DNA of 64,000 nucleotides from an uncultured Nitrososphaerales archaeon (GTDB taxonomy: Archaea; Thermoproteota; Nitrososphaeria; Nitrososphaerales; Nitrososphaeraceae), in the NCBI GenBank assembly GCA_963713605.1, contig CAVQMO010000010.1:128001-192000 (forward strand), given 5' to 3'. The translations under genes were made by a program, and so were the position numbers. Position 1 is the stretch's first letter, and each line of letters starts with the position of its first letter. Shown piece after piece: positions 1-64,000 of the stretch. The notes under the pieces were generated by a model. That model worked only from the letters and a program-made list of their open reading frames with translations, made no database searches and was not told where the DNA came from.

Positions 1-1312
1 TCATCATTATCATATCTATTAAAAGAGCTGCCGTCCACGAAAAGTTCTTACCTCCGAGGCCTGCTCCTGTAGTAGGGTCATAATACTCTCTGAATCCCTG
101 ATCTGCCACAAGTCTGCATATCCCTTGCCGTATACGTTCTGCCCTATCAATAAATCCATATCGCAATAGGCCTAACCTTAGAGCCCAATTTGTGTTGATC
201 CAGATCGGCCCTCTCCAATAAGTAACTGGCTTGAAGTATGATTCATTTTCATCGGTGCTAGCGATAGTATCATACTCAGCGCAGAAATCAGCATTACTTA
301 TCCATTTTACTATTGACTCAGCATCTTGATTTGATATTAGACCTGTATAGATAGGTGAAAGAGATGAAACAGTTCTTTTGATTATCCGATCACTAATTAC
401 AATATCATAGTCATAAAAGAGACCATCAGACACATTGGATTTTCCATCTAATGGCATTGTAAAGTATTTGTAAAAATTCTGTTCTGTCCTTGATATCCAT
501 TCCGAAATCTCTTGTGAATTTTCTCCTAATATGTTTGCAATATGTACGAGAATCTTGTTGGCAACGTATAGCATGCCACTAAATGATACATCCTTGATCT
601 TGAAAGGGAACTTTTTGTACATCTCTCTCTCATCGTAATTATACATCTTCATCAAATCTATAAGAAAGATGAATTTATTATATTCCGCATCCGAAGGAAT
701 AGTATCTATTGCACCGTCTACAGCTATGACATCCAGCCTTTCGAATTTTGAAAGCTTGGTAATGCTCACTCTTGCCAATGCATCATCCCAAATAGGAGAA
801 TCATCACGGCCTGATTCCCATGGGTGAAAAATTGTCACCAAGCCTGACTTTTCGGGATCACGTTCAGTCATAAGGTATCTGTGAAATTTCAAGAGGTTTG
901 GATAGACTTTTGCCAAGAACTCTTTAGTTTTTGTTTTATCTTTACTGTTGTAATGAATATAGAAACATGCGAGAGCATGCACGGGGGGCTGAGTCATTCC
1001 GGATGTCCCAATATGCATTGGTGCATTAGGAGAACGCGTAATCTCATAATATTCAGCAGTGGGGAAATAAGTTTTTTCCTTCTCATTAAATACTATATGA
1101 GGGATCATCCCGTTCTTCCACTGAGCATCTAATAAATATTCAAGTTCCTTCATTGCCCGATCTGTATCAAAGTATGAGTTCCCAATTGCGATAAAGCATG
1201 AATCCCAACTCCATTGATGAGGGTATAATGTTGCAGAGGGTATCGTAAATTTACCAGTCCAATTGCCATCTAGTACTTTTTTTGCAGCTTCTACAAGCTC
1301 TGACGCATCCAA
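1..1312 (-). CDS. GH63/MGH1-like glycoside hydrolase (glucosyl-/mannosylglycerate hydrolase-like), runs off the left edge of the window
   Basis: Not in ORF track. Manual translation from TTG at 1312: MDASELVEAAKKVLDGNWTGKFTIPSATLYPHQWSWDSCFIAIG ... YWRGPIWINTNW ... GFREYYDPTTGAGLGGKNFSWTAAL. Both ends are in the same frame. Confidence 0.85.
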   Translation of the reverse strand, partial: MDASELVEAAKKVLDGNWTGKFTIPSATLYPHQWSWDSCFIAIGNSYFDTDRAMKELEYLLDAQWKNGMIPHIVFNEKEKTYFPTAEYYEITRSPNAPMHIGTSGMTQPPVHALACFYIHYNSKDKTKTKEFLAKVYPNLLKFHRYLMTERDPEKSGLVTIFHPWESGRDDSPIWDDALARVSITKLSKFERLDVIAVDGAIDTIPSDAEYNKFIFLIDLMKMYNYDEREMYKKFPFKIKDVSFSGMLYVANKILVHIANILGENSQEISEWISRTEQNFYKYFTMPLDGKSNVSDGLFYDYDIVISDRIIKRTVSSLSPIYTGLISNQDAESIVKWISNADFCAEYDTIASTDENESYFKPVTYWRGPIWINTNWALRLGLLRYGFIDRAERIRQGICRLVADQGFREYYDPTTGAGLGGKNFSWTAALLIDMIMM

Positions 1313-1506
1313 CGGGTACCACGTATTAACCTTGCTTAAAATGTTTTATCTAAATTGATAAGGGGAGATCTTACAACCAAAATATCTAAGGATATTGATC
1401 TGTAGAAGTCATGAACAGAGGAATCATCAATTTATTTTTGATTGATTTGATCGAATCATGACATACTATATATTAAAAGGGCCATAAATTATATTCAGAC
1501 TAGATA

Positions 1507-2223
1507 ATGGAGTTGTTTCATTTTTACGATTTCATAATTGTTATAGTTTTCATACTACTTGTTGTATTATCACTCAATGAAATAGTACTTGGACAACTGG
1601 AAAGAGATCTGGGCAATCACATGATTTTAGAACATACCCTATTCTTTTCTATTGGTTCACTGTCAGTATGTGTTGCCGAACGCATTCTGAAGTTCATGGT
1701 AAGCAATGAAAGGAATTCTTTTATCAGCAGCAAATCGAAAATCCAGCGTCCTCCTTCGAGAGCAACCGAGAATGCAATCCAGTATTAGAAAGCAACTCTG
1801 CGAACGATCTTCAAATTAAATACACATCCGTGGAGCTGGATAGCTATTGCTGGCTCTCTCATTTTTGTATGGCATATACCTCAAATTTTTGACTATGCCT
1901 CGACTCATGATTATGTCCATTTTATACAACACCTCTCATTTATCATGGTCGGAGCGGCCACGTTTATGATAATAAGACTTCTCGGAGAATCATTTAACCT
2001 GTTTCTAATATTTTCACTTATCGGGATGATGGGTTTTAGTGGATTAATCCTGGTTATTTCAGACAATCCCATTTACCAGGTGTACTCTATAAGAAGCCAT
2101 CATAATGCGGGTATTTACATGATCATATCCTTTATCATACTTTTACTAGTGATCATGCCCACTTATTTGATTCGACGCACCATGTTTCACATAAATACTT
2201 CTACGTCTGGTGGCGATGAATGA
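1507..2223 (+). pseudogene. DUF1404/CtaG-like membrane protein (Cu-assembly-factor-like) interrupted by in-frame TAG at 1786-1788
   Basis: ORFs 1507-1788 and 1945-2223 share a frame. Reading through gives HMILEH...WHIPQIFDYAS...HFIQHLSF, His motifs typical of CtaG/DUF1404. Confidence 0.7.
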
Positions 2224-2243
2224 TACTTGCTAATGAAATATTA

Positions 2244-2256
2244 AGAAAGTTATATG
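2244..2256 (+). promoter_or_regulatory. Archaeal BRE/TATA upstream of Rieske gene
   Basis: AGAAAGTTATATG about 30 nt upstream of ATG 2285. Confidence 0.45.
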
Positions 2257-2284
2257 TACAAGTGTTGCAAAGTAGACGAAGGGT

Positions 2285-2593
2285 ATGGCAAAGATTAACG
2301 TAGGAAATGTTTCTGAAATTCCAGAAGGGAAAATGACACACGTTGTAGCTGGCGATAAAGATATTCTAGTAGCAAATGTTCAAGGAAAGTATTATGCAAC
2401 AAGCAATACTTGTCCCCATCAAGGAGCAGAGCTTCATGAGGGCGAGCTTAATGGTAGCGAGCTAACATGTCCATGGCACGGCTCGAAGTGGGAGGTTACA
2501 ACAGGAAATTTGAACTGGTTTCCTCAGAAACTAGAGCCGCTAGGATCATACAGGGTTACAGTAGAAAATGATTTTATCTATGTAGAAGTCTAA
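2285..2593 (+). CDS. Rieske [2Fe-2S] ferredoxin
   Basis: CPHQG...CPWHG Rieske ligands, 102 aa. Confidence 0.92.
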   Translation: MAKINVGNVSEIPEGKMTHVVAGDKDILVANVQGKYYATSNTCPHQGAELHEGELNGSELTCPWHGSKWEVTTGNLNWFPQKLEPLGSYRVTVENDFIYVEV

Positions 2594-2698
2594 GTTTCCC
2601 ATTTAGATTTTATTAATGAGCAAGCAAATGAGAGCTATTGTGGATTTGAGATATTAGCATGGATGATGTGGTTATGATTAGGCTAGTGATATCACATA

Positions 2699-3517
2699 TT
2701 GACGAGGAATGGTAAAGTAAACGTGTCTATTAGACCATCAAAGTTTCAACTAAAATTGTTAGAGATAACGTCACATCCAGGTACTGATATAATGTCATTT
2801 AAACTAGGCCGTAATGATATTCAACAGGCGAATCATTATTTGGATTATAAACCTGGACAGTATGCCGCTATGGATCTTGAAACTAAGGAGGATGCAGAGG
2901 GACCTGTGCGGTCCTTTACGATTGCTTCATCTCCGACGGAGGAGGAATTCATCTTGATTAGTACAAGGATAAGGGATACGCCGTTCAAAAAGAAGCTTGC
3001 AAATTTAGAAATTGGGACTCCAATTAAGATTACAGCTCCAGTAGGGCGCTTCGTACTACCTGAGGACGACAATTCTAAATGTGTTGTATTTTTGTCCGGT
3101 AGTATAGGAGTTACTCCGTTTAGAAGTATGGTAAAATATGCGACGGACAATCGCTTACCAATAAGAATTGTAATGTTTGATTCGAACAGAAATGAGGAAA
3201 ATATCCTTTATAGAACAGATTTTGATCAATGTGTAAGAGCAAATAACAATCTAAAGATCATCTATACAATAGCGGGTGAAGGACAGGAAGAATCTTCTTC
3301 AAACATTGCTACGGCGGCAGGAGATGATTGGAAAGGCGAAATTGGTTTCATAAATAGGGAAATGCTATTTAAATATGTGACCAGCAATGAATTTGAGGAT
3401 TCAATATTCTTCATTTGTGGACCGCCTAGTATGCTAAAAGCGATGCAAAGGTTGTTACAAGATGATTTACGAATTCCAGATGAAAGAATAAAGATTGAAG
3501 AGTTTACTGGGTACTAG
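2699..3517 (+). CDS. FAD/NAD(P)-dependent ferredoxin reductase (FNR-like)
   Basis: RSFTIASSP FAD motif, SGSIGVTPF, FICGPP, C-terminal EEFTGY. Confidence 0.9.
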   Translation: MTRNGKVNVSIRPSKFQLKLLEITSHPGTDIMSFKLGRNDIQQANHYLDYKPGQYAAMDLETKEDAEGPVRSFTIASSPTEEEFILISTRIRDTPFKKKLANLEIGTPIKITAPVGRFVLPEDDNSKCVVFLSGSIGVTPFRSMVKYATDNRLPIRIVMFDSNRNEENILYRTDFDQCVRANNNLKIIYTIAGEGQEESSSNIATAAGDDWKGEIGFINREMLFKYVTSNEFEDSIFFICGPPSMLKAMQRLLQDDLRIPDERIKIEEFTGY

Positions 3518-3794
3518 CATATTATACTAGCATACTATTTGCTCCTTTTTCAAATGACCGCTGTTTGCGGTGAGTTAAGTCAAATCTTGGTTTACACTTG
3601 TAAGTTTTTATAGTGCCATTTTTGGATATATGCCAGTATTGCATAAAATACTAATGTTGTGAAATACCCTGAAACGACCACAATAATAAGGGCTTTGATT
3701 CGACTCATTTTTAGTCAAATGTATCTACCACATTTCTTATTGTTTTGAACATGTTCGCAAACAACTTCTAAATGTTGAGGGAGGTTTTCGATAT

Positions 3795-4692
3795 TTATTT
3801 ATTCAAGAACGTAGACATCATTTTCTGTCTGTCTTCATGAGCAAAACATAAAGCCCATCCATAAATCTCTAACCGTAACCCTGTATCTAGATCTGTGTCC
3901 AGTGCCTTGTTAATCAGCGTCTTGCTTACCTTAATAGCTGTAAAGCCATTCTTTGTAATTTCCTTGGCAAGGGTAATACACTCATTTATCAATTTTCTAT
4001 TGAGAATCTTTGCTATTTCAGCTGCACGTTCCTTCCCTTTCTTGGGATCTGACTTATCATCTACTTCTGGAGGTAATTGATCTTCATCACCCAAGCTTAC
4101 TACTTTGTTAACCAAGCCAATTTCATATGCCTCTTGTGCAGAAATCATCTTTCCAGTAAAGATTAGTTCTTTAGCCTTCGCCGGTCCCACCAATCTTACT
4201 AGACGCTGAGTACCTCCCCAACCTGGTGGTATGCCTATTCGTACTTCCGTCTGACCAAGCTTTGCATTGCTTGAGGCAATGATAAAATCACATGCCATTG
4301 CCAATTCACACCCTCCCCCTAAAGCGAACCCGTTGACAGCCGCTATGACAGGTTTGTCAAGTTGTTCAATTCTGTTAAGTAGTGAGTGCACTCGTGAGGC
4401 ATAATTTTGAGCTTCGATAGGACTAATATTGACTACATAGGTAACATCAGCACCTGCACAAAATGATCTCTCGCCAGAACCCGTAACAATAACAATTTTT
4501 ATATCATCATCTGCTGCCTCCAATAGAGAAAGCACTCTCCAATTCCTTCATGGTTTCTCTATTCAATGCATTTAGTACCTCTGGTCTATGAATTCTAAAA
4601 ATCACAATACTTTGTTCCTTTTGTATAGTGATGTATCTCAAGTGCTGATCCGCATCTCTATCTCTTCCTTCATCCAGTCCAAAGCTAGTCAT
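3795..4692 (-). CDS. Enoyl-CoA hydratase/crotonase (3-hydroxypropionyl-CoA dehydratase/crotonyl-CoA hydratase-like); frameshift near 4520
   Basis: IHRPEVLNALN in ORF 4507-4692 continues into FCAGAD, GFALGGGCELA, GIPPGWGGTQRL in ORF 3795-4535. Confidence 0.88.
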
Positions 4693-5728
4693 ATTATGAT
4701 AGGTTACCGTGGTAATTCTTTATCATAATATTTAATTGTTGTACAAGCAAGACAACAAATAGAATCGTTTGAAATTAGTTTTGGTATTGAGGTAAGATTC
4801 GCTGCATTCCATAATAATCCCAACTATGAACTTATGATGAGCTCCATTTGACAATAGTAAAATCCATCGCCATTTGGAGATGGATCAAGTCAATAAAATT
4901 GTCAATAAACAAGAGCTTACTAGACATACGCCGACACATGCCTATCATTCCTTTTAATTGTATCATGTAATCCAGAGGATTGTGCCCGACGACGGATAAC
5001 CCAGAGCCGTTTTCAAATTTTATACAATATCTTCTAGATCGAGAGAGTCAGGCATACAGCATATGCCGATCAATTGAAGACATGTCTGACAGGAAATGGA
5101 TAAGTCTTTTTCAGAGCGCAAAGCTAAGCTTTGCGCCTCACTATTCTTGAAGGTGCATTATTCATCTGTAATAGTATTACTGGAAGAAATTATACATGAA
5201 CAAGTAGCTACAGTGCAGCGAAAGTACTTTGGAGTTGTCAGATCTAGTTGATATGATTTCTGTGTGGTAGGCGTACGAATGGAGGCATTTGGAGCAGAAG
5301 CGCTGGGAATACAATCATTAGCTGTGTGGACTGTATTATATATATGTGGTACTGCATTTCATAAGCAGTAACAATAATTATTCAAAAAACCAGAATGTGG
5401 AAACTATATTTAGACAAAAGAAACCGTCCGCCCTTGGATAGTCCAGGATCAGTTTAACGGTCACCTGTAATTTTTGACTGTTGCCAGCCATAAGATGCGC
5501 CAAATGATCACGTATGAAAAACCAAAAAGAACACATGTAAATAAACCCTTTGTTATGAAAGTGACTTATAAAGAGTAATTATATAGAATGTACAAGTTCT
5601 CATTACGCCAGGTTGATCTCCCACGATTTCAGAATATCTGATCAAACTCGGGCCATAATTATAACTAAATTCTCAGAACATGTTAAATTACATAAAAGGT
5701 TAAAGGTTCTGCTACGTAGCCATACTCT

Positions 5729-7129
5729 ATGGATAATAATGGAATATATAGCGAGATCAAAAATTTTGCATTGGCGACCGATCTTTATCAAATAATAATG
5801 GCTGCAGCGTATTATTCAAGTCCCTATCATAGAAAAAGGAAAACTATAGGGATTTTTGAAATGTTTCTAAGGAAACTGCCGAAGAACAGATCTTTTATAG
5901 TAGTTGCAGGAGTTGAGCAAGTAGTACAGTATGTCTTGAATTTACGTTATGATGACAACCAAATTGCATACTTACAATCTTTAGAAGTGTTTAAGGATGT
6001 AAATAAGGGATTTTTTGTTTATCTGCGACGATTCAAGTTTAGCGGATCATTATGGTCGGTACCCGAAGGTACAGTATTATTTCCCAATGAACCAATCATG
6101 AGGATAGAAGCTCCGATCATTGAAGCACAGCTATTGGAAACTTGCATTTTATCGATAATTAATTTTCAGAGTTTGATTGCCACTAAAGCAGCTAGAATTG
6201 TATCAACAGCTAGCCACAAACCAATTGTAGAATTTGGCTCAAGAAGAGCACATGGACCACAAGCGGGCGTTCTTGCAGCTAGAGGGGCATTCATCGGTGG
6301 CTGTGTTGGAACTTCCAATACACTTGCTGGAAAGGCCTTTGGCATACCGGTATTTGGTACTATGGCTCATTCTTTTATTTTAAGTCATGAGAATGAACTT
6401 GATGCCCTTAGAGAATTCAACAATATGTTTCCGACTGGATTTCTACTTGTTGACACTTACGATACGTTGAACGCGGTCAATAGACTGCTAAGAGCAGGAA
6501 TTAGACCTTATGGCGTCCGACTTGATAGTGGAGATCTCTGCATGCTCAGTATAGAGACAAGAAGATTACTAGACGATGCAGGATGTAAAGACACAAAAAT
6601 TATGGTTAGCGGAGACCTAAACGAGCATTCCATTTCTAAACTCCTAGCGAATGGCGCTCCGATAGATTGTTTTGGAGTTGGCACGGAGCTGAGCACCTCC
6701 CGGGATAGTCCTACAATGAATGGTATATACAAATTGGTTGGAGTTAAGGTCCGCAATCCTGACAACAATAGTGGTAAATACGAAATATTGTACAAATCAA
6801 AGACTAGCGTGGACAAAGAAACATACCCAGGACCTAAGCAGGTAGCTAGATTCATTAAAGATAATGTTTTAGAAAAGGATTGCTTAATCTTAGAGAACGA
6901 AAAGCCCCCTGACAAATGTATTTTGTTACTAAAAAAGTATCTGGAGGATGGTAACAAAATAATTGAAATGCCGTCGATATCTGAGATACAGAATTACTCT
7001 TCGAAACAACTAGAACTCCTTCCAACAGCCTTGAAATCCCTGGATGAAAAACCAGTTTTATTTCCTGTTGTGCTAAGCCAAATACTAGAGTCACTAGGTT
7101 ATCCACGTGATCCATCAACTTTCAGCTAA
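5729..7129 (+). CDS. pncB: Nicotinate phosphoribosyltransferase
   Basis: TDLYQ, EFGSRRAH, GTMAHSF (phospho-His), LVDTYD, GVRLDSGD, FGVGT, YKLV. Confidence 0.95.
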   Translation: MDNNGIYSEIKNFALATDLYQIIMAAAYYSSPYHRKRKTIGIFEMFLRKLPKNRSFIVVAGVEQVVQYVLNLRYDDNQIAYLQSLEVFKDVNKGFFVYLRRFKFSGSLWSVPEGTVLFPNEPIMRIEAPIIEAQLLETCILSIINFQSLIATKAARIVSTASHKPIVEFGSRRAHGPQAGVLAARGAFIGGCVGTSNTLAGKAFGIPVFGTMAHSFILSHENELDALREFNNMFPTGFLLVDTYDTLNAVNRLLRAGIRPYGVRLDSGDLCMLSIETRRLLDDAGCKDTKIMVSGDLNEHSISKLLANGAPIDCFGVGTELSTSRDSPTMNGIYKLVGVKVRNPDNNSGKYEILYKSKTSVDKETYPGPKQVARFIKDNVLEKDCLILENEKPPDKCILLLKKYLEDGNKIIEMPSISEIQNYSSKQLELLPTALKSLDEKPVLFPVVLSQILESLGYPRDPSTFS

Positions 7130-7487
7130 TTACATAAGCTTATGTAATGTAGAAAAAAACTATGTGTAGTGACCTTGATTTATTTCTCGATCGGTCTTAA
7201 TAGACGACTAAAGTACACATAGATACAACCTTTTTATTTCTGCTAATGGAGTTATTGCAACCTCAGGTACCATTTTCATCTATCATGACTTTCAGATTCT
7301 TATTATATCTTTCTTGCAAACTAGGGAGTAGATAGTTTTGATAGAAGAGAGATTCTACCCCCAATAACGAATATGAAAAACTTCCCTATGTATGCTAAAT
7401 ATAAGGAGCGGATTTGAGTGAGTGAGAGGAATTTCGGCACTCTCAAGAGACACAGGAACTAGAGGAGGGTAAACTTCTACTGGAACC

Positions 7488-7694
7488 TATATATGTAGTA
7501 GGACTAAACCGTCAATGTCATTAGGATAACAAAAAGATTGACCTTCTTTCGGGTACTTTCACTCCAACAATTGCGTCCTTACAACTTGGGCAAATCTGAT
7601 AGTAAACGTATATTTGTTTATTGTCCTTGTTCAGGCCTATTGGGAAGTTCCACATTTGAGGGTGAAAACTGATCTTACAACTTGGACATTTCAT
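7488..7694 (-). CDS. Small zinc-ribbon protein (CPSC...CPSC); probable frameshift near 7552
   Basis: MKCPSCKISFHPQ...YQICPSCKDAIVGVKVP. Removing one C after GTAC extends it to KEGQSFCYPNDIDGLVLLHI*. End coordinate is inferred. Confidence 0.55.
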
Positions 7695-7776
7695 GGAAGT
7701 ACATATAGCAAATCGCATATATAATATATGAAGCGCCTATAGTGGCAGTGGCAGTTTAGTTAATAACCAGACAGAA

Positions 7777-8296
7777 GATAGACGACCATTATAGAATAGT
7801 GCCAATAGATATATGGCCGTCTACCCTGGATTTTGCTATCGGTTTGTATTATCGTTATTCAAAACTAAAAGTCTTTTGGTATAATAAAAAGGTAGGACGA
7901 CCATACTTATTGAGACAAGAACATGGCCGCGCTATCTTCGGATATTGCTTTCAGACGGTATAGAATATAATGACCATTCGGGGTAAAAGTTTTTTGGTAT
8001 AATAAAAAGGTAGAACAACCGAGGTTGACCCGATATCTGATTGCCTACCCTTTGCGCGACATATTATAAAAAACAGACAATTAGAAAAGGTAGCGCGCGG
8101 CCGAGAATTTGTCCAATTGAAAGGAAAGGACTGGCCGCCACTACCAAACCATGCCGATTTACGATATGCTCACATTTCATATTATATTATTATATAATAG
8201 GCATTATGGAACTTAGTTACTTGGTCTTCTAAATTTGGAAAATCTGATAAAGTAGACGACCAATAACCGACATGTCAGACGCATTGATCGCCTACT
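7777..8296 (-). ncRNA. Array of five related hairpins (GGTAG..GGCC / GGTC..CTACC arms, variable 18-30 nt loops); candidate small-RNA array
   Basis: Inverted arms at 7777-7825, 7889-7938, 8009-8049, 8089-8145, 8251-8296. Most plus-strand mismatches are A.C (G.U on minus). A 30-nt direct repeat (29/30) lies at 7866-7895 and 7984-8013. Confidence 0.6.
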
Positions 8297-8365
8297 GCCA
8301 GTTGGTTCTTTAAGAGTGATTTAAAGGCCTCAACTGCCCGACAGAGGTATTAAACTACATAATAT

Positions 8366-8406
8366 AAAAAAGATCTAAGGAACCGACCTGCAAAAAAGGT
8401 GGGTTC
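8366..8406 (-). terminator. Hairpin plus T-tract downstream of the secreted-protein gene
   Basis: GAACCGACCT (8380-8389) / AGGTGGGTTC (8397-8406), then a T6 run on the minus strand, just past the stop at 8425. Confidence 0.5.
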
Positions 8407-8424
8407 ATCTTGACTGTCACCCAA

Positions 8425-9382
8425 CTATTGGGTGACCAACTGTGCTGGAAGGTTCTCGACTACATAATGCAGATCAGCAGTTTCTCCGGGAGCAACATCA
8501 CAAAGGAATACGAATCCCCCAGTATTGGCGTCTGCTACCTGGCAACCTTGACCTTGGTTAGTAGGGAATACACGCGCAGTTACATAAGTGGTATCTCTAC
8601 CACTGACGGCTGGTTCTGATATTTGAAAGGATACATCCACTCCATCAGGATCCCATCCTACTGCATGTCCGACAGCATCGTCAAACACAGTGACTCTCTT
8701 CATAAAACTCTTGGCCGGTTTTGTAGAGGTTATACTCTTATCTGCAATAGCATTAACGCCTACCTGTTTCATTGTATAAGCCGTAGATTGTGTAGGACCA
8801 TCAATAATAGTATTAGCGGCATTTCTAGTTGTAACTGTTACCTTGTAGTTTGCACTGGGATTTAATGGATTATTGATATTGGAGAATTCTAGCCTTATCT
8901 TTGTACTAGCATGTATATTCACGGCATTAGTAACAGTATATGTGAGCGTTTGACCAGATTTGCTAACTGTACCTACACCTATTCCCTGGGCTTCATTGAA
9001 ACTAGCACTGGAAGGTACCGTGGTGCCTGCTGGAAGAGTTACCTGTATTTTTTTTATCGCACCTGAAGATGCTGTTAGAAATACAACATCATAGAAGGAA
9101 TTAGTATTAACAATGTTATTGGTAGGTCTTGCTGTAACAGAAGAAAGTGCTCCTTGGGTGGTGAAATCCCCCTCTTTTCCATCTTGACCTATTGTTGAAG
9201 GTGCAGACGGAATTGTATTAATGGTAGGAAGGGGTTCTACTGAAGCCGTCGTTGCCAATGCTGAATTAATAATGATGATAGGCGAAGATACAGATCATAA
9301 GTGCAGTAATCAATAGTAACCCAAGTCCTGGCCCTGAGTTAGCCAGTTGCTCGGACAATTTTCCTGACGAGAACAGTTTCAT
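8425..9382 (-). CDS. Secreted/cell-surface beta-rich protein; frameshift in signal-peptide region near 9295
   Basis: MKLFSSG...GLGLLLITALM joins SVSSPIIIINSALATT to the 277-aa Thr/Ser/Asn-rich ORF. Confidence 0.65.
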
Positions 9383-10032
9383 CACGTGCTACGGGTTAAA
9401 TTTGGCTAATTCAACTTATCTACGGTTAGAAGACTGACTTGCTTGTACCTTCAATAGAGTCAAGAAATTGACTAAACCGTGTCTGTTTTAACAATATCGC
9501 ATTTCATACCATATTTCTGTAGACGAGCTGTTAGCATTATCATAACGCTTAGTACTGCTCTACACTAGGTTTAAGTTAATAAGATTTATGATAATACAGT
9601 TTATGTAAGAAGGTAATAAAGTTCCTATTTTCATGGGAAACAAGATAGTCGTTGATTAAGACATGGCTACATTTAACTTGTAACATTAAGTATAAGCAAG
9701 TTTACAAAGATAGAGACACTACAAACTTCGATCCTTTTCCCCCTCAAAAATACCATTACGATCTAGGTTTACTGAAGGCAATGCTCGATAACCACTTGGA
9801 AATTACAACGTATTTAATAATGATAAGTCGAACATACATATACATCCTTAGAGCATGTGATAATAATACCTTCAGTTATCCCTTTTTATTGTTATAGAAT
9901 ATAATCCGTGAAAAACTCTTATCACACTTTGCCGCGTCTCTGTCTTGCTCGATGGATTAAGCAAGGGATGCTCAATTGATTGTGCCGATGCAGCTATGAC
10001 CCTAGGACACTACAACTGCTTCAGCTGAACAG

Positions 10033-11211
10033 CTACCACAATCTAAAGATTCTATGATGAGGATGATCTCTCAGATCAAGAACTATCTGAAGAGCACATA
10101 TAAATGCCAAAATAAGCATCAGAGTGACTGGAAATAACTCCAGATTTAGAATTGCTATAGAAATTATAATAATACCCGAGACAATCCTATATGTTGCCCA
10201 TTTTCTCCTTGTCTTGGGTTTATTATCCGAATCTTCAACTGCTACAAGATGAAGAAGAGCTTGAACGAACAGGCAGCTTGATACCGAACCGCAAATAAGC
10301 CAAAGGTCTGAAGATGGTAAGGACATTTCTTGGTTACTTGAGGCTACTTGTTTTATACCAATTCCAATCGCAGTGATCCCAACTACCAATGGGAAGTGGA
10401 TGTACAGCCAAATATAGTATATACTTCTTTTACCTTTTTCAGTAGCCGCCCTTATAGCAGAGCCACTTATATTATCGAAGTATATCCACCACAGACTGAA
10501 TGGAATACTTAGTCCTAAACCAACCGACAATGATGAATAAATGTTCCATTCATGACCTGCAAGACCCACAACTATTCCTAAAATTGATTCCCCTAGTACA
10601 ATAATAACAAAAAGTCCCATCCGTTCTGGTAAATGAGATACATGAGGTGCAAACTTGATGGCTAATTGTCCAAGCAAAAATGGTGTTACGAAATCAATAG
10701 TCAAGCCCACTCCCCATAAGATGAATCGTAGGGGCGCTGGTACAAATGCTGATACTGTCCAGATTGCGGCCGATATTGCAAAACCAATCGAGTACCTTTT
10801 TGTCAATGGCCTAGTAGAAGGAATGCGATTCCCAACGCGGATATACTCAATAACTAGAAGGAATCTAATTGCAGCATAAGAGAGAGCAAAACCAGCTGAA
10901 GTTTCACCAAGTCCATGAGTAACATTTACTGCCATAGCAGCTGCCCCCATCATCTGAAGCAAAGTCAGTACTCTATGCGCTAGGTCGTCAGAGCCAAATC
11001 TCGTAGCAAAAAAAGCAGCCCCAACCCATGCAAACCATACAGGAATGAAAAGAGCGATAAAGCTTAGTAAACCTGCCAAAGAAATATCGTGACTTAGGTT
11101 TTCTGATAATTGGGAGACTACTGCTACAAAGACTAAATCATAGAATAGCTCAAGCCAAGTAGCATGGCGTTCCTTTCCTTCTTTCCTTTCTTCTCTATTA
11201 GATTTATTCAT
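10033..11211 (-). CDS. ltrA: Low temperature requirement protein A family membrane protein
   Basis: ATWLELFYDLVFV and HLPERMGLFVIIVLGE, WWIYF motifs. Confidence 0.92.
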   Translation of the reverse strand: MNKSNREERKEGKERHATWLELFYDLVFVAVVSQLSENLSHDISLAGLLSFIALFIPVWFAWVGAAFFATRFGSDDLAHRVLTLLQMMGAAAMAVNVTHGLGETSAGFALSYAAIRFLLVIEYIRVGNRIPSTRPLTKRYSIGFAISAAIWTVSAFVPAPLRFILWGVGLTIDFVTPFLLGQLAIKFAPHVSHLPERMGLFVIIVLGESILGIVVGLAGHEWNIYSSLSVGLGLSIPFSLWWIYFDNISGSAIRAATEKGKRSIYYIWLYIHFPLVVGITAIGIGIKQVASSNQEMSLPSSDLWLICGSVSSCLFVQALLHLVAVEDSDNKPKTRRKWATYRIVSGIIIISIAILNLELFPVTLMLILAFICALQIVLDLRDHPHHRIFRLW

Positions 11212-11305
11212 TTAGTGAATATTTAAAATCTATTTTTGAAAGATCCGAACCATAATTGCTTCTGGAACAGAAAGAAAATGCGATTTATGCAATGTGAATA
11301 TTGGA

Positions 11306-11662
11306 TTACGACAAAGGCACTTCAACTATTGTATCAAACTTTGAGTAGTATTTTTTGACATCGTTTGGTCCATACTTGAACCTAAAAGTATCTACAATTT
11401 GTTTAACTTTATTCGAATCAGTAATTGGTCTTGCATTGGCAGATATTTTCGTATTATCTACGGAAATCTTTATAGCAGGGTTTTTGAGTACGTTCTTGTA
11501 CCAGTTCGTTTCAGATCCATTCAGTGGCATTAGATACAACATATTGGATTTATATACAAACCATACTGGCCTTTCGATGCTCGCCCCTGAGCTTCTACCG
11601 ATGACAGAAAGTTCAATCTCACTGGACCTGTCTAAGGCTTCCTTAAATGCAGATGTTGACAT
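11306..11662 (-). CDS. Deazaflavin (F420)-dependent nitroreductase-family / DUF2255-like protein
   Basis: GRSSG...PVWFV...NWYKNVLKNP...KY pattern. Confidence 0.75.
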   Translation of the reverse strand: MSTSAFKEALDRSSEIELSVIGRSSGASIERPVWFVYKSNMLYLMPLNGSETNWYKNVLKNPAIKISVDNTKISANARPITDSNKVKQIVDTFRFKYGPNDVKKYYSKFDTIVEVPLS

Positions 11663-12146
11663 TGAATTATTATGTGATTTATGCTACTTATTTTTTTGCC
11701 ACGAATCAGGAGTAATGTCTTGTTTGGTAGGTGTTAAATAGCGTCATAAGGTTGAAGTCCATATTGTTCAAATTGTCCCGGGACGAGAATCTGATAACTT
11801 ATTCCTGAACCTAATATACAACTTGCATGTAACCGATCCGAGCATTGTGAAGAATGGAAGTAAAGCAAGTATAAGCTACACATGTGAAAATATGTATTCA
11901 TTCCTGACCTATTTCCTCCTAAATAACTTTCAACTTCTTGAACTCTCTTTCTTTGCGATGGAGTATTATACATAGAACCCTAGAGAGAGCAAGTTATTAA
12001 TCAAAACAGATATCTGCATTTGTGGGCTGCATCGATGTCTAGAGTATGAAACATGTTACCAAATTTTCTCCCGGTACTTGAGATTTTCTATCACATGAAT
12101 AGGGAATTAGGCCGCTATCACAAACAAACTGAAAATGGTCAATCCC

Positions 12147-13500
12147 TCATTTATTTGGAATTCTCATTTCTTTAGTGCGTCCGTTCTGGTTCCTTGCATT
12201 TCTGATTAAAAGAATTGCAAATGCAATTGATGATACTGCGATCAAGGGGAGCAGTCAAAAAGGTTAGATCATATGATTCTGGAGATGGGAATGAGGCCGA
12301 AATATTATTTGATTCAGATTCTATAACTACCTGGTTTGCTTGCATAAACGTTCCAGCGATTACCGGTCCCACAGAGGACCCTATAAGATATATTAGTAGA
12401 TTCATCCCCAATGACACTCCACTGAATTGCTTTGGGGTTGACGTCAGCACGACATTCACTGAACCGATCTGCATCAAGGCTAATCCAATAGCCACCAAGA
12501 TAAGCACAGTCAGCTATTGAGGCTTCTGTGGAATGAAACATAAAAAGGATGAAAAAACCTACTGAAGTAATAATGGTTCCTATTGTAGTAGGTTTAAGAT
12601 TTCCAAATTTAGATACTATAAAACCAGATGCTACAGAGAATATCAATGACACTATCATATATGGCAGTTGAACTTGTGCAATACTTGATGCATCTCCTCC
12701 AAACCCTGCTGGCGGTGGACTTCGTATTAAAATAGGTAGGGTCACGCAGTGAGCCCCACAATCATATTAATTATGTTTGCAGAAAGTATGCTCTTATTTT
12801 TAAGTAGCTTGAAATCAATCAATGGAAAAGGTGTTTTCTTTTCTGTTTTTACAAACAGAATTAGAGAGATAACCGATACGCTTGAAAATACGATAATTTG
12901 TATTAAATTGTTTGATGAGGCATGATTTTCAAAAAGTTGAAGCGTGACAAGAAACAGGACTATTGTAACCGATAACGTTAGTGCTCCTTTTATGTCTAGA
13001 CTCTTGCTTGGTATTGTGTCTTCGTTATTAATAACTGCAACAGTATATGCGTTAGTATTCTCTGATAGTAGTATATCTTTTCGGACATGGGTAAATGTAC
13101 AACAAAATTCGGAGCCCTTATTTGAAACCAACTGTTGTCGTTCTATTTCCTTTACGTGTACAAATTTTGAGATTACTGCAAAGAGTATTGCAGCAACTGG
13201 CAGCATGAATAAGAATATTGCACGCCATCCGTAGCTCTCAACGATTCCTCCACCTATTATCAGGCCTATCACAGCACCACCAGATAAGGTGGAGCTAAAT
13301 ATGCCCTGACCTATTGCCAGCTTCTCCGGGGGAAATTTATCTCTTATGATGCTAAAAGTTATAGGAAATATCGATATGCCAATTCCGAACATCACCCTGG
13401 CAGCAACAAGGGTAAGAAAATTGGTTGATAGAGCTCCTACCAAAAGGCCTAATATAAAAATCCCCAAAATGATCAGCAGTATCTTCTTTTTACCAAGCAA
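12147..13500 (-). pseudogene. MFS drug:H+ antiporter-like transporter, 5'-truncated and frameshifted
   Basis: Starts abruptly at GKKKILL (middle of motif A). ARVMFGIG, YGWR, PLIDFKLL are present. Split over three ORFs, with breaks near 12742, 12510 and 12246. Confidence 0.8.
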
Positions 13501-13813
13501 TTAATTATTAATATTGTCGTGAATTATACTATACTACAAAGTACTTATGAGGCAGCCGCAACAAGTGCCAACTGAAATAGACATGCATTGGAACGCCAAT
13601 TTACTTATCCATAATTCTAACCATTATATAGGAACATCTATGTTTGATCACTGATTGTGGTATCGGATCAGCCAAATCTATGGATATGGATTTATGGATA
13701 TAAAAATCGGATGTCTATTTGCTTCAACTTACTAAGTAATTCACATAGGACTAACTTTGCAGTTGGTTACTACTATATTTAATTACTTTGGGATATAGTA
13801 TATAAAATGAAAT

Positions 13814-14278
13814 ATGACTTTGGGAAAAGAGGTTGATGTTGGGAATAGAGAACGGCAAGATGGGCGACAATTTCTTGAAGTTGGAAAGGTAGACGAAGTA
13901 CCCACTGGAAAGATGAAGCATGTTGAAGTACTAGGTAAGGAGATTGTAATTTTGAATATAGATGGTAAATTCTATGCTATGGATGATAGATGTGCGCATA
14001 TGAATGCACGACTTTCAATGGGTAATGTTTCCAATGATGGCATTGTAACATGTCCTTTTCATGGAGCAAGATTCGATGCTACTACAGGAAAAAAGGTAAA
14101 GGAGCCCGTTCTATCGCCTTCACAACAGATGGAACAGCTGCCAAAAACATGGCAAAATTATCTGGAACACGCAGGCCAATTAATGTCTTATATCAAGACA
14201 TATGATCAACAAATATATGAGATCCGGTTAGAAGGCGACAGGATAAGAATCAGGAAGAACGGCATTGTCACAAGTTGA
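13814..14278 (+). CDS. Rieske [2Fe-2S] protein with C-terminal insertion
   Basis: CAHM...CPFHG. Confidence 0.9.
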   Translation: MTLGKEVDVGNRERQDGRQFLEVGKVDEVPTGKMKHVEVLGKEIVILNIDGKFYAMDDRCAHMNARLSMGNVSNDGIVTCPFHGARFDATTGKKVKEPVLSPSQQMEQLPKTWQNYLEHAGQLMSYIKTYDQQIYEIRLEGDRIRIRKNGIVTS

Positions 14279-14675
14279 AACCAATAAGGCAATTATTCAA
14301 CGATATTTTGAAGCCTACAATACCAAAAATGAAACTATATTTGATGAAATAATAGCCCCAGATTATATCGACCATGGCCAAACCGCTTTTATGGGCTCTC
14401 CTGGAAGAGGAGTTACTGGAGCAAAGAATGACCTTAAGAATTCTTTAGATAAATTTGATGACCTGAATCATGTGGTAGAGGCAATGATTGCATCACCAGC
14501 TTATCCGGATCTTGTCGGTGCATACTGGAAAGGATCATTGAGACCAAAATCGACCTCTGACACTCCTCAAAGTAATGAAATAATTAGCGTAAGAGGTGTA
14601 AGTATATACCGCATTCAGAATGGAAAAATGGTTGAAACCTGGAATGTAGTTGATTTTCCAGTAAAGCAAACTTAG
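14265..14675 (+). CDS. SnoaL-like/ester cyclase (NTF2 fold)
   Basis: NKAIIQRYFEA, YIDH, GVSIYRIQNGKMVETW. Confidence 0.85.
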   Translation: MSQVETNKAIIQRYFEAYNTKNETIFDEIIAPDYIDHGQTAFMGSPGRGVTGAKNDLKNSLDKFDDLNHVVEAMIASPAYPDLVGAYWKGSLRPKSTSDTPQSNEIISVRGVSIYRIQNGKMVETWNVVDFPVKQT

Positions 14676-14863
14676 CTTCATTACATTCCTACAAATAGCT
14701 ATAGGGCCAGCAATTTTTTCCTTGACTATGAGACGAATTCCTTGGTTCCAGTCTCCATATTTGTATAAACTCCAAGCTTCTCGTCTAATCTCATCCATCC
14801 TTATAGCAAGCTCCCTCTTGCTATAATGGCATTTCATAGAGGATGCGAGCTATGAGTTGCCGT

Positions 14864-15422
14864 GGAGCACAGATAGCATATTCGTATGCTGCAGCCTCAC
14901 CCAAACAATGTAAGTAAATTAGTGCTCATGGATTTCCCGTTCCCTGGCTTTCTACCTCCAGAGTTTGGTCCGAATGGACCTTGGTGGTTTGGCTTTTATC
15001 AAACCCCCGATGTACCAGAGTATCTTATAGAAGGTAAAGAGAAAGAATATTTATCATGGTTTATTAGAGGATTAGAATACAATCCATTTGCGATTACTGA
15101 TGCAGACATAGACGTATTTGTGCGCCATGCCAAGACACCTGGTGGACTGAGATCGCAATTTGAACACTTTAGAGCTTTCCCCACTGATGCAAAATAGAAC
15201 AAAGAAGCAGCCAAGAACAAGGTATCAATGCCTGTACTAGTGTTGGGTGGCGATATATATCCAGCCTTGGGTGGTGATTATCCAGGTAATTTTGCGTTAT
15301 CTTCGACACAACATTTGGCTACAAATGTAACGGGTATCACAGTCCCACTTTCAGGACACTGGATTCCAGAGGAACAACCGAAATTTGTCATTGAACAACT
15401 TGCAAAGTTCTTTAACGAGTAA
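14864..15422 (+). pseudogene. C-terminal remnant of epoxide-hydrolase-like alpha/beta hydrolase
   Basis: GAQIAYSYAAAHPNNVSKLVLMD...MPVLVLGG...SGHWIPEEQP. N-terminus absent, frameshift at 14895, in-frame TAG at 15195-15197. Confidence 0.8.
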
Positions 15423-15610
15423 TTTTTTTGTCTAGCAACAAGGCATTTAGGCGTAAATAATGTCTAGTTTCGAATTTATGGGATCGAACTTATTAAAGAT
15501 GTTGAACACGGTTTAATGCTCTAGTCCAGTTCTCTCAACACGGAGATTAAAGAATAAATAGTTTAGAGTTGGATATATGGACTGAACTTGACCAGTAATG
15601 GCGACTAATA

Positions 15611-17230
15611 TTGAAGGACGGCCCTAAGGTGTTAAGGCCAATACGGTCTAAAATAGGCTTAAAAATAGGATTTCTAGTGGTAATTCAAATTGCCTTTGTT
15701 ATCTGTAGCTTTGCTATACTTTCCTATTATGAATCACAAGGTACACATTTTAGGAAACTCGATAAATATTGCGGGGAAAAATCGATTTCTAACTTCTAAC
15801 CTTCTATTACAGATTTCAGAATATTTTTCCCAAGAAGGTAATAACAGTGACCAATCTAAAATACAATCCGCAATGAACCAACTTGAATCTAACATCTTGG
15901 CATTAAAACAAGGAGGAATGATATCAGATATTGATTTAAGATCCTTGCCACCAATGTTCGTGGAAGACTGGAATACAATCTACCAGGAATGGGTTTCTCT
16001 AAAAGAGATCTTGACAAATAATGTAATGCAAACTACTGAAAGTAACAATTTGGCTGCTGCCAACAACATTGACATATAATCAAGCTCTAAAAACAACAAT
16101 TGAAACCGGTTCATCATCGTTACTGAATTCTTCTAATGCGTTAGTTACAGGACTAGGAGAATACGCAAGACTCAGTTCACAGAATTCAATGATTCTACAG
16201 GGGTTATTTGCGGTTCTAAACATTGCAGTTGCCACTGTAGTACTCTATCTTGTTTTGAGAATCCTAAGACCAATATTTGATTTAACCTCTGCTACATCTG
16301 AGGTAAGTAAAGGAAATTTAGAAGTATCAGTTAAAAACAAAGGAAATGATGAGCTTTCAATTCTAAGTAACTCATTTAATTCAATGGTAAAATCTCTAAA
16401 GAGCTATATGAAGAAACAGAATGAATTAACAAAGCAATTAGAAGATGCAAATGAGCAATTAAAATATAAAGACAAGTTAAAAGATGAATTCATAAACGTA
16501 GCAGCACATGAGCTTCGAACACCTATGCAGCCAATCCTTGGGCTTGCAGAATTTCTGCACTTCTCAAAGGTGGGACCTAATGAGGGCAGTGGCAGCAGCT
16601 CTCCAATGACCGTACGGCAGGAAGAATTGGTACTGGATATTATTCTTAGAAATTCTAAAAGATTAATGCAACTTACTGAAGATATATTAGATGTTACGAA
16701 AATTGAGAGCGGATCTTTTCATTTAAAGAAAGAAAAATTTGACTTCAACACGATGATCTTGGAACTCTTGGATGAGTATCGTCAAACAATTAATGATAAT
16801 AACGACAACGTATCTCTATACAATGAGGATAACAGAAGTGGACCAATAATTATAGAAGGGGACAGAAATAAGCTTTGCCAAGCAGTTAATAACCTGCTAA
16901 ATAATGCAATCAAGTTTACAACCAAGGGAAGCATAAGAGTTTTTATTGATAGATATGTTAACAGCAGACAAGATTATTGTTAAAATAAAGGATACAGGAA
17001 TTGGAATACATCCAGATATATTGCCAAAGCTTTTTACAAAATTCGCAACAAAATCTGATACAGGAGGGACTGGGTTAGGTCTATTTATCTCTAAAAGTAT
17101 AATTGAAAAACATGGCGGCAGGATATGGGCTGAAAACAATAATTTCAACGGAGAAACGGGAGCTACTTTCGCATTTAGTTTGCCAATCAACATGGATTAT
17201 TCAATCGGGACAAAAAAGATACAAGGTTAA
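15611..17230 (+). CDS. Membrane sensor histidine kinase: PilJ/NarX-like sensor + HAMP + HisKA + HATPase; three frameshifts (near 15750, 16060, 16975)
   Basis: SINIAGKNRFL, second TM, HAMP (NDELSILSNSFNSM), AAHELRTP, NLLNNAIKFT, DTGIG, GTGLGL across four overlapping ORFs. Confidence 0.88.
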
Positions 17231-17248
17231 TTCTTATTAGATGTAAAA

Positions 17249-17728
17249 ATGAATAACAAGCTGAAACAAAACCTTTGGACATCCATACATTTTAAGATAT
17301 TCATCTCGTTACTAACATTAGGCTTTATCACTACAATGGTCTTAAGTTCATCCTATCAAATTAAAACTACGGAAGCAGAAAATACAGTAGAAGTTATAAA
17401 TTTTGACTTCCCCCTCAACAATACTTTCTTTATTAAACATACTAGCAATTCTTCAGGAATCTATGTCACGAATCATGATGGGACTGTCTATCAAAAAGGG
17501 ATAATGGAATTAAAAGCGGAAGAAGGAAATGATACTGCAAAAGCAGAATATGAATCCATTGGGTATCAAGCAGGTGAAGACACAGTATTAGACAGTGGCG
17601 TAATATTCTTCAACTCATCTACTCCTCCTGACGGTAAACTCTCATTTCTAAATAACACAATGGCTATCTATAAGGATATGATACAAAAAGGTCAAAATAT
17701 TACTACAATTGCATGGGCGTGGAAGTAA
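17249..17728 (+). CDS. Secreted hypothetical protein (C-terminal W-x-W-K family)
   Basis: N-terminal hydrophobic segment; resembles the fragment at 58529-58800 (GKLSFLNN/GQLAFLDD, AWAWK/EWEWK). Confidence 0.7.
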   Translation: MNNKLKQNLWTSIHFKIFISLLTLGFITTMVLSSSYQIKTTEAENTVEVINFDFPLNNTFFIKHTSNSSGIYVTNHDGTVYQKGIMELKAEEGNDTAKAEYESIGYQAGEDTVLDSGVIFFNSSTPPDGKLSFLNNTMAIYKDMIQKGQNITTIAWAWK

Positions 17729-17784
17729 AATCAAAAGAACATCGTTTAGTAGATAGCGATCTTGGCCCCAAATTGGATTGTTCA

Positions 17785-17970
17785 ACCGATACTGTTGGTG
17801 TATTAATGGTTCCTACGCAAGACATTCAGATGCATACTACTGATCTTGAGGGTAGAGGTTTCAATATAGACAGTACGCATAATTTCAAGGATCTTAGAGG
17901 AGGTCAGAGTGGAACGGGTGATGAACAAACATTGATTGTATGGACAACTAGTGGCATTGATTTGTCTACC
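17785..17970 (+). pseudogene. Fragment resembling the C-terminal domain of the 49777-50603 protein
   Basis: TVGVLMVPT...GFNIDSTHNF...EQTLIVWTT versus IVGGFYTPT...GFDILSEYNF...EHTLLIYST. Confidence 0.4.
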
Positions 17971-18744
17971 ATACCATCAAATCTACAGGAATTCTCTTCG
18001 GACTTCCGTATAGCTAGTAGTTTTTCTAGCTTTTGGCTACACACTCAGATTACGGTCCATTACCTTTAACTTTTTTATAGTTTATCGCAAATTATACGGC
18101 AACGAATATACAGAACGAGAGTTCCAGAAGGTATGCGACCAATACTTCTGTCGTGACTAAATCTTCAAGGTTGTCTTACCATTGTTTAAGGATTGATAGA
18201 TAACCTTGTTCCGGAATATCTTAAGCGTTGCGAGGGAACATGACATATAATACATTTACATGAGAATGTCAGTTGTCAACTTTTACAAGATTAAGTAGAA
18301 ATATACTAAACAGGCAGAGTTAAGTAAAAATATAATTGAAGTAGTCCAAGATAGGGATTTGGAAACCTATTCCCGGACCTGCACATATGTTAACCTATAG
18401 GTTATCCTTCCCTATCTTTCACTTTGAAATGCATGTTAGGTATCATATGATTATGAGAAGGGCGCCTACGGCTCTCTGCATTGACAACCAACCGTGGGCA
18501 CACCTTCTCTATCTGCTTTTATAGTATGTTGTATAAGCCGCCTAGCATCTCTGGCCTTAACGATTTCAAATATGTATGAATAATAATGAAGATACTTTAT
18601 ACTGCTTTTGCTTCAGGCTGATTGGATCGGACTTCATAAATACCCTCGATGATTCAAAAAAAGCATACCCATAGGACTCAACCGTTCAGCGATTGTAAAG
18701 AATCTTCATAGGGATAAATATGAAGTAAAGTAGATAGCAATAGT

Positions 18745-18880
18745 GGATCGCAGACAGCGACAACCGATACCCCATAGCAAGCGACCTCCAAGGCCCCATC
18801 GCCAGAGGACACCGATGCGTCGCGCAACGGATCTTCTACGCGCCGACCAACTTGGTACCAACACTTACGAAGATGGGCGA
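18745..18880 (-). ncRNA. GC-rich structured RNA candidate (two adjacent hairpins)
   Basis: 82/140 G+C over 18741-18880 in an AT-rich intergenic region. The stems pair mainly through G.U on the minus strand. Confidence 0.5.
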
Positions 18881-19239
18881 AATCACATCTGATTTGAGTG
18901 TATTTGAGAATCTTCCTGAGAAAGTAGAGCTGAGGATCGAGTTAAGCTCAATAATGTCACGAAAGGATAAATATGAAAAGTAAAACATGATAATTGTAAT
19001 CTTAGCAAATGTAGAAAGGAAGTAATTGATTATATTAACCAAAAGTGATATGATAAGAGATAATATATATTAAAACATGTAATGTATAAAATGACTTGTA
19101 TGTTTTTCAGGGGCAGTCATCATGAATGTGATGTTTACTCTTCGTTCTCTCCGAGGTTTCAAAGAAAAATAGCTGAAAAAAATAAGGAGAAATTCCTACG
19201 ATATTCTATTGGATCTATTCAGAGGATGGACAGTTAGGT

Positions 19240-20848
19240 GTGCGGATGATTAAGGCAGACGTCAATGCAAAAGTCAAGGCTTCAGAAGATAGAAGATCTG
19301 ACAGGGGCTCACCTGCAATTGAGCATCTGAAATTCCCATTTAATCTAAAAAAAGATCAAGAGGAGGCTGTAGAAGCGTGGATAAGAAATGATTTTAGGGG
19401 CTCAATTGTATACAGTACCTGGTACTGGTAAGACGGAAATTGCGTTTGAGTGCGCAAGACAGGCGGCGAGAGCAAGAGCGGACATCTTATCAGATATTGC
19501 GATAAATACTAACCTTAAGCATAATGCCAGCGATGATGATTCAGACCAGAATAAAGTAGTTAACAACGACAGCCTTATCTCCAACACCGATAATTTCGGT
19601 TCTACAATCAAAAAAGATTTAGATGAAAGAACATCCAACAAATCTATTTCACAATTTAAGATCCTACTTTTGGTTCCACGGATCGTTCTTATTGAACAGA
19701 ATGTAAAGAGATTACTAAAATATGGTATATCTAAGAAACAGATAGGAGTATATTTCGGAGAAAAAAAAGATGTACGCGAAATAACAGTAAGTACGTATCA
19801 AAGTATCAATAACAATTTAAATATTCTCCGCAATTCTCAAATGATCATATTTGATGAAGTTCATTTGATAGGAGAAAGTGCAAGGTCGTTTAGCCAGATT
19901 TTTGATGTTGTCGTAGAGGATCGTAGTAAGGCAATTTTGGGACTAACTGCTACAATAGATGAAAATGATCCCAATTTCAATACCATACTAAGTATCCTTC
20001 CACCTGTAAGAAAATACCAGGTAAAAGATGCGGTAAGGGATGGCAGATTAGCAAGACCGGTGATACTCCCTATTAAAGTCAGATTAACTGAAGCTGAGAG
20101 AAGGATCTATCATGATTGTTCGTCAAGCATAACCAACATCTCCAACCGGCTTAATCGGTATGATGCCCAATCTATCTCTTTGCTACTACGAAGAGGAGGC
20201 CCTCCAGCATTTATGGCAAAAACTTGGTTTGCAAGTGTGAGAAAGCGGAAAGCTCTTTTGAATTGTGCTGATAATAAGATATTAGCCGCCGCAGATATAA
20301 TATCAAAAAAACATCCGAAACAGCGTATAATGGTATTTAGTGAGACGTTGGAGTCGGTTTATAAGCTCAGGGAAGAACTTCAATCCAAAAGGAGAATAAA
20401 ATCATACGTCATCGAAAGCAAGCTCAAGGCTAATGAAAGGCAAGAAATATTATCAAAGTGGGGAGTTGAATTTTATCCCCTTCTGTCAGTTCACACCTTA
20501 GAAATAGGTTATGATGTCCCTGAGGTAGGATTCGCGATAATTTTGGCAAATACTTCGAACATAAATCAAACCATCCAAAGAATTGGAAGAGTAATTAGAA
20601 AATATGATGGGAAGGAAGCTGCTTTCATTTATGCAATTTATCTTACAGGAACCACGGATCATCAAACTTTAAGAACTGTCAAACGTGCGACGGGTATGGC
20701 TCAAGATAGCTATGATGATGCTGACAACGAGAAAATGAAAGAGATATCATTTTCTAAAAGAGGAAGGAGCAAAACACACCAGCTGGACTTGAAACGAGTT
20801 CAGAAAGAACCCATGACTCTAGATAATTACTTTGGAGAATTGAGGTGA
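19240..20848 (+). CDS. XPB/Rad25-like superfamily 2 helicase; frameshift in Walker A at 19419
   Basis: LKKDQEEAVEAW (Q motif), restored YSTGTGKT, IFDEVH, LGLTAT, QRIGRVIR. Confidence 0.9.
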
Positions 20849-20931
20849 TCGGATGTTCTCGGTTCGGTACAATTAGACAGAAGTTAGTGAAGAAGATATT
20901 AGTAAGTGGCAACATATAGATATTTGTATAA

Positions 20932-23061
20932 TTGAAGAGCAAGGGTAAGGAACCATCATCTTCATATTCCCAGTCTAAGACCTCATCTTCTAATCTTAGG
21001 ACTAGTTCTCGCTTTTCCTCTTTTATTTCTATCCTTCGTAACCGTACTTTTATCATTTACACTCTCATACCTGCGATAATTCTTTCCATAATTACAATTT
21101 TCTCAACTGATCTTAATGTCTGGAAACTGTCAGAAATTCACCATTTCTACATAGAACTCTTCGCTGTAATACTAGGATCGATTCTCGCATTCTACTATAT
21201 TGCCCGTGCCCATACACTGAACGATAATTTTAGCCGCTTTGTAGGCTTTGGATTTCTTGTCGCCGTTTTAATCGATTTGCTTCATGTTGTTATATCATAT
21301 GCCTATATGGACAATGTGATGTTTCTAAAATATTTCATACCACAGACGTGGTTTGCCGGTAGAATCTTCCTTAGTGCAATGTTAGTTATTGCGATTGCAA
21401 AATATCCTACCTTTTCAGGTGAAGAGAAGAGGAGAAACGATGAAATATTAGAATCTACAGCAAAAGCAGAATTAACAAAAGAAGATGAGGGTAAAGAGGA
21501 ACTGGGGTTTGAAGTAGAAAAAAAGAGCGTTCATGACACTAGGAAAGCAGCAGTTACCCTGCATGATGCGAATGGATCCGATAGAACCTTTGCAGTCTAT
21601 TTAACAATCCTTTCAATATTGGCAGGGAGCGTAGCGCTTAGTTCACTGTATCTTGTATTACCTTTTTCAGTAATCGATGAAATTCTATTGCATAGACCAT
21701 ATGAGATTCCTTCGCTAATTTTATTCATAATTGCTCTCATCCTGTTCTACAAAAACCAATTGTACAAAAAGACTGATATATTCTATAAGGGAATACTAGC
21801 ATATCTTATCATCGATATTTATGCACAGATTATAATGTCTTATTCTGCGCTGTCATTTGACGCTCCTCACAATATAGCTCATATCTTAAAAGACGCAGGA
21901 TACTTTGTGAATATTATTGCACTAGCACTTTCAAGTATTCAATATAACGTACGGTTAAGAGATAGCAATCAGAGTCTAATTGATAGTAACGTTAGACTAA
22001 AGGAAAGAGAGGAAGTGATCCGTATCCAATATGAACGGCTGAAAGAATCAGAAAAAATTAAAGACGAATTTATCAATACAGCTGCGCACGAACTTAGAAC
22101 TCCCATACAACCGATATTAGGATTGGCTGATATCGTGAGATCTAGGATAATAACATTAGATGAATCAAGTGGCAGAGTTGTCAGAGACGGTAATAATGTC
22201 AGAGCAGAGGGAGTACTTCTGTTACTTGATGTGATCATCAGAAATGCTAAACGGCTAAAACAACTCACAGATAATATACTTGATGTAACAAAGATTGAAA
22301 GTCATTCATTTAAACTCAATAAAGAACGATTTAATATTGAACAATTAATTGAAGAGACTGCAGAGGAACAGAATATCACAATTAGCGATACAACAATCAC
22401 AAATACAGAGGTTAAGATTCTATTAGCGGTGAGTAATAAAGAGATAGAAGACATTGCGAATATTGATACGGCTGTAGCCGTTGTGCCCGCTGTTAATGTT
22501 AAATCATCCACTATTGCTACTTCCAATAAAGATGAAAATAAGATATCAACCATGAGGGGTGCCAACAAAAAAGATAGTGGCAATGCCAATGCGGTTCTCG
22601 AATCATTTATGATAGAGGCAGACAAGACAAAGATTTCTCAGGTTTTGTCCAATTTATTGCGTAACGCGCTATCATCTATCAGGTTAAAGACTGGAATAGA
22701 AGAAGGCAAAATAACCATTTCAGTTAGTAGGACAGAGAAAAGGATGGGAGAGAACAAATTCAGAGTGGCCAATAAGAGCCATGATCCTAGTAGCACTTCT
22801 GATAGTAATGATGAGATTATCGTAAGCATAACAGACAATGGACAAGGAATACCTACAGATGTAGCTCGGAATCTTTTCACAAAGTTTGTTTCTGGTTCTG
22901 ATTCAGGTACAGGATTAGGTCTGTATATATCTAAAAATATAATTGAAGCTCATGGAGGAAGAATATGGGCCAGGAATAATGATGCAATAGCGACAGATGA
23001 TGGAACGAATGCTATGACTTCTACGGGTGCTACCTTTAGTTTTGCCCTACCCATCTTATAG
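20932..23061 (+). CDS. Multi-TM (MASE3-like) sensor histidine kinase
   Basis: About 8 TM segments with DLLH/WFAGR/AHILK motifs; AAHELRTP, NLLRNA, DNGQG, GTGLGL. Confidence 0.9.
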   Translation: MKSKGKEPSSSYSQSKTSSSNLRTSSRFSSFISILRNRTFIIYTLIPAIILSIITIFSTDLNVWKLSEIHHFYIELFAVILGSILAFYYIARAHTLNDNFSRFVGFGFLVAVLIDLLHVVISYAYMDNVMFLKYFIPQTWFAGRIFLSAMLVIAIAKYPTFSGEEKRRNDEILESTAKAELTKEDEGKEELGFEVEKKSVHDTRKAAVTLHDANGSDRTFAVYLTILSILAGSVALSSLYLVLPFSVIDEILLHRPYEIPSLILFIIALILFYKNQLYKKTDIFYKGILAYLIIDIYAQIIMSYSALSFDAPHNIAHILKDAGYFVNIIALALSSIQYNVRLRDSNQSLIDSNVRLKEREEVIRIQYERLKESEKIKDEFINTAAHELRTPIQPILGLADIVRSRIITLDESSGRVVRDGNNVRAEGVLLLLDVIIRNAKRLKQLTDNILDVTKIESHSFKLNKERFNIEQLIEETAEEQNITISDTTITNTEVKILLAVSNKEIEDIANIDTAVAVVPAVNVKSSTIATSNKDENKISTMRGANKKDSGNANAVLESFMIEADKTKISQVLSNLLRNALSSIRLKTGIEEGKITISVSRTEKRMGENKFRVANKSHDPSSTSDSNDEIIVSITDNGQGIPTDVARNLFTKFVSGSDSGTGLGLYISKNIIEAHGGRIWARNNDAIATDDGTNAMTSTGATFSFALPIL

Positions 23062-23135
23062 GTTGTTACAACGTCTGAATAGTCAATACTAACTTAAAAT
23101 TCAGATCTTCAGTCATGGTACCTGAGAGAATGATT

Positions 23136-23162
23136 TTGTTGTTGTTGTTGTTGTTGTTGTTG
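23136..23162. repeat. (TTG)9 microsatellite
   Basis: Direct reading. Confidence 0.95.
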
Positions 23163-23736
23163 CAAACCTCGTCTTTTAGTTTTTGCTACAATTCTGATAT
23201 GGTTGAAAAATCTAGTTATCTAGATTAGGTAACTGTCATATGGCAGACTCAATAATCACCGCAAATCCAATTGACTTTCTTAACTATTTCTGTTTGCAGA
23301 CATGGAATTATATATCGCATATTGTTCAACTGCAGTAGTTTTCAGAAAAGTTGTTCTTAAATATTGTACTGTTTATGTGCACAAAGGTTGTCAGGATGAT
23401 TGATAATCCTAGGTCATAGCACAAGTGCCGATCAAAAATTCTAAAGGGTATTGCGTCATGACAAACAAATGGATTATTGATTGTTTTTTTTGTGAACAAC
23501 TACTTATTGAGTCTCTTATAGAAGATTTTACTTGAACTTAATTTACTTTTTTCACTACAGAAAGTTGAGTCACTAGTTACATGAGTTCGAAAAAACAGCT
23601 AGCATCCAAGATGAGTCTTAAAATAGACTAAATTGGATACGATAAGTAGTACGGGTATGACTAGCGTACAATATGACTTATTCACCCATATCTTATTACT
23701 TGTGTCGCGAAGAAGACTGGTTATCTGTCTCATTCC

Positions 23737-23982
23737 TTATTCCTTTATCACTTCGAATGTTGAGAGCGTTCCGTGTATAGATTCCGCTATCAGTCTGTGC
23801 GCTTCTGCTCCGCCCAAATCCTTCTCCTTGGCAAACTTCTCTGCAATCTGTATATGCCTATCGAACTCTTGTGATAACTGACTCATCATACCGGCCTTAT
23901 CTCGTCGGTTATTATTGTCGTCGAGGGTTTGACTGAGACTTGTGAGTCTATCAATTCTGTCATCTGTTGATGATCCCGACAT
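23737..23982 (-). CDS. Hypothetical helical protein
   Basis: 81-aa ORF with ATG start, plausible composition. Confidence 0.5.
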   Translation of the reverse strand: MSGSSTDDRIDRLTSLSQTLDDNNNRRDKAGMMSQLSQEFDRHIQIAEKFAKEKDLGGAEAHRLIAESIHGTLSTFEVIKE

Positions 23983-24300
23983 AATGTTAGCAGTAATGCT
24001 TTAATGTATTTAGCGGTTGGGCCATTCGAAGGGTATCAAATGGCTCTGAATGGCAGGCAGCACTTAACACAGTGGTATTTTATTGAATTAACAAGGTAAA
24101 AACAAGCCGGCGAATACATTCATGATGGCCATACTCTACTTTTCTCTATAGATTCATACAACGTTTGGACTCCTGACTCTGGGCTTTTGAATCTTCACTT
24201 TTTAATATAATATAACTCCATCGACACATGCATATGCTTTGTTAATGTCAGAACTGTATGGATATCCGGCTCGCAATTAGTACCTTCAGGATTATCTGGT

Positions 24301-24528
24301 CTATCTATCCGTCTCACTGCGCGGAGTGACATGACCGTTGCTGCAGATATACCACGGAAGTTTAATCTCAGCATTGAATTCAACGAAATCCCCATCCTCA
24401 TCCCAATATCCATCAGTAAACTTCATCTTTGGTACAGTTTGACCTGGATAAAGAATAACCTTACTCCTCTTACCTTCGGTCTGACACTGCGGACAGACTA
24501 CTTTTTCTTCATCTTCTTTTCCACTCAT
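24301..24528 (-). CDS. Small zinc-ribbon protein
   Basis: CPQC...CSNGH; TTTAAA TATA-like box about 30 nt upstream. Confidence 0.7.
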   Translation of the reverse strand: MSGKEDEEKVVCPQCQTEGKRSKVILYPGQTVPKMKFTDGYWDEDGDFVEFNAEIKLPWYICSNGHVTPRSETDR

Positions 24529-25026
24529 ATATCTAATTCTTAAATTGTCGACAATAGATTTAAATCAACTAGCCTGACCCACATCAGACCAGGTATAATG
24601 CCAGAACAACAGAGATACGAAATACAATTAGTAAATCGTCATGTGAAGTCCCTTCCTTTATCCAACTTCCTTTATCATTATCCATCTCAGTTTGTGGGGC
24701 ATAAGTTTGTTCCCCAACGCTGTGTTTGGTAAATGAAACGGGCGAAAGCAGTGTAGAGGTTAGCTGGTAAAAAATGACAGAGATCTTTAGTGTGGCTCCT
24801 ACTTTATAAATAAATGCGTCAAAACTAACGTAAGCCACGCTCATTATGTCACGCTTATATGACAAAACGAACTGAAAGTAATTATCTTATCAGACAAGAT
24901 ATTAGTAATAATACAATTCAATATATTTAGGATTCAAATTATTTCCAAAGTTTGTGAAAGCATAGCTATGACTTGAAGACAAATCAATTCATATCTCATA
25001 GAAAACTAATTAAATATTACAATAGT

Positions 25027-26661
25027 ATGCATAGCATGCCAAAAAACTCAACCCCTCAAAGAGCATTAGTCTTTCAAGGAGGTGGTTCATTGGGAGCATA
25101 TGAAGCAGGTGTATTTCATGTTTTATATCATTGGATTAAGAAAGACCTGCCAGAAAATGAGAATATATTCGATATAATTGCAGGTACTTCAATAGGTGCA
25201 ATTAACGCTTCTATAATTATAAATTATTTTCTAGAACAAAAACCGGAAAGTACTACTTTAAAAGAAGGGGTACCAATTAAAGTCTTAAAATATTGGAAAG
25301 GTTCTCCAGAAAAATTATTACGCTTTTGGAAAGAGATTTCTTCATATTCTATCTTAGATTATTCATTATTATTATTTAAAAATACATGGGATTTTTATAA
25401 AAATACAACTAGTCAAATGTTTCCATACTATAAGGATCTCATAGATTCAATTATTTCTGGCGAGTCATTAAGAAGATATTATTCTACAAAGAAAAGAATA
25501 GTATCTGGGGAACATCATGTCTTTAGTCCACTATTTTTTCCTCCCTTCCCCACACCTTTGTTTAATAAATTCTTTGATTACTCTCCATCAGCGGGGTGGT
25601 ATCAATATAGCAATCAACCGTTAAAGGAATTTATTCTAAATTTTGCACCTAAACTAAAATATGATTATAATTGTAAAGAGGGAGGCATAACAACAGATAT
25701 TGGACTTAATGAACCAAGATTCCTTTTAGTTGCGGCAAATATTGAAAATGCCAAACCAGTAACATTTGATAGTTATGATAAAAGTGGTATCTCCATAGAA
25801 CATGTTCTTGCTAGTGCTGCAATACCTATTAACTATCCATATGTCGAAATTAATGGGAATAAATATTGGGATGGAGGAATATTGAGTAATACTCCAGTGA
25901 GAGAACTTATTAGTAGGCATAATACATTCTGGAAAAAGAATGATTCTGAAGGTACGCTAACTTTCGATAAATGGGATGATTTTTATGAAATACAAAAAGA
26001 AAATAGTATTCCAGATCTTTTGTTATCTATAGTCAATTTGCATCCTGAATCAGAAGAAGGAGATCACATACCAACATTATACGATTATGATATGACAAAA
26101 GATAGAGAAAACGATATACGTTTTCATGACAAAACCGACTATGACATAAAGCTAGCGCAAGATGTGTCTGATTACCATGATTTTGCAAGAGATATGGCAC
26201 AATTAGCAAGTGATGCTATTAAAGTGATTGAAGATAAAAATGATATTGTTGATGGTCTTAAAAAAAGATTCGAAAATATACTAAATACTAAACAAAGAGC
26301 CCTGACAAGAACAACTAAAGAAAGATATTTTTCAGATTTAATATACAAGAGATTTGATATTTGTGATGTCATAAAAATACAGAGAAAAGATGACATTCAT
26401 ACAATTTCAAATAAGATATTCGATTTCTCTTCAAATACTATCTTAAACCTAATAGAAGAAGGAGAAAGAGATGCATTAAGTGAGATTGTAGTACATGAAC
26501 TAGAAAAAATGAAAAAAGAAGGTGTACAAGAGCAAACTGTTAGAAATGACAGAATTAATAACCAATTGAGAAAGTTTATTAAAGATGTAGAAATGGAAAC
26601 TACAGAAGACGATGAATATATTATCCAATGTGCTAAAAACAAACTAATGGAAAAAAAATAA
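25027..26661 (+). CDS. Patatin-like phospholipase/esterase with C-terminal extension
   Basis: QGGGSLGAY, GTSIG nucleophile, YWDGG; C-terminal KIFDFS. Confidence 0.92.
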   Translation: MHSMPKNSTPQRALVFQGGGSLGAYEAGVFHVLYHWIKKDLPENENIFDIIAGTSIGAINASIIINYFLEQKPESTTLKEGVPIKVLKYWKGSPEKLLRFWKEISSYSILDYSLLLFKNTWDFYKNTTSQMFPYYKDLIDSIISGESLRRYYSTKKRIVSGEHHVFSPLFFPPFPTPLFNKFFDYSPSAGWYQYSNQPLKEFILNFAPKLKYDYNCKEGGITTDIGLNEPRFLLVAANIENAKPVTFDSYDKSGISIEHVLASAAIPINYPYVEINGNKYWDGGILSNTPVRELISRHNTFWKKNDSEGTLTFDKWDDFYEIQKENSIPDLLLSIVNLHPESEEGDHIPTLYDYDMTKDRENDIRFHDKTDYDIKLAQDVSDYHDFARDMAQLASDAIKVIEDKNDIVDGLKKRFENILNTKQRALTRTTKERYFSDLIYKRFDICDVIKIQRKDDIHTISNKIFDFSSNTILNLIEEGERDALSEIVVHELEKMKKEGVQEQTVRNDRINNQLRKFIKDVEMETTEDDEYIIQCAKNKLMEKK

Positions 26662-26825
26662 TATACATCAAAATATGTTGATTCTGCTATCTGTTGCAAT
26701 AGACAGTATTATACTGACTCTTTGAAAGAAAGTAAATCAGCTGGGAATAGTAATGATGCCCCTCACAGTAGGGTATTGCACTACTTTTATGATCAAATTT
26801 AAATTATTGTGTATTGTGCTCTATA

Positions 26826-27005
26826 GTGCCCTCTCGAAATATATGTACAAGAATAGGTTCAATTTTTGGATATTATAGTGCAGGAATAAAGTATTGCGGC
26901 AGATGTGAAGTATATCTATTCCATGAGGGATATGCCTGTCTGTGTTGTAAATGCCCTTTACGCACTTCGCCAAATAATAGAAGAGGTAAGGAAAAATTAC
27001 GTACG
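26826..27005 (+). pseudogene. Thaumarchaeal-type small Cys-rich zinc-finger protein, probably decayed or fused
   Basis: NICTR...YSAGIKYCGRCEVYL...CLCCKCPLRTSP; boundaries approximate. Confidence 0.55.
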
Positions 27006-27429
27006 TTACCACTCGATGATGCGGTTGGGTTGGATGCCCAAGATAATCAGTATCAATATCCACAAATTGTTTTCATCCCGGACGATCCCGAATTTTGTAG
27101 AATATATAATGGGGGACAACCCAAAGTTGATTGTTCTCCCACCACTGCACGGTTGGTTGAGTTTCGTCATAATTCTGAAAATATCCTAAACACCTTACGT
27201 CAAATACCGGCTCCATGGGGGGCCATTATCTGTTCGCTTTTAGAACCTAGTTCATGTTGTCAGCAATTTATTGCAATTTTTGTCCTTTCTAATTCTAAGA
27301 CCATGTAATACGTTTGAATTGTTGGGACACCCACATCTTATTCATCATCAGAGTCAGAATCAGAATGATTGCATCTTCGGGAACAGGATTAATACCCTAT
27401 ATAGTCATTTACTTATACCACTGCTGCTG

Positions 27430-27822
27430 CTAATTGCCTCTGTTTCTACTTTTGTTACTCTTCCTACTATATTTCTCAAGAAAATGTTCGATGAGTTGAT
27501 GTTGAAGAGTAACGAAGTAATTACGGCGACCAAAACCATTATCATTGTAAACAAGAAGTCTTTTAGACTTAGGCAAATGACACATGGGCCTAAGAATTAA
27601 CTCCATCTCTTTTATCGAAGGCCTAAACCTCAAAAGTTTTCTCAGGTTGTCATCTGTAGACCAATACATGTTGTCGGTGATGCCTTGTTCCTTGCTGCTG
27701 CTAGTTTTGAGTTCTCCGATCGTAAGTCTTAGTCTTTCTCGATATTGTCTTTCTTTCCTTGAAATGGTAGCATCATTTTTATCATCTATATCTTCATCCT
27801 TTTCATGCAGATAGTCATTCAC
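27430..27822 (-). CDS. Hypothetical protein
   Basis: 130-aa ORF with ATG start. Confidence 0.5.
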   Translation of the reverse strand: MNDYLHEKDEDIDDKNDATISRKERQYRERLRLTIGELKTSSSKEQGITDNMYWSTDDNLRKLLRFRPSIKEMELILRPMCHLPKSKRLLVYNDNGFGRRNYFVTLQHQLIEHFLEKYSRKSNKSRNRGN

Positions 27823-27886
27823 TTCTTTAGGCTATAAGGTATGCTTCTCTTATTTAGCAATACGTTTTGTTGCCATCATAGGAAAG

Positions 27887-28292
27887 CTAACCAGTAAGGC
27901 GATCAAATTCTCCCAGTATGAAGACCGCCCCCGGAGTAAGCAATTCCAAGGACTGATTGTAAGATCGTTCACACCTTTCATCTTTTTCCATATTTGCAAT
28001 TACCTCCTTCATATGCTGGCGATCCTTGAAGTGGAGCAATTCCATCCAGACTTCCTCATCCTTATTGGCAGAAATTATACTGGCTATGCTAGCAAACCCT
28101 CCCATTGGTACATCAGTATTGCTGAGTTGAAAAACTTCATGATGTAGGCCACCATTCTCCTTAAACATGTCATTAGCTTCCTCGCAGAGACACAACATAG
28201 AGTCGTGGTTCCTTTTCGGGTACTCGGTAGACAATGTGTTGGACTACGCTGCTACCCCTTTTCTGGATCTCACCTGTATCTGATTTGTTCAT
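27887..28292 (-). CDS. DUF1428-like dimeric alpha/beta barrel protein; frameshift near 28219
   Basis: Restored MNKSD...VQHIVYRVPKRNHDSM...EEVWMELLHFKDRQH...GEF. Confidence 0.7.
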
Positions 28293-28889
28293 GGTCATAA
28301 CCAGACGAGTTATGGCTTATAAATATACAACGGATCAAAAGTATAGTTGACGCAAATCAAATGTACTGTGAAATCAGTTGTCATTGGAGTATGCTACTCC
28401 ATCACAATCTGAATCATCAATAACGGGACTAGGGTGTATCACACACATCACCTTGCTTTTCGACATCTGCATGTTACTGATCCTCATTCATAATGCTCGA
28501 ACAACAATTCCCCCAGCTAGCTATGAATCATTAGCAACATTCCATATGAATTTCTTGTCACATGCCTGCCAACATCATGTACCACTATGCTTAACCATTG
28601 TAAATGGACGCTATCTCAGGATTCACCAGTACGGAGTATATTTAAATGAATATATGATCGAGTATGTTATCCTAGAAAGTGATCGAAACTGTTCATGTAC
28701 GTGTGTATCGTAGTTGGCCGACTGCCTTGGGCTACAGAATAATGCCTTCTGTTATCCTGCTTCTGTTATCCTCACTGAATTTATCCCTGGTTAAAAATGC
28801 TTTTTGTTTCTGCTGCTACTCTCCATCGGCACGGATCGCAGCTATATGTATATAAGCCACTATTTATTCACACTATAATTAGTGAACAT

Positions 28890-29090
28890 ATGGGTTTATT
28901 CACTGTCCTATTAGTGGTAGTAGTAGTCCTTGCAATCGTCGGTATGGGATGGAAGACATTTTCAATAGGTGTGATCAATGGTTTTGATAGGGCCTTAGAC
29001 GTGGGTACACCTTTGGTTAAGGACTTGACCCAGCAGGCAACTGAGTATATTCAGGATCCTAGTTTAATTGAAACAAACCTTCATAATTAG
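28890..29090 (+). CDS. Small single-TM membrane protein
   Basis: MGLFTVLLVVVVVLAIVGMGWKTF; TATTTAT about 28 nt upstream. Confidence 0.7.
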   Translation: MGLFTVLLVVVVVLAIVGMGWKTFSIGVINGFDRALDVGTPLVKDLTQQATEYIQDPSLIETNLHN

Positions 29091-29252
29091 ATAACAATCG
29101 TTGAATGACTCTTGATTGCTCCGCATGTCTTGAAGAATTGATATTTGAATATCTTTAAGATTTAGGGCACGTAATACAATGGAGACTTGAAGCTATTATT
29201 GCAAGACAGTTTTACCTTTTTTAGTACACTTCAGGGCGATCAAGATTTATTC

Positions 29253-29943
29253 TTAGCTAACGCTTCTAGCAATTGTGTTTAATTCCTCTGGAGCAGTGAT
29301 CATTAAGTCATGCCCTTTCATTAATTTTTGATCCCAATCTGCCGGAGACTTTTGAGTATTAAATTGAGAATCGCCGAATCCACTACAGCAGACGTAACTT
29401 TTGGGTAACCCCTTTGCGAGTGGATTAATTATTCTTATGGGTTGATCGTGAGTGTGACAAGGCATTGGACACAGTCTAGTCCTCATCCGATTAATGTCAA
29501 CACTTTTAGCTACGCCAAACTTTTCTGGTTCGTATTTCGCGATGAATCATTCTTTGCCTTGTTCACTCATAGCTCTTTCCGTGTTGACGGTTTCTAAACC
29601 GATCCAAATCAAATGCACTCTTATTGTCTTGTGGTATATTTTAATCAAGATAACCAAGACGTCTGATTTTCTTAGGAATTATTTCTGCAACTCAACTCCT
29701 CTAATAACCAGCTTACCATAACTATGACGAACTAAGATAAATTCATCAAGGTCCCCATACTCAAGAACCTGGATTATATCGAGGATGTGAGTATACAATC
29801 CAATATATAGTTACCAAATAAACTTCTAGGCCAGCAGGGGTTAGTGTATACACACAAAATATCCGTGATTGTTCATATACGGGTTACTTTCTTCCAACTT
29901 CGTCCTCCATAATACTGATCTGAACAAGTACAAAGGTCTGCAT
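29253..29943 (-). pseudogene. Heavily decayed methylesterase-like alpha/beta hydrolase
   Basis: Fragments MQTFVLV...WKKV...THILDIIQVLEYGDLDEFILVRHSYG...YLD*...GHDLMITAPEEL with stops and frameshifts. Confidence 0.7.
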
Positions 29944-30122
29944 TTTCAATGATAACAACTGAGACTATTTGAATATCTTTCGGAGTTTTTTTAAATGACT
30001 TTCATGTATTGCACAATTAATACTGGAAAATGATTGGGAATTGGGACAGCATAATTGCTGATACGTCCAGACTAGAACTACGGTGATAAAACAGTATTCC
30101 TAGCTATCTCATAACTCATGTA

Positions 30123-30593
30123 TCATGTTTGATCTATTGTAATTGTTCCTGTCATTGCAGGATGTATCTGACAGAAATAAGTTAAATCTGTTCCAGCAAG
30201 TGATTCATTGTTGAAGACGTGTGAAAATTTTTCACCTGGTGATAAAGCTTCGGAATCGAATTCATTTGCCACATTTGGATCATCAGGACCTGTACCAGAA
30301 GTTACCGTATGAAATTGAGAATCACCATTAGTCCAAGTCACGTTCTGCCCTAACTTGACATTTGTGGATGCAGGGGAAAATGCCTTATTTCCTAAGGCTG
30401 CTGCACCTTCCGCAATTGTAACTTCAGCTGTATTCATTTTAAGATTCTGTACTTGTGAGTTCAAGCCATTCGAGCTAGTTTCATTGTCTGAATAGCCTTG
30501 TGCCCTAACAATAGGTTCCTTCGTCACACAGATTAGGGACGTTCCAGTGAGCAACACGATTGTCACTAGAACCAAACTACGTGTAATCATCAT
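30123..30593 (-). CDS. Secreted plastocyanin/azurin-type blue copper protein
   Basis: Signal peptide; VTWTN...HTVT and YFCQIHPAMTG type-1 Cu ligands. Confidence 0.92.
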   Translation of the reverse strand: MMITRSLVLVTIVLLTGTSLICVTKEPIVRAQGYSDNETSSNGLNSQVQNLKMNTAEVTIAEGAAALGNKAFSPASTNVKLGQNVTWTNGDSQFHTVTSGTGPDDPNVANEFDSEALSPGEKFSHVFNNESLAGTDLTYFCQIHPAMTGTITIDQT

Positions 30594-30930
30594 CTTCAGG
30601 TACTATAAACATCGGAGGATATGAACTAAACATAAATTAAAAACTTTACTTTATTAGGACAATAATTGTCATGACTATATTCTAACGTGGAAATCGGTTG
30701 AATTAACTAGTAGTTAAATTCGAGAATAGTAATGCCAAAAGAGGAATACGACTGAAAATATTCTTCCTGTTAGACAATTGGCAATAGATGAGAATAGGAA
30801 GGAGTATAGTAATCTTAAGCGATGTCACGATCGAATTAGAGTCGAACGGAAGCAGTATGATATTGGATTATTGCGTAAGACCAATAAATTCAAACTAGAG
30901 TGTTTTGGTTATTGGATATGAGATACGAGT

Positions 30931-31158
30931 ATGGTTGAAAGTAGCGGAAAAGAGACTAGAGAGGAGAATTTAGGCGGAGAAAATACGGACATTGAAAATA
31001 AGGGTGAATACTTTGAATGGATTTGTATTAGATGTAAGTGGGGAGCAAGAGGCCATGATAAAGGTGCCATCCTGAAAATTAACAGAAGACATAATGAACT
31101 TGGTTGTAGACAGTTTGCCTCTGAAGTAGAGTCAAAAGGTCTAAGGATAGACAATTAA
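30931..31158 (+). CDS. Small putative zinc-binding protein
   Basis: WICIRC...HNELGC. Confidence 0.45.
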   Translation: MVESSGKETREENLGGENTDIENKGEYFEWICIRCKWGARGHDKGAILKINRRHNELGCRQFASEVESKGLRIDN

Positions 31159-31349
31159 ACATCCAGACTATTCTTGACAGATTAACCTACTTCCCAAATA
31201 CAAATTGAGTAAAAGTAAGTCCTCATACTCTTACGACCTTAGAAGACTTAAGATTCGAATTATGTTATCAAATCGAATAGCACTTACATTATTTAAGAGG
31301 CTAAATGATCAAATCGGTAGGACAATTATTATGAAAATTGGTCTAACTC

Positions 31350-31877
31350 TACGGGGAGTTAACGAACTTATTCAAGCCCTAAAGAGAATTGGACAGACAA
31401 TATAGTCGAACATAAGGGCGAGTATTACAAAATTCCTCCATCAATAATTGGACCCAAGCCAGTTCAGAAACCACGTATACAGATTTATCTAGGTGGTTTT
31501 AGTCCAAATATGTTCAATAGGATTGTAAGATCTGATGCAAATGGCTGGTTAGGTATGGTCTGCTGGACCACTAGAACAACTCGAATGTATAGTGACGACG
31601 ATGAATGATCATGCAATTAAAATATGGCAAGAATCTAGATAGGCTCAACCACATTTTGCTATCATATCCACTAATCCCCGAGAGCTCAAGGGCAGGAGGT
31701 ACGAAAGCCCAAAGATTTCCGATGGCAGGAACGATTGATGAAATTGGAATGAATATATAAAGAATTAAAGAGATTGGAATTAGTCATATTATTTTTGGAT
31801 ATAATTTCACACCTATAGGGGAAGATATAGACAACGTGATTAGTATTACAAAGCGACTTTCAAGGTTTGGTAGATAA
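31350..31877 (+). pseudogene. C-terminal remnant of LLM-class F420-dependent oxidoreductase
   Basis: HKGEYYKIPPSIIGPKPVQKP.IQIYLGGFS...ANGWLG...GTIDEIG...GISHIIFGYNF, with frameshifts and a stop. Confidence 0.75.
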
Positions 31878-31889
31878 AACGGAAGGGAA

Positions 31890-32447
31890 CTACCCAACTT
31901 GGGCACTATTCATCTTCCATGTGAATACCTTTTCTGGACAAATCATTATGCATAGCTGACCCACACTTATTTTCTGGTATTGGGGATATTTTTCTAACAA
32001 CAAGCCTTGAGCCTTTTTTAGCAAGTATTGAGACTTGTTGCTGCGGCTGTTCATTTCTTGCTGATACAGGTGTAGTTGTTCTGGTTTCCTGTCTAGTCCA
32101 GTGTACCTTATTCTTTTTACGTCATCATATCCAGCAAATTTTCCAATCACAGATCCCTTCCCTTGAATCATTACGAAGAATAGTTTTGACCAGTCTTCGT
32201 CGTATTCATCTATTAGTAACGCAACATTCGGATTTTCTTGAATATTCCTTACTCGTCGTAGTCGTTCAGGATCATTATCCCTTTTAGGTTTTTTATCTAT
32301 CGGAATATAATAAGAGTTTCCATCGAATACAAAGACGACAGGTACAATATGCGGCTTGGCTTCTTCAAAATCGATAGTGGCTAGTCGGGCGACTCTGGCA
32401 TCATTTACCAAGGACAGGACGTATTTGTTATTGCTCTTGTCTACCAC
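31890..32447 (-). CDS. PPOX-class putative F420-dependent enzyme (Rv0121/TIGR03668-like)
   Basis: ARVARLAT...PHIVPVVF...IDKKPK...LRRVRNIQENPNVALLIDEYDEDWSKL...KYPQY. Confidence 0.88.
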   Translation of the reverse strand: MVDKSNNKYVLSLVNDARVARLATIDFEEAKPHIVPVVFVFDGNSYYIPIDKKPKRDNDPERLRRVRNIQENPNVALLIDEYDEDWSKLFFVMIQGKGSVIGKFAGYDDVKRIRYTGLDRKPEQLHLYQQEMNSRSNKSQYLLKKAQGLLLEKYPQYQKISVGQLCIMICPEKVFTWKMNSAQVG

Positions 32448-32556
32448 AACCTAAATAATAAGGCTTGATATAATAAAAATACTCTTAATACGAAATCATA
32501 AATTAACACTAGCATTAAGAAGTATCTCCCTCTTCAAGTTTCATTAGATTTAGTCT

Positions 32557-33690
32557 TTATTTTGAAGTGCTAGCATCGATGAATAGATTATACATTTTTC
32601 CAGTACTTTCATCCACATAAGTCCATGAGCTGGGTCTTACTTTCAATATCTTAAATTTTGAGCGTACCGTCTTGTCAATTAACTTTTTATAAACTGATTG
32701 ACCAATAACTATTCTGTTTGGATTAGCAAGTGGAGTCATCTTTACTGCCATGTTTATCGTGTGCCCCAGTATATCGCAATGAGGTTCCTTGACTAACTTA
32801 TCTTGATCACACTTATGGATATCAAAGCCGTATTGTATTATCGCGTTCTCTCCTAGATCGATCCCTATTCGAACACCTAATTCAGGATAATCAAACTGAT
32901 TAAGTATGGGATTCATTCCTTGTAGAATGATTCTCACCATTGATCTTCCGCAGTCTATTGCGTTAATGCATGAGAGGAAGTAATTGTCTTCACCCCTCTC
33001 TAGGTTGCCTGAGGAAGATCTATTTTCATTGTGCCTTTTGAATCTCTCATCGAATCCGTCTTTCATATTGGGCGGGCTGTAGTCATTTTCAGAATGCAAC
33101 GATCCCCCTGGAACAAAAAATCCTATTACTGCATCTCCAATATATTTTAAGACGTATCCACCATACATATTTATTAGTATTGACATCTCTTGTGTAAAGG
33201 CTTGCATTATTGTTGTTAGTCTATCTAAAGGAACACTCATTGAAAGCCTAGTAGATCCGACTAAATCTACGTGCAAAATTACCAATTGGACCTTGGACTT
33301 CGCTAGTTTTTTCAGTATGCTTTTAGTTTCTTCTGTTGAAATTGTAAATTCGGGTTCGGATTTTAGAGCTTTCCAAATTCTTGTTTCAGCATTCTTAATC
33401 GCCTGCTCAATGTCTACTACTGCATCGAGATAAAATGTAGAACCTAGCGAAGGGTTATTAGAAACCTGTTCCTCCAATAAGAGACGTTTCCTTTCTTCCT
33501 GTTTTTTTATATCTTGTATTATTTGATCGACTTCATCCTTATCTATGTCAACTTGATCTGCAATTGTTTCTGGTGGGATTCCAGAGTTAAACAAATTTAG
33601 AATGGTTTGTAGCTGTTGCTCTACTTGCCTATGCATATAATTTTTTTTGTCATTATCGCTATCCATTGGTGGCTCTCCGGAGGTGGTCAT
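32557..33690 (-). CDS. Class III adenylate/guanylate cyclase with N-terminal HTH-like/coiled segment
   Basis: HVDLVGST, LKYIGDAV, RIGIDLGE, DILGHTINMA. Confidence 0.9.
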   Translation of the reverse strand: MTTSGEPPMDSDNDKKNYMHRQVEQQLQTILNLFNSGIPPETIADQVDIDKDEVDQIIQDIKKQEERKRLLLEEQVSNNPSLGSTFYLDAVVDIEQAIKNAETRIWKALKSEPEFTISTEETKSILKKLAKSKVQLVILHVDLVGSTRLSMSVPLDRLTTIMQAFTQEMSILINMYGGYVLKYIGDAVIGFFVPGGSLHSENDYSPPNMKDGFDERFKRHNENRSSSGNLERGEDNYFLSCINAIDCGRSMVRIILQGMNPILNQFDYPELGVRIGIDLGENAIIQYGFDIHKCDQDKLVKEPHCDILGHTINMAVKMTPLANPNRIVIGQSVYKKLIDKTVRSKFKILKVRPSSWTYVDESTGKMYNLFIDASTSK

Positions 33691-34296
33691 ATTTTCATGT
33701 AATTGTAAATATAAATAGCGCTACTTATTACTATTCTCATCATCTCGATGCTAGCTTTTCGATTAAGCTGAGAATAGTAGTGGCCGATCAATTCAGTTGA
33801 AAATAATTTTGATAAGATTGGGCTATAGTGAAAATAATTGTGAGGCATTATTGTTATTGTTCACCTACTATTGTAATACAAAATCATTTCTGCAGAAATT
33901 ACTCAAAGTGATTTGTGTGTGCTAGTATATGATTCTCGGCTATTTTCGTGTTAATTTTACTGTAATTAAACTAGTTTGGCATAGCCTTGCGTACTCAAGC
34001 CTCAGAAATTGAGGCTGGTTATCTGAAAGATTAGAATCATAATATTGACAGGGTGTATACCTGAGACCACAGTACCTGTTCGGATACAGCTCTGCAATGG
34101 TACAGAACATGGTATAAAAGGGATTACCTTCTTGTAGTCCTTTAATACGATATTATCTAACTTGTGGTAGAATGTAAATATCAAGGTCTGGCGGCCTGCC
34201 CAATTCCATTTATCCACAGGACCGCCTTGCCTTGTATTATTGCATTCTATCAATAAGTCATTATGGTATGATGTGTTTAGGGTATTGGAATGAAAC

Positions 34297-34473
34297 ATGG
34301 GTATATGGAAATGCTTATGGTGTTCCAAAGTGTTGGAAGGGGAATCCTTTAGGGATTTAGTTGCGGCCTCCCTGAAGGAGGAATACGGACAACACGTACA
34401 CGTCTGGGAAAATATTATTATGGTCCAGAAAAAGGCAGTCTCTATATTAGAAAGTAGACTGGTGTCAGTTTAG
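34297..34473 (+). CDS. 58-aa zinc-binding microprotein (CxxC...HxH), paralog of 58961-59137
   Basis: Below the ORF-track cutoff: MGIWKCLWCSKVLEGESFRDLVAASLKEEYGQHVHVWENIIMVQKKAVSILESRLVSV*. Confidence 0.8.
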   Translation: MGIWKCLWCSKVLEGESFRDLVAASLKEEYGQHVHVWENIIMVQKKAVSILESRLVSV

Positions 34474-35773
34474 TCGTTCTTCATTTATTATGGTTACTAT
34501 CTGCCTCTGCGTCATGTATCCCGATTTTTTTGAGTCTGATCGGCATGAATTGTTCCTGTCAACGGCACAATTATTAGATTATATTATTATGATCTGAAAA
34601 ACGATTTGCCGTATGGAAATTCGTGCGTGTATTACATATGTAAGGAAGCATATGAAAAACTCATGCGACTCAGCGCTGAAGAAAAAGGGGTTCTAGAACG
34701 GCGGTCGTTTTCCTTTATTTGATCCATATTTACCCCTGAGAGTAATTTATCAAATTCAATTAGTAAACGGAAATTTAAGGCTACTAGTACAATTGCGAGC
34801 TAGTATAAAGCAAGCAAGATAATAGAGCCACGTGGCTCTACGAGGTATTTTTTGTGAAATCTTCATTTATGCAGACAGATATGAATGAAGTGGTATTATG
34901 GTAGCTCTAGATATTCTTAACCTTTCTGCAATGATTTTACATCACTTACTCCCCTAATCATCTTCTTCTGATTCTTCTTTCATATTATTATCTTCATCTG
35001 TATCCTCTTCTATTAGCGTAGTTTGTCTGATTGAAATGTACCTTTAAGTCCTATTGGCATTCCCTCCTGTTGAGTGCAAGTCAAGCATTTGTTTGAAGTC
35101 TACCTTATTCGAGTACTGTCACCTGTATTTACACGACAAATCATGAAATGATTATTGGAAAAAAGTAACTGTCTTACACCTAGCCTTCGAGGTATACATT
35201 TTTCCTAGATTTTGGATAAAAGTAGCTCTATATACTATAACTTACTTTCATATTTTAAATTCCATTTCTTCATCCATAAGCTATTTTCATCTTATTTAAT
35301 TAAATCATATTCCAAAATAGTAATGCTGCTTTCAAGCGTCCAATCCCTGACAAAAGGCAGCAAATGGCAAAATGGAACACCTTCGGCATCGAAGCACATA
35401 TGGGCCCCTGGTCTTATAGAATTTCTTCCAGGGGCCTTCTAGGTATCAAAACAATTCACACCTTCTAATTATTGGATTTGAATGTGGGAGTCAAGTACAA
35501 CACTAAGAACAGGATCAATCTTGAAATCTAATAACTCATAGAGATAAAATTATTTCAATCCTGGTTGTAAATATTACATGAAATGAGCAAGAAAACAGAA
35601 TTAATAAGTAAAGGGAGAAAGTCAGCGTCAGCGTGTGAATACTGCCTGTGATTGTGGATATTGTAATACAGGAGGTTAGTCTAAATCTTCTTTTTACATA
35701 TTCTGAAGTATAACCACTGTTTATCACCAATAAGGGATATTTCTAATCCTTAGATTTGTGTAATATGATAGTC

Positions 35774-36056
35774 AAATGTCGACTAGCCCAATCGATAGGA
35801 GGGGCTTGGTCGCCACTTTCCTCATATTGGTTTTCCAGGTTTATTGATACTACTAAGACAATAACGAAATTAGAAATTTTATCTGGTATCTGAAGTCGAA
35901 TAGATGGATGGCTGTCTACCTTTGGATGGTGTTACCGGTTCAGACTCTTACTACGATTAATTATGTTTTAAAAATCCATTTATTACAATAGAAAAGGTAG
36001 AACGACCGAATGGATGGACCGATCTTGCCATCCTATCTAACCGCACTGGTTCGTGG
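35774..36056 (-). repeat. Second, degenerate locus of the 7.8-8.3 kb hairpin element
   Basis: ATGGCTGTCTACC at 35908-35920 with conserved flanks; AAAAGGTAGAACGACCG at 35992-36008. Confidence 0.6.
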
Positions 36057-36787
36057 CAAACTTACAACAAACTTTACATTTCGTAAAATGTAATGTTCTA
36101 ACTGGTTACTACGACACAGGATCTTAGCGCCGCAGAAATTTCATCTACAGATTGATATGCTTCCATCATTTCGTGTGATAAGATGTCGTCTTTACAGAAT
36201 CCAATATGCCTTTGAAAAGTGACCTGATGTGTATCCAATATATGCGAACCCAAATCCTATTAGTAATGATATTCCTATGATAACGACGATCGTAAGCTTC
36301 AATGTCCTATGGTTGGTCGCTAAGGGGTTATCTGCAGGTATATTTTTCTTCTTTACTTCTAATTTTTTTACCTACAGCATTTTGCTATGAGATCTAATAG
36401 CATACATCAAAACAGAAATAAAAAAGATTGGGAGTAGGCTAACCATTGAGTATTACACAATAGGAACAATACGATGATGAAGTAGTAATAGAGCTTCCAA
36501 GTGAAGATATACTCTGCCAATTATTATTATTGAACAATAGAGTCCTGCAAAAACTGATTTAAGGATTTTGACAATTGTTACTGTTAAGACGATTATTCCA
36601 AAAGTTATGATTTTATTTTTCGTGGAACTGATATTCGTGTTCAGTTGTAGCGTGGTAATTGGATTTGAAAGTTCGAAACTTGAATTATTACGTGGTGTTA
36701 CCACATAGATACCCAAACAAATCAGATCGGATATTTTTCATATTAATTTAATCAAAAAACAGTGCCCTACCAATCCAGGAATCTTTC

Positions 36788-37925
36788 CTATAATAGGATA
36801 TTTAGGGTATATGGATTCACTTGAAATGTTGCCGGCAAAATTCCTATTGGTTCTCCATCAATGGCAACTGTTATGTCTCTTTCCATTGATTTTATTGATA
36901 CCTTTCTGGCTTGCTTGTAGATCACATCGACTACATTTGTATAATTACCTGTTTTTATATTTGCCAACTTGTCAAGCATTTTAAGGCTACCCGAATCTCT
37001 TAGAATAACAACATCTAATAACCCGTCTGAAAAACTTGCTTCTGGTGCTGCCATAAACCCACCACCAAGGAATTTGCCATTGGCAATTATACCCATCGTC
37101 ATTTTTGTGACTACTTTATCTTTCCCATCATCAAACACTATCTCACAGTTATTGCTTTCATACGTGGGTAGAGTAGCAATAACGCTGGTGATTGTCGATA
37201 CCACACGGTTCTTAACTCTATTTCTTACTTTTTTTGACCTATCTATAACTTCCGCTCCGAATCCAATCTCAGCTGCATTTAGAAATGCTCGGGTAGGCAC
37301 CTTTGAACGGTTCGTAGGATTAGTGACAGTAGCTGTTAGGTACATCAATCTTTTTTGTACTACCTTGCAAATAATTATGACAGCACTCATCTATACCTTG
37401 AGGCAAATTTAGAGACTTGGCCAATACATTCCTTGTACCACTAGGGATTATGCCGAATATGGCCTCCGAGTTTATAGGCAGCAGAATGTCAGGTTGAGGG
37501 AAATTATTTTTATTTTCCTGAACTCCAACATCATTCTTAGAAAAAGGGACTAGTTTCTTTTTGTCATCTTGTCTTCTTTCTGGCAAGAAAAAACCGTTTG
37601 TGACTTCATTTATGGTTCCGTCTCCCCCAATTGCAATGACCTTTTTAACGCCTCTCTTCAAAAATTTTCTCGTAAGCAGGGTTCCATCATTGGCTTTTTT
37701 AGTGAATCCTATTTGGGTGTTTTTGCCAAACGTATCTTTCATCTTGATATAAAGGTTATCCCAATCCTTGCCCGTTGAACCGCTCGAAGAAGTGGGGTTA
37801 ATAACCAAGAGAGTATCAATATACTTCGATTTTTTCCTATGATTTTGTTCATGGCTGCGACTTGCAGTGATAGGTACTGATTCTTCCTCCTTTTCTAATA
37901 GCAATATCCACAATGATAATACCAA
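36788..37925 (-). CDS. Diacylglycerol-kinase-family (YegS/BmrU-like) lipid kinase; frameshift near 37339
   Basis: INPTSSSG, GGDGTINEV, IPSGTRN, ANGKFLGGG, DGLLDV, IDGE; start codon uncertain. Confidence 0.88.
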
Positions 37926-38333
37926 GGATAATTCTTAAGTGTAGCTACAGAGAGATCTTTCAAATTATTTCGGGGAATAGGGTACAAGCCTGCCATGGTG
38001 TATTTTATTCTCGCAATTCATATAGTACAATTGACTATCTCTTATTTGCATTTTTCTGGAGTATCATATTTAATGACAGACAAATCTCGACAATGAGACG
38101 TATGAACAGAGCCGTTGGCAATATTAGTGTATACTGCTAACGTCGGAACTGCTTCTCCAGGCTGCCAGATCGGTAAATAGTACTCCTTAATAGCTAAATG
38201 AATTGCTTGGTTGATGAATTATGATATCATACAAAATTTTCAGAAATTATTTTAATAAATAGTGCGCCATGTAGAAACTTTCAAATCTTGTAATGTTTGT
38301 ATACTCCAATACATCCAGCAAAAGATATAACTG

Positions 38334-38708
38334 TTAGCCCCGATTTCCCTTCTCAATCAATTCGTTGATAACAAATCTATGACAATGTTTGTCCATGCCT
38401 ATACAATGACACAATAATGTGACATCTTGATCTCTACTCATCTGTCCTAACTCTTTGATTTCATCTAATGCATCAGGATTATTCTTTATTTCAGATAGAA
38501 AGCGTTTCTTATATACAGACCAATTTACCCTTTTGTCTATCATGTATTCCTTATGGAGTTGTCTACTCGGAGCAAGTTCTTTCCACCATTCATGCCAATT
38601 TTCTTCAGATTTTGGAAGGTATCTTGGCCTATATCGCGCAACCAGTATTCTGAATCCGTCATGTTGTTCCGTTGGTTCCTTTAGTGATTTCAGCTTTAAT
38701 CCAGGCAT
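38334..38708 (-). CDS. DUF488/YeaO family protein
   Basis: DGFRILVARYRPR...WWKELAPS..L...VTLLC...CHR. Confidence 0.85.
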   Translation of the reverse strand: MPGLKLKSLKEPTEQHDGFRILVARYRPRYLPKSEENWHEWWKELAPSRQLHKEYMIDKRVNWSVYKKRFLSEIKNNPDALDEIKELGQMSRDQDVTLLCHCIGMDKHCHRFVINELIEKGNRG

Positions 38709-39424
38709 TTTCCTGTGTATAACACCTCTTTGTTATCCTCCTAATATTATTTGTTTTTCAGTTGGTTGACACAATAAGGGTACTTTGGTTGACATTTGGT
38801 TCAGATCCTTATTAGCGCTAATTTTAGCGCTGTTGTCAATCTGGTTAGCCTGAAACTTAGTTCTCTGGCCTATCTTCTGATGAACGATACAAGATAACCA
38901 ATAATGCCTCGAATTAAAGCCATTTATTGAAGCGGGGAAGCTACATGAGAACGGAATTAGAAAGCAATAGATCTGACTGTTTATCGTCAAAATGATTTAC
39001 CCAAATTAGCTACGATACTTAAACTTAATTTCCAAAGGGGTCATTATATAACAAATTAGAATCATCTACTTGTGCCTTCCATTTCAACAAGTATGCATAT
39101 CAGTAACATAATGCACATGTAAAGATTCTCCTTGATGCTTTTGTTAAAAGCCTATCATAGTTTTTTGCTTGCTATAATGGTGAAAAGGTTCCTATCTATG
39201 CAATTGGTACTAGTCAGCAATACTACTTTTGGAATTGTTATTTTTCCTTTCATTTGGTCTGTACAGGTATTTGGTGGCCAGTTAGAAAAGAATGACGCAA
39301 GTAAAACAATATAAGATCTTGGACGTACATAGATCTATATAAAAACTATGCTGGGCATCATCGATCAAATGGAGTAACCCAAGGGAAAGGAATTAATAAT
39401 GACCAACAAAGAATAGCGATTACT

Positions 39425-40030
39425 TTGACAGCATCGTCACTGTTAATTTCGAATATTAGCATTATGATGTTTGCTTGCTATCTAACTAACTTTTCAATTA
39501 CTGATACTACTTGGCCGAAGATAGCGAGCGCGCAAACCGATGAAGAGGCGAATAGGGTAAACCTTAGCACAGATTCTACAAATACTCATGCGAGGACAAC
39601 CTTCTCCGCAATAGGCCAAATAAGTTCTTTAGTAATCACTGTCAGTGAACCTGACTTCAACATTACGAATGCTTTTAAGGTCATCCTGACAGGTGAATGG
39701 AATCTGAGTGTCAATAATGGTAAAGTAACAAACTTTTCGGTAAACCTTCTTGCATCACCCATGGATGGCAGTAAGCCACATATACACCAGATAGTTAACC
39801 TTAACACATACGATGATGAAGAACCAATTGCCTTATCAGAAGACAAGAATTTATCGTTAAATGGAACTGCTGACATTAAAATAAACGGTGTACTTGTCTG
39901 GGATAATGCCAACGTATCAATATCGATTTCTAATGGAAATACATTTAATATCGATCCGAGTGATTTGGACACGCAGAACCATTTTGGAGATCAACAAGTA
40001 TTTGGTATTGTTACTCGTCTGATTTACTGA
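39425..40030 (+). CDS. Secreted hypothetical beta-rich protein
   Basis: Signal-like N-terminus; GEWNLSV, HIH, NHFGDQQVFG. Confidence 0.65.
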   Translation: MTASSLLISNISIMMFACYLTNFSITDTTWPKIASAQTDEEANRVNLSTDSTNTHARTTFSAIGQISSLVITVSEPDFNITNAFKVILTGEWNLSVNNGKVTNFSVNLLASPMDGSKPHIHQIVNLNTYDDEEPIALSEDKNLSLNGTADIKINGVLVWDNANVSISISNGNTFNIDPSDLDTQNHFGDQQVFGIVTRLIY

Positions 40031-40401
40031 CTACTAGAAATGAAATCTTGGACTGTTTTGGATAAAGAGATAATTAGAGGGCAGAAATATTTCGTTATTT
40101 AGAACCGTTATGCTACTGTAATGTAGTTGTATTATTACCTAATGTCCAATCATGTGTTTATTTTTAGATAAGATTTTTGCATGCGAATGCTTGAAGAAGA
40201 GTACAGTAGTCACAAGACTAATGATCAATTCGGTAACAACAATTTCGGGAGCATTAGTAGTCTTTACCCTTTTTTTGTCAAAAGGATTACCAAAAGAAAT
40301 CGGAATCTGAAAAAGTCCTGTTATAATTGCTTATTCTAATCTGAGTAGCCCCATTAAACTATCACGTGAAAAAGGATACCTCAACTGGACTATAATCTTC
40401 C

Positions 40402-40449
40402 AATTCCATATTTTGCAAAGAATTCCATATTTTGCAAAGAATTCCATAT
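40402..40449. repeat. 19-bp tandem repeat, 2.5 copies (AATTCCATATTTTGCAAAG)
   Basis: Direct reading. Confidence 0.9.
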
Positions 40450-41047
40450 CGTTGTTTTACTCCAAACACAAATCAAAAATATCTCCGTAGGCCTTTATGA
40501 TTAAAATGATAAAGAACTTAAGGGAAGAAAGCAATACTCCCATTATCATTAAGCGACCAAAGGAAAGAGGGAAGCTTGTTTAATTATCATGTTCCTAAAT
40601 GCTAAGATCATTTGGCCTTGATTATAACGACTATTTAGCAGGATTACTCATTATTTTGCAGAAGAAAATAGGGGATTATATTCCAATTTGATCATTTTTC
40701 ATGTTGTATGCTAGTAATGTACTATAGAGGTGTCGTATTTTATCAATACATAACATATACTTAAGAATCTGTTAGTTGTTAAATGGACACCCATATCTGC
40801 TTTATTTAGAATTAACAAGTATGATGATTTTTTAAGTGACATGAGAAGGTTGATAGGCAAGAACACTAATCGTTATATTATTTGTACTCTCTCTCAATTT
40901 AGGTCGACAAAATAGTAGCATATATCGTACTCTAATTTCTTCACTTTCTTTTATTTAGGCCAGTACATTTTTTATAAAGGCGATTAACGAAGTTAGCTAC
41001 ATCTATTACATAAGTATATATCCCAAATTGAATGATCTTCTTTATCA

Positions 41048-42664
41048 GTGGTAAACAGGAAGGCTGACCGTTACCCTCATAATTATGAATGTCTGCATAA
41101 ACTTACACTTGATGGAATGACTAATTCAAGAAAGGTAGAAGATGAGAGAAATGAAAGAGAAATGAAAGAAAAAACCAAGGCTGTTCATCAAGAAAAGATT
41201 AGGGTGGTTATAATTTCAATAATTGCTTCTTCTGGATTAATGATATTAAAATTTTCTATTGGTGCTTTAACAAATAGTCTTGGCATTTTATCGGAAGGCA
41301 TGAATTCAGGTCTGGATCTCATTGCAGGTCTAGTGACACTTTATGCCATACGTATGGTGTTAAGGCCATCCGATCCATCATATACATATGGTTATGGAAA
41401 ATTTGAAAGTTTATCATCATTAGCTCAAATAATTCTTTTGCTTGTAGTCGCAAGTTGGGTAACTTATGAGGCGATAAATAGAATACTATTTGAAAATGTT
41501 AGCCCTGAGATCAGTATATTTTCTATTTTGATTATGTTTGTGTCGATAGGGATTGATTATGGAAGATCAAGAGCTTTGTATAGGACCGCGAGAAAATTTG
41601 ATAGTCAAGCACTTGAAGCCGATGGACTCCATTTTAGAGCAGACATGTTCTCTTCTGCTATAGTCGTTGCTGGTCTACTCATAGTACTCTTGTTTAATAT
41701 TCCTGATGCTGATGCGTATGCTGCTCTTGGCGTAGCAGCCGTAATCTTATATGCGTCACTTGGATTAGGAAGAAGAACGCTAAGTGTATTATTGGACAAA
41801 GCACCTAAGGGTATATACCGGGAAGTCATTCAAGCAGTGTCAGATTTGGAAGGCGTGACCAGACCACACAACATTCGAATTAGAAATATTGGATCCGAAA
41901 CTTTAGTTGAGATGCATATTGAAGTTCCCAGAACTTTTACTCATGACAGAGCTCACAGAGTAGCGACCTCTGTAGAACAAAAAATAGAACATATCTTGCC
42001 TAGTTCCAAGGTTTTGGTACACGTAGATGCAACGGAATCTGCTAATGAAACTATTTTTGATAAGATTAGACTAATTGCTGCCGAAACAGAAGGCATAAGA
42101 AATGTTCACTCATTACACGTATCAAGGATATCATCTCCCCTTTCGGCTTTGGCTGTTTCCTCACTAGACTCCCCTCAAAAGCGATACTATACTGCTGCGT
42201 TAAATGTAGAGGCGAAAAAGTCTCAATACGCCACTAATGAACCTCGACTTCACCTGTATCTGGATGCACAGATGGGGCCGAGTCTTGATCTCAATACCGC
42301 TCATTCCATCGTAGACTCCTTTGAAGAGAAGTTAAAAAAAGAAGTTTTACAGATAAAAGACATAACTACCCATATTGAGATTGAATCTCCAGTAGAAGAT
42401 CTAAGAATGGCAGGTACTGAGAAAAGGGTAGGTCCGGAGCTCCTGATGAAAATAAAAGAAGTAATGCTATCTATCGATGAAGTATTCGATTTCAAGGATA
42501 TTCGAGTATTTGATGTAACTGGAGGACAGCATATAACTTTGACAATCTGTCTTACTTCATCCATTACATTGGAGGTTGCACACAAAATTGCTACCAAAGT
42601 TCAAAATATGATAATTTATCGTACAGGAGCAACGAGAGTAGTAGTACATACTGAAACGACCTGA
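41048..42664 (+). CDS. Cation diffusion facilitator with three C-terminal metal-binding (ZT-dimer-like) domains
   Basis: YGYGKFE, ALEADGLHFRAD; three AH...H(V/I/T)(D/E) modules. True start is probably downstream. Confidence 0.9.
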   Translation: MVNRKADRYPHNYECLHKLTLDGMTNSRKVEDERNEREMKEKTKAVHQEKIRVVIISIIASSGLMILKFSIGALTNSLGILSEGMNSGLDLIAGLVTLYAIRMVLRPSDPSYTYGYGKFESLSSLAQIILLLVVASWVTYEAINRILFENVSPEISIFSILIMFVSIGIDYGRSRALYRTARKFDSQALEADGLHFRADMFSSAIVVAGLLIVLLFNIPDADAYAALGVAAVILYASLGLGRRTLSVLLDKAPKGIYREVIQAVSDLEGVTRPHNIRIRNIGSETLVEMHIEVPRTFTHDRAHRVATSVEQKIEHILPSSKVLVHVDATESANETIFDKIRLIAAETEGIRNVHSLHVSRISSPLSALAVSSLDSPQKRYYTAALNVEAKKSQYATNEPRLHLYLDAQMGPSLDLNTAHSIVDSFEEKLKKEVLQIKDITTHIEIESPVEDLRMAGTEKRVGPELLMKIKEVMLSIDEVFDFKDIRVFDVTGGQHITLTICLTSSITLEVAHKIATKVQNMIIYRTGATRVVVHTETT

Positions 42665-42813
42665 AGAGCTTTTTATTTTTGTCAGAACGATGAAGTTGAG
42701 ACGAATGACCTTGCTCAGAAAGGGTTCATGATGAGCATGCACTATTGACAGTGCTGTTGCGTTAATCATATTAGCTTTTTATTTGGACTAGTATATAGAT
42801 AGAAACGATCACT

Positions 42814-43491
42814 TCAAATATACCTACGTTGGTCGTTTTGAGGGTAAGGATACTCCATCTGACGGGCAGTGGCCACACCTATTTCAGTACCAAAGAAATG
42901 GCTAACAATACACAATGCTAAATCGATTCCAGCTGAAACACCTGCAGACGTGAAGATTGGCTCAACTAACGTGAAGCGGACATCCTTCCGTATTTTCACC
43001 TTGGGAGAAGCTTTACGAAGGAAATCAAATGCTCGCCAGTGTGTTGTTGCCTCACGTCCGTCTAACAACCCTGCTCTTCCAAGAAGGCTAGAACCCGTAC
43101 ACACTGATGCAGTGAGCTTTGTTCGTGCAACTCTATCAGCAATTCTATTCAAAAACTTGACATCATTTATCTCAACCCGGGTACCCCATCCTCCAGGTAC
43201 TATTAACAAATCAAGTTCGGGACAATTATCAAAAGTCACATCAGGAATAAGGCGTAGGCCGCCAATTGCCAAGACCTGCTCCGGTTTTTCCCCTATCAAT
43301 AGCACCCTGAACGGTGAGGGTTCAATGTGTCGTCTCTCCTCATTCAGACGGGCAACCGAGAACACTTCGAATGGACCTGCAACATCCAAGACCTCGACCT
43401 GATTAAAGATTAGGATCCCAACTGTAATAGGTAATTGTTTGTGATACTCGTCCGTATCCATCTGATCTTTACTCTTGAGCTGACTCAACAC
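42814..43491 (-). CDS. DJ-1/PfpI family protein (isonitrile hydratase-like)
   Basis: EVLDVAGPFEVF, VPGG, SVCTG, ATTHW, TSAGVSAGID, MEY. Confidence 0.92.
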   Translation of the reverse strand: MLSQLKSKDQMDTDEYHKQLPITVGILIFNQVEVLDVAGPFEVFSVARLNEERRHIEPSPFRVLLIGEKPEQVLAIGGLRLIPDVTFDNCPELDLLIVPGGWGTRVEINDVKFLNRIADRVARTKLTASVCTGSSLLGRAGLLDGREATTHWRAFDFLRKASPKVKIRKDVRFTLVEPIFTSAGVSAGIDLALCIVSHFFGTEIGVATARQMEYPYPQNDQRRYI

Positions 43492-43518
43492 AACCCTCTC
43501 TGGAATTGAATGAATACC

Positions 43519-43695
43519 TCACAGTGGCTTACCGGCTATGAACCAATTCTCTTGGGGTCTTTCATCGTAAGTAATAATGATGTGCTCACGTTTGGTCTTC
43601 AGTATCTGTATAGCTGCCTCGGTTATTGCATCTGCAAAGGCGGCTTTTTGTTCTTTCGTCCTTCCAGGATACAACGAAACTGCAATTATGGGCAT
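43519..43695 (-). CDS. 4-oxalocrotonate tautomerase family protein
   Basis: M-P1-IIAVSLYPGRTKEQK...ENWFIAG, 58 aa. Confidence 0.9.
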   Translation of the reverse strand: MPIIAVSLYPGRTKEQKAAFADAITEAAIQILKTKREHIIITYDERPQENWFIAGKPL

Positions 43696-44322
43696 ATATC
43701 CTTCAAAGTGACGCTTCACTTATTTAATCGAAAGGATACTGAGAAAGGCTATATCTTTGCAAGAATTAAGAAGTTGGATTTTAAGGGGTAATATTAGAAA
43801 TACGAAAACCATCAGCGTACTCTTTGCTATACTTAAGTACACTAGAACGTTAACTGATGTGTACATGTTTTCCTCCATCACGTGTTGAAGTTAGTACTCC
43901 ATACTCGAATCAGTAAGCAATGTTGAGAGAAAATAGTTCAAATTATTCGGGATTCTAGGATACAACAAACTATTAGCTACCACACATTCTCAGGTAATTC
44001 TGTCTTTCGATACCTAATTTAGAAATACAATAATACAACGGTAAGCATGATGAGTACTCATACTTGAACGCAAATTATGTGGAACACCTCTGATTCGCAG
44101 ACAGATAACTTGCCAAAATCATCACAGAAATTGGACGGTTTTCCTTCAAAAAAGATTCATTTCAGGCGTTGATAGAGGCAATAATCTATCAAGAACTCAA
44201 TGGAAGTGCTGCCTAACTCCATTTATGGTCGGTTCTTGACATATTATAGGATACCATGAGAGGTCACGTTATTCATCTACCTGAAACTCTATATACCACA
44301 ATTTAGAATATTCCGTCTAATT

Positions 44323-44916
44323 ATGCAGAACGGAACAGAAAATAAGGAGATGGATCTAAGAAAGGGATTTCTTAGATTAATACCGGTGCTGATTGCCATT
44401 ACTGTAACAAGCATTGTCGCAATCAATGTAAGTGTAAAACAGGACAGCTTTGCACAAGGGCAGTCGATGGATAACCTGACTTTAAGTAATGTGAGCATAC
44501 CCGTTTCAACTGGATTCATAGATGGAAAAATAGCGTACTTTATTGCGACCGATGCTTCGACACAAGAGGTTGCTTCTTCTGTATCTAACACCACAGGATT
44601 TAATGTAAACTACGCACCCACTTTAGCTAACACTTCTGACTCGGCCAGACAGCCAGGATTCGTCTTCGTTAATGGTTTTTCGGGAGAAGAAGGAGGACCT
44701 CTTGGTTCACAGTTGTCAGTTGCAACAGCAGTTCCAGGCGATCCTGATTATAGCCCCCTCTTTGACATTAACTATGTGCAATGGAATACGAATAATACCA
44801 GTGAGATCAGAATATTAAAATCAGCAGATGAAATATTTGACGCGCAACAGAAAGGAGAATTGACAATAACAAAATCAAATGTTGTTATCAACAGTCCAGC
44901 AATCGTCAAAGAATAG
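44323..44916 (+). CDS. Secreted hypothetical protein
   Basis: Signal peptide; YFIATDAS, YSPLF..V.W, VINSP motifs. Confidence 0.75.
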   Translation: MQNGTENKEMDLRKGFLRLIPVLIAITVTSIVAINVSVKQDSFAQGQSMDNLTLSNVSIPVSTGFIDGKIAYFIATDASTQEVASSVSNTTGFNVNYAPTLANTSDSARQPGFVFVNGFSGEEGGPLGSQLSVATAVPGDPDYSPLFDINYVQWNTNNTSEIRILKSADEIFDAQQKGELTITKSNVVINSPAIVKE

Positions 44917-45715
44917 CTAGAATGGTACCATCGATCTCTGAATGAGATTTCTATATCAAAAATTAGGCAGGACATCATAGATCCGATTCTAGGATTACCA
45001 ATTTCTGTATTTAACTCCGTCATTTTTCTTTTTTGTGGGGCAATTATTAGATGTTATATCTCACAACAAAAAAAGAAAATGAAGAAATTGGAAGTCCTAA
45101 AACTACATAATGAAGGGTACTGAGTAGTCCTAGAATAACGTGTAAATGGGTTGAGGCATGGAGTTAGGGACCTTGAGTTACAAAAGAAAAATCTTCATTA
45201 CGAATTGAACAATTTATGAGCAAAAATGGATAATCTTTCACCAGTGAGTCAGTAATATCCTGTTTATTAATTATTTTTTAATTTACCTCTGTCGTTACAT
45301 GATTCTTATTTTTTGATTGCACCTATATGTGTCGTGTTGTGCGCACATCTATTACAGATAAAAAATGGTCATCTAATGACCCATAGTAAACCATATCAAG
45401 ACCTTCATTTCGAAATGTCATTTAGTGTTTATAATCTCCGGTACGGATCTCGCTCTCGTTGTCCAGCAGTTCACAGAAAATTACCCCTTTCAGATCAAAG
45501 ATGTTTTTTGCCGTCGTACACCTCACCTTAGGTATGAGGATCCATCGATTAATACATGGACATATTTTTTTGCAGACGAAGACATAGGTAGAAAAGAAAT
45601 ACCTGCGGTAACATTCGGTAACATCTTAATTAATGTCACACGCGAACAAATGATCCATAGAGAAACACAGCTAATCATGTCAACAATATCAAGATGATCA
45701 GATACAAGTAAAAAG

Positions 45716-45800
45716 ATGGAGCTAAGGGCACAACAACTACACGATCAGGGACATTCTTACAGAGGAATTGCAAAGGAAACCCATCTATCTTTGAGAGTTA
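45716..45800 (+). pseudogene. Helix-turn-helix gene remnant
   Basis: MELRAQQLHDQGHSYRGIAKETHLSLRV. Confidence 0.4.
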
Positions 45801-45959
45801 ATCTGGCCCAGAACAAGAGGAAATCTCCCTCATCGGCCTTGATTCATGATAAAAATAATACTCGATACTCGAGTATTACGACGTAGAATTGCAAGTAAAT
45901 AAAAATTGGCTGTTGCAGGAAAAGCTTTTTTTAAAAGGTTTCATACTTCTACTTTAGTA

Positions 45960-46382
45960 ATGTTCTCATCAACTAAGCCTTTGAGAGAAGTTGTCTTACA
46001 ATTGGCAGAAACCTTTAACGATCCGAAGATTAGGGAACTATCTTACTTTGATTTTTATGATGATTCATTGACTATTTATGGTTTTCCTCCAAACCTTCCG
46101 GCCAACAAAGGAGGTTTTAAACAGTTCATTTACCTTCTTTGGAAAGGATTTCCTGATATAAGAATAATATTTGAGGATCTCATTATTGAAGGAAATAAGG
46201 TTGCAGGGAGATACTATCTAGCCGGCACACACAAAGGTGAATTTATAGGCCTTCAGCCAACCGATAAGCAATTCAAGGTCAATGGTATGACAGTATTTGC
46301 TTTTCGTGATGCAAAAGTTATAGAGCGTTGGAACCTGGTAGATATGATGTCATTAAGGGAACAGCTAAGTTCCCAATCCTGA
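45960..46382 (+). CDS. SnoaL-like ester cyclase
   Basis: GFPDIR...EGNKVA...GTHKGEFIG...KVIERW. Confidence 0.88.
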   Translation: MFSSTKPLREVVLQLAETFNDPKIRELSYFDFYDDSLTIYGFPPNLPANKGGFKQFIYLLWKGFPDIRIIFEDLIIEGNKVAGRYYLAGTHKGEFIGLQPTDKQFKVNGMTVFAFRDAKVIERWNLVDMMSLREQLSSQS

Positions 46383-47186
46383 TTTAGAAACTGTGAGGTG
46401 GATACGACAAACTTACATTCAATTGGAAAAAGTTTGCGTTACTATCTAGGGGAATAGAGTATGAAAGCACTATTTGAATTGGATATACCGTCTGCCCTAT
46501 TTATTCAAGCCCGACTATTGCATCTTCCAAACTCTTATTCTTTACTATGGTATTGCCTTAGTACCCGTAGCAACGTTTATCGCCAATTGAAATATCGCTT
46601 TTGAACGCTTTGGATACTATCATATACATATATAGAAGCAGCCACATTTGAAGATTCCCTAAGCAGCTTGAAGATTATATTTCCATATCGTTATCGACCT
46701 TGAAATGCGCTTAGACCTTCTAGTGGCTAATTAAGTTGCAATTAAGTTTCAATTAGACAGCTGCCTAGAGTCGTATTAGGTTTTGTAGAGCTTATACTAT
46801 TATCTGCAATAGCATTGGCACCTTTCTGCTTCATCATATATGCTGTAGATTGCATAGGTCCATCTATTATGGCATTAGCGGCATTTCCAGTTGTAACTCT
46901 AATTCCCAATCTCTAGCATTTTTCAGAAATTGATTTAACCTTTCATCTATAGACGTGGTTTGTGAAGTAAACAAATTTCCTAGCCTTTAAGCATTATTAT
47001 ATCAACACTGGTACCATATCATAAGCTTATTTTATTACCGCTCAAGACAATAAATCATAACAAACTCCATGACATTTATGAAATTAATACCCTCAATCAA
47101 CCTTCTGAATGGAGAAGGGTTCTAGATATTCCACTTCCTTCTAGATTATTAGCCTTTGACTTTAGAAGAATTTACTTTCTAGGGAT

Positions 47187-47212
47187 TTATTATTATTATT
47201 ATTATTATTATT
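47187..47212. repeat. (TTA)8 microsatellite
   Basis: Direct reading. Confidence 0.95.
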
Positions 47213-47471
47213 TTCTTTTCTTGCCTGACTATCAGTCATATTACATTTATCTCCCCGTTCTGCTTCTTCAAGGCCAAATGGTTGCCTGAAGATATAGAGT
47301 CTTTCTCTACGTAATCAAAGCATGTGAATAATATTTCAGCTGCCTGAGAGGAGTAGAGCTGAGAAGTTATACGCGATTGAGTGGAATAGATCTTGATATT
47401 TCACACTCAAACACTATTTTGTTCCTTATTTAGATCCGTAATCTTTCTCTAGATCAGTAAAGACAAACATA

Positions 47472-47825
47472 TTATGGAAAGGGAATTGCGTTAATAGTTG
47501 AAGGTATCAGAGATTCTATATTTGTACCCTTATCATTACTTTTAGGATTACTATTCCCAGCTACGACTTGACTAGCTCCCGATGTGCTATCAATATCGTC
47601 GATGCCGGTATCAATATTTTTCTTAGCTCCATCTAGAGCTTTAACAGAAGCAATCGCAAGGGATCCTATCTTATGTCCGGAAGGACATCCCAACAAATTT
47701 TGGATTTTAGGATCACAGTTGGGTTCCACAGCCAGGACCTTACCAATAGTGTATAAATTGGCGAAAGACATTCCTCCAGTTAAGGCTAAAACTAATAATA
47801 GCAAGCTCAATCCTGCCGTAGACAT
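47472..47825 (-). CDS. Secreted hypothetical protein ending in PFP
   Basis: Hydrophobic N-terminus, two Cys. Confidence 0.55.
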   Translation of the reverse strand: MSTAGLSLLLLVLALTGGMSFANLYTIGKVLAVEPNCDPKIQNLLGCPSGHKIGSLAIASVKALDGAKKNIDTGIDDIDSTSGASQVVAGNSNPKSNDKGTNIESLIPSTINAIPFP

Positions 47826-48183
47826 ATCTACATGCCATTATTTACAAATAAAGATAATTAATTTAATTAATGTAAAACACTTAGTTTTGCTATGTAAATA
47901 TTCTATCAATTCTACATCAGTAAGAAAACTAAATAGAAATAGATAGGCAACATGAATGCTCCGTAACAACATAATCCTACGTACCTTATATCGAAAGAGA
48001 AGTCGTAATCATGTTATATTCACATACAATCCACTTTTCAATCAAGCATCATATATAAGGTAAAAGTACCATTGATCCTAATTTAGATTAAGATTTTAGA
48101 TTTGGGATTATTCTCTGGAATATGATTATGCTTTTGATATCACTATTTCTTAAATGAAAGAATACAATTAGAATATCAAAGGA

Positions 48184-49099
48184 ATGATAAATAGTATTAA
48201 AGTGAATAGATGTATAACCGCAAAGACTTTTCCAACAATATTGGCTATATCATTACTATTGATATTAGTTAGCAATATAGTCGGTACACCAATCCTCTTT
48301 GAATATGCGTATGCAATCGAAGAATTCGATATAGATGTAGATGTTAAAGACAACGAGATTAAGCGTGGTGATACTCAACACATAACAGTTACTGTTTTCA
48401 ACGATGATTCTGGTAATCATGTATCAGATGCAGATGTCAAATTAACAGTATATCCTCCAGATAGTGATTCAACCTCGGCAGAGGATGAAACCGATAATGA
48501 TGGCGAGGCAACATTTGATGTGGAAATAGATGATAATGCGGAAACAGGTAATTATGATGTGGACGTAAGAGTGTCAAAGGACGGATATGATACAAAAACT
48601 GTTAGTACCTCGTTTGATGTTGTCGGGTCAGGTAATAACAACGACGACGATGATAATAATCATGATGGTAATGGTAATGACTCATCATCTTCAGCTGCGG
48701 CATCAGCTTCTTCAGGAAGTAGTGGTGGCAGTAGCAGCGCAGCGTCAAGTGCTAGTTCCTCAGATAATGACCATAATGACAATAATAATGACGGTGGCGG
48801 TAGTTCCTCCGCATCTTCTGCAGCTGTAGGAGATGCCGCATCAGCAGCGGCCTCTGCATCAGGTGCATCATCAGCCGGCAGCAGCTGCAGCAGGTAATGC
48901 AGCTGCAGCAGCCGCCGCATCAGGTGATGATGCCTCTTCGGCAGCAGCAGCAGCAGTATCCGAGAATGGAGGATCTTCGTCAGCTGCAGCAGCAGCAGCT
49001 GATGCGGCATCAGCGGCAGCAGCTTCTTCTAGTAACGATGAGGATGGCGATGATAAGGGAAGTTCGTCCTCGTCAGCATCTTCTTCAAGCAATGATTAG
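48184..49099 (+). CDS. Secreted acidic Ig-like-domain protein with Ala/Ser/Asp low-complexity tail; frameshift near 48876
   Basis: Signal peptide AYA; ITVTV...TDNDGEATF...GNYDVDVRVSKDGY; SSSAAASA repeats continue in ORF 48833-49099. Confidence 0.8.
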
Positions 49100-49611
49100 A
49101 GTTCCTAGTAGAGACTAAATTCCACAATTTTTATTTTTTGTTCACTAGATCCTAGATACCGGAATATTGTAGATAATCAGTAAAGCAAGTTAATTCATAG
49201 GCTCTTCATCTTTAACAGGTTAGGCATCAAAAGCTCTCATGCTCCTATGTTTTACTGCGTCTTGTTAGCGTTCACAAACCGCTCTTTTTCTAAATTGGTA
49301 GGAGTAGTATCGTTAATTTCATCTTGCTCCTTTTCTTCTCCAATTAAAATAGTTATGTTATCTATCGGGGTTGTGGAATTTGAATAATCCGTAGCTTGTG
49401 ACTGCTCCCATTAATCAAGATGCCACCTACCAGAAACATTCCTAACAATAACCAAATAACAAGTTTGCTCATACCCAAAGCATTATACCAAATGAATTAT
49501 ATAAGATCTTGTTGGTGTATGACATTGGTGCTTGGCAACTGTTTCATGCATTTGATGACCGAACTACCAATGATGATTTCTGACTTCATCGCGTGATAAT
49601 CCAATTAAATG

Positions 49612-49740
49612 TAGCACGGGCACCATCTGGCTCTCCTTTCTCATCGATTGTACCCAGACGAACTAAAAGCTCAGGTGTTCTTAAGAATTCTGTCAATTCC
49701 TTTGCATTGAGTGGTGGTGTATATGATGAGTGTAAATACT
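49612..49740 (-). pseudogene. N-terminal remnant of PPOX-family gene
   Basis: TPPLNAKELTEFLRTPELLVRLGTIDEKGEP. Confidence 0.45.
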
Positions 49741-49776
49741 CAAAAGAAATATATTTTTAGGATTGACAATTAAATC

Positions 49777-50603
49777 GTGCTATTGCCTGGAATAGTCGTA
49801 TTTATTGTGCTCATGGTACTGACTTACGCCTTAGTCACGTACCCGTCGCCCAGTGTAACCTCTGCAACTTCTACCTCAAATACCTCCTCCGATTCTATAC
49901 CTTCAGACTGAAGTTGTTCATTCATCGGAATCGATGAAAGTTCCTCCATCTGTTGGAACATTTGTGATTCTCATCCCTAATGAAGCGCATGAGAATTGGT
50001 CTGATGAAAAACATAAACTAATCACTGACAAGAATTCATATTATGTACCTACCAATCTAATTGTACCAAACGGAACTGCTATAGTTTTTTTACATGCTGA
50101 CGCTCCATGGGATACGCCTAATCCTCATACAATTGAATTACAGGATAGCGAGCGGAAATACTGTATATAATACTGGCCAATTAGATTATACGCTTAGCTC
50201 CAAACCAATTGTGCTCCCCTCTTCAGGAACTTATAATATAGTTGATAAGTCCTATGATACAAAGGAAGCAAAGATAACGGTTTTGGATAACGAAACATCT
50301 CATGGTAACAGCATAGTAGGAGGATTTTACACCCCAACTAACCAGGTAGAGAACACGGAGGATAACGATGGTGGATCGCATCCGGGGTCGCTTCAGTATT
50401 ATAAAGAGGCATTTAACAAAGATGGATTTGATATACTGAGTGAATACAATTTTACATATGCTACATGTGATTATTGTCCTGGAGAATATTGGCCTGACAA
50501 TAAATCTGGAGAGCACACATTGCTAATCTATAGTACAGAGCAATCACTTTCAGATGCGTTAGTTAAACTAGGAAAGTTGGTTAAAGACAATGTGTACGTA
50601 TGA
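49777..50603 (+). CDS. Secreted cupredoxin-like two-domain protein with CDYC motif; frameshifts near 49907 and 50148
   Basis: TM/signal from GTG 49777; ILIPNEAHE, YYVPTNLIVPNGT, HAD...PH, CDYCPG. Confidence 0.65.
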
Positions 50604-50974
50604 TATCGTAAATGTGTAGATAGTGAATCTCTCAATTCTACTTTCAGGTAACTATACAGCATGCTCTATGTCCAGGCCGACCGTAATTCCACTTGTCTAC
50701 TCCTGCTTTCAATGCTGATTGTCTAACCTTTTCTTTAGCTGCTTCGCTGTGTAGTATTTCTAATTTTACTGCTGGAGTATATTTAAGATGACCTGATTTT
50801 TAGTGATTAATTTAGCTTATAGCGTTCTTTGGTTTCTGGATCATTAGCACAATACACTAAGGGATCATCTAAAGAGAACTCACCATTATCAAACATGATC
50901 CCTAATATTAATAAAATCTGTCCATTCAGGTTTGATGTTATTGTTGTATCTGTTTTTGATTTAGGATTAGCCAG

Positions 50975-51172
50975 TTACTTTTCCAGCATATTTAGTGTTG
51001 TATTTAACATCTCCGCCCAAATACGGTGGACAAATGCTTCTTGGAGATCTCTATTTTTGGCACACTCCTCAGCAGCAGCAAGTTCCCTATCAAAATGTAA
51101 AGCTAAAGAAACCTTGGTACTCAGCTTTGTGCTCCTTGATCTGCTCATCCAAACTTTGATCCATAATCTCAT
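50975..51172 (-). CDS. Small hypothetical protein
   Basis: Short helical ORF. Confidence 0.35.
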   Translation of the reverse strand: MRLWIKVWMSRSRSTKLSTKVSLALHFDRELAAAEECAKNRDLQEAFVHRIWAEMLNTTLNMLEK

Positions 51173-51673
51173 CTAAGCTTTGTAATCTCTTCTTCCTTTC
51201 TTCCGAGCTTAATGGCATATTAGTCAAGATGCCTCGGTGCACATTCCATATTTCAAGCTAACTAGTTCACTATCATGTATTTTGAATAAACTGATGTCAG
51301 AAATTTTGAATTAATTTTGAAAACTCGCACATGCCAAAGGGGATTCATAATAGACTTCGTGTACACGAGACAGGAATCATAGAAGTGGGTTCAAAATTGT
51401 AAAATGTATTAACATGCGTGACTAGAGGGAGAGACTTTTGTCAACTAATACCTAAACCAGAAGAACGACTACATATCACCTTATCAGTTTCAAGCTAGAC
51501 CATGATGTTCATAAGCGATTACCTACGATTACACAAGAAAGCATACTTAGACAATTATTACGTCGGACCTACTAACATTCTCGTTGTAACTAGGAATACC
51601 ACATGGAGACAGGTCAGCAAGTCCATCAAGAACTTTGATAAGTTAGTAGAACTGAATAAAACAGGAAAGCCAA

Positions 51674-52024
51674 ATGACCGCCTGGCAACAACAAACGGGT
51701 CCATTTCTTATTGCGATAGGTCTATGTCTAGGTTTAGGGCTAGCGACATACCCAGAAAATACATCCACATATGCATCCACAATAGCAGTTAACTCGACCT
51801 ACGAGGTTGAGGTGGAAAACATGACTTCAGAACAGTTTGATAGACTTATGAACGCTGAGTCTAAGGCCAACGATAAAGCAAACCAAATACTAAACAGTAT
51901 CCAGACCCTTGAGGGCCTTGACATCTATAGTAATGAATGTGGCTATTCGACGGAAATCAATCCATACAAAGTTATTGACTGCTATTACAAGAACCAGGAC
52001 AGAATCGAAAAAGCAGGCGAGTAG
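51674..52024 (+). CDS. Secreted/membrane-anchored hypothetical protein
   Basis: N-terminal TM, two Cys. Confidence 0.55.
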   Translation: MTAWQQQTGPFLIAIGLCLGLGLATYPENTSTYASTIAVNSTYEVEVENMTSEQFDRLMNAESKANDKANQILNSIQTLEGLDIYSNECGYSTEINPYKVIDCYYKNQDRIEKAGE

Positions 52025-52288
52025 GTGGGTAGGCAGATAAGAAGTGACTAAACTATAATCAGAACGATTGTCAAAAGGAGATTTAAGGTTTCTCCTGAAT
52101 CTGCTAGATAATGCAAAAGAGGAATCAAACACGGAGATTGAAATAGATGGGGACAATAAATCAGAAGCGACTGCTGCACTGAAAAGGATTAGACGTATAA
52201 GGCTAGCAGTGATTGATCTTGATAAGGAGTAGTTTCACAATAGCTTGACTGCAGCGGCAGAAGCGAAATGAAGTAAATAAAAAGAGGT

Positions 52289-52573
52289 TTAGCCACGATT
52301 TGATTGATTCAATTGCTTTTGGGCGTCTGTTAATGCTTCTGGGTCTACATTAGGGTCTACTCCACATTCTCGCTGCGATACAGAGTTACCTGCTGTTTCT
52401 GGTAATACTTCAGTATCTGGTGGCAGCATTTCATTTAGCATCGCTAACTCTTTACATAAGATTTGATTTTGTTCTACCTCTGATTGATTAGTAATGGGCG
52501 AGGAGTAAGCCAGCTGTAGCTGCATGCCCAAGAACATGAAGGCTAAGGCCATTATATATAATGTAATAGTCAT
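52289..52573 (-). CDS. Small secreted acidic protein
   Basis: Signal peptide ending LAYS; ATGA overlap with upstream ORF. Confidence 0.6.
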   Translation of the reverse strand: MTITLYIMALAFMFLGMQLQLAYSSPITNQSEVEQNQILCKELAMLNEMLPPDTEVLPETAGNSVSQRECGVDPNVDPEALTDAQKQLNQSNRG

Positions 52574-52806
52574 CTTTCAGTTCCATCGGTGATTGTGGTA
52601 GAGTCTGTTTTATTAATAATCCTCTCTTGACACCCTGCTATTTCTTCAACTTCTTCCATTTCATTATTAGGTTTGATTATTCCACATTCGTCAACCATTC
52701 GACCTAGTGTGTCATTCTCTTCTGTCTGCTCCGGAGCGCCTAACATTAGTGACTCTGGATCTACAAACTTCTCTGCCAATGAATCCCCTGTATTGTTACT
52801 AACCAT
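52570..52806 (-). CDS. Small acidic hypothetical protein
   Basis: ECG motif shared with neighbour; 4-nt overlap. Confidence 0.5.
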   Translation of the reverse strand: MVSNNTGDSLAEKFVDPESLMLGAPEQTEENDTLGRMVDECGIIKPNNEMEEVEEIAGCQERIINKTDSTTITDGTER

Positions 52807-52906
52807 ACTACTATTTCCGCTTGATACATTTTCTATAAGAGACTTGCTGGGTATTAACTTATGATGCCTATAGCGAAATGATTGAAGAAAAACAAATTAA
52901 GGATAA

Positions 52907-53137
52907 ATGAGAAGATCAAAATTAATGCCTGAAAAGGAAGTCTATCCGACAAGAAATTGTGCAGGCTGCGGCAATCCTATTTTTTTGGATAAAGGCAACT
53001 ACATACAATTTGTCAGTACAAGTCAAATAAAATGGTATACACATAAAGATTGTTTTACTAAAAGTTTGAGTAAAGGGCTAAATGATTGGCTAGAGATAGA
53101 GATGAACTCCTACTTTAGAAGGATGGAAGTACACTAA
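52907..53137 (+). CDS. Small zinc-finger protein (CAGC...HKDC)
   Basis: CxxC and HxxC ligand pairs; T-tract after stop. Confidence 0.65.
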   Translation: MRRSKLMPEKEVYPTRNCAGCGNPIFLDKGNYIQFVSTSQIKWYTHKDCFTKSLSKGLNDWLEIEMNSYFRRMEVH

Positions 53138-53498
53138 GCCTTTCTTTTTCCTTCTTTTAAATACATTTCTCCAAAAAAGGGGTTAATGAGTAGGCCACCT
53201 TTAGTAGCCAAAGAAATACAGATTAGTCATAATGGCACGACTTTTACAATTCAAGTTACATTAGTTGAGGAAAGTACTCAGAGTACCTCCACCATCACCA
53301 CGAAATGTTGTGCAGGATAATGACAGATATTCACACGCTGTTGCAAACTTCATCAAAGGTGTAGCTTCAATCTAAACACTACTTTAGGTTTATTAGGAAA
53401 TAGTGACTATCTTCCATTTGAGGCCTTAGGTTACACAGTCATAGGTCTTCACGATGATGGTGTAACAACCAATTTTTCAAATGGAAATGCAAAGGGAA

Positions 53499-53684
53499 TT
53501 ACAGGATTAAGAACAATACCAATGCCATTATTACTGCCAATACACCAGTTAATATTAGAAATTTTTTCAAGATCTCATCATAACAAATGGTGTAACTGCC
53601 CCATTTATACCATAAGTCTGTGACCCAGTATTTTATGAAGTCTCTAATACTGGCAACAATAGCAGCGATGGCCCAATAATGCAT
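53499..53684 (-). CDS. Small membrane protein
   Basis: Hydrophobic termini, 61 aa. Confidence 0.4.
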   Translation of the reverse strand: MHYWAIAAIVASIRDFIKYWVTDLWYKWGSYTICYDEILKKFLILTGVLAVIMALVLFLIL

Positions 53685-54042
53685 ATTAGTTACTTATCAC
53701 TAGAAATAGTCGTAGCACCAATTTTGCTCAAGAAAAAAGGCTGCGTGCACACGCGACGCAAACATATCTCTTAATCTCTCTCCACTATTCTGCATTTACA
53801 CCTTGACATCTCTCGAAGTCCTCATAATATCAACTATAAGAAGGTAATATCAGAAGTAGAAGAGACATATACATGTATACTGATCCTGACATAGTATGAG
53901 TGATATAGTCAAATCCTTATGCTGTCAAAGAAAGGGAGGCATGCCAATTCGATCTTAGGGAAGTGGGAAAATTAAGTCGGCTTATGTATTACAAATTAGA
54001 AACAGGATAATGCGGCCAGGGCGTAGTTAGTTGGTATATGGC

Positions 54043-54282
54043 TTAGACCACAATTGTTGCTTTAGCGAACCTATCTGCTACTTCATTTATCTCTACCTTT
54101 ATCTTATTTCCAAGTTTTCCATTTTCGACAAATATCACGAACCCTTGGATCTTGGCTATACCATCTCCTTTTCTACTTATTTCTGTGACGTCTACTTCGT
54201 ATTGCTTACCTACTTCGACTGGCTTCTGAATAGGGGAGCCTTTATTAAAGCCACCATGACTCCTACGTGTACTATAAGACAT
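54043..54282 (-). CDS. Stand-alone TRAM-domain RNA-binding (cold-shock-type) protein
   Basis: KPVEVGKQYEVDVTEISRKGDGIAKIQGFVIFV...RFAKA. Confidence 0.93.
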   Translation of the reverse strand: MSYSTRRSHGGFNKGSPIQKPVEVGKQYEVDVTEISRKGDGIAKIQGFVIFVENGKLGNKIKVEINEVADRFAKATIVV

Positions 54283-54659
54283 TCGTAAATGTTGATTAGT
54301 CACTCTATTTAAACTGGACCGTGAAGGTTGTTCTAGCCAATACTATGAAGGGTTTTCAATCCGGCCTACATAAAAAACAGCAAAATCTTTTCTTGCTCCT
54401 CACACTGGGGCTCACATGACACTGACCTAAAAATATTAAGATGTTTAGTCTTGAATCCGCAGATTAGACTATTGGAATTCTAAATAAATTGAAAGATAAT
54501 GGAGTAGTACGATTTTCCATAATTTGTAATCTTAGTTTGATGAAAGGATTTGTTGTATTTGGACTGCTAATCTATGTTAACAATAACTATGTCCACACGA
54601 TTCTTTTAACCTGCCTTGTTCCACTGCCAAGTAATTGTAACAGGCTTTATACGTACCAG

Positions 54660-55415
54660 TTAGTTCTTTCTTAGTGCAAAGAATATGGAAGTGTAATCAA
54701 GGCATGTTTCATTCCAATGAATAACTTTTTCTCCGTGTGTAAAATCTATTGGTTCAGTAAGAAGGAAACCGTTCCGTTCTGCAATTCTAATTACGTCTTC
54801 CTCTATTTCTTTTCTGCTGAAAATATTATCAGGCGAATTCTTAGGGTTTATGTCCGTATTAACTAGATTGACTATCTTATCAGGCCAGTAGTCTGTCGAT
54901 GTCAAAAGTAATCCACCTTTTTTTATTATTCTATTCATTTCTTTGAAATAGTTCTGAATATTAACACCATGTTCGATTACTGATAAAGACGTAACGAAAT
55001 CAAATGTATTGTTTTGAAATTCAGTTTTTTCTAGATCTTGAACCGAAATATCAAATGTGTTATACAATTCGATTGCGGCTGATACTCCCTCTTTTAAGAA
55101 CAAATCACATCCATATAGGTTCATAAAACCAAGTCTCCTCAGCAGAGGCAAAATCGGAGAACCGTTACATCCCACATCTAGTACAAACACACTTATGTTT
55201 GCTTGCTTTATTATATCAATCATTTTAAGTGTATCCCATGACTTTACTCTATCATGATGTGGAAATAGACCAAGAGAACGAAGGCATTTCATGGCGTGAT
55301 ATACTTCAAAGGAGTTTTTAAGAACAGAATTGTATCCCATCGTTTCAAAGGATTTACGGAGTAATTTAAGTTTACTAACTGGCATCAGATCTTTCATTAA
55401 GGGCGACTCATTCAT
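54660..55415 (-). CDS. Class I SAM-dependent methyltransferase
   Basis: VLDVGC, YGCDL, FDFVTSLSVIEHG, IIKKGGLL. Confidence 0.9.
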   Translation of the reverse strand: MNESPLMKDLMPVSKLKLLRKSFETMGYNSVLKNSFEVYHAMKCLRSLGLFPHHDRVKSWDTLKMIDIIKQANISVFVLDVGCNGSPILPLLRRLGFMNLYGCDLFLKEGVSAAIELYNTFDISVQDLEKTEFQNNTFDFVTSLSVIEHGVNIQNYFKEMNRIIKKGGLLLTSTDYWPDKIVNLVNTDINPKNSPDNIFSRKEIEEDVIRIAERNGFLLTEPIDFTHGEKVIHWNETCLDYTSIFFALRKN

Positions 55416-55450
55416 TTTCTTAAATTACGTTTTAGAATTTTTGTAATCTG

Positions 55451-56442
55451 TTATAACTTGATTTCTGATTGAATCCAGAGATTCTCAAATATGGAAGCAT
55501 ATGATAAAACTGTTGATTCACTATTTGAGTATGTAGCTAAACCAATCGCATCCTCGTCCTCTTTTTCTTCTATTATTAATGATAATTCTCTGTCTGTCAC
55601 TACGGTCGTTAGTCTGGTTTGTATCGACTTCTCTATATTTTGATACCCCTTCAAAGATTTTACCGCATCTTCTTTTAAGGCATAATCCATGCCGATTAGT
55701 ATTCTAACTAAGACTTCATTCTCTGCCTTTCTTTTCAGGATATCTAATATTCCATATTTTTGGTATTGACTTAATGTGTTTGTATGCGAGAATATTATCA
55801 ATATTTCTTCAGTTGCAGAAGATAGAATTTTTGAGATTAGGCTATTTGTTTCTTCAGAATCTTGGATTGTTTCTATGAATTCTCTTTTTATATGTTCTTC
55901 GATCTCCTTTATTCGCTGCTTCGCAGGAATTGCTTTCTTCCATAGCATATCAAAAAAATACTGTTGATGAGCTACAAAAGCTCTCATAGTACTGTAAATT
56001 GTTTCTGTTGGGGATTTGGTTCGAGTACGCTACTCCCAGAAGTAACTGAAATAGATTTAGATACATAATACCGAGAGAAATCACCTAATACAGCTGCTTG
56101 ATAGATTGATTTGTCTGAGATTGAGAAGTTCCCTGCTACTTCATCCAAGTGTCTTAATTCAGTAATTATTTTCATTAACTGCTTACAATAAAGAATATTA
56201 TCCCTTGTGATTTCAGTGATTACTCTAGATTTGATTCCTTGTAAGGCCATATCAGAAATTCCTTTAACAATTGGTTCTGTTGTCATGATTGTTTCAGGGT
56301 TGCTCTTATCAATACATGAATCAATCGTATGCTTTGTAAGAGAGAACCTAGTAAGAGTCATTTTTACGATGTTCTCGAATCCGTAAATAACTTCTGTCCT
56401 CTCCTCCACGTCTTCTGTTTTCGTGGATGGAGTGGAGTTCAT
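55451..56442 (-). CDS. Tandem TrmB/PLD-like sensor-domain protein without kinase; frameshift near 56000
   Basis: TEVIYG...ITEIT.DN..YCKQLM...LRHLD...NFSISD; QQYFFDMLWKKAIPA; ATYSNS...YASIFENLW. Confidence 0.75.
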
Positions 56443-56468
56443 CAAGTAAGTATCGTTATATATGTTAT

Positions 56469-56590
56469 TTAGTACGATCGGGAAGTTCAAAATCCTCCCC
56501 GAAGCGTTAGTACAAATCGGGAAGTTCAAAATCCTCCCCGAAGCGATAACAAAAGAATATCTCATATCATGAGGAAAATTTAAAATTCTT
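56469..56590. repeat. Two near-identical 38/39-bp direct repeats plus a degenerate third
   Basis: ATCGGGAAGTTCAAAATCCTCCCCGAAGCG at 56477-56506 and 56516-56545; GAGGAAAATTTAAAATTCTT at 56571-56590. Confidence 0.9.
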
Positions 56591-56594
56591 ATAT

Positions 56595-56724
56595 ACCTTG
56601 CATCTGCACAAACATCACAACCGTGTTTTAGTGATAGAATATGTCTACCGCCCTTCTGAATAATTCTATTTGAACCGTAAATTACATTCGTGGCTCCAGG
56701 ATAATATTCCCATGAAGTAGCCAT
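56595..56724 (-). pseudogene. Truncated N-terminus of a second TrmB-like sensor paralog
   Basis: TNVIYGSNRIIQKG...LKHGCDVCAD aligns to TEVIYGFENIVKM...TKHTIDSCID. Confidence 0.5.
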
Positions 56725-56920
56725 AACCTTGCCAGAATGAAAAACTATATTAGAATTCTGATTAACATTGAATATCTCGTCTAACTCCTAATAGTATCCT
56801 CGCTGTTCTGAAAATTCTCCATTGTTATAACAACAGTGAGAAAGTATTATCGTGATCTTTGCAGGCAGGATAAAATTCGTGGTTGGATCAAATTTTTCGG
56901 CTAGAATTGATTGACAGCTA

Positions 56921-57040
56921 TCACTGCCAGCAACAACCTGGTCTTCGATATCTTGCATAAATTTTGTGTTGGATTAGGTCCTGTTCTGAGTCAAATACGG
57001 TATCACACTCTTCACATATGTAAGAGGCAACGTTTGTCAT
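56921..57040 (-). CDS. C2H2-like zinc-finger microprotein
   Basis: Below the ORF-track cutoff: MTNVASYICEECDTVFDSEQDLIQHK...; C-terminus may be frameshifted. Confidence 0.55.
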   Translation of the reverse strand: MTNVASYICEECDTVFDSEQDLIQHKIYARYRRPGCCWQ

Positions 57041-57421
57041 CGGTGTGCTTCTATGCACTTAGAATTCCATATAAACTTTGATTCGTTTCTTAGCTCACTT
57101 ATTTCTGTTTTTTAGTTTCATGAAAATGCAGTTGGAATGCATAAATGTATAGTTGCAAGCTCTCGCCTATTGACATACTGGGATATAGTATGAATATAGC
57201 ATCAAAAATAACTTCTCTAACAGGTGATATACAAGAAGACACTACAGAAAATAATCAACTAGATTGATTCCACTTTACAATTTAGGGGAACAAGTACATA
57301 GATATATATCCCCATAACAATATCGACTTTGAAACTTGCTGAAGTTGCTAAGCGGTGTTAGGTCAATGAGCATGTAAAAGAAATTATGTCCATGAAACAC
57401 AGTCACAAAGACAGAACGGCG

Positions 57422-58300
57422 CTAGGGTATGTAAGCAACAATATTCAATCTGACAAAGTCAAGGCGCAATTGCTCATCCAATCCGTTACTATACTTCTTA
57501 ATTTCACTTAGGAACGTGTCGAGAAAGAGAGATTTTAATCTCTCATCATCATTACTACTATTATTGTTTACCGACAGATGATCCAGATAGGATTTCATTA
57601 TTACCGTTTTTATAAACTTCGCATACACATTACGATTTGGGAAAACTACAGAATCTTTGGATGAGTGTACATTTCTATTTACATATCCTGCCTCTTGTAA
57701 CAACTTGTCTGTCTCATCCGGTTTAGCAAAATGCCATGGTTGCTTCCAGTCTGTGAAGTATGCTTTGAATTGAGACGAATGTGCAATTCTTTCTAACATC
57801 GTGATAATATGTTGTAGATTTCCATACGCTCCACACTGAATTAACAGTTGACCACTGTTTTCAGTTCTGCTGGAATAATTGTCATCATCTACTCTATTGT
57901 TTTTATTTGGTTTTAGCATTCCCCAAAAGCTTTGAAATGCTTTTCTGTGATCTTGCACCCAGTGGAACGCTGAATTAGAAAAGATAACATCCACCTTTCT
58001 TGGCAGCTTTACGTCAGTGAAACTAGACTGAACTATTTCGACATTATCAAAGCATCGAAGATTAGTCCTTGCTTGTTTTATCATATTAGAATCAATGTCA
58101 ACAGCATAGACTTTTCCATGTGGAACTTTCTTGGCTAAATCTCTGGTCAGCAGTCCCGTACCACATCCTGCATCCATAACAATTTCATTCCCATACCAGC
58201 TTCGCAATTCAATGACTTGTTGGCCCCATCTATACTGAACTGGATATGAAATTTGATCATATGCATGTGCATCCCAAGACCCTTCTATTTTGTGTCTCAA
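57422..58300 (-). CDS. Class I SAM methyltransferase (trans-aconitate methyltransferase-like)
   Basis: WDAHAY, VMDAGCGTG, DVIFSNSAFHWVQDH, DFVRLNIVA. Confidence 0.9.
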   Translation of the reverse strand: MRHKIEGSWDAHAYDQISYPVQYRWGQQVIELRSWYGNEIVMDAGCGTGLLTRDLAKKVPHGKVYAVDIDSNMIKQARTNLRCFDNVEIVQSSFTDVKLPRKVDVIFSNSAFHWVQDHRKAFQSFWGMLKPNKNNRVDDDNYSSRTENSGQLLIQCGAYGNLQHIITMLERIAHSSQFKAYFTDWKQPWHFAKPDETDKLLQEAGYVNRNVHSSKDSVVFPNRNVYAKFIKTVIMKSYLDHLSVNNNSSNDDERLKSLFLDTFLSEIKKYSNGLDEQLRLDFVRLNIVAYIP

Positions 58301-58528
58301 TTGCCAGCCAGCCCTATCCCAGTTATTGGTTATGCCTGACTATTAATAATCTGATAGTCAAGCCCAAATGAGTTGTTTATATCTATCTTTCAAACATTTA
58401 GCTTTTGCTATTATGTGATATTGAGTGCAGATAGCAATGCTATTCCCTGTAACTTTCTGTATTAGTTTGGTATCAGAATGAGCTCAATTAATTCAGATTT
58501 GTTTTTCGCATTAGTTCAAGCCCTAAAG

Positions 58529-58800
58529 CTATAGTTGAGGTGACAAATTCTCGAATGGAATCGTTCCACCCTTCCATTCCCACTCTGCAAAACGGTTAAT
58601 GCCCTCCTCAGGAGAGTATTCGACTTGACCTATTGCTACCAGGTCGTCAAGGAATGCTAGCTGCCCAGTGGAGTTTGTGCTAAAATACGTAACACTAGTT
58701 CCATTTCCTGGGCCATCAGGACTTGTACGAGTGAGCAAAACAAAGCTGATAGTTGCATTTTCGCCGTCTTCTGCTGCTGCACCGCCTTCATTCCTGACTT
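58529..58800 (-). pseudogene. C-terminal fragment of a paralog of 17249-17728
   Basis: EDGENATISF...YFSTNSTGQLAFLDD...EWEWK; no N-terminus. Confidence 0.55.
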
Positions 58801-58960
58801 GTTGCCTCTTTGTGTTTTATATAATATTATATTATGCATCTTACAATGTAAATATCAGGGCCAGTCTGTCCTCCACACCTTTCTAGTCCTCTAGCCTGTA
58901 TTATTACATTTTATGAATAAGTTAATATGGTATGGTGTGTTTAGGGTATTAGAAAGAAAC

Positions 58961-59137
58961 ATGGGTAAGTGGAAATGCCTATGGTGTTCGAAAGTGTTGG
59001 AAGGGGAATCGTTTATGGACCTGGTTGAGGCCTCCATCAAGGAAGAAAGCGGGCAACACGTACACGGCTGGGAAAATATAACGTCAGTCGATGTAAAGGC
59101 AACTGCAGTACAAAAGAATAAACTATTGTCGGTTTAG
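58961..59137 (+). CDS. 58-aa zinc-binding microprotein, paralog of 34297-34473
   Basis: MGKWKCLWCSKVLEGESFMDLVEASIKEESGQHVHGWENI...SV*. Confidence 0.8.
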   Translation: MGKWKCLWCSKVLEGESFMDLVEASIKEESGQHVHGWENITSVDVKATAVQKNKLLSV

Positions 59138-59474
59138 TCTTCCTCTGTTTTATTATTTCTTGCTGATCGTCGTAGTTGTCCTTCAAAATAGTGCGTTCTT
59201 TATTTTTCGCGTTTTGCACATTAGTTAAGATAGTGTAGGCAACACATAAAAAACAAAGTCCTATCCACAATATTCCTATATTGAACCCCTCGTTAACCAA
59301 TACGGCACTAACCAATATAGAACTGTCAGGACGACCGTCATACAAAGATGAGTTGGATTCCTCAGATAGCTGATCTAGCCAAGATCCATAAGTTATATTA
59401 TCCAAAATAGATGTTATTATACAAGCTATATCATAAACTATTAAATTCTGCGCTATGCAATTATAACACTCATA

Positions 59475-60116
59475 ATGCATGATTCTCACCTTAGTGCAAT
59501 ACGCAAGAATTTTCTATGTGTACTTTTTTTCATGCTATCTGTTTCCTCGCTTCTTGATTTGATGGGTTCATCTGCTGGAACCGCAGATGCTTCGAACGAT
59601 CCGTACGATTCGGGATATGATCATGGTTGTGCTGATGCAAAAATCTCAGAACCATCGGATAGATATATAAACCAACCAGAAAAAGGTCTAGCGTTTCACT
59701 CAGATTTATTTATGCAAGGGTACTATGATGGATACGATGCATGTACTACTAGTATAGAAAATATACCTTCATCTGATGCAGAAACATTCAAAATAGACGC
59801 AACGATTGATTTTGATCGTCAAGCGATCCTGAAAGCAAATGGAAATAATCTAGGTGATGCATGGTTTTCAATTAATGGAGTAAGGTATGGTGAAGGAACC
59901 TATTATGATATGATCGACTGGGTGTACGATGATGATGTTGAGATACGTGGAATAAATACTAATTCTTTATCCAGAGTCTTAGAACCACCTTATTCTTTGG
60001 AACCAGGTCAGGACATTCAGATATGCCTTAATGATGATAAAGGTTATCACGCTTGTAAAACAATTGTAAACTCCGAAGATAAGCGGCCAGAGAAAGTAAA
60101 TTTTAGCTATCCATAA
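59475..60116 (+). CDS. Secreted hypothetical protein with GYDHGC..A / GYYDGY.AC module
   Basis: Signal peptide; paired Cys motifs. Confidence 0.7.
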   Translation: MHDSHLSAIRKNFLCVLFFMLSVSSLLDLMGSSAGTADASNDPYDSGYDHGCADAKISEPSDRYINQPEKGLAFHSDLFMQGYYDGYDACTTSIENIPSSDAETFKIDATIDFDRQAILKANGNNLGDAWFSINGVRYGEGTYYDMIDWVYDDDVEIRGINTNSLSRVLEPPYSLEPGQDIQICLNDDKGYHACKTIVNSEDKRPEKVNFSYP

Positions 60117-60406
60117 TTTGTTTTCGATGAGACAACGTGAACGAGTAGCCCTATTATTATTTAGTCACAGCCCGTGAAGCCATACCAAATGTCTAGTTGT
60201 TTGTACGTTCTGTACAATAGTAGCGTTCAGTCAATCACTTTATAAAATTTTAATCATAAAACCTTCCGCAGCCTTTAAGATGGGAGTCCTCTCACATATC
60301 ATAACATTCCTTTTCTGAGAAAATTCTTATCGACTAACCCCCTTTCCTGAGTTTGCCAAACGTAGTCAAGCTGATAAAATACGAAAGTTTAGGATTCGCC
60401 ACCCGT

Positions 60407-60437
60407 TCCCTTTCCTATTACAAGGCTTGGAAAGGGA
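60407..60437 (-). terminator. 9-bp hairpin abutting the flavin reductase stop
   Basis: TCCCTTTCC / GGAAAGGGA. Confidence 0.35.
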
Positions 60438-61001
60438 TTACTTTTTGTGTTTTTCAATAACCTTTCTCATTCTTTCACGCTCTTCTTGAGAAGGTTTTAC
60501 TACATTTGTGTTCAGGATAAAGTACTTCCCTCCGTAGTAGGCTAATGGTACTTTGTCAGGATTATTAGATGCTTCCATAACTTCTCCTACAAATGTAGTG
60601 TGGTCGCCAAGTGGAATTGCATTTGATAGTATGCATTCAATATTTACTGCAGCTCCTTTTATCATGGTGGCCTTGATTTTCTTAGCTTCGTAGAATTCAA
60701 ACCCGAGTTCTTTTAGAGCATTAATCTTGTTATACCTGCTGGCTGTATAACCACCAGCTACACTTGACATTATTGATTGATCTGTGCTACACAGATTAAC
60801 TCCGAATTCCTTTGTTTGTTTTATGTTCTCATGGGTTGCCTTATTTGGGCCTATACAAACAGCTATCAAACCAGGTCTGTAAGATACATGATGTGTCCAT
60901 TCGCAGGCCATCACATCTGCTCCGTAAGGTCCATTTGTCGTAATTAATCCAACGTTAGTTATGAATTTGTTTGATCTTTCATCATTCCAAGGTAAGTCCA
61001 C
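60438..61001 (-). CDS. Flavin reductase-like (DIM6/NTAB) protein
   Basis: VGLITT, THENIKQTKEFGVN, IEC...LGDHTTFVGEV, PLAY. Confidence 0.9.
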   Translation of the reverse strand: MDLPWNDERSNKFITNVGLITTNGPYGADVMACEWTHHVSYRPGLIAVCIGPNKATHENIKQTKEFGVNLCSTDQSIMSSVAGGYTASRYNKINALKELGFEFYEAKKIKATMIKGAAVNIECILSNAIPLGDHTTFVGEVMEASNNPDKVPLAYYGGKYFILNTNVVKPSQEERERMRKVIEKHKK

Positions 61002-61789
61002 AGACTTGTCACTTCAATTACTGTTATGACATTATTATTGTTAGCGTTAGAAATAGTCGATAATGCTCCACGTTACTGACTGATCTTCATATTTTGAATA
61101 TCCGTTAATTTCTCTTCCATTCCTTTCACATTTATTGTGATAGCTCTTTCAAACGTACCGCGACATACTACCACTATATCTTTGGCAAGATGACATCAAA
61201 CGCGGCCAAATGAGATATCACAAAGATTTAGGGGCTTCTCTATTTTTGTTAAACGGCACTGGTACAATTAATGTGCTTCAAGTAACTAATAATCTAGAGT
61301 GATTTATCATTATTAATACAAATTAAACAGATACAATATTAAGAACACGTTATTAGGAAGAAAGTACCTATAATAGGTAGAAATCCAAACGATTTCTTTA
61401 TTGACATTGTAGGGCGATCCAGATGGAAACCTGGCTGGCTCGCTCTATTTTTCCTTATCATGATATTATGATGTTCTGTAAAAATATGTTATGCGAAAAG
61501 AGAATTGATCTTTATAAACGTTATCTAAAAAAGGATGAACTTACCGGTATGGACAAGCTTACTTTAACAAATAAAAAAGAATGGGTATGATCTACCCCTT
61601 GAATAAAGATAAAGGTGATTTGTCCACAGTGTCAGTCCGAAGGTAAAAGTTACTGCAGCCTCATCGAGAGTAGGTACCTAAATCATCCAACAATTACTTC
61701 AGACTGTATCAGACTAAATCTCTCCTTCTTTACAACCACATAGAGTTGTCAAGCGATTATATTTCTAGTAATACTATCCATGTTATGAA

Positions 61790-62041
61790 ATGACTGGAAG
61801 AACTGAAAAACATCAACAGCAGGCTGGTTTAGATCTGGTATCCGGAATGATTTCGAATATTCTTGGGTCAGTTAACAGTGGGACTATTACAATAGATATT
61901 GATAAACAACCCTTATTGAGGCTTATAATAAACCAAGGGGATACACAAAAAATAAATTTAGAGTTTGGACAGAAATTCACGGAGATGCTTTTTGAGGTGG
62001 GTACTAAGATGATTTCTGGCAAGTTAAAGAACCTTTCATAA
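61790..62041 (+). CDS. Hypothetical protein, possibly truncated
   Basis: 83-aa ORF with ATG start. Confidence 0.35.
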   Translation: MTGRTEKHQQQAGLDLVSGMISNILGSVNSGTITIDIDKQPLLRLIINQGDTQKINLEFGQKFTEMLFEVGTKMISGKLKNLS

Positions 62042-62435
62042 ATGGGGTAGTGGTCGATGATCCTTATCCAGAAGATTCTGTGATGTAATAGCAGTCTTGA
62101 AGGACAAGAATAATAAAAACATGAATCACTAAATTTATGATAGAAAGGAGAATAAATATTATTACTATCCCGTGGCAGTGGAAGTTACTATCAAGTAAGC
62201 AGTGCAATTTATTGCTCTAGAATCCCATTTAACAAGTCCCCTCTTGAATAATTCAACAAATGCTTAGAATCCAATTATAGCTTTTGTGGATTTACATTGA
62301 AATGGAGGCTATTGATGTCCTCATCGAATCCAAAAAACGCTGGTAATAATCTGTACTGCTCCAATAATGCGTTGGCCGTCTAACATTCTATGATCATATA
62401 TATGGAACAGTGATATTTCAAGATCGCTGAAGAGA

Positions 62436-63701
62436 TTGAAGATTATATTTCAAGATCCAACTTTCTCATTACAGTTGTTGAGAGCCCTCTCTGAAACCTA
62501 CTATAGAGGAGCGGATGTAGGTGAGTGTTTATCCACCGCATATCGTATCACAGAAGGTGATTTCGAGAGTTGGCATAAGGAGTGGCTAAAGACGGCAAAA
62601 CGAATTCAAAGTTACGCAGATGAATGTCTTGCTAAAGGCCATGCCATAAGTGCGAGGGATGCATATCTTAGAGCTTCCAATTACTATCGAGTCTCTGAAT
62701 TTATGTTAATTGATCCACAAGACCCTCGGATCCAAATCACATGGGGAAATAGCAAAGAATGTTTTAGTAAGGCTGCAGCGCTCTTTCCATTCTATGTAGA
62801 ATCAATAGAGATACCATACAAGCAAGGTGCAATGCTGCCTGGCTATTTTTATCATAATTCAAAGAAAAGTGTTTACGATATTAATACGGATGAGGGCATG
62901 AAAAGTAAAGAAACTGGAAATAAATTGTCTCGACCAACTATCATAGTTCATGGTGGTTTTGATTCGACTTTAGAAGAATTGTATTCATCGTCTGCAGCAC
63001 CAGCGCTGGAGAGGGGATATAATTGCTTGACGTTTGAGGGTCCTGGTCAAGGAGGCGTAATTCGTAAGCAGAATATTCCTTTTAGATATGATTGGGAAGA
63101 AGTTGTAACTCCTGTTATTGATTATGCCATAAGAAGGAAAGAAGAATTTGGTATTGACGTAAACCAAATAGCATTAATGGGTATAAGTATGGGTGGCTAT
63201 CTAGCTGCTAGAGCTGAGCTTTTGATCATCGCATATCTGCCTGTATACTTTATAATGGAGTTTATGACGGATATGACGCTATTACATCAGCATTTCCTAA
63301 ATCTTTATTAAATGCACTAGGCGAAGATAATTCGAAATTTGTAAATTCAGCGATTACAGATCTTATGAAGTCTGATCCGAATACTAGATTTAACGTGAAA
63401 CACGGAATGTGGACAACAGGATCTGATTCACCTTATGATCTTATTACTGGCGCAAGAAATTACACTTTAAAAGATATAATAAAAAATATCACCTGCCCCA
63501 CATTAGTCCTTGACGCTGAAAAGGACGACTCCTTTCCTGGACAACCAAAGAAGGTATACGATAATTTAATGACTTCAAAAAAGTACATATTATTTACTCA
63601 AGACGAAGGTGCAGAAGAGCACTGTCAATGCGGAGCAAGCTGCTTTATCAAATCAACGAATATTCGACTGGCTTGATGAAGTTTTTGACCATCACAAGTG
63701 A
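62436..63701 (+). CDS. Alpha/beta hydrolase (DHPON-hydrolase/FrsA-like); frameshifts near 63216 and 63637
   Basis: YLRASNYYR, HGGFDS, EGPGQG, GISMGGY, restored ARAAAFDHR, GAEEHCQ, IFDWLDE. Confidence 0.88.
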
Positions 63702-64000
63702 AGCGAGAAAGCAAATGGATAATCAATGGTGATACTTAGCGAATTCTTCTTGTCATTACTGTTCAAGCCCGATAATAACTATATTCTCTGTAACTTCACA
63801 AGAGGATTATGCTTCAAAAGCTACTTCCAGTAGAAATCTAGAGATTGTTAATGCTTAAAACATAAGGAATAATTATTGACTCGCTCCACGACCTCACATT
63901 ATATATCAAGCGATTCTTATTAACCAATATCCGATCTGCTAACATAATTTCAGAATCTTTAGATAGGCATCCGTTCGGATAGCGATCAAGGATTCAAACT

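What the first reader, a model, noticed from the sequence alone, without database searches (positions are those of the whole stretch)
7777..8296. Array of five conserved-stem, variable-loop hairpins organised like repeated small-RNA transcription units
Seen: five inverted-repeat pairs with related arms and unrelated loops of about 18-30 nt. U1 GATAGACGACCAT/ATGGCCGTCTACC (7777-7825); U2 AAGGTAGGACGACCAT/ATGGCCGCGCTATCTT (7889-7938); U3 GGTAGAACAACC/GATTGCCTACC (8009-8049); U4 GGTAGCGCGCGGCC/GGCCGCCACTACC (8089-8145); U5 AGTAGACGACCAAT/ATTGATCGCCTACT (8251-8296). Most stem mismatches are A.C on plus, i.e. G.U on minus, and U1 and U5 become fully paired 13-14 bp stems. Arm sequence varies between units while pairing is kept. 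On minus, the stems of U2-U5 end in CTACC/CTACT followed by a T-run. Inference: a single-stranded minus-strand structure under selection, most simply a cluster of small RNAs with constant scaffold and variable, possibly guide-like, loops. An alternative is an ssDNA recombination or transposition substrate, since GTAG termini are the hallmark of bacterial REP/REPIN elements. I do not recognise it as a known family.
Basis: partly seen in the sequence, partly recalled or inferred. Interest (0 to 1): 0.85.

Follow-up and report, generated by a model that had tools for sequence, protein, structure and literature searches.

The report
Repeated small-RNA genes in soil archaea
The five hairpins are copies of an uncatalogued repeat family, found so far only in one genus of ammonia-oxidising archaea, that looks like a set of tiny self-contained RNA genes sharing one stem with swappable loops, but what the RNAs do is not known.

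Summary
The five hairpins are real and fold better on the minus strand. They are members of a dispersed repeat family: a covariance model finds 2-64 matches in each of 14 of 14 genomes of the genus and none in 140 other genomes of the order. The 12-bp stem covaries (56 double changes against 30 by shuffling), keeps a G·U pair or bulged U on the minus strand, and ends in a T-run. About 45% of units have, upstream on that strand, a TATA box with a WW element, often followed by a second, variable hairpin. The most likely reading is 50-130-nt RNA genes, many with their own promoter, whose loops and linkers are reshuffled at the arms. The guide idea gains no support: loops match no host rRNA, tRNA, start codon or split DNA target beyond chance. 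No Tas/Nop, RT, Ro60 or Argonaute partner was found; Y1 and IS110 occur in 1 and 2 of 14 genomes; no neighbour gene is fixed. It is not a TIGR array, REP or attC by tested features. Transcription is inferred, not shown.

The parts
7777..7825 (-). U1 conserved hairpin (hairpin B), 14 bp with 2 G·U; weak U-run
   Evidence: E 7e-10
7865..7879 (-). P1-type promoter-like element for U1 (A-rich stretch, then TTTTAG); predicted start about 7840 (inferred)
7886..7938 (-). U2 hairpin B plus 5-T run
   Evidence: E 2e-7
7983..7997 (-). P1-type promoter-like element for U2; predicted start about 7959 (inferred)
   Evidence: (repeat D2)
8004..8049 (-). U3 hairpin B with bulged U, plus 5-T run
   Evidence: (E 2.5e-8)
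8056..8072 (-). P2-type TATA element for U3. This copy is 7 nt shorter than its paralogue on contig C12, where the hairpin starts at position 29 from the box; here the predicted start falls inside the arm, so the unit may be damaged
8085..8145 (-). U4 hairpin B (long arms) plus 4-T run; identical copy on contig C12
   Evidence: E 0.06
8147..8199 (-). U4 leader: small 5' hairpin (8147-8171) and TATA-like stretch (8190-8199); predicted start about 8171 (inferred)
8248..8296 (-). U5 hairpin B, 14+ bp with 2 G·U, short U-run
   Evidence: E 3e-8
8297..8340 (-). U5 hairpin A (variable 5' hairpin, AATCACTC-loop subfamily); predicted start 8339-8340
8350..8375 (-). P2 promoter-like element for U5: TATA 8363-8370, WW at 8350-8351
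18128..18187 (+). Solo unit of the same family with its own P2 element, elsewhere in the window
   Evidence: (E 1e-4)

Best explanation
A genus-specific, dispersed family of small non-coding RNA genes. Each repeat (about 110-240 bp) is, on the minus strand here: archaeal promoter (TATA, WW at -11/-10), an optional variable 5' hairpin A, a conserved 12-bp hairpin B (GGUAGGCGRYC ... GRYYGU[N]CUACC, with a fixed G·U pair or bulged U and a 14-45-nt loop), and a U-run terminator. This gives RNAs of about 50-130 nt. The stem is most likely a sequence-specific handle for one host protein encoded elsewhere, so the RNAs act in trans as decoys or scaffolds. Copies multiply by DNA duplication in gene-poor regions, and loops and linkers are exchanged by recombination in the shared arms. 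Shown: structure, strand bias, distribution, mosaic arrays. Inferred: transcription, start and end sites, the protein partner, the decoy role.
For: Covariation: 56 double changes against 30.2±3.7, 0 of 1000 shuffles, in 107 dereplicated units; 94% of cells paired, 17 double changes against 5.9, in 43 aligned units. G·U 151 against A·C 48 on minus. With orientation set by arm asymmetry alone, the four bases after the stem on minus are T in 86, 72, 66 and 63% of 185 units. P2 motif in 70 of 154 upstream regions. W at positions 18 and 19 from the box is 91% and 87%, against 22% and 58% beside them, and was not selected for; G at position 29 in 56% (45 units). This fits TATA at -27/-28, WW at -10/-11 and stem-loop plus penta-U termination (PMC2151090, passages). 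The genome's own genes carry TT[AT]TA[AT] 29-33 nt before ATG. One unit keeps position and structure at an orthologous site in five species. Units are non-coding: 1 of 21 clusters lies in an ORF, and no frame is conserved. The downstream gene has no preferred strand, 48 same against 42 opposite, so these are not leaders. Shared segments end at arm ends in 56 of 175 and 43 of 143 cases, against about 6% expected.
Against: No transcript seen. In G000 alone, strand by folding energy and strand by T-run agreed in 14 units, disagreed in 12 and tied in 10. A profile from 25 tRNA promoters scored no excess on either strand (5 of 145, 5 of 146). 78 of 156 upstream regions matched neither promoter pattern. 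The TATA element is nearly palindromic and lies 12-36 nt before the arm on plus in 22 of 185 units. WW was not enriched in 34 native promoters. Hairpin A opens at positions 27-29 in only 14 of 42 units; whole linkers show no strand preference, 26 of 47; RNAalifold gave no consensus for hairpin A and its covariation is weak, 11 of 500. Related copies inflate shuffle tests. G·T also suits single-stranded DNA. No partner protein was identified.
Confidence: 0.52

Rival explanations
1. Selfish or near-neutral repeat: a promoter-hairpin-terminator module spreads by duplication and gene conversion in plastic regions. Any RNA is a by-product, and the stem persists as a terminator or by homogenisation.
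For: None of 29 distinct places lies on the 1.16-Mb core-like contig C1. Coding density around clusters is 0.43 against 0.69 on C1. Copy number varies from 2 to 64. Many copies are decayed, including U5 on C12 and possibly U3 here. No target or partner was found.
Against: Compensatory changes and a fixed wobble and constant TATA-WW spacing need selection or very efficient conversion. An orthologous unit is kept in five species. No mobilising enzyme is linked.
Confidence: 0.2
2. Single-stranded DNA recombination or transposition sites (attC-like or REP/BIME-like). The folded minus strand, with its extrahelical T, is recognised by a tyrosine recombinase or HUH enzyme that shuffles linkers, loops and small cargo genes.
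For: Same-orientation arrays, fixed bulged T or G·T, variable loop, mosaic modules with ends at the arms. 42 tyrosine-recombinase-like ORFs in G000. Small cysteine-rich ORF families often lie beside arrays.
Against: Y1 in 1 of 14 genus genomes, with no unit in its loci. Clusters are no closer to integrases than random positions (p 0.19 and 0.49). The 12-bp stem is shorter than a two-site attC and lacks GTTRRRY (recalled features). Exchanges occur at both arms and also inside linkers. It does not explain TATA-WW spacing or the T-run.
Confidence: 0.13
3. Guide RNAs of an unrecognised RNA-guided system, like TIGR stem-loop arrays but orphan, with the effector in trans and targets in viruses or mobile elements.
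For: Conserved stem with variable, swappable loop in arrays. On plus, loops start CCA in 73 of 111 and end UG in 72 of 111, and a CCA-spacer-UG..YCR-spacer-UG parse fits 14 of 111 against 3.5 in shuffles.
Against: The same parse fits 11 of 111 on the other strand and spacer lengths do not settle at 9. Loop lengths run from 8 to 44 nt. The only Nop-domain gene is the housekeeping Nop5; an IS110 profile finds nothing in G000. No contiguous or split target in the host. No array in viral contigs.
Confidence: 0.1
4. The transcribed strand is plus: the near-palindromic TATAAAA drives RNAs that begin at the left arm and carry a conserved unpaired A.
For: TATA[AT]A[AT] lies 12-36 nt before the arm in 22 of 185 units on plus against 4 on minus; that interval is AT-rich.
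Against: It needs an A·C mismatch where minus gives G·U in both hairpins. There is no U-run on plus (11 of 107). The box-to-arm distance varies from 23 to 57 nt. TATAAAA is rare before native genes.
Confidence: 0.05

Closest known systems
TIGR stem-loop arrays (Faure et al. 2025, PMC12045711; bioRxiv 10.64898/2026.09.09.750476)
   Same: Tandem stem-loop units with variable interior and linkers; CCA and UG sit next to the stem on one strand.
   Different: TIGR units hold two 8-12-nt spacers between C and D boxes, conserve only a few stem bases, and lie beside a Nop-domain tas gene. Here the whole stem is conserved, spacer length is not fixed, no tas gene was found, arrays are scattered over about 20 chromosomal sites, and many units seem to carry their own promoter.
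REP/SMAG and BIME mosaics (PMC3184786, passages)
   Same: Extragenic palindromes with GTAG, in many copies, single or in mosaic clusters with linker families.
   Different: In REP/SMAG, GTAG precedes the palindrome; here it is paired with CTAC in the stem. No linked Y1/RAYT gene. Archaeal host, tens rather than hundreds of copies, promoter-like elements inside the repeat.
Multicopy bacterial small RNAs with their own promoter and terminator (Sib/Rdl antitoxins, CsrB/RsmZ and Qrr decoys; recalled, no call)
   Same: Several self-contained RNA genes with a shared scaffold and variable parts, some in tandem.
   Different: No antisense toxin ORF, no repeated short protein-binding loop, no sequence match in Rfam, far more copies, archaeal.
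Integron attC sites (recalled, no call)
   Same: Same-orientation hairpins with an extrahelical T and a variable terminal loop between exchangeable modules.
   Different: Stem about half the length, no R/L boxes, no adjacent integrase, most modules without an ORF.
Y RNA bound by Ro60 (recalled, no call)
   Same: Conserved stem with a bulged pyrimidine, pyrimidine-rich loop, 3' U-tail.
   Different: No TROVE-domain gene in G000; no Rfam match.

Membership tests
TIGR stem-loop array | Adjacent Nop-domain tas gene | tested here: not met
   Only Nop5 in G000; IS110-derived profile best E 0.1; no Nop hit among 71 neighbour proteins scanned; no recurrent neighbour among 732 ORFs. G000 is 87% complete, and a distant Tas could escape these models.
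TIGR stem-loop array | [quoted passage not shown] | tested here: not met
   8 of 111 loops parse with both spacers 8-12 nt (shuffles 2.0, other strand 4); no sharp length peak.
TIGR stem-loop array | Tandem stem-loop units | tested here: met
   48 of 148 clusters hold 2-6 detected units; longer arrays are visible.
TIGR stem-loop array | Processed RNA bound by Tas, DNA targeting | not testable with these tools
   Needs pull-down and RNA-seq.
REP/REPIN/BIME | GTAG 5' of the palindrome | tested here: not met
   GTAG forms pairs 2-5 of the stem.
REP/REPIN/BIME | Cognate Y1 (RAYT) transposase flanked by the repeats | tested here: not met
   PF01797 in 1 of 14 genus genomes, next to a TnpB-like ORF and with no unit in the locus.
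REP/REPIN/BIME | Extragenic, multicopy, mosaic clusters | tested here: met
IS110 bridge RNA | Encoded in an IS110 element | tested here: not met
   IS110 over cut-off in 2 of 14 genomes; no unit in the 4 IS110 loci scanned.
Retron or other RT template | Reverse transcriptase in the genome | tested here: not met
   PF00078 in 0 of 14.
Integron attC array | Linked tyrosine recombinase; R/L boxes with GTTRRRY (recalled) | tested here: not met
   No proximity to 42 recombinase-like ORFs; stem consensus lacks the boxes. The IntI-specific insertion was not tested.
Y RNA | Ro60/TROVE gene | tested here: not met
   (G000 only)
Archaeal C/D or H/ACA guide RNA | C/D or ACA boxes and complementarity to rRNA or tRNA | tested here: not met
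   No ACA or box consensus in flank and loop logos; longest antisense match 7.93 against 8.04 (rRNA) and 7.43 against 7.35 (tRNA). Bipartite H/ACA pockets were not tested.
Any Rfam 15 family | Score at the gathering threshold | tested here: not met
   0 in the window; best E 1.5 in 7000-8600; 0 at E≤1 in 10 array loci.

The most novel reading that the evidence does not exclude
The arrays are the RNA half of an undescribed archaeal RNA-guided or RNA-decoy system. Dozens of independently transcribed RNAs load one trans-encoded protein through the wobble stem, and their specificity-bearing loops are diversified by recombination at the 11-13-bp arms, a repertoire built without CRISPR-type spacer acquisition.
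Probability: 0.15. Interest if true: 0.9.

Novelty: new variant of a known kind. Interest (0 to 1): 0.62.

Why it matters
Non-coding RNAs of ammonia-oxidising archaea are little described in the library searched. A family with up to about 60 matches per genome, confined so far to one Nitrososphaeraceae genus, with a covarying stem and predictable start and end points, is directly testable by RNA-seq and pull-down. If a protein reads the stem and the loops carry specificity, it would be a new RNA-programmed system. If not, it is still an archaeal counterpart of REP/BIME-type mosaic repeats that carries its own promoters, and a usable marker for the genus.

Tried and rejected
No RNA holder was listed among sequencing runs; this says nothing on expression. 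Plus-strand TIGR reading: held for a while, dropped. Small peptides from the frequent ATG at the start of plus loops (48 of 107): frames 19/17/12, lengths 3-64 aa, rejected. Antisense to start codons, ORFs, rRNA or tRNA: equal to shuffles. Contiguous host targets 13.5 against 13.0 nt. A first split-target count looked enriched (50 against 21) but was unmasked and redundant; masked and per unit it gave 14.0 against 12.9, best case 2 of 30 shuffles. Argonaute: nothing over cut-off in G000. TnpB and Y1 queries: no tblastn hit in G000. Viral contigs: 5 single-hairpin hits, GC-rich or one marine phage hairpin, no arrays; 0 and 0 with two more patterns. GC-rich and phage loci were treated as chance and dropped before counts (GC cut 45-46%; six further loci dropped by name from then on). 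The sigma-70 scan gave 6 sites against 2.7 expected and does not apply to archaea. The tRNA-promoter profile was uninformative. ESM Atlas gave no family for two neighbouring small proteins. The conserved stretch 7180-7350 is a decayed gene, not part of the family. Earlier scan notes: nothing by place or sequence.

Full report
Observation. The five arm pairs are at the stated coordinates, in a gene-free stretch between a small zinc-ribbon gene and a 277-aa gene, downstream of a nicotinate phosphoribosyltransferase. Each folds better on minus than on plus; U1 and U5 give 14 pairs with two G·U. The predicted minus RNAs have z-scores of -2.4 to -5.4, the plus strands -0.7 to -4.0. No Rfam family matches. 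Contigs of independent DNA runs cover parts of the array, for example 7919-8108 and 8124-8281 without differences in run X5, so it is unlikely to be an assembly artefact; no single piece spans it.

A dispersed family. An arm profile finds 21 clusters in the window's genome at scores that two shuffled genomes barely reach (best 26.1). A covariance model from 43 units gives 32 matches at E≤0.5, 29 distinct places, none on the largest contig C1. It matches 14 of 14 genomes of the genus, 2-64 times each with both-strand duplicates counted. G001, G002, G003 and G010 were not in the training set. One of the 14, G013, is unpublished; without it the tally is 13 of 13. The model finds nothing in 140 other genomes of the order, 20 of them from the same family, with 40 candidates scored per genome. 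An exact pattern found 10 of 13 other genus genomes (9 of 12 without G013) and 0 of 137 other family genomes, reversed control 0. The AT-rich hits among named genomes are titled Nitrososphaeraceae, Nitrososphaerales or Thermoproteota archaeon. This is 'not found in those searched': other genera could have arrays with a different stem.

Anatomy. From genomes and metagenomes I collected 190 distinct units, 107 after dereplicating loops, leaving out GC-rich loci and G013. On minus the stem is GGUAG-G-CGRYC-A paired to U-GRYYG-U-[N]-CUACC. Pair 6 is G·U in 69 of 107, and the 3' arm has one extra base in 48. Double changes that keep a pair number 56 against 30.2±3.7 in shuffles, and 17 against 5.9 in the alignment, with slid controls at 29-58% paired against 94%. 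Arms were scored independently, so pairing was not selected for. The seed patterns did impose the asymmetry on seed units (non-seed units: 92 G·U, 39 A·C), the orientation rule uses that asymmetry and partly the A-run, and relatedness inflates these tests. With orientation from arm asymmetry alone, T follows the stem on minus at 86, 72, 66 and 63% (185 units). Against this, in G000 alone fold-strand and T-run strand agreed 14 times, disagreed 12 and tied 10. Adjacent units share orientation in 90 of 115 pairs; median spacing is 135 bp.

Promoter-like elements. 70 of 154 upstream regions on minus carry TTTTATA-N-TAT-R-TT. In 45 units chosen on the TATA-proximal part only, positions 18 and 19 from the first T of TTTA are A/T in 91% and 87%, against 22% and 58% at the flanks, and position 29 is G in 56%. 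Pairing probability peaks at position 30, where a second hairpin often opens, although the first confident pair lay at 27-29 in only 14 of 42 units. Brenneis et al. place TATA at -27/-28, WW at -10/-11, and termination at a penta-U often after a stem-loop (PMC2151090, passages read). In this genome TT[AT]TA[AT] peaks 29-33 nt before ATG among 786 genes, and TATAAAA is rare. In the C12 paralogue of U3, which has no first hairpin, hairpin B starts at position 29. A second type with an A-rich stretch before TTTTAG was matched strictly in 8 of 156; 78 matched neither pattern. Negative results: a tRNA-promoter profile showed nothing, WW was not enriched in 34 native promoters, and the box could also fire on plus. 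Hairpin A folds at mean z -1.56 on minus against -0.99 on plus. In one subfamily its outer stem is 90% paired on minus against 79% on plus, with G·U in 17 of 26, but covariation is weak and RNAalifold found no consensus.

Evolution. Arrays are mosaics: the same loop occurs with different linkers and the reverse. The C12 paralogue lacks U2 and part of U1. Ends of shared segments fall at arm ends about five times more often than expected; alignments run through conserved arms and pairs are not independent, so this is suggestive only. One unit with promoter and both hairpins is kept at an orthologous site in five species.

Partners and targets. No gene family recurs beside the arrays: the largest clusters among 732 neighbouring ORFs span 8 loci and resemble hydrolases and sensor kinases (G013 loci were in this set). 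Small cysteine-rich ORF families are often near; one is genus-specific in the sample (6 of 7 against 0 of 73) but most of its copies have no unit within 900 bp. Y1 occurs in 1 of 14 genomes, IS110 in 2 of 14, RT in 0 of 14; G000 has only Nop5 and no TROVE or Piwi; there is no proximity to recombinases. Loops match host DNA, rRNA, tRNA and start regions no better than shuffles. They do share words, which fits common descent or a second protein contact better than independent guides.

Mechanism. Most likely (0.52): independently transcribed small RNAs whose wobble stem is bound by one trans-encoded protein, acting as decoys or scaffolds, spread by duplication and reshuffled at the arms. Structure, strand bias, distribution and mosaicism are shown; transcription, ends, partner and role are inferred. 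Rivals: near-neutral or selfish repeat (0.20), single-stranded DNA recombination site (0.13), orphan guide RNAs (0.10), plus-strand RNA (0.05).

Comparison. It resembles TIGR stem-loop arrays in layout (PMC12045711, passages; bioRxiv 10.64898/2026.09.09.750476, parts 1-3 of 7 and passages; neither main text has the word Nitrososph-; the preprint's supplement was not seen and could list such loci), but fails the tas-gene and spacer tests. It resembles REP/BIME in being mosaic and GTAG-ended (PMC3184786, passages), but fails the GTAG-position and Y1 tests. Features of attC, Y RNA, Sib/Rdl and CsrB are recalled, not from a call. Paper searches (listings and abstract starts only, plus passages of PMC12625717) returned no description of this family; the library lacks most subscription papers.

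Verdict. A real, uncatalogued, genus-restricted family of probable small-RNA genes. Interest 0.62.

Noticed in passing
window 7180-7350 (-): 3' remnant of a gene that continues in four relatives downstream of the nicotinate phosphoribosyltransferase gene; here it has a 38-nt deletion and breaks off near 7350, so the zinc-ribbon gene and array sit at a rearrangement point.
   Followed up: partly
window 7487-7694 (-): Copy of a 68-aa zinc-ribbon family, intact in relatives and frameshifted here near 7550; it has its own TATA about 30 nt before the ATG; no Pfam family.
   Followed up: partly
L077:1702-1953 and paralogues: Small Cys/His-rich ORF family, 1-21 matches per genome in 6 of 7 other genus genomes and none in 73 others, often broken, sometimes beside arrays; no Pfam or Atlas family.
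   Followed up: partly
L087:1125-1343 and paralogues: Second small CxxC family, 11 places in G000, with arrays upstream in many metagenome loci.
   Followed up: partly
G000 genome-wide: 42 tyrosine-recombinase-like ORFs in two paralogue families, many in pieces.
   Followed up: partly
G000:C1:928362-929040: The Nop5 match is split over two reading frames; frameshift or assembly error.
   Followed up: no
L037:4470-6040 and L041:1575-2006: Related ORF fragments, one with a weak DEAD-type ATPase hit, that may be terminase-like remnants of an integrated element near units; the label is my guess.
   Followed up: no
L106:6001-6057 (also L107, L186, L190, L226): A single intergenic hairpin in a marine phage matches the arm pattern, with no array or promoter motif; treated as chance.
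   Followed up: no
L254:357-1883 and L258:1378-2646: One contig of G011 holds Y1, TnpB-like and IS110 genes side by side; G011 also has the most units (64), but none in this locus.
   Followed up: partly
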